From Aeropyrum pernix K1 (GTDB taxonomy: Archaea > Thermoproteota > Thermoprotei_A > Sulfolobales > Acidilobaceae), in the NCBI RefSeq assembly GCF_000011125.1, contig NC_000854.2, positions 180,001-212,000 on the forward strand: a DNA stretch of 32,000 nucleotides, written 5' to 3'. The position numbers were made by a program, and so were the translations under genes. The notes beneath the pieces were generated by a model. That model made no database searches and was not told the DNA's origin. It worked only from the letters and a program-made list of their open reading frames with translations. This document shows, piece by piece, positions 1 through 32,000 of this stretch (positions are counted from its first letter, which is position 1; each line of letters starts with the position of its first letter).

Positions 1-279
1 CTCCTGAAAACCGTCGCTATAGCGAGGATAGTCTTCAGAGGCGAGATACGGTGGATCCAAGCGGGGTGGCTGACGGCGGGTGTTAAGCTTGGCCAGGCTA
101 CGCTCGAGTACGGGGCGAACGACTGGGGCGGCACCCTTTATGGCGAGAAGGTCCTCCCAGAGGCGGGGGTGCCGTTGCCAAAGCTCGTCAGGAGGAGTAT
201 TGAGAGGCTGATATGGGAGGCCGGTTACGAGCCCGTGGAGAGGGACAACTGGTACAGGCCCGTTTCGCCATCGGGCTGA
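1..279 (+). CDS. 3' end of a radical-SAM MqnC/MqnE/CofH-like enzyme (5' part outside window)
   Basis: Frame 1 is open from base 1 to TGA at 277-279. The translation contains ...EYGANDWGGTLYGEKV..., the same conserved C-terminal block as in the next ORF (HGANDIGGTFYNESV). This suggests two paralogous radical-SAM genes in tandem. Confidence 0.55.
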   Translation, partial: LLKTVAIARIVFRGEIRWIQAGWLTAGVKLGQATLEYGANDWGGTLYGEKVLPEAGVPLPKLVRRSIERLIWEAGYEPVERDNWYRPVSPSG

Positions 280-302
280 ACTGAGGCGGGGGGTGTGTTA
301 CA

Positions 303-1481
303 GTGGGTTTGATCCCTCCCAAGTGGCTCGAGAGGATGGTTGAGGCCTATAGAGACCCTAGCCTAGAGAGGGCGGTATACGGAGAGGTCCTCACCAGGAG
401 CGATATTGAGAGGCTGCTCTCCGAGACGCCGCTCCATCCCATGGCCGCCGCTGCAGATTACTATGCCAGGGTCATCAAGAAAGGTGTTGGCAGTTACATA
501 GTTAACATCTACCTAGCCTACACTAACGTGTGCGTAACTAGATGCACCTTCTGCGATTTCTACGTCCCCCCAGAGAGGAGGAGCAGTGGCTACACGCACC
601 CTCCTGAGCACCTAGGCCGTGTCGCCGGGCTGGCCCGGAAGAGGCTAGGGGTTAGGGAGGTTCATATGGTGGGAGGTAATGATCCGGAGCTACCCCTAGA
701 GTATTATGAGGAGGCTATTAGAGAGATAAAGAGGGTGGCGCCGGGCGTCGTTTTAAAGGCTTTTACAGCAGAGGAGATAGGGTTCATAGCGAAGGCTACC
801 GGAAACACGCCTAAAGAGGTCCTCGCAAGGTTCAGAGAGGCGGGCCTAGACGCTCTCCCCGGAGGAGGAGCCGAGGTTCTGAGCGAGGAGGTGAGGAAGA
901 GGATAGCGCCTCTAAAGATATCCAGCGATGAGTACCTAGAGATACATAGGCTGGCGCACAGTATGGGTATAAGGAGCAATATAACTCTACTCTACGCTCA
1001 TATAGAGGAGCCTAGACATGTGGCCGAACACCTATACAGGATCAGGAGGCTTCAGGAGGAGACTGGCGGGTTCATAAGCTTCATACCGATCAGGTTCAAC
1101 CCGGGCAAGACGCCCCTATCGAGGCACCCGGAGTATGTTAAGAAGGGTGACAGAGGGGGCCTCTACGATCTGAGGATAGTAGCTGCGAGCAGGCTCGCCC
1201 TCCTTGGCGCCATAGACAATATAATGGCGTACTGGGTTAGCATGGGCGAGAAGCTCGCCCAGGCAGCCCTCTCCCACGGTGCTAACGACATTGGAGGAAC
1301 CTTCTATAACGAGAGCGTCATAAGCGCGGCCAGCAGCCTTAGGAAGAGGAAAGGCATGAGCCCCGCGAGACTCGTGTTTAACATAGCAACAGCCGGGTGG
1401 ACGCCTATGGAGAGGGACACTTTCTACAACTACTACCCTCCAAGAGCCGAGCCTCCCCGGCTCCCCTGGATGCAGGGCTAG
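303..1481 (+). CDS. Radical-SAM enzyme, futalosine-pathway MqnC/MqnE family
   Basis: 392-aa ORF with a GTG start. It has the N-terminal radical-SAM cluster motif YTNVCVTRCTFCDFY (CxxxCxxC) and the C-terminal GANDIGGT block typical of the MqnC/MqnE/CofH group. An MqnA-like ORF follows. Confidence 0.7.
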   Translation: MGLIPPKWLERMVEAYRDPSLERAVYGEVLTRSDIERLLSETPLHPMAAAADYYARVIKKGVGSYIVNIYLAYTNVCVTRCTFCDFYVPPERRSSGYTHPPEHLGRVAGLARKRLGVREVHMVGGNDPELPLEYYEEAIREIKRVAPGVVLKAFTAEEIGFIAKATGNTPKEVLARFREAGLDALPGGGAEVLSEEVRKRIAPLKISSDEYLEIHRLAHSMGIRSNITLLYAHIEEPRHVAEHLYRIRRLQEETGGFISFIPIRFNPGKTPLSRHPEYVKKGDRGGLYDLRIVAASRLALLGAIDNIMAYWVSMGEKLAQAALSHGANDIGGTFYNESVISAASSLRKRKGMSPARLVFNIATAGWTPMERDTFYNYYPPRAEPPRLPWMQG

Positions 1482-1535
1482 AGCTGCCGGGACACCTAGC
1501 CAAGACATTATCTAGGTCTAGGCAGGCTGGTTTGG

Positions 1536-2243
1536 ATGGTCTACGACCTAGCGCTGCCCAGACACTCATACGCCCTACCCCTCATAGATGAGGCCCTCTC
1601 CAGAGGCCTCACTGTAGTGGAGCTACAGCCGCCCGAAGCCTACGATGCCCTAGTCGAGGGCAGGGTTAGAGCGGCCCTCATCCCCCTGGCACTAGCCAGA
1701 GGAGCCAAGATCTGCCCTGGACCGATGGTGTGGAGCCTCTCTGCCACAATGAGCGTCGCAATCTACTCGTTCTCCGTTAGAAGGCTGGATGACTGCGCAG
1801 CCGTGGCTGTTTCAGGCGAGTCGAGGACCTCGCTAGTATACCTCCGTGAAGTTAGGGAGAAGCTGCAAGCCCCTTGGAGTATAGTTCAGGCCGAGAGGGG
1901 TTGTGTCACACTGGAGTGCCTCTTATCCCGTGCAGACTGCGCCCTTCTCCTCGGCGACGAAGCTCTCAGGGCGAGGACAAGGCTTCCTCCTATAGAGGAC
2001 CTCGGGAGGCTCGTGAAGAGGGTTCTCGGGATAAGTCCGGTCTACGCCGTCACAGCATCAATAGAAGATTGCCCCTCAGGACTGCCTAGAGGAGAGCCTG
2101 CTGTGAGGAGGAGGCACATAGAAGAGCTGTGTAGGAGAACTGGGCTGGGCCTGAGGGACGCCCTGATGTACTACACTGTGTTAAACCTCTCATACTCGCC
2201 TGAGCATCTGGAGAACGCTCTCCATGTATTTGATAGAGAGTAG
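1536..2243 (+). CDS. MqnA/MqnD-family protein (futalosine pathway), tentative
   Basis: 235-aa ORF directly downstream of the radical-SAM pair. The N-terminus (...HSYALPLIDEAL... RVRAALIPLALA) loosely resembles the MqnA pattern (SYLN..PL ... D.ALIPS). Assignment rests mainly on context. Confidence 0.4.
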   Translation: MVYDLALPRHSYALPLIDEALSRGLTVVELQPPEAYDALVEGRVRAALIPLALARGAKICPGPMVWSLSATMSVAIYSFSVRRLDDCAAVAVSGESRTSLVYLREVREKLQAPWSIVQAERGCVTLECLLSRADCALLLGDEALRARTRLPPIEDLGRLVKRVLGISPVYAVTASIEDCPSGLPRGEPAVRRRHIEELCRRTGLGLRDALMYYTVLNLSYSPEHLENALHVFDRE

Positions 2244-2320
2244 CCTAGGATAACCGCGATCTAACGGCGATCATTGATTATAGTAGGGGCGGGGATAGTG
2301 GCTCGGGGAAATTGTGTGGC

Positions 2321-3088
2321 TTATATGCTCTCGGGGAACAGTTTCCGCTCGAGCCTCGATATGACATCTTCTCTAAGCTTCTCATACCTCTCCAAACTCC
2401 CCACGTCGAACCAGGGGCCGTCGTAGATGTAGGCTACGGCCTTGGACTTCCTCACTAGTATAGGCATCATGTCCCCCATGATGTCGAAGCTGGTTCCCAG
2501 GCCTTCTGCTGCCTCGCGGAAGGCCTCTTTTCTAAATATCGCCACCCCTATGAAGACGTTGACTCCTATCCACGGCTTCTCCTCCACATCCTCTATGACG
2601 CCTTCTCGCCCCGCTTTCACAACTCCGACGGGAACTTGGTACCTCTCCGCCACCGCTAGTGTCGCTGAGGCATCATGTTGCCTGTGAAGACTGTACATTG
2701 AGGCGAGGCCGACCTCGGCTATTATGTCCCCATACCAAACTAGGAAGTCCTCATCGGAAACCCTACCCTCCTCTAGAGCCTTAAGAACGCTCCCTCCCGT
2801 TCCGCTGTATCTCTCATCGTCTATGCTATAATCTATCTTGACACCCAGCTTTTCGCCCCTGCCGAAGTAGTTGTAGATGTAGCGCCACTTGTAGCCGACA
2901 AGTAGGACTATATTCTCGACTCCCTGCAAGGCCAGCATTTTTACGACATACTCTAGCAGGGGCTTTTCAGATCGTCCGAGGGGTATCATAGGTTTGGGTA
3001 TGAGATCTGTGTATGGTCTAAACCTCCTCCCTTTACCACCAGCAAGTATTAGGGCGGTCCTGGGGGTTGACAAGAGTGTATACACCAT
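2321..3088 (-). CDS. Sugar-phosphate nucleotidyltransferase (NTP_transferase family)
   Basis: 255 aa. The N-terminal signature is LILAGGKGRRFRPYTDLIPKPMIPL (G-x-G-x-R ... K-P). An AT-rich TATA-like stretch (tatatata, about 3115-3125) lies about 30 nt upstream. Confidence 0.75.
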   Translation of the reverse strand: MVYTLLSTPRTALILAGGKGRRFRPYTDLIPKPMIPLGRSEKPLLEYVVKMLALQGVENIVLLVGYKWRYIYNYFGRGEKLGVKIDYSIDDERYSGTGGSVLKALEEGRVSDEDFLVWYGDIIAEVGLASMYSLHRQHDASATLAVAERYQVPVGVVKAGREGVIEDVEEKPWIGVNVFIGVAIFRKEAFREAAEGLGTSFDIMGDMMPILVRKSKAVAYIYDGPWFDVGSLERYEKLREDVISRLERKLFPESI

Positions 3089-3159
3089 AGTCTCACATGT
3101 GATATGGTTGTAGTATATATATTGTCAGGCTACTGTGATAGAGCATGTGGGCTAAAATC

Positions 3160-3717
3160 CTACGGAGATGATTGATGATGCACTCCCGTCCCCGGTTTAA
3201 ACGCTAGAACGCTAGAGTTCTCTAAGCCAGGTTTTCTCAGGCATCTATGCACAACAACGCCTCCGACACCAGGAAGGCCGTAGACCACCGTCCAGTCGAT
3301 GCCGCAGTCGAGGGCCGCGAGGGCTATGAGGTCCTCTTCTCCTTCTACAAAAACCACATGCCTACCATACTCTTCCATTAGTTTGCAAATTGTCGTGTAG
3401 GCCTCCAGAGATAGTGAACCCGGGGGGCTTCGAACCCTGTGGACTCTGAAGCCCTGCGGCACAACCATGTCTCTCCAACTCTCCCTCCTTGTCTTTCCGT
3501 CTACCACAAGGATGAGGGGGCCTGTCCACGCGGTAGAGAGTGTAGCGATGCATGCTTGGGATACGTAGTCGCCTATGCAAGCAACACCGCTACAGGGAGT
3601 CTGGAGGAGCTGTCTTCTGAACCTATCGCCGCTATATACGGGCCCTGCCGCTGCCGCTAGTGCTTCCCTCATGTCCTCCGGCAGGCTTAAGAGCGGTATA
3701 GACAGGGCGACCGACAT
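3160..3717 (-). CDS. GTP-dependent dephospho-CoA kinase (archaeal DUF359 family)
   Basis: 185 aa with the DUF359 hallmarks IGDYV, VVDGKTRR, SPPGS and VEGEEDLIALAAL. It lies immediately downstream of spt4 and rpo7, the conserved archaeal neighbourhood for this family. Confidence 0.65.
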   Translation of the reverse strand: MSVALSIPLLSLPEDMREALAAAAGPVYSGDRFRRQLLQTPCSGVACIGDYVSQACIATLSTAWTGPLILVVDGKTRRESWRDMVVPQGFRVHRVRSPPGSLSLEAYTTICKLMEEYGRHVVFVEGEEDLIALAALDCGIDWTVVYGLPGVGGVVVHRCLRKPGLENSSVLAFKPGTGVHHQSSP

Positions 3718-3719
3718 GG

Positions 3720-3938
3720 CTATATCATGACCTTCTTACCTATGAGTATAGCCTTCCTGACAGGCTTTTCTATCCCGAGCTCCCTGGCTATAGCCGAGTT
3801 CTCAGGGTCAATTATGACTAGCATGCCGCTCCAGTTCTCAGTGAACTGGGTGGACCCACACTCGGGACAGACCTTAGATCCCCTCGGCACTAGCGTGCCA
3901 CAGTTCTTACATGCTACGAGCGAGGTCCTCCTAGCCAA
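3720..3938 (-). CDS. spt4: Transcription elongation factor Spt4 (RpoE'')
   Basis: 72 aa with the zinc ribbon CKNCGTLVPRGSKVCPECGS followed by the typical W.G...I.DPE.S.IA motif. It lies directly downstream of rpo7. Confidence 0.85.
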   Translation of the reverse strand: MARRTSLVACKNCGTLVPRGSKVCPECGSTQFTENWSGMLVIIDPENSAIARELGIEKPVRKAILIGKKVMI

Positions 3939-3944
3939 AGAGCG

Positions 3945-4505
3945 TCACCCCTTCTTAGCCTCGGGGGCCACCCACTCCTCCTTACCCAGATAGGGTTGTC
4001 TCATTGTCAATCCTATCCCTATTATCTGGGCGGTCCTACTTGGCCTCGACACATGAACCACCCTAGCCCTAACCACGTCCCCAACCCTAATCTCCCTCTT
4101 GCTGGCCAAGCCGACGAAGCCGGACCGGTCTGGGAGGAGCTCCACACCCTCATCCATGATCTGGTTCCTATGGACTTTCCCGTCGAGAGGGCCTAGGTTC
4201 ACAACTAGGCCGAAGTCGTCCGCCCTAGTCACAACACCCCTGACTATCTCGAGCTGCACTGGCTTGAAGGCTAGAACCCTATACCTGACTGGATAGTATA
4301 TGGAGGGGTCACCGCTCACTGGGGGGATAATGCCGTCTCCCACTATCTTGGCGTCAAGCACTGCGACTATAACACCCATCTCCTCGTCAATCCTCCCCTC
4401 CAGCCTCCTGAGATGCTCCAAAGCCGCCTTGTCGAGGTCCTCAGAGGAGTATATGCTAGCCGGCTCCATACCAATCCACTCCTCAACCACGTACTCGTAA
4501 TACAT
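3945..4505 (-). CDS. rpo7: RNA polymerase subunit Rpo7 (E'), S1-domain
   Basis: The ORF track starts at a TTG at 4526. The ATG at 4505 (MYYEYVVEEW...) fits the usual Rpo7 N-terminus better. A C-terminal S1-like fold is present (GLVVNLGPLDGKVH...VGDVVRARV). Confidence 0.85.
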   Translation of the reverse strand: MYYEYVVEEWIGMEPASIYSSEDLDKAALEHLRRLEGRIDEEMGVIVAVLDAKIVGDGIIPPVSGDPSIYYPVRYRVLAFKPVQLEIVRGVVTRADDFGLVVNLGPLDGKVHRNQIMDEGVELLPDRSGFVGLASKREIRVGDVVRARVVHVSRPSRTAQIIGIGLTMRQPYLGKEEWVAPEAKKG

Positions 4506-4573
4506 GCTGTAGACACCCTCCCCCAAAACCCAAGCTGGTTAAGAGAGTGTGGAAGGCGAGGCTAAATAGACTT

Positions 4574-4849
4574 TCAAACCTCCTCAACTCTGGAAGCGGC
4601 GCGTGCTTTAAGCTTTGAAATGATGCTTGAAAGAGGTATCTCCACGGGGCATACCTCATCGCACCTGCCACAGCCCAGGCATAGGTAGCTTATCTCTCCA
4701 GCTAGGTCCTCGCCCAGAGTTATAGCTGTCCATCCCATACCCATGGGCCCGCCGTACGCCGGGCCGCCCCACAGGTTTGCCGTGTGGAGGAAGACCGGGC
4801 ACTCGAAGCTGCACCTACCGCATCTTATACACCTCAGCTGCTCTACTAG
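4574..4849 (-). CDS. C-terminal 2x[4Fe-4S] part of the same LutB-like gene, in the -1 frame (no start codon of its own)
   Basis: My translation of the minus strand gives LVEQLRCIRCGRCSFECPVF...YLCLGCGRCDEVCPVEIPL...*, with the stop at 4574-4576. There are two CxxCxxCxxxCP motifs. The frame opens only 2 codons upstream of the junction, and no ATG/GTG/TTG start is present. This frame is not in the ORF track, which lists a different frame at 4483..4671. Confidence 0.75.
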   Translation of the reverse strand, partial: LVEQLRCIRCGRCSFECPVFLHTANLWGGPAYGGPMGMGWTAITLGEDLAGEISYLCLGCGRCDEVCPVEIPLSSIISKLKARAASRVEEV

Positions 4850-5787
4850 AAAGGGTGGCTAGCGGCCTTCATCCTCCCGTTGTCTAGTAGCACCACGTGG
4901 ACTTCCCTGGGGCCGTGGGCGCCGAGCACCTTTATCTGCTCTATGTCGCCCGTTGCTGAAGGGCCTGTGATGAGGGAGATATAGACTGGCATCCAGAAGC
5001 CTGCGAAGGCCGCCTGCACAAGCGCCACGTTAACGGCATCCCAGACTGAAGGCACTATCTTGTCTATTGGAACCAGCGCCACGTGGACGGGGGGGAGCGA
5101 GGAGACTAGACGTATATTGCCCTCATTCTCAACCAACACTATAGTACCTGTGTCCGCGGACATGGAGTTGGCCCCTGTTATCCCTACCCTAGCCTTGAAG
5201 AACTTCTCCCTGAGAAACTCCCTGACCGCCGCCACCATTCCCTCCACATCCCTTTCATCAACCTCGATACCCAGCTTCTCCCTTATTATCCTGGCTGCCC
5301 TCTCTCTCGTCATGTGCACCGCCGGCGCTACATTGTGCATCGGCTTCACACCCTCGAGCATGACAAGTAGCTGGCCCAGGTCAGTCTCCCAGACCTCGTT
5401 ACCCATAGACTCTAGATGCTCCCTCAGGCCGATCTCCTCCGCCGCCATACTCTTAGACATGACAACTATGGAACCGCTGCCCACGATCTTACCTACAATC
5501 TCCCTCGCATCCTCAGCCGTCTCCGCGTAATAAGGGTTAGCGCCGACTCTTCGGAGAGACTCCACCGCCCTCTCAACAAGCTCGCCTAGCCGCTTAACAC
5601 TCTCCCTCTTAACCTCCGTCACCTTCTTGGCCGCCTCAAGTATCTCTGGGTGGCTGGACAGTATCTCCGCCACCTTCCTCTGGTTGTTTAGACCGCTTTT
5701 CATTAACCCTTCCTGGAAATCCTTGTCCCCCAGGGCCCTGGAAACCTCCTTTATTACATCGTCTAGAGAACCGCCCACGAGCCACAC
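4846..5787 (-). CDS. LutB-like lactate-utilisation protein, N-terminal LUD domain part (0 frame)
   Basis: 313 aa, collinear with LutB/YkgF-type proteins (SKSM..EEIGL, ETDLG, GITGAN...ADTG..VLVENEGN.RL, VLLDNGR). It stops at TAG 4846-4848, just before the position where LutB proteins continue with CIRCG.C..CPV. Confidence 0.8.
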   Translation of the reverse strand: MWLVGGSLDDVIKEVSRALGDKDFQEGLMKSGLNNQRKVAEILSSHPEILEAAKKVTEVKRESVKRLGELVERAVESLRRVGANPYYAETAEDAREIVGKIVGSGSIVVMSKSMAAEEIGLREHLESMGNEVWETDLGQLLVMLEGVKPMHNVAPAVHMTRERAARIIREKLGIEVDERDVEGMVAAVREFLREKFFKARVGITGANSMSADTGTIVLVENEGNIRLVSSLPPVHVALVPIDKIVPSVWDAVNVALVQAAFAGFWMPVYISLITGPSATGDIEQIKVLGAHGPREVHVVLLDNGRMKAASHPF

Positions 5788-5842
5788 CCTATAAAGTATT
5801 AGGGGCGACCTATACTTTTACATTGGCATAGACGGGGCAGCC

Positions 5843-6772
5843 TTAGGCTCTATGCGCGTACCCCACAATATCCTGCAGGCTCCTGAAACCCTCTACCCAG
5901 AGATACCTTCTTACACCTTCAACGATAGAGCGGAGGACATGGGGCCCTATCGTGATGAAGGCGGCTCCAACCTGAACAGCCTTAGCCCCAGCTAGGTAGA
6001 ACTCCACCGCATCCTCCCAGCTTTCAACACCGCCAGCAGCAAATATGTCCGCCCTCGTCTCCCCATAGACTTCATAAACCGCCCTAACAGCTATGGGGTG
6101 GATCGGCTTGCCGGAGAGGCCGCCGACCCTGTTTCCCAGGACAGGCTTTTTAGCGTATACATCTATCTTCATCGCCCTCATGCTGTTTATCAGAGTCAGC
6201 CCCCTCGCACCAGCCTCTAGGGCCTTCGAAGCAGCGTCAACTAGCCTATCGCTGTAGCCGAGCTTGGCAATAACAGGTATCCTTAGGGTCGAGGCGACAG
6301 CAGACACAACACTAGCCACCGCAGCCGGATCCTGACCCAGCTCGAGGCCTCCGCCAGCGAAGTGTGGGCAGCTCAGGTTGAGCTCTACAGCCGAAACACC
6401 AGCCTCCTCGAGCGTTGAGGCCATCTCAACCCACTCGCCCGGAGCGCCCCCAGCTATACTTGCTATAACCGGTATCGACGCCTCCTCCACAGTCTGAGCG
6501 AGCATCTTCGAAGCCTCTCTAAAACCAGGGTTTGCGAGGCCCACGGCGTTAACAATCCCACCCGCCACAGGGTAGAGGTGAGGCTGGGGATAGCCCTTTC
6601 TCGGCTGGTATGTGACACTTTTAGCAACGAAAAACCCTCCACCACCCTCCTCCACAAGCCTGGCCTCCCTGGGCTCCCAGCCTAGGATGCCGCTGGCATT
6701 GCCGACGGGTCGCTGGAGACGTAGGCCTGCGATGCTAATGGACAACTCGGGTTGCGAGTACACCGGTGGCAC
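5843..6772 (-). CDS. pyrD: Dihydroorotate dehydrogenase catalytic subunit
   Basis: 309 aa with a GTG start. Motifs: NASGILG, GLANPG, ELNLSCPH, GGLSG. It overlaps the 3' end of pyrC by 38 nt. Confidence 0.85.
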   Translation of the reverse strand: MPPVYSQPELSISIAGLRLQRPVGNASGILGWEPREARLVEEGGGGFFVAKSVTYQPRKGYPQPHLYPVAGGIVNAVGLANPGFREASKMLAQTVEEASIPVIASIAGGAPGEWVEMASTLEEAGVSAVELNLSCPHFAGGGLELGQDPAAVASVVSAVASTLRIPVIAKLGYSDRLVDAASKALEAGARGLTLINSMRAMKIDVYAKKPVLGNRVGGLSGKPIHPIAVRAVYEVYGETRADIFAAGGVESWEDAVEFYLAGAKAVQVGAAFITIGPHVLRSIVEGVRRYLWVEGFRSLQDIVGYAHRA

Positions 6773-8024
6773 CCCCCCGTACTCCCTCCCACGCTGTATA
6801 GGCTATCTTACCCCTTATCACGGTTGCAGCACAGTCGAAGCTCTCCATGCCTAGCACTGGGGTGTAGAGGGCTTTGGTGTAGCCCTTGTGATACACCCTA
6901 GTCCTCTCTAGCTGGAGCACGGAGATCGTGGCGGGACAGCCGTCCCACAGGCACCTATCCCCAACACCGAGTATAGTAGAGGGTGTCTGGGAAACCATGC
7001 TATAGAACCTCTCTAAACCTACGGCACGCATCAAGCGGGCGGCCGTGAAGCCGGGCCACCACTCAAGCCACGGAAAACCTGGAGGGGCGATGGCAGGGTG
7101 CATCCACTTCTCCCACGTGCTGTGTGGAGCATGGTCGCTGGCTATCGCATCCACCAATCCCTCAATAGTTAGCTGCGTCAACAGGCTTCTCTCTCCAACC
7201 CCCCTGAGCGGGGGGTTAACCTTCCCCCAGCTGTGCGTCGGGCCAGCTACCTCCTCCTCTGACAGGAAAAGGTGGTGAGGTGTAACATCAACAGTAAACC
7301 CTCTTTTCTTCGACTCCACGACTGTCGCAGGGCATGATGCGTGGGTTATATGGACTCTAGGCTTGCACCCGCACTCCCTCGCAGCATCGTGGAGGAGTTC
7401 GACGGAGGCAGCCTCAGCATGGCACGGCCTCGCAACTCGCCTCAACCAGCCATAGTCTGGTCCTGCAAACATATCGTGAGACTCAGGGTGGAGTACCACC
7501 AGGATTCCGGCCTCTTCAGCGGCCTCCAGCACGTTCTTGATGCTATCCAAGTTGACCAGATCCTCGGGGTATATTTTGAACCCTGCTATACCCATTGAAG
7601 CCATCTCCACCGCCTCGCCATAGCTCCTCGGCACCCCCGCATAGACAGTGTAATCCACCTTAGCACCAGCCTCTAGCGAGGCGAGCTTCTCCCTAAGCGC
7701 CTCGGGCGTCCTCAGGGGTGGCTGGGTATTGGGCATGTCGGCCACGAGCGTAACGCACCCGCTCGCCGCGGCCGCAGTACCACTAACCTCGTCCTCCTTA
7801 TAGGAGAGCTTCAGACCCCGTAGATGCACGTGCATGTCAATAACTCCTGGTAGGGCGAGGCTGCTACGCCCTCTCAGGTCTAGATCCGGCTGGCCGCGAA
7901 AGCCTCCGGTATGAACCCTCTCTACCCTCTCACCGGATATTACTGCACAGGCGTCCTCCAGCATCTTATCACCAGTATAGAGGAAATCCACACAGACCGT
8001 CCAGCCAGCCAAAGAACAGTGCAC
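6735..8024 (-). CDS. pyrC: Dihydroorotase (amidohydrolase superfamily)
   Basis: Metal-binding GVIDMHVHLRG motif, ADMPNT, and DHAPH near the C-terminal third. The true start may be the internal M at about 7964. Confidence 0.8.
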   Translation of the reverse strand: MHCSLAGWTVCVDFLYTGDKMLEDACAVISGERVERVHTGGFRGQPDLDLRGRSSLALPGVIDMHVHLRGLKLSYKEDEVSGTAAAASGCVTLVADMPNTQPPLRTPEALREKLASLEAGAKVDYTVYAGVPRSYGEAVEMASMGIAGFKIYPEDLVNLDSIKNVLEAAEEAGILVVLHPESHDMFAGPDYGWLRRVARPCHAEAASVELLHDAARECGCKPRVHITHASCPATVVESKKRGFTVDVTPHHLFLSEEEVAGPTHSWGKVNPPLRGVGERSLLTQLTIEGLVDAIASDHAPHSTWEKWMHPAIAPPGFPWLEWWPGFTAARLMRAVGLERFYSMVSQTPSTILGVGDRCLWDGCPATISVLQLERTRVYHKGYTKALYTPVLGMESFDCAATVIRGKIAYTAWEGVRGGATGVLATRVVH

Positions 8025-8062
8025 CCAAGTGTAGTCTTTAACCCTGGAGGGTGAAAACGTGA

Positions 8063-8755
8063 GTGTTGGGGCCCAAAGGCTGGTGTGCTTTGGAGATAAT
8101 AGGTCATAGGGCCAACAGCGGGAGGATAGCCATCTTCTACTCCATGGTAGGCATTAAGGCCGTGGAGGTTGATGTCAGCCTGAAGAGCGGGAAGCCGATG
8201 GCACTACATGGTAGGCCCTCTGTAAGGAGGGCCACTCCTATAGGACGGCTCTGGGGCTGGATAGACTATAAGCTCTTCTACCGCGATCCGTTATACAAGC
8301 CGATGCCCCTAGCTAATTGGCTGGAGAGACTGTGGAGTATGGGTTTCACCAAGGTTGTTATAGACGTCAAATCAGGCGGTATAGACCCTACTCTGCTAGC
8401 TAGCGAGGTAGAGAGGGGATGGCCTGGCCAGGTGATCTATACAAGCGAGAACCACAGATACCTTAGACGGCTCAGAGAGGAGGCCAGCGCCGTTGTTTAT
8501 ACAACATATAGCATACTGCCTGTTGACGTGGCAGACCCGGCACTCAAGGCCGGGGCTGAGGGCGTCTCCATAAGGTTTGATTTGGCTATCGAGGACAACG
8601 TCATCAGAGCCCTCAGGCAAAGTGGTCTTAAGGTGGTGGTGTGGACTGTAAACACGGAGGATCAAGCGAAAACAGTTGAAAAACTAGGGGTGGACGCTAT
8701 AGTCTCAGACAGGCCGGACAAGGTTCTTAGAGCCCTCGACAAAAGGGAGAAGTAG
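8063..8755 (+). CDS. Glycerophosphodiester phosphodiesterase (GDPD) family protein
   Basis: The GHRANSG...VEVDV N-terminal catalytic block and the C-terminal VVVWTVNT...GVDAIVSDRPD block are typical of GDPD enzymes. The exact start is uncertain. Confidence 0.65.
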   Translation: MLGPKGWCALEIIGHRANSGRIAIFYSMVGIKAVEVDVSLKSGKPMALHGRPSVRRATPIGRLWGWIDYKLFYRDPLYKPMPLANWLERLWSMGFTKVVIDVKSGGIDPTLLASEVERGWPGQVIYTSENHRYLRRLREEASAVVYTTYSILPVDVADPALKAGAEGVSIRFDLAIEDNVIRALRQSGLKVVVWTVNTEDQAKTVEKLGVDAIVSDRPDKVLRALDKREK

Positions 8756-8798
8756 TTGGGGCCAGGTAGGCCAAAAAGCGGGGATGCCGTTACGAGAT

Positions 8799-18656: not shown

Positions 18657-19091
18657 CTAGGGTACGACTTTTAGCCAAGGTATTCTCTTGAAGTCCTCAT
18701 CCAAGGTTGCTATTGTGTCTAGCTCGTGTTGTTTGCATGTTAATGCTATTAGTGCATCTGCTGGCATTAGGCCGTATTCTTCTATGAACTCGATTATTTC
18801 TCCCGGCTCAGCCATGAGCGGTAGTGTTGTGAAGAGCTTCAGTACAGGCCAGACTTCGCCCTTGATCATTTTTATGAGCCTCTCATCCCTCCTAGCTAGC
18901 AGCTTCCTTATTCTCCTAGCGCTTAATCCTGTTGCCAAGCGTAGGTAACCGTGTATAACCTCATCTATTACCAATGGATTAATGTAGCCGGTGATCTCAT
19001 GCCTCTCAACCTTCCTCATGAGATCTTTTGCTCTATCATCCTGGCCTGCAAGGAATGCTAGTATGATGCTAGTGTCCACGAATATCCTCAT
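18657..19091 (-). CDS. vapC: PIN-domain toxin VapC
   Basis: 144 aa with N-terminal MRIFVDTSIILAFL and C-terminal ...ADALIALTC...TLDEDF acidic residues typical of PIN. It overlaps the upstream antitoxin gene by 23 nt. Confidence 0.85.
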   Translation of the reverse strand: MRIFVDTSIILAFLAGQDDRAKDLMRKVERHEITGYINPLVIDEVIHGYLRLATGLSARRIRKLLARRDERLIKMIKGEVWPVLKLFTTLPLMAEPGEIIEFIEEYGLMPADALIALTCKQHELDTIATLDEDFKRIPWLKVVP

Positions 19092-19308
19092 CCTCTATCT
19101 CCTCTAGAACCTCTAGGAACTCTTTCTTATCGAGGTTTGGTCTGTGTTTTCTAGCGATGCCATAATATTTCTCGGCTATGGGCTCGCCCGGCTGTATTAT
19201 TACCTGAACCTCCTCGCCCTCCTGTAAATCCAGGGGCTCGAGAGGCTTTAGCACACCCTTCTCGTACTTTACCCGGATAACCTTCGACACGGTAGACACC
19301 ACTAGCAA
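19069..19308 (-). CDS. DUF104 (AF2212-like) antitoxin, VapB-type partner
   Basis: 79 aa. The KVIRVKYEKGVLKPLEPLDLQEGEEVQVII core is the DUF104 signature. It sits upstream of and overlaps the PIN gene. Confidence 0.8.
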   Translation of the reverse strand: MLVVSTVSKVIRVKYEKGVLKPLEPLDLQEGEEVQVIIQPGEPIAEKYYGIARKHRPNLDKKEFLEVLEEIEDEDIRGH

Positions 19309-19326
19309 TAGGATAGGATTGGGCCT

Positions 19327-20131
19327 CTAAGCTGTTACTTTATTTCTGAAGACAGTGTTGATTGGGCTTCCTTCAGGGTGTGGGGGTTCTAGGGTTCCTA
19401 GGTTGTGGTATGCTGCCTCCAACCTCCACCCCACGTTCTCAGCCATCTCTACTAGCTCTGTAAGAGTGTAGGTTCTTAGCGTATAGGTGAACTCGTCCAT
19501 GTAGAATAGGTCTTTGCCTAATTTCTTGTAGAAGACCCACCTGCTAGTGTGTATGGAGCGTATGGGGTCGAATACGGGATACCTGAGTGTGACGAACTCG
19601 GGGAATTCCCTCACGAATGGTTTAGGGCATCTACTACGGTGCTGGAGTATCTCCCGGCTCGTAGTGTTAGCTATCACCCACCAGTATACCGCCCGGCCTA
19701 ACTATATTCCTCACTCTCCTGAGTAATTCTAGGTCATAGTGGCGGCCTCTATAGCCTAGTAGAGTCGTCTAAGTTATGTATGCAGCATCAAATATTTGCC
19801 CGGTTAGCGTCTCATCTACTCTGTAGGCGTCTCCCACAATCGTGGTGAAGCCTTCTACACCCTCCTCCCTGGCCTTCTCCATCGCTCTAGCTATGAAGGG
19901 CTCCGAGAAGTCTAGTCATGTAACCCTGTAGCCTAGCTTTGCTAGTGGTATTGCCACCCTGCCGATTCCGCAGCCGGGCTCTAATATTGTGGAGCCTCGG
20001 GGGATGCCATGCTTCTCTAAGACTCTAGCCAGGTCCTCGGCTTCCCTCCTTCCCCTATCCCAGACACGCTCCATGATGGCCATGAATAGCTCGGCCTTCT
20101 CAACGAAAACCTCCCAAACCCAATCGTCCAT
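19327..20131 (-). pseudogene. Class I SAM-dependent methyltransferase, disrupted (at least 2 frameshifts plus 1 in-frame stop)
   Basis: N-terminal fragment 19916..20131 carries motif I (ILEPGCGIGRVAIPLAKLGYRVT). The middle part, in another frame (my translation), reads LDFSEPFIARAMEKAREEGVEGFTTIVGDAYRVD...AAYIT*...LELLRRVRNIVRPGGILV. The C-terminal fragment 19327..19677 is in a third frame. Confidence 0.75.
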
Positions 20132-20186
20132 AATAAAATCTCCCTCATGGGCTCTATCATGGCACTGCTAGGCTTTAACTTTATCA

Positions 20187-20291
20187 ATGTTGCATTATTA
20201 TCAGATTTACTGATCCAAGCCGATCTTCGTATCTGAGTGCATGTTGCATTCTATCATAAAGCAATGCAACGTGAGTATTTATAGCGTCGTT
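20187..20291 (+). repeat. Junction left arm, copy B
   Basis: ATGTTGCATTATTATCAG at 20187-20204 and ATGTTGCATTCTATCA at 20241-20256 are 54 nt apart. An inverted repeat GTTGCATT/AATGCAAC (20243-20250 / 20263-20270) and GTATTTATAGCG follow, directly abutting att copy B. Confidence 0.8.
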
Positions 20292-20336
20292 CTCCGGAGC
20301 CGGAGGTCCCGGGTTCAAATCCCGGCGGGCCCGCCA
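20292..20336 (+). repeat. att-like copy B: perfect 45-nt duplicate of the tRNA-Arg 3' half
   Basis: CTCCGGAGCCGGAGGTCCCGGGTTCAAATCCCGGCGGGCCCGCCA is identical to 18482-18526 (anticodon loop through CCA). Confidence 0.95.
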
Positions 20337-20446
20337 CAAACCACACAAAACTATCACAAAAACACCATAAAGAATATATCGATAACCGAGACCTCAGAAA
20401 GACGCCGATTATTTAGCTGGGCGGATTATCAGGAGTGATTCCATAA

Positions 20447-20655
20447 TTAATTTAGAATTAATATAGAAGGTTGGGGTATGACTTTTAGCCATGGTACTAT
20501 CTTGAAGTCTTCGTTGAATGTGAGTATTGTGTCTATTTCATAATGCTTGCAGGTTAGAGCTATTTGAGCGTCGTTAGGCAGGAGCTTATAGTTTAGGAGG
20601 GTTTTGGTGAATTCTTGATGCCTCTTAAACTCTATTAGTTTTGAAGGTTCATTAT
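20447..20655 (-). pseudogene. 5'-truncated vapC remnant (paralogue of 18657..19091)
   Basis: My translation is ...LLPNDAQIALTCKHYEIDTILTFNEDFKIVPWLKVIP, compared with LMPADALIALTCKQHELDTIATLDEDFKRIPWLKVVP* in the intact copy. The original stop is mutated and the N-terminal about 90 codons are missing. Confidence 0.7.
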
Positions 20656-20816
20656 TTCATAATGTTGAATGAATTGAACTCATATGAATCCTTGTATTGT
20701 GACTTTTTCGTTAAGAGTGCTTGAAGTATTATTTTATTTTTTAGATGATTCATAATGGAATGCTACTAGGTACATTAGAAGTTCCGCATACCCTTTCAGC
20801 TCCAAGATTATTTTAT

Positions 20817-21548
20817 CTATGGTCTCATCCTGTAGCCCCAGTAATTTTTGAATCCTCTCCTCACAGCTAGGTCTGTTCTGGGACCTAATGGGAATAGTGG
20901 GTGGACTTGCGCTATTGCTAGCTCCGCTGTCCAGGGCCCTACTCCTTTCAGCCTAGTTAGCTCTTTTACTATGCTGGAAAGCTCTTCCGCTTGTTCTATC
21001 TCTTCTACGCTGGGCAGTCTTCCCTCGTATTCGGTCATTGCTATGTTTTTGATGGCCTGGGCCTTCATCCTGGTGAGCCCTATTCTCCTTAGCCTGTCTA
21101 GTGATAAGCTGATTAATCTCTCAGGGTCGGGGAAGGAGTAGAAGACTTCTCTTCCGATGGACACGTGTTCTCCATACGATGTTATTAGGCGGGATTGTAT
21201 TCGTAATGCTGCTTTCAAGGCTATCCTCTGCTTAATGATTGAGTCTATGATGGCCTCGTAGAGTCTGAGCGAGCGCCCTGGCCTAAGCCCAGGATATTGT
21301 TTAGCTATTTCTAGGAGTTTAGGCCAGCCAGAGTTTCTCTAAGAACGTATTGTAATCAAAATCAGCTCTGACAGAATTAAGCGCAAGTCTAACAGCATCA
21401 GCAGGATCCTCCATGCTATTTGTATAAACTTCTATTCTGATCTCCGGTCTCCAGGGTTCACCGAGGAAATAGGATTTTACTGGCACCGTATCCCTATTGG
21501 GAAGCTTGTATAGCTTTCTACAACTCTTCTCGCCTGGCTCATATATCT
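20817..21548 (-). pseudogene. HhH-GPD DNA glycosylase (AlkA-like), apparently frameshifted
   Basis: Track ORF 20817..21218 contains LKGVGPWTAE plus the catalytic-Asp region (PRTDLAVRRGF). The same frame stays open upstream to about 21338 (WPKLLEIAKQYPGLRPGRSLRLYEAIIDSIIKQRI). The N-terminal domain (…EVYTNSMEDPADAVRLALNSVRADFDYNTFLEKLWLA*) is in another frame and ends at 21319-21321. Confidence 0.6.
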
Positions 21549-21691
21549 AGGGCATAGGAAGCCCAGGTATTGAAAACCTCTGGAGATGAAGAGTAAACCA
21601 GTAGGGAGGCTTAGGTTTATGAGTATATGAATAAAATGTGAGTGGGATTTCAACCACCTCCATGTACAAACCTATGGTATGGATCTTTGTG

Positions 21692-21928
21692 TTAAGGTAG
21701 GTACTTTTTGATTTTTGATGTTTTAAACGCCGTTATGATCATTATTCTATCCTGAAACTCCTTGTATATCGTAACTAGCACTTTATCGTTCAGTCTTTTT
21801 ATACATCGATACAAGCCCTCTAATTCTTCGATTTTGTCTGGTTCCCGTAAGCATTGTTCTACCTGTTCCCTTGTAATACCCCTCTGGCGGAGTCTCTCTA
21901 AGGCGTGTAGTGTGTAGAATATTTTCAA
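21692..21928 (-). CDS. DUF4258-family toxin-like protein
   Basis: 78 aa. The N-terminal HALERLRQRGITREQVEQCL is typical of DUF4258. There is a 4-nt overlap with the upstream DUF2283 gene. Confidence 0.7.
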   Translation of the reverse strand: MKIFYTLHALERLRQRGITREQVEQCLREPDKIEELEGLYRCIKRLNDKVLVTIYKEFQDRIMIITAFKTSKIKKYLP

Positions 21929-22152
21929 GCCTCAAGCACCATAGCCTCTGGACCCTCCGTCACTAGCCTGTGGAGATCGATCTTCTTCTTGGAAAATCCT
22001 AGTATCTCTATCCCTACAATCTCCCCATGCTCGTCATAATCTACAATAATTCCGGGTGCTATCTCTTCCGAGTCAACAATCCTACTCTCCTTAACCCTGA
22101 TATACAGGGCGTCACTTGAACGATCATACTTCAACCTTATTTCGCTAGGCAA
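21925..22152 (-). CDS. DUF2283-family antitoxin-like protein
   Basis: 75 aa with a TTG start. The pattern YDRSSDALYIRV...VDYDEHGEIVGIEIL is the DUF2283 signature. This is the usual partner of DUF4258. Confidence 0.7.
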   Translation of the reverse strand: MPSEIRLKYDRSSDALYIRVKESRIVDSEEIAPGIIVDYDEHGEIVGIEILGFSKKKIDLHRLVTEGPEAMVLEA

Positions 22153-22226
22153 TTCGAGCCTCCGTCTACTTTACTATTGCATTGATCACTCTTATTATTC
22201 TGTCATCACATCGATTAGGGTGCTTT

Positions 22227-22331
22227 ATGTTGCATTACTATCAGCAGTGATGAGTGGCAAAGAGAATCACTCACGAGTGCATGTTGCATCCTATCATGCA
22301 TTCATGCAACGTGGGTATTTATAGCGCGGGT
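22227..22331 (+). repeat. Junction left arm, copy C
   Basis: ATGTTGCATTACTATCAG at 22227-22244 and ATGTTGCATCCTATCA at 22281-22296 are again exactly 54 nt apart. GTTGCAT/ATGCAAC is an inverted repeat, followed by GTATTTATAGCG. The second motif lies 51 nt from the att start, as in copy B. Confidence 0.8.
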
Positions 22332-22380
22332 CTCTGGAGCCGGAGGTCCCGGGTCCCTAATCCCGCCGCGGGCCCGCCCC
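22332..22380 (+). repeat. att-like copy C (diverged tRNA-Arg 3' half)
   Basis: CTCTGGAGCCGGAGGTCCCGGGTCCCTAATCCCGCCGCGGGCCCGCCCC. The anticodon-arm and variable part are near-identical. The T-loop is replaced by TCCCTAATCCC, a variant shared with copies D and E. Confidence 0.8.
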
Positions 22381-22421
22381 AGAGGTTTTCGATATGTGAT
22401 AATCCTCCTTTCCTAATATTC

Positions 22422-22748
22422 TTACTTAACTTCTAGGGTTAGTTCAAGTCCTATTTCAAATATCTCATCTTTTAACTCTTCTTCGTAGGTAACGAATTCT
22501 ACCTTATTTTTCGCTTTATAGTCTGATACTCCCAAAATGGCTATCGCTGGAATGTGGAATTTATTTGCTAGGTGATAAACAATAGCCGTCTCCATATCTA
22601 TGCTTTCAGCATCCCTTTTAATGATATCATAAGTAAGCGAAAGCTTAGTTAGATGATTATCTGGTAGTATTACATTAAATCCATGTTTTTCGGCAATATT
22701 TAAAGCAGCCTTCTTCGAAGTATTATCTGCTATACCTTCAATGTCCAA
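22422..22748 (-). pseudogene. C-terminal fragment of a nucleoside phosphorylase-like (PNP_UDP_1) domain protein
   Basis: The block IDMETAIVYHLANKFHIPAIAILGVSDY matches the conserved DMEtAA....A....iP....rgvSD block. The frame is open without a start up to 22814. The N-terminal half of the fold is absent. The context is AT-rich. Confidence 0.5.
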
Positions 22749-23151
22749 GGCTTCTAGAGCGGCTCTAACAGGTATGGCTATAGTCTTATCTTCTGGGGGG
22801 AGGTTAGATGGCAGCTACCTAATTAAAGTTATATATCTTGGGTTCTTCACATATAAGAAGCTAACTAAGAATATCTAATGTCCTTGAAGTACCATAGGTA
22901 ACGGAATACCAGACTATCTTGTCATGGCGCCGGAATGCAAAACCTTGGCCTCTAATCTTTAAATACCTCTTTCTTCTATGGTAATGGCTGTATATGTCCC
23001 ATAGTCCTTCAAGCAATATAATATGAGGATTAGGCTTATCTCTGACTCTTAGATCTTGGGGGGAAATACTAGGCCTTGACAGCGTGAGGCTAATTATGTT
23101 TTTAGGGTGCCAGCATTATTCTCGCCGCGTACTTTACAGTTTCTAATTAGT

Positions 23152-23670
23152 TTAGGGATTTCTAGATTCACCCAGCTTTCTAAGGAATTCTTCAAGCGTT
23201 CTTCTAGATATCCAGAAGCCGCTCTCAATGAGCTTATCTATTATTGGCTTTGCCTTAGAGGTCAATCCCTTGTACTTGGCTAACGCTATTACACCCAGCG
23301 TACCCATTACCTGTAATCCTAGCTTCTTAGCTAGATTTCTAGCATCACGGTCGTCCATAAGTAGCAAGCCCGCATTGCGTTCAAAAGCTAGAACTATCGC
23401 TTCCGCCTCTCCCGTGTCCACAAACTCCTCGAAGAGAGACACTAGCCTCCTATCCACTACTTCCTCTACTCGTATAAAACCCGCTCTCACAACTTTCTCG
23501 CTGCCCGGCTTGCCTGCAACAGTAATTTCAGCCCAAACAGTTTCTGGAACGAGGACTTCACCGAAGAGCTTCTCCAGAAGGTCTAGACGACATACCCTGG
23601 CGAGCGCGATGATAATGCTTGAATTAGAGACTACGAGAAGCCTCTCTTCATCCTCATTACTTCTCTGCAA
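23152..23670 (-). CDS. PIN-like DUF3368-family toxin candidate
   Basis: 172 aa. VVSNSSIIIALARVCRLDLLEKLFGEVLVPETVWAEI plus GEAEAI and LLMDDRDAR is the DUF3368 pattern. It overlaps the UPF0175 gene by 14 nt. Confidence 0.75.
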   Translation of the reverse strand: MQRSNEDEERLLVVSNSSIIIALARVCRLDLLEKLFGEVLVPETVWAEITVAGKPGSEKVVRAGFIRVEEVVDRRLVSLFEEFVDTGEAEAIVLAFERNAGLLLMDDRDARNLAKKLGLQVMGTLGVIALAKYKGLTSKAKPIIDKLIESGFWISRRTLEEFLRKLGESRNP

Positions 23671-23926
23671 GCTTCTTGGCGACCTCCAAATCCTCCTTCA
23701 ACTCCTCCTCGCTATAGTGTAGCGGTATCCCTTCTCTGGCTAGTAGTTCTAGAAAATCCCATTTTGAGAGACCAGCAATCTTTCTAGCCTGGCCCAGGCT
23801 AGCTATACCCTTCTCGTAGAGCCTTAGTGCTAGCTCGATCCTAAGCCTCTTCTCAAGCTCGCCGGGAGGAACACGGAGGCCTTCAGGAACCTCGATAACA
23901 ATCCTTCTACTACCAATCCCAGCCAC
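23657..23926 (-). CDS. UPF0175-family antitoxin candidate
   Basis: 89 aa. LALRLYEKGIASLGQARKIAGLSKWDFLELLAREGIPLHYSEEELKEDLE is the UPF0175 HTH signature. This is the canonical partner of DUF3368. Confidence 0.8.
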   Translation of the reverse strand: MAGIGSRRIVIEVPEGLRVPPGELEKRLRIELALRLYEKGIASLGQARKIAGLSKWDFLELLAREGIPLHYSEEELKEDLEVAKKLAEK

Positions 23927-24079
23927 TTGAGTCCCCCACTAACACTTATACTGAGGAAATTATTAGCCTTAACAGCCCTAAGCTCGGCAGTCTCATGAAT
24001 TGCCTTACAGGACATAAATGTGTTGTAAATCGTCCCAGAATACCATCAAACCTTGGAACATCTCCTTATAAGTGCCAGC

Positions 24080-24126
24080 TTCCGGAGCCGCGGGGTCCCG
24101 GATCCCTAATCCCAGCGGGCCCGCCA
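24080..24126 (+). repeat. att-like copy D (diverged tRNA-Arg 3' half)
   Basis: TTCCGGAGCCGCGGGGTCCCGGATCCCTAATCCCAGCGGGCCCGCCA, followed by a right arm (CAAAACTAT...GAATGTATCGATTACCGAGACC). The left arm here is only weakly conserved. Confidence 0.7.
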
Positions 24127-24279
24127 CAAAACTATTTATATCATCATTAACCTACACTTAGAATGTATCGATTACCGAGACCATAAGATGAAGCCGACCA
24201 TCTCTCAAGTACGAAAATTCCATATGCTTCGATGAGTTATGTGTCTAAGCAATGCAATTTATTATTAATTTATATTGAA

Positions 24280-24756
24280 TTAGTTTACGGGAACTCTCAA
24301 GTCGGAAGGTGTGTATAGAATTACACCGTAGGCTTTAAGGCAGTTCTCAATGTAATCGTTCTTGTTCCAGGTTAAAAGGATCACATTCTTATACTTTTCG
24401 GATAGGTGTAGTGCTAGTGCTGCAAAGTCAGCGTCAGCGAGATCTTTAACGCATTCTCCGGCTTTCTCCATATAAGCGTTATAAGTCCCTTTCTCGACCA
24501 TGTTTACGTTTAATAATAGGATTCTGATAGCAGCTCGCAATTCTTCTACTGAGACCTTCTTTCTTTTGGCTAGTTCTTCCAGGTGCTCGTCTATTTCGTG
24601 TAGTGCCTTCTCTGATGTGAAGGCTTTTATGCCGAGGACGTCTATGAGATATATTACAACCTGTCTAGTATAGCTTCCATGTCTAAGCACGGATGCTAGG
24701 ATGATGTTTGTATCAAGAACTAGCGCCTCGCCATCCTTCTCCTCATCCTTATCCAT
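24280..24756 (-). CDS. PIN-domain toxin
   Basis: 158 aa with LVLDTNIILASVL and DADFAALALHL acidic motifs. It overlaps the upstream small gene by 37 nt. Confidence 0.75.
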   Translation of the reverse strand: MDKDEEKDGEALVLDTNIILASVLRHGSYTRQVVIYLIDVLGIKAFTSEKALHEIDEHLEELAKRKKVSVEELRAAIRILLLNVNMVEKGTYNAYMEKAGECVKDLADADFAALALHLSEKYKNVILLTWNKNDYIENCLKAYGVILYTPSDLRVPVN

Positions 24757-24920
24757 TCTAGGTCATCCTCTTCAAGGCCGTGCTTTGACAGGATTTCCTC
24801 TAGGAGAGCTAGCTTAACGGCTGCCCTGGCTATTGCGTCTTCCCCCAAACCCCTTTTGCGGGCCTCCTCAACAATCCACCTCGGGAGGCGAACGCGTACT
24901 ACGGCATCCTCAGTACTCAA
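24720..24920 (-). CDS. Putative antitoxin of the adjacent PIN gene
   Basis: 66 aa with a TTG start. The pattern ...LPRWIVEEARKRGLGEDAIARAAVKLALLEEILSK... resembles archaeal VapB-type partners. Assignment is mainly positional. Confidence 0.5.
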   Translation of the reverse strand: MSTEDAVVRVRLPRWIVEEARKRGLGEDAIARAAVKLALLEEILSKHGLEEDDLEWIRMRRRMARR

Positions 24921-24998
24921 ACCTAAACCACCAACTGAGGAAAAGCAAATTCCAAGATTAATAGTTTCTCGGCTGCATAGTTACCCTAAAACCATAGT

Positions 24999-25100
24999 AT
25001 GTTACATTATTATCAAGATTGAAAATCACGTCAGAACATCAACCATAATGCATGTCGCATTCCTCCATGAACCGTGCAACCAGAGTATTTAAGTGTCAGC
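24999..25100 (+). repeat. Junction left arm, copy E (diverged)
   Basis: ATGTTACATTATTATCAA at 24999-25016 and ATGTCGCATTCCTCCA at 25052-25067 are 53 nt apart. GTGCAAC and GTATTTAAGTG follow, abutting att copy E. Confidence 0.65.
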
Positions 25101-25148
25101 CTCAGGAGCCGGAGGTCCAGGGTCCCTAATCCCGCCGCGGGCCCGCCA
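25101..25148 (+). repeat. att-like copy E (diverged tRNA-Arg 3' half)
   Basis: CTCAGGAGCCGGAGGTCCAGGGTCCCTAATCCCGCCGCGGGCCCGCCA. The right arm retains AAAATATATTGATAGCCGAGGAC. Confidence 0.75.
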
Positions 25149-25300
25149 CGACATTAGCAAAACTGCCAAAAACGTCTAGAAAATATATTGATAGCCGAGG
25201 ACGCAAAACAAGACCGAGCTCGTCTCGAATGTGATAGTATGGAGTGATCTAACATATACTAATCTATAACTCTTCGAAAGGTCTTGAATACGTTTCTTAC

Positions 25301-25759
25301 CTATTTACAGCCCATATATTTCATTAGCTCCTCTAATTCATTATTACTTAGGATATAGAATGATTTGATTCCTGCTTTTCTAGCATTCTGCGCCTGTACT
25401 TTATCGCTTGTCGCCACAGGCAGATTTAGGGTCTTTGCCAGTCCAAGATAATAAGAGTCTGCCCCCCTCGACCCAGTTGCTAGCGCTATTTCAACGGCTA
25501 TCCTGAAATATGCTTCATCGCCAACTAGGATTACCTTACTGCTAAAAGCATCAAGTACTCGCTCTACGATAGAGGGTGCCAGGTATCTCACCAGGACGCC
25601 AGCAACCTCTACTAGGAACAGGCGTGGTGCGTAAACGCTTATACTGTGGCGTTCAATGCATTCCACCACTTTCTCAGCTATCTGAGCCCGGGCTTTATCT
25701 TTAGCGGCAAACAAGTCTGCAGCAAGGGATGCATCTACTACTAAACCGCCCTTATGCAA
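25301..25759 (-). CDS. vapC: PIN-domain toxin VapC
   Basis: 152 aa with LVVDASLAADLF, ...ADSYYLGLA... and ...VATSD. There is an 8-nt overlap with the DUF104 gene. Confidence 0.8.
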   Translation of the reverse strand: MHKGGLVVDASLAADLFAAKDKARAQIAEKVVECIERHSISVYAPRLFLVEVAGVLVRYLAPSIVERVLDAFSSKVILVGDEAYFRIAVEIALATGSRGADSYYLGLAKTLNLPVATSDKVQAQNARKAGIKSFYILSNNELEELMKYMGCK

Positions 25760-25979
25760 GCCTACTCCTCTCTCTAGACAAAATCTCGCTTGGCTCCTCC
25801 CTCTCTTGAGACAACCTACGCCTTATCCTTCTGGCTAACTCTGCGAGATTCTCCCTTATAATAATATCAACCTCTTCACCATCCTCAAGATTAACGGGCT
25901 CAAGAGGCTTCAGCACGCCCTTCTCATATCTAACCCTAATAACTTTAGACATCCCTATCTCCACCCTCCTTAACTCCAT
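25752..25979 (-). CDS. DUF104 (AF2212-like) antitoxin
   Basis: 75 aa. The KVIRVRYEKGVLKPLEPVNLEDGEEVDIII core is present. A TATA-like ATATTTA lies about 28 nt upstream of the ATG, inside the left-arm motif of copy F. Confidence 0.85.
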   Translation of the reverse strand: MELRRVEIGMSKVIRVRYEKGVLKPLEPVNLEDGEEVDIIIRENLAELARRIRRRLSQEREEPSEILSRERSRLA

Positions 25980-26007
25980 ACAGAGACTCTAAGCCTTTAC
26001 CCTAAAT

Positions 26008-26113
26008 ATGTCGCGTTATTATCCAATATGATACGAAGCCCGGATTATCACATTAGCTGGTGTGTTCCATTCTACAATGCACATATGCAACACAGTTATT
26101 TATATAGCGCCTT
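26008..26113 (+). repeat. Junction left arm, copy F (diverged)
   Basis: ATGTCGCGTTATTATCCA at 26008-26025 and GTGTTCCATTCTACA at 26062-26076 are followed by ATGCAAC and GTTATTTATATAGCG, abutting att copy F. Confidence 0.6.
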
Positions 26114-26161
26114 CTCTGGAGCCGCGGGCCCCTGGGGTTCAAACCCGCGGCGGGCCCGCGA
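26114..26161 (+). repeat. att-like copy F (diverged tRNA-Arg 3' half)
   Basis: CTCTGGAGCCGCGGGCCCCTGGGGTTCAAACCCGCGGCGGGCCCGCGA retains a TTCAAA-type T-loop. Confidence 0.7.
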
Positions 26162-26318
26162 CAAAACTATCTATACCATCATTAACCTATGCTTAATACT
26201 CAACCACCTCTTCCCTGGTATACACACCTGTCCCTCCAAAAGCCAGATCGAACCTCCTCCGGAGGAGCTTCTCTATCGACTGGATTATCTCAACATGGTT
26301 CTCACCCTTAAACGCCAT
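26114..26318 (-). pseudogene. Decayed N-terminal fragment of an SSV-type (tRNA-targeting) integrase reading through att copy F
   Basis: My translation from the ATG at 26318 is MAFKGENHVEIIQSIEKLLRRRFDLAFGGTGVYTREEVVEY*A*VNDGIDSFVAGPPRV*TPGARGS. The VAGPP...PG..GS part is the antisense reading of the tRNA half, in the same frame as the 41-codon ORF. Three in-frame stops are present. Confidence 0.45.
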
Positions 26319-26594
26319 AATCTCAGCAGCGGAATGGTCAGGGTTGCCTTGGAGGGGGGATTGTCAATAGTGGGTATAGACATGGAGGGGGATCTCAGGT
26401 AGGGTGAGAGGGTGTGGTAATAGTGTGAATCCCGTTCCTGCCAGGTATCCAACTGAGGCGCATCCGGCTGCTTCGAGGAGCTGTCTCCCGAGGCTCCTCT
26501 CCCTGTACGTCTTCTTTATGGGGCCATCTGCCTTTTCCACGCCTTCCGGATCTTATCGTGAGGCGACGAAAAGTAAAGACCTAGATAAAGTAAT

Positions 26595-26861
26595 TTGGTA
26601 GAAGAGGTGAGAATAGTGGCAAAGGGGGTAGGAGGCAAAGCCGAGACTACCGCAGAAGAAGCGGCAATAGAGGTCCTGGAGGCGCAAGTAAAGAAAGAAT
26701 CAAAACTACTCTGGGAGATAGCAGGAACAGCAGTATGCTCTGTTGCGTTATTCCCAGCAGGAACAGTCCCAGCCCACCTCATAACGCCCACGCTTGATGT
26801 CATCATCGGGGATAGCACGGTAACCGTTGGATGGGTGACCATAGGGGGGACGGGAGGATGA
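26595..26861 (+). CDS. Hypothetical 88-aa protein, first gene of an orphan pair
   Basis: TTG start. There is a charged N-terminal helix, a hydrophobic stretch (LLWEIAGTAVCSVALFPAG) and a Gly/Thr/Val-rich tail. The stop TGA overlaps the ATG at 26858 of the next gene (ATGA). Confidence 0.4.
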   Translation: MVEEVRIVAKGVGGKAETTAEEAAIEVLEAQVKKESKLLWEIAGTAVCSVALFPAGTVPAHLITPTLDVIIGDSTVTVGWVTIGGTGG

Positions 26862-28840
26862 GCAGGGAGCTGATAGGCCTCGGGGCAGGCATACTCATCC
26901 GGCTCCTACTCAAAAACCTCAAGAAGAAGGGGCAGCACATAGAGGAAAGGGCGCCGCCCCAGCTGACCCGGGAGCAGATAGACCAGTACATAGTAGACAC
27001 TACAATAGACGAGGCGTACGAACAGCTACAGGCAGAATACGACAGGGCATACCGGGAGCTCCTGAAGAGAGAGAAGGAAGCGGAAGACCCCCACATCAAA
27101 AAACTCATACAAAACATAAAGGAATACCACGAACTATTCAGGAAAGATAACGAGATGAGGCCCCCCTGGATGCTCACAGCAATCCTGCTAAACGAAGCCC
27201 TAAAACACGGAGTAAAAGACAGGGACAAGATATACCAGTACATCCTAAAAGCAAGCTGGGAGTACGCAAAGGAAATAGCACAAGCCCTCCCAGCCAAGAA
27301 GTACCAGGGCAGATACACCCGGGCGTACGCAGACCAAATGAGAAATCCCTTTATATCAATCATAGAAATCGAGGCGATGATAAGAGAAGCAAACAGGGAT
27401 GATCCGAAGTGGAAAAAATATACACAGATGTTTGATCTGTATTGGAACAAGATTCCGGACGACATCTATAATAGGGCCGACTCGCAGCATCATGAAGTAA
27501 CAAAATACCTGCAACTCCTGGAAGAGGCCCTTCGTGAGGCAGAAAGGGAATCGGGGGTAGAGCCCTTCTGGCACAAGACCCCCGAGGAAATCCTCGGCAT
27601 AGGACCGGGAGAGGGTCCCGCGCCGGCGGGAGAGCCGATACTCGCCTACCCGGACAGGTACCCGACACTAGCCCAGAAGGTCCTGCTCAAGACCCTCGTC
27701 CTGGGAGAGTTCCTGAGGGAGGGAGGGGGCGTCCACAGGGACCTCTACAGGGCCCTGAGGAACCTCCTCGACTCGCCGCTAACCACGAACCACTGGTACC
27801 CCTTCCTCGCCGAGTGGTTCGAGAACCTGGAGAAGGGCAGGCACGTGAGCCCCCTAACCCAGCTCCTCCAGAAGCTGCCGGTAAACCCCGAGCTCAAGCA
27901 GAGGGCATACAGGTACCTCGCACAGATAGAGCAGGGGAAGAGCATCAGCGAGATACCCGAAGAGGAGAGGAAAGCCTTCAGGGAGGTCATCGAGCGATTA
28001 AAAAATGAGATATGGAGGAACCCGGACAGATTCGTACCCATCGTCGAGGAGCTCACCTACGCCACGGGCATGAACATCAAGGACGCCGCCAAGACCCTTA
28101 TAGGGGTGCTGGACGACTTCGCGAAGATATACTCGGGTGAGAAGAGCCCGAGGCAGGCGGGCATAGAGCGTGACGCCACCCAGGTCCTCCACGTCATCAA
28201 GAACCTCCGGGACAGGGGCAACTACGTAGACCCCTACCACGTCACCGAGACCCTGATAAACATCATAGAGCAGCACATCCAAGACCCGCTCCTGAGGGAG
28301 GCCTACAAGAGGATCCTGGAACACTACCAGAGGACACACGGAGAAATACCGAGGGATCTACGCTACCTTGAAAGGGTTGTAGAGGAGGAGAGGGAGCTGG
28401 AGGAGAAGCTTAAAGGGTTAGAACGCGAAAACAGAAAGCTCTCCGAGGGAGATATCCGGAGGACAGCCATGCTTTACAGGACCCTCATGCTCCTCACACC
28501 ACACCCAAGCCTGGAAGACATCAAACGGTTCTACTCGAGGCTCGCAGAGAGACTGAAAGTCAAGGTGGGAGAGGAGTCATTCCTGCCCGTCCACGGGCCT
28601 GTAGCGGAGGATGTGGCGTCCAGCTTCGCAGCCATAAGGAGGGCAAAGCCGGAGGAGAGGGAGCGGGTGGTGAGGAGGGAGATTTCCGGCTTCGAGCCCC
28701 TCTTCCACGCGGCACCCCACATAAAGGAGGGTGTCATGTCCGTGCTTGCCGCCACACGGAGCAATATAGTGTCGGGGGAGAAGCACGAAGAGTTCATAAG
28801 ACACCTGGAGAGAACGCAGGTGAGGAGACCGTTAGAATAG
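26858..28840 (+). CDS. Large orphan protein (about 660 aa), N-terminal membrane anchor, predicted all-alpha
   Basis: A 2-kb uninterrupted ORF (the track starts it at 26831; the ATG at 26858 gives the ATGA overlap). It has the N-terminal hydrophobic segment LIGLGAGILIRLLL, a Pro/Gly linker GIGPGEGPAPAGEP and the coiled-coil-like EEERELEEKLKGLERENRKL. I recognise no family or catalytic motif. Confidence 0.6.
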   Translation: MSRELIGLGAGILIRLLLKNLKKKGQHIEERAPPQLTREQIDQYIVDTTIDEAYEQLQAEYDRAYRELLKREKEAEDPHIKKLIQNIKEYHELFRKDNEMRPPWMLTAILLNEALKHGVKDRDKIYQYILKASWEYAKEIAQALPAKKYQGRYTRAYADQMRNPFISIIEIEAMIREANRDDPKWKKYTQMFDLYWNKIPDDIYNRADSQHHEVTKYLQLLEEALREAERESGVEPFWHKTPEEILGIGPGEGPAPAGEPILAYPDRYPTLAQKVLLKTLVLGEFLREGGGVHRDLYRALRNLLDSPLTTNHWYPFLAEWFENLEKGRHVSPLTQLLQKLPVNPELKQRAYRYLAQIEQGKSISEIPEEERKAFREVIERLKNEIWRNPDRFVPIVEELTYATGMNIKDAAKTLIGVLDDFAKIYSGEKSPRQAGIERDATQVLHVIKNLRDRGNYVDPYHVTETLINIIEQHIQDPLLREAYKRILEHYQRTHGEIPRDLRYLERVVEEERELEEKLKGLERENRKLSEGDIRRTAMLYRTLMLLTPHPSLEDIKRFYSRLAERLKVKVGEESFLPVHGPVAEDVASSFAAIRRAKPEERERVVRREISGFEPLFHAAPHIKEGVMSVLAATRSNIVSGEKHEEFIRHLERTQVRRPLE

Positions 28841-28984
28841 GGTTATGCCTCGTCGCTCCCGGTGCCCGTGTCGCCCATCCAAACCACCTCTCTAACATTT
28901 TGCACAGGGAAGTATAAAAAGTGGCAGTGGAGAGGGTGAAACGTAAACACCCAGGAATAAAATGTTAGCTTGGAGAAGACTGTG

Positions 28985-29140
28985 GTAAAACCATCGGTCG
29001 GCAAGGAGACTCTCCAGCTGATCAAACGGGTTATCCTGTAGGAGGCGGGGAAGCTGGGAGTAGGAGTAGAGATGATAGTATTGCTTGGGAGTAGGGCCTG
29101 GGGCAAGGCCGGACTCGGACTGTATATCAGCAATAATATT
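28985..29140 (+). pseudogene. Minimal nucleotidyltransferase (MNT-type antitoxin) remnant
   Basis: My translation is KETLQLIKRVIL*EAGKLGVGVEMIVLLGSRAWGKA, then after a frame shift RPDSDCISAIIF. This is the GSxxxG...SD.D pattern of MNT proteins, interrupted by one in-frame TAG and one frameshift. Confidence 0.4.
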
Positions 29141-29157
29141 TCCGAGAACAACGCTAT

Positions 29158-29262
29158 TCAGGTCGACGATAGCTTTTCAAAGGTTTGTTCTGCCGGGCCT
29201 CTTTTCTCGGTTTCGAGGAGTATGCTGAGGATTATGCTCGTGTCGATGTAGGCGGTTTTCAT
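29158..29262 (-). pseudogene. Truncated PIN (vapC) remnant
   Basis: The 34-codon ORF MKTAYIDTSIILSILLETEKRGPAEQTFEKLSST* has the PIN N-terminal signature (compare MRIFVDTSIILAFL). It sits directly downstream of the decayed DUF104 gene. Confidence 0.55.
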
Positions 29263-29346
29263 TGTGTGTGTGCGCCTCTTCCTCAAGCTCTAATAGCTCT
29301 TTGATTGAGGATTTCCCGAGGGCTCCCCTATACTTCCTACGGACTT

Positions 29347-29484
29347 TCATAAGGTCGCGTTTACCGTTACCACTACCTCCTCGCCCTCCTCAAGATCCAA
29401 AGGCTCGAGAGGCTTTAGCACACCCTTCTCATATTTAACCCTAATAGCTTTAGATATCCCTATCTCCACCCTCCCTAACTGCAT
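29347..29484 (-). pseudogene. Frameshifted DUF104 antitoxin remnant
   Basis: MQLGRVEIGISKAIRVKYEKGVLKPLEPLDLEEGEEVVVTVNATL*. The expected C-terminal part (…KYRGALGKSSIKELLELEEEAH…) continues in another frame. The upstream region is near-identical to that of 25752..25979. Confidence 0.7.
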
Positions 29485-29510
29485 ACAGAGACTCTAAGCC
29501 ATTATCCTAG

Positions 29511-29590
29511 ATGTTGCGCTATTATCGGCTGGGAGAAGCCGGGAGTGGATGTTGCATCCTATCATGCACTAATGCAACATTAATTTATTT
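29511..29590 (+). repeat. Junction left arm, copy G (with internal deletion)
   Basis: ATGTTGCGCTATTATCGG at 29511-29528 and ATGTTGCATCCTATCA at 29549-29564 are 38 nt apart. A perfect inverted repeat GTTGCAT/ATGCAAC is present. Confidence 0.7.
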
Positions 29591-29622
29591 GTCCCGGCCC
29601 CGGAATCCCGAGGAGCCCGCCA
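29591..29622 (+). repeat. att-like copy G (strongly decayed, internally deleted)
   Basis: GTCCCGGCCCCGGAATCCCGAGGAGCCCGCCA is followed by a well conserved right arm (…ACCATAGGGAATATATCGGTAGCCGAGATCTCAG…). Confidence 0.55.
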
Positions 29623-29934
29623 CAACACAGTCTAAAACATTACCAAATACCATAGGGAATATATCGGTAGCCGAGATCTCAGGGTGCCGGCCCTTCGGCC
29701 AGGTGGGTTTCAGGGATGATTAAATGTTGCGTTTCTTCGCCACTTGTCCAACCGGTATACGTTGAATGGATCTACGGAGCCGTTGGAACCCAGCAGTTTT
29801 TCATCATAGCTTCATAAAAGGAGTTTATTTTAAATTTTCCTATGCTTAGGCGGCATTGTGGTTTTATTATGTGCGCGAGTCTGGTGTAATCATCAGTGTG
29901 GTACATGGGACATGCGTTTCTTCGAAGTTGTTTT

Positions 29935-29956
29935 GGTATATATGGTAATATATAGG
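29935..29956 (+). promoter_or_regulatory. Probable TATA region of the protoglobin gene
   Basis: GGTATATATGGTAATATATAGG lies 35-56 nt upstream of the ATG at 29991. Confidence 0.3.
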
Positions 29957-29990
29957 AGTCCTATGTTAACGTTGTTTTTGGGTCGGCTAT

Positions 29991-30578
29991 ATGACCCCAA
30001 GTGATATCCCTGGATACGACTACGGTAGAGTGGAGAAAAGCCCTATAACCGACCTGGAGTTCGATCTTCTGAAGAAAACAGTTATGCTCGGTGAAAAAGA
30101 TGTAATGTACCTAAAGAAGGCCTGCGATGTGCTAAAGGACCAGGTTGACGAGATACTGGATCTATGGTACGGCTGGGTCGCCTCGAACGAGCACCTAATC
30201 TACTACTTCTCAAATCCGGATACTGGTGAGCCTATCAAAGAATATCTTGAGCGGGTTAGGGCCAGATTCGGGGCCTGGATCCTGGACACCACATGCCGAG
30301 ACTATAACAGGGAGTGGCTAGATTACCAGTATGAGGTAGGGCTGAGGCATCATAGGAGTAAGAAGGGAGTTACAGATGGAGTGAGGACAGTGCCGCACAT
30401 ACCACTAAGGTATTTAATAGCATTCATTTATCCAATAACAGCTACAATAAAGCCATTCCTAGCAAAGAAAGGTGGCAGCCCAGAGGATATCGAGGGAATG
30501 TATAACGCGTGGTTCAAATCAGTAGTCCTCCAAGTAGCCATTTGGAGCCATCCATACACAAAAGAAAACGACTGGTAG
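29991..30578 (+). CDS. Protoglobin (single-domain archaeal globin)
   Basis: 195 aa. It is collinear with characterised archaeal protoglobins: IPGY.YG, LDLWYGWV, YYF, WLDYQYE.GLRHH, FIYPITAT.KPFLA.KG, LQVA.WS.PY. Confidence 0.95.
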   Translation: MTPSDIPGYDYGRVEKSPITDLEFDLLKKTVMLGEKDVMYLKKACDVLKDQVDEILDLWYGWVASNEHLIYYFSNPDTGEPIKEYLERVRARFGAWILDTTCRDYNREWLDYQYEVGLRHHRSKKGVTDGVRTVPHIPLRYLIAFIYPITATIKPFLAKKGGSPEDIEGMYNAWFKSVVLQVAIWSHPYTKENDW

Positions 30579-30666
30579 CGCCTCCCCACATTTTTACACC
30601 TTTTTAAACCATCCACCCATATAAGCAAAATCCGAAGAACACTACTGTAACCATGGGAGCATTGTT

Positions 30667-31257
30667 ATGCATGAAGACGACGTCAGCATTAAGATAGTCT
30701 CGGCTATAGAAAGAATAGCGAGAGCCTACAGGATTCTAATAGCCAGAGAGTCGTATAAACACGGTCTAACCCCCCTCCAGGCCAGTATACTATTATACAT
30801 CTACAACTCTCCTCCAAACCACCGTACAATCAGCAGCTTAGTAAGAGAGCTTGGAGTCAAGCAGCCTACAATAAGCGACTCCGTGAGGGCACTCATATCT
30901 AAAGGGCTAGTCACATATGAGCCGCACAGGTCCGATAGAAGGGTAAAAATCCTAAAGCTAACCCCAAAAGGTGTCGAGATTGCTGAAAGCCTGAAATCCT
31001 GGCAAACTGTGGCTGCCGAAGCTGTTGACTTGAGTAGAGGAGAGAGGGAGGCGCTCTTGGAACTCCTCCTGAAATACATGGCATCACTATATAGGTATGG
31101 AGTAATAGAGGTGGCCAGAACGTGCTTCACGTGCACATACCTCGAGGCAAAAAATAGAGGCGAGGGAGTAAGCTACTATTGCAGCCTGCTGAAAAGAGAG
31201 CTTGGTAGGAGTGGGCTAAGGGTAGACTGTCCAGAGCACAGTCCTAAACGAATATGA
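30667..31257 (+). CDS. MarR-family winged-helix regulator with Cys-rich C-terminal extension
   Basis: The MarR core is LTPLQASILLYIY...ISSLVRELGVKQPTISDSVRALISKGLV...DRRVKILKLTPKG. The C-terminal part is CFTC...YYC...DCPEH. Confidence 0.8.
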   Translation: MHEDDVSIKIVSAIERIARAYRILIARESYKHGLTPLQASILLYIYNSPPNHRTISSLVRELGVKQPTISDSVRALISKGLVTYEPHRSDRRVKILKLTPKGVEIAESLKSWQTVAAEAVDLSRGEREALLELLLKYMASLYRYGVIEVARTCFTCTYLEAKNRGEGVSYYCSLLKRELGRSGLRVDCPEHSPKRI

Positions 31258-31408
31258 ACAGGTGAGCTTTTCAGGGAAAGCTACGCTTGGTATCTCTTAT
31301 AATGGCGTGTCGGCTCAAACACACTTAACGACTCTAACATAAACCGGGGCATGCCAGTTCTCTTCAGTGTTTGTGGAAAGTCTAGCATAAGCACGTTCAA
31401 TACACTTG

Positions 31409-31954
31409 TTATAGTTCTTTATCAGTATTTTTAGCCAAAGTGGTTTCTGCTAGAACACTTCCAAGCGATTTCTTTATAATTTCGAATATGACTTGCTCTA
31501 CGAAATGTTTAGTAACGCAGAATTCGCAGGGTTTTAGCTTCTCTGCTATTGCTACCAGCTCGTCACCTCTGGTCGCTATTAGCTTCTCCACTATTCTTTT
31601 AACATCGTCCTTAACCTCTTCAGCCATTTCCTCTATCAACTTATCTGCCTCGGGATCCCCTGTGTAGGCGTAGTACCTGCTTTTAGCGACATACTTATAC
31701 GTTCGGCCGACCCTAGTAAGATCAACAAGACCGCTGTCCTTGAGTATGGAGAGGTGATACCTAATGGTATTGGCGGTTTTCATTATCCCCCTTTCCCTGA
31801 GACTCCTAACTATCTCCTCAACACTCATAGGCCGCTCGTGAAGCATCTCCAAAATCATAATCCTAAGCTCATCACTAAGCGCCTTAGCCTCCTCAAGCCT
31901 AACTGGTATTAGCCTCCTAACCCCGCCGCTTAGCCTTAAACCCTTTTCATCCAA
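31409..31954 (-). CDS. ArsR/SmtB-type winged-helix transcriptional regulator with C-terminal extension
   Basis: 181 aa. LSDELRIMILEMLHERPMSVEEIVRSL...TIRYHLSILKDSGLV is an ArsR-type HTH. The C-terminal helical domain has CEFC. Confidence 0.75.
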   Translation of the reverse strand: MDEKGLRLSGGVRRLIPVRLEEAKALSDELRIMILEMLHERPMSVEEIVRSLRERGIMKTANTIRYHLSILKDSGLVDLTRVGRTYKYVAKSRYYAYTGDPEADKLIEEMAEEVKDDVKRIVEKLIATRGDELVAIAEKLKPCEFCVTKHFVEQVIFEIIKKSLGSVLAETTLAKNTDKEL

Positions 31955-32000
31955 ACACGCGCCACCCCCTGATAATAATACTTCCTAGGACGTTTTCACA

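Follow-up and report, generated by a model that had tools for sequence, protein, structure and literature searches.

The question raised by this locus is whether two overlapping reading frames of Aeropyrum pernix K1 encode two proteins or a single enzyme whose synthesis requires a change of frame. The window analysed is a stretch of 32,000 nucleotides (NC_000854.2, positions 180,001 to 212,000), to which all coordinates below refer. The initial annotation of this DNA had described a LutB-like gene broken at a -1 slippery heptamer, and had offered three explanations: a programmed -1 frameshift, a pseudogene left by a recent 1-nt deletion, and a homopolymer sequencing error. In public records the two pieces appear as separate, unrelated small proteins. 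The features of the locus are as follows:

4846 to 5778, minus strand: 0-frame ORF containing the LUD domain, 310 aa from the GTG at 5778, with a longer reading from the GTG at 5787 (protein P0001)
4849 to 4855, minus strand: slippery heptamer C CCT TTC (X XXY YYZ) in 0-frame phase, the proposed -1 slip site
4846 to 4848, minus strand: 0-frame stop TAG directly 3' of the heptamer, a possible 'shifty stop' enhancer
4859 to 4861, minus strand: TAG in the -1 frame, read directly from the sequence, which closes that frame upstream
4574 to 4849, minus strand: -1-frame segment of 91 aa with two CxxCxxCxxxCP 4Fe-4S motifs (Fer4_8), its stop at 4574-4576
4835 to 4837, minus strand: Leu codon CTG of the conserved EQ-L-RC, the one codon at which a separate ferredoxin ORF could conceivably start

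The layout can be read directly from the sequence and agrees with what had been described. On the minus strand the LUD ORF ends at the TAG at 4846-4848, its 3' end reading GCT AGC CAC CCT TTC TAG (...SHPF followed by the stop), and the ferredoxin domain lies in the -1 frame without a start. The C CCU UUC heptamer at 4855-4849 is likewise where it had been placed, just before the 0-frame stop and in X XXY YYZ phase. As the -1 frame is closed at 4859-4861, the change of frame is confined to the 10 nt CCACCCTTTC (4849-4858). From 4849 the -1 frame translates as LVEQLRCIRCGRCSFECPVF...CLGCGRCDEVCPV..., a reading also given as LVEQLRCIRCGRCSFECPVF...CLGCGRCDEVCPVEIPL..., and ends at the stop at 4574-4576; no ATG, GTG or TTG is found 5' of the first cysteine of this frame in the A. 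pernix segment. The locus therefore has one property expected of a -1 frameshift site: its short overlap (10 nt) holds an X XXY YYZ heptamer, in phase with the 0 frame, on which both tRNAs are able to re-pair. CCCTTTC is not rare by itself, with 11 copies in the window against 6.2 expected; unlike its mere occurrence, the position, phase and conservation of the heptamer are beyond chance. Avoidance of in-phase CCCTTTC in the other genes of the window was also considered, but the sample is too small to support it. No long conserved antisense ORF was seen opposite the -1-frame segment.

A second expected property is that the two overlapping ORFs, 0 and -1, when joined give a product that corresponds to single-ORF homologues without a gap, and this is also present. 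The joined product is 401 aa from the GTG at 5778 (404 aa from the longer start) and contains the Pfam domains LUD_dom (residues 71-301) and then Fer4_8 (residues 318-384). The LutB/LldF model TIGR00273 matches it continuously over residues 35-397 with an E-value of 6e-106. Alignment to single-ORF homologues is gapless across the junction, where H-P-F-L-x-E-Q-L-R-C stands opposite H/D-P-L-L-x-E-Q-L-R-C, so that the contiguity of ...SHPF-LVEQLRC... with LutB homologues, as first suggested, is borne out by both comparisons. The residues that connect the slip site to the first cysteine stay conserved in the -1 frame: across 45 homologues L311 and L315 never vary and Q314 hardly does. The joined protein was modelled with AlphaFold at a mean pLDDT of 94 and a pTM of 0.92; the junction has a pLDDT of 97-98, and residues 311-316 are predicted as a confident helix. 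A structure search found no solved LutB structure, only distant LUD and ferredoxin matches.

Like the LutB/LldF protein of the LutABC system for L-lactate utilisation, the joined protein meets the requirement for a LUD domain followed by a domain for two [4Fe-4S] clusters with eight cysteines. It differs in other respects. Its TIGR00273 score of 354.9 is below the curated cut-off of 444.8, the match covers model positions 19-372 of 432 and leaves 373-432 unmatched, no Pfam family matches the C-terminal extension past the Fer4 domain (residue 384 onward), and neither LutA nor LutC is encoded adjacently. By these domain and profile matches the predicted protein is LutB-like and not a TIGR00273 equivalog.

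A comparison with other Aeropyrum genomes, which the initial annotation had proposed as a check, found the shift and the exact heptamer kept in A. pernix, A. camini and six diverged lineages. More than six independent assemblies of A. pernix have an identical junction, among them six that are Illumina-based (L015-L020). The complete A. camini genome (L014) shares it, as do several assemblies of an Aeropyrum sp. with a LUD part of 75% protein identity (L001, L024-L029) and the more distant lineages L012/L013, L030, L032, L034 and L035/L036. These sources include MAGs and metagenome contigs from different projects. DNA is thus available for eight lineages, namely A. pernix, A. camini, L001, L012, L030, L032, L034 and L035. 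An error of sequencing or assembly in the CCCTTT run has nothing in its favour beyond the presence of short homopolymers, and the recurrence of the same shift in so many independent assemblies, MAGs and metagenome contigs refutes it. Two further contigs were set aside. L031 looked like another split gene but is interrupted by a run of N, a scaffold gap, and the readable sequence of its junction, P-L-R encoded by CCT TTG AGG, has no slippery heptamer; L033 begins within the ferredoxin part and so carries no junction information.

The distribution of the shift was also followed at the protein level. In a profile search of 5.8 billion proteins with the shifted LUD ORFs, the top 13 clusters are all LUD-only proteins of 308-316 aa that end in PF, alone or with 3-4 more residues, or in PFPF with 4 more. 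A clear gap in score sets these 13 clusters apart from the single-ORF full-length proteins of about 400 aa that come next. In neighbour-joining trees the shifted clade is monophyletic with a bootstrap of 99/100 for whole proteins (119 sequences) and of 100/100 for the LUD part only (12 shifted and 48 in-frame sequences), and no in-frame member is nested inside it. A first scan of metagenome DNA for junction-proximal sequence gave no matches. As a control, a DNA pattern for the upstream HVV(L/F)(L/F)DNGR motif, which excludes the junction, recovered 99 metagenomic LutB-like genes. In all but one (98/99) the frame is unbroken from DNGR to the first Cys motif, and the CCCTTTC heptamer is absent from the whole set (0/99). 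The sole exception lies on a contig of 1.4 kb that shows two 1-nt gaps when set against near-identical contigs and looks error-ridden. The junction of in-frame relatives encodes H/D-P-L/V-L, for example CAC CCA CTA TTA, which is consistent with a putative loss of one base from a CCN TTR CTA ancestor. To judge from these trees and junctions, the shift is ancient and monophyletic, with a single inferred origin.

Another possibility is that the deletion inactivated the gene, and that the ferredoxin part is decaying or only the LUD-only protein is functional; the LutA-like partner is not adjacent in the shifted lineages, and databases annotate a LUD-only protein. The pattern of substitution makes such a pseudogene barely tenable. 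A comparison of A. pernix with A. camini gives 28.3 synonymous against 5.7 non-synonymous differences for the ferredoxin part in its -1 frame, and the resulting omega of 0.04 is equal to that of the LUD part. In all 21 pairs of seven lineages pN/pS is 0.05-0.46 with both halves similar, and omega for the -1-frame segment is 0.04-0.3 across lineages. These values were obtained with synonymous sites near saturation (pS 0.55-0.84 among lineages, 0.43-0.58 for the pair A. pernix and A. camini). Over the same range the -1-frame segment remains open and indel-free and keeps all eight cluster cysteines. The ferredoxin frame is, as inferred from these ratios, translated and as strongly selected as the LUD part, and the proposal of a recent 1-nt deletion giving a pseudogene is refuted by this purifying selection on the downstream domain.

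The heptamer itself is conserved to the same depth. NNC CCT TTC is identical in 8/8 lineages with DNA despite the near-saturated synonymous sites, and among the 14 invariant proline columns of the gene only that of the slip site uses a single codon (CCT, seven times). CCT is not the preferred proline codon, CCC being commoner elsewhere. Within the gene, codon conservation in five lineages is highest around the slip site (9/14 columns against 3.5 expected), with P ~5e-4 when amino acid identity is controlled. Synonymous conservation 3' of the site, significant in those five lineages, was rejected as a conserved signal because L034 uses other Arg and Gly codons there. In the lineages compared, the heptamer alone is universal in the slip region and is, on this codon-level evidence, under selection. 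One subclade has an in-phase duplication of 6 nt, ggC CCT TTC CCT TTC, which would give two tandem slip sites with the same product; it is found in three independent contigs (L032, L035, L036) and in the protein cluster P0135. The stop next to the heptamer had also been emphasised. It is real in A. pernix, and also directly follows the heptamer in A. camini, L012 and L034, but it is not a conserved trait since it is absent from L001, L030, L032 and L035 (4/8 lineages). The shift site and both frames are kept in 8/8 DNA lineages and 13/13 protein clusters, and this conservation is a third property expected of such a site.

The same data bear on whether the frame could be restored in the RNA. 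If the polymerase slipped on the CCC/TTT run, or if editing took place, a base would be inserted in some transcripts; the protein made and the conservation of the two halves would then be no different, and the DNA data do not formally exclude it. Each run, however, comprises just 3 nt, and transcription is known to slip on far longer homopolymers (reviewed in PMC5009743). In addition, the conserved pattern is the phase-specific X XXY YYZ, and the 6-nt duplication preserves that phase. Phase matters to the ribosome and not to the polymerase, which renders correction at the level of RNA highly improbable. Slippage of the ribosome remains the reading that accounts for the phase.

The only serious rival to frameshifting is a split gene, which was absent from the explanations first listed. 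The halves would then be two subunits: the LUD protein terminates, and the ferredoxin (predicted at ~9.3 kDa) is started separately, through re-initiation or coupling, at the Leu YUG codon to give M-R-C-I-R-C.... In A. pernix this codon is the CTG at 4835-4837, the TG of which together with the following A forms a second 0-frame stop, TGA; the database ORF P0125 (87 aa) is called from it, and gene callers and NCBI annotate separate ORFs of 84-95 aa. The codon is TTG, the commonest start codon of A. pernix (PMC5911459), in L001, L012, L032 and L035, and it overlaps the 0-frame stop as YTGA, in the manner of coupled genes, in L001, L030, L032 and L035. Furthermore, YTG is kept in all seven lineages that have YTG, while the Leu codons of in-frame relatives vary widely; the YTG-A may, however, equally persist as the supplier of the 0-frame TGA stop. 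Several observations tell against separate initiation. L034 has CTC at this position, and there no ATG, GTG, TTG or CTG is present before the first cysteine, so that at least one lineage demonstrably has no usable start. In A. pernix, A. camini and L030 the codon is CTG and not TTG. Upstream of the candidate start there is no SD motif and no GGTG, the ribosome-binding motif reported for A. pernix (PMC2848648). A split gene would also leave unexplained the strict in-phase conservation of the heptamer at synonymous positions, its in-phase duplication, and the fact that L311-x-E-Q is conserved although it lies 5' of the supposed start. For the TTG/YTGA lineages a degree of independent initiation cannot be excluded, but as an account of the locus a split gene is considered unlikely.

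A further property expected of a -1 programmed frameshift site is a stimulatory element, either a hairpin or pseudoknot 5-9 nt 3' of the heptamer or an SD-like sequence 5' of it, and no such element is supported. Neither RNAalifold applied to four lineages nor folds of single sequences supported a conserved RNA structure 3' of the site. With ViennaRNA the folding energy is no better than that of shuffled sequences at 37, 75 or 90 °C, and the region is predicted to be essentially unfolded at 90 °C. The downstream stem-loop or pseudoknot that had been suggested is thus unsupported by folding. A weak hairpin 7 nt downstream was rejected as a stimulator, as it lacks covariation and is lost in both L030 and L034. 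A downstream GAGGTG, which resembles the Aeropyrum GGTG ribosome-binding motif, precedes only an out-of-frame ATG-CGG-TAG and is absent in L034, and was discarded. No conserved SD-like stimulator was seen upstream across the lineages when the junction sequences were inspected by eye, without a formal scan. A bare heptamer without a stimulator usually gives low slip efficiency. In E. coli C_CC.U_UU.C is among the high-level -1 heptamers (PMC4066793), a ranking that is derived from E. coli and not from archaeal ribosomes.

Taken together, the gene is probably expressed by programmed or compensatory -1 ribosomal frameshifting at C CCU UUC, a conclusion for which there are no protein data. Of the three options first offered, programmed frameshifting is the one favoured by the conserved shift, the conserved heptamer and the selection on both halves, although it is inferred and not demonstrated. 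The proposed mechanism starts from a single LutB-like gene that encoded a LUD domain and then a domain with two [4Fe-4S] clusters. In the ancestor of the Aeropyrum-related clade a deletion of 1 nt would have changed roughly CAC CCT TTR CTA to CAC CCT TTC TA. Some ribosomes would then slip back one base on C CCU UUC, the P-site tRNA-Pro re-pairing from CCU to CCC and the A-site tRNA-Phe from UUC to UUU. A tRNA-Pro with G34 would gain a Watson-Crick pair in moving from CCU to CCC. Where a stop follows the heptamer, tRNA-Phe alone may slip in the P site. After the slip, translation would continue at CUA... as L-V-E-Q-L-R-C... to give the full-length protein of 401 aa (computed mass ~43.5 kDa), for which the expected trans-frame tryptic peptide is AASHPFLVEQLR (computed monoisotopic mass 1366.74 Da). 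Ribosomes that do not slip would release the 310-aa LUD-only protein (computed mass ~33.7 kDa). That the ribosome and not RNA polymerase is the corrector is an inference, as are the efficiency of the slip and the role of the short product.

The gene has also changed its surroundings. In the shifted clade its neighbours are pyrD, or the genes for L24e and S28e, upstream, and rpoE'-spt4-DUF359 downstream, while in the nearest in-frame archaeal relatives the gene is immediately preceded by one for a CCG-domain (LutA-like) protein. A tblastn search with the CCG protein of these relatives found no such homologue in the window or at the shifted loci, the rest of the genome being outside the search. 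As the usual LutA-like partner is not adjacent in any shifted lineage, the cellular role of the protein is unclear.

In-frame revertants are entirely absent from the clade, which suggests that the arrangement is kept for a reason and is not merely tolerated. The frameshift may be a maintained expression device, and not a tolerated defect, that operates as a structure-independent -1 frameshift at 90-95 °C. This is put forward only tentatively, and remains doubtful; it is in keeping with the clade-wide retention of the shift without reversion, its tuning in one subclade through duplication of the slip site, and its origin together with the movement of the gene from a lactate/glycolate-oxidation cluster to a ribosomal-protein/rpoE'/spt4 cluster. 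With the same reservation, the device may set a ratio of LUD-only to LUD-ferredoxin protein that is fixed or condition-dependent, and the condition could be the modification state or supply of tRNA-Phe or tRNA-Pro.

The closest known system is fucA1, the alpha-L-fucosidase gene of Saccharolobus (Sulfolobus) solfataricus, the product of which is made by -1 frameshifting (PMC1616953; PMC8211752). Both are cellular genes of crenarchaea in which the 0 and -1 ORFs together correspond to single-ORF homologues, an X XXY YYZ heptamer lies in a short overlap, and a -1 slip is required for the full-length protein. In both cases slippage of two tRNAs has been considered as well as slippage in the P site only. 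The heptamer of fucA1 reads A AAA AAT and is accompanied by rare codons on its flanks and by a putative stem-loop, whereas that of Aeropyrum is C CCU UUC with no structure supported. The fucA1 interruption is present in only two strains of S. solfataricus, other Sulfolobales having a full-length gene (PMC8211752); in contrast, that of Aeropyrum is fixed clade-wide, in at least 13 sequence clusters without a full-length member. Frameshifting in fucA1 has been proven experimentally, at ~10% in vitro, and that in Aeropyrum has not been proven.

The Mg-chelatase genes offer a second parallel. A conserved A_AAA_AAR -1 site is found in Methanocaldococcus, Methanococcus and some bacteria (PMC3711429; PMC5009743), and there too a phylogenetically conserved overlap of two ORFs occurs in a cellular gene with the shift site under purifying selection. 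The archaeal cases were predicted by comparative genomics, as here. They differ in gene family, in phylum (Euryarchaeota) and in having a poly-A heptamer that also permits transcriptional slippage, and the site has been tested only in E. coli cassettes.

A third comparison is with 'corrective' or 'compensatory' frameshifting of a fixed indel, a class recognised in PMC5009743 and exemplified by chloroplast atpB (PMC8254509). In this class translation compensates for a genomic 1-nt indel by means of a slippery sequence that arose at the indel or next to it, and the non-shifted product is possibly useless. It is proposed that the Aeropyrum gene belongs here, with the classical X XXY YYZ -1 frameshift as its mechanism. 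Most members are known from organelles, recent mutants or single lineages, whereas the Aeropyrum state persists through near-saturating synonymous divergence. This persistence without reversion, together with the duplicated slip site, points to a maintained and possibly regulatory use.

According to a review of 2021, fucA1, limited to two strains, is the only cellular gene of Archaea for which a -1 programmed frameshift has been shown; archaeal candidates are scarce and prediction tools are untested on Archaea (PMC8211752). No prior description of a frameshift in the Aeropyrum lutB-like gene was found in the searchable literature. The annotation is corrected by the present analysis in that one enzyme of 401 aa is probably made where databases list two proteins. 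A conserved frameshift in a cellular gene would be a rarity among Archaea, and the locus is a chromosomal and non-mobile candidate present in the cultivable hyperthermophiles A. pernix and A. camini. Its natural variants differ in whether a stop adjoins the heptamer, in whether the heptamer is single or doubled, and in whether a downstream start is possible. The locus makes it testable how archaeal ribosomes shift frame, and whether they are able to do so without RNA structure at temperatures that melt such structures.

At the proposed -1 frameshift site of the LutB-like gene, three of the more distant shifted-lineage contigs (L032, L035 and L036) carry an in-phase tandem duplication of CCTTTC, reading ggC CCT TTC CCT TTC, which creates two overlapping slippery heptamers. 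The C-terminal end of P0135, a LUD-only protein cluster of the shifted clade, likewise reads ...GPFPF SRSS. The duplication lies at:
L032, ~676-694
L035, 3424-3436
L036

Outside the shifted clade, the set of 99 metagenome controls includes a single LutB-like gene that is out of frame, that of L078 (Ga0182022_1213342, 1405 nt). It contains no slippery sequence, and comparison with the near-identical contigs L051 and L076 reveals two separate 1-nt gaps; the frame break is probably an assembly error resulting from low coverage. A split was also considered in the LutB-like gene of L031 (2367-2377), which has a CCG neighbour. This proved to be only apparent, being caused by a run of N that marks a scaffold gap, and what can be read of the junction, downstream of the gap (P-L-R, CCT TTG AGG), holds no slippery heptamer.

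Two elements, read from the sequence only, are located at the start of the LUD ORF (5776-5795, minus strand):
GGTG motif, 6 nt upstream of GTG 5778
5790-5795, TTTATA box
Their positions suggest that the start in use is GTG 5778 rather than 5787, which would give a longer ORF.

The wider window contains RNA genes and two regions of low GC content:
10000-12800, second low-GC patch, 43-46% GC
15795-16021, minus strand, archaeal SRP RNA (Rfam RF01857, model positions 68-306 of 317 covered)
18449-29650, low-GC stretch, 41-50% GC against 55-58% elsewhere
18482, 20292, 22332, 24081, 25101, 26114 and perhaps 29611, copies of the tRNA-Arg(CCG) 3' half
The longer stretch starts at tRNA-Arg(CCG) (18449-18526). 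Within it, six or more degenerate copies of the 3' half of this gene lie in direct orientation, spaced 1-2 kb apart, and a conserved block (GAGTGCATGTTGCAT...) precedes several of them. For the first two copies, the match to the SSV1 integration site is 97.7%. With only small ORFs present, the stretch looks like a pile of accumulated remnants of integrated elements. The second patch adjoins tRNA-Ser(GCT) (12691-12778) and may be a further integration site.

Members of the shifted clade have the LutB-like gene within an information-processing cluster (L24e, S28e, LutB-like gene, rpoE', spt4, DUF359, S24e and S27e):
L030, 1142-4114
L034, 1814-5673
L035, 1905-5169
window, 3160-5787
Its neighbours in the in-frame relatives (L021-L023) are CCG-domain, FAD-oxidase and ferredoxin genes, none of which is found beside it at these four shifted-clade loci. 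The frameshift and the gene relocation mark one and the same clade.
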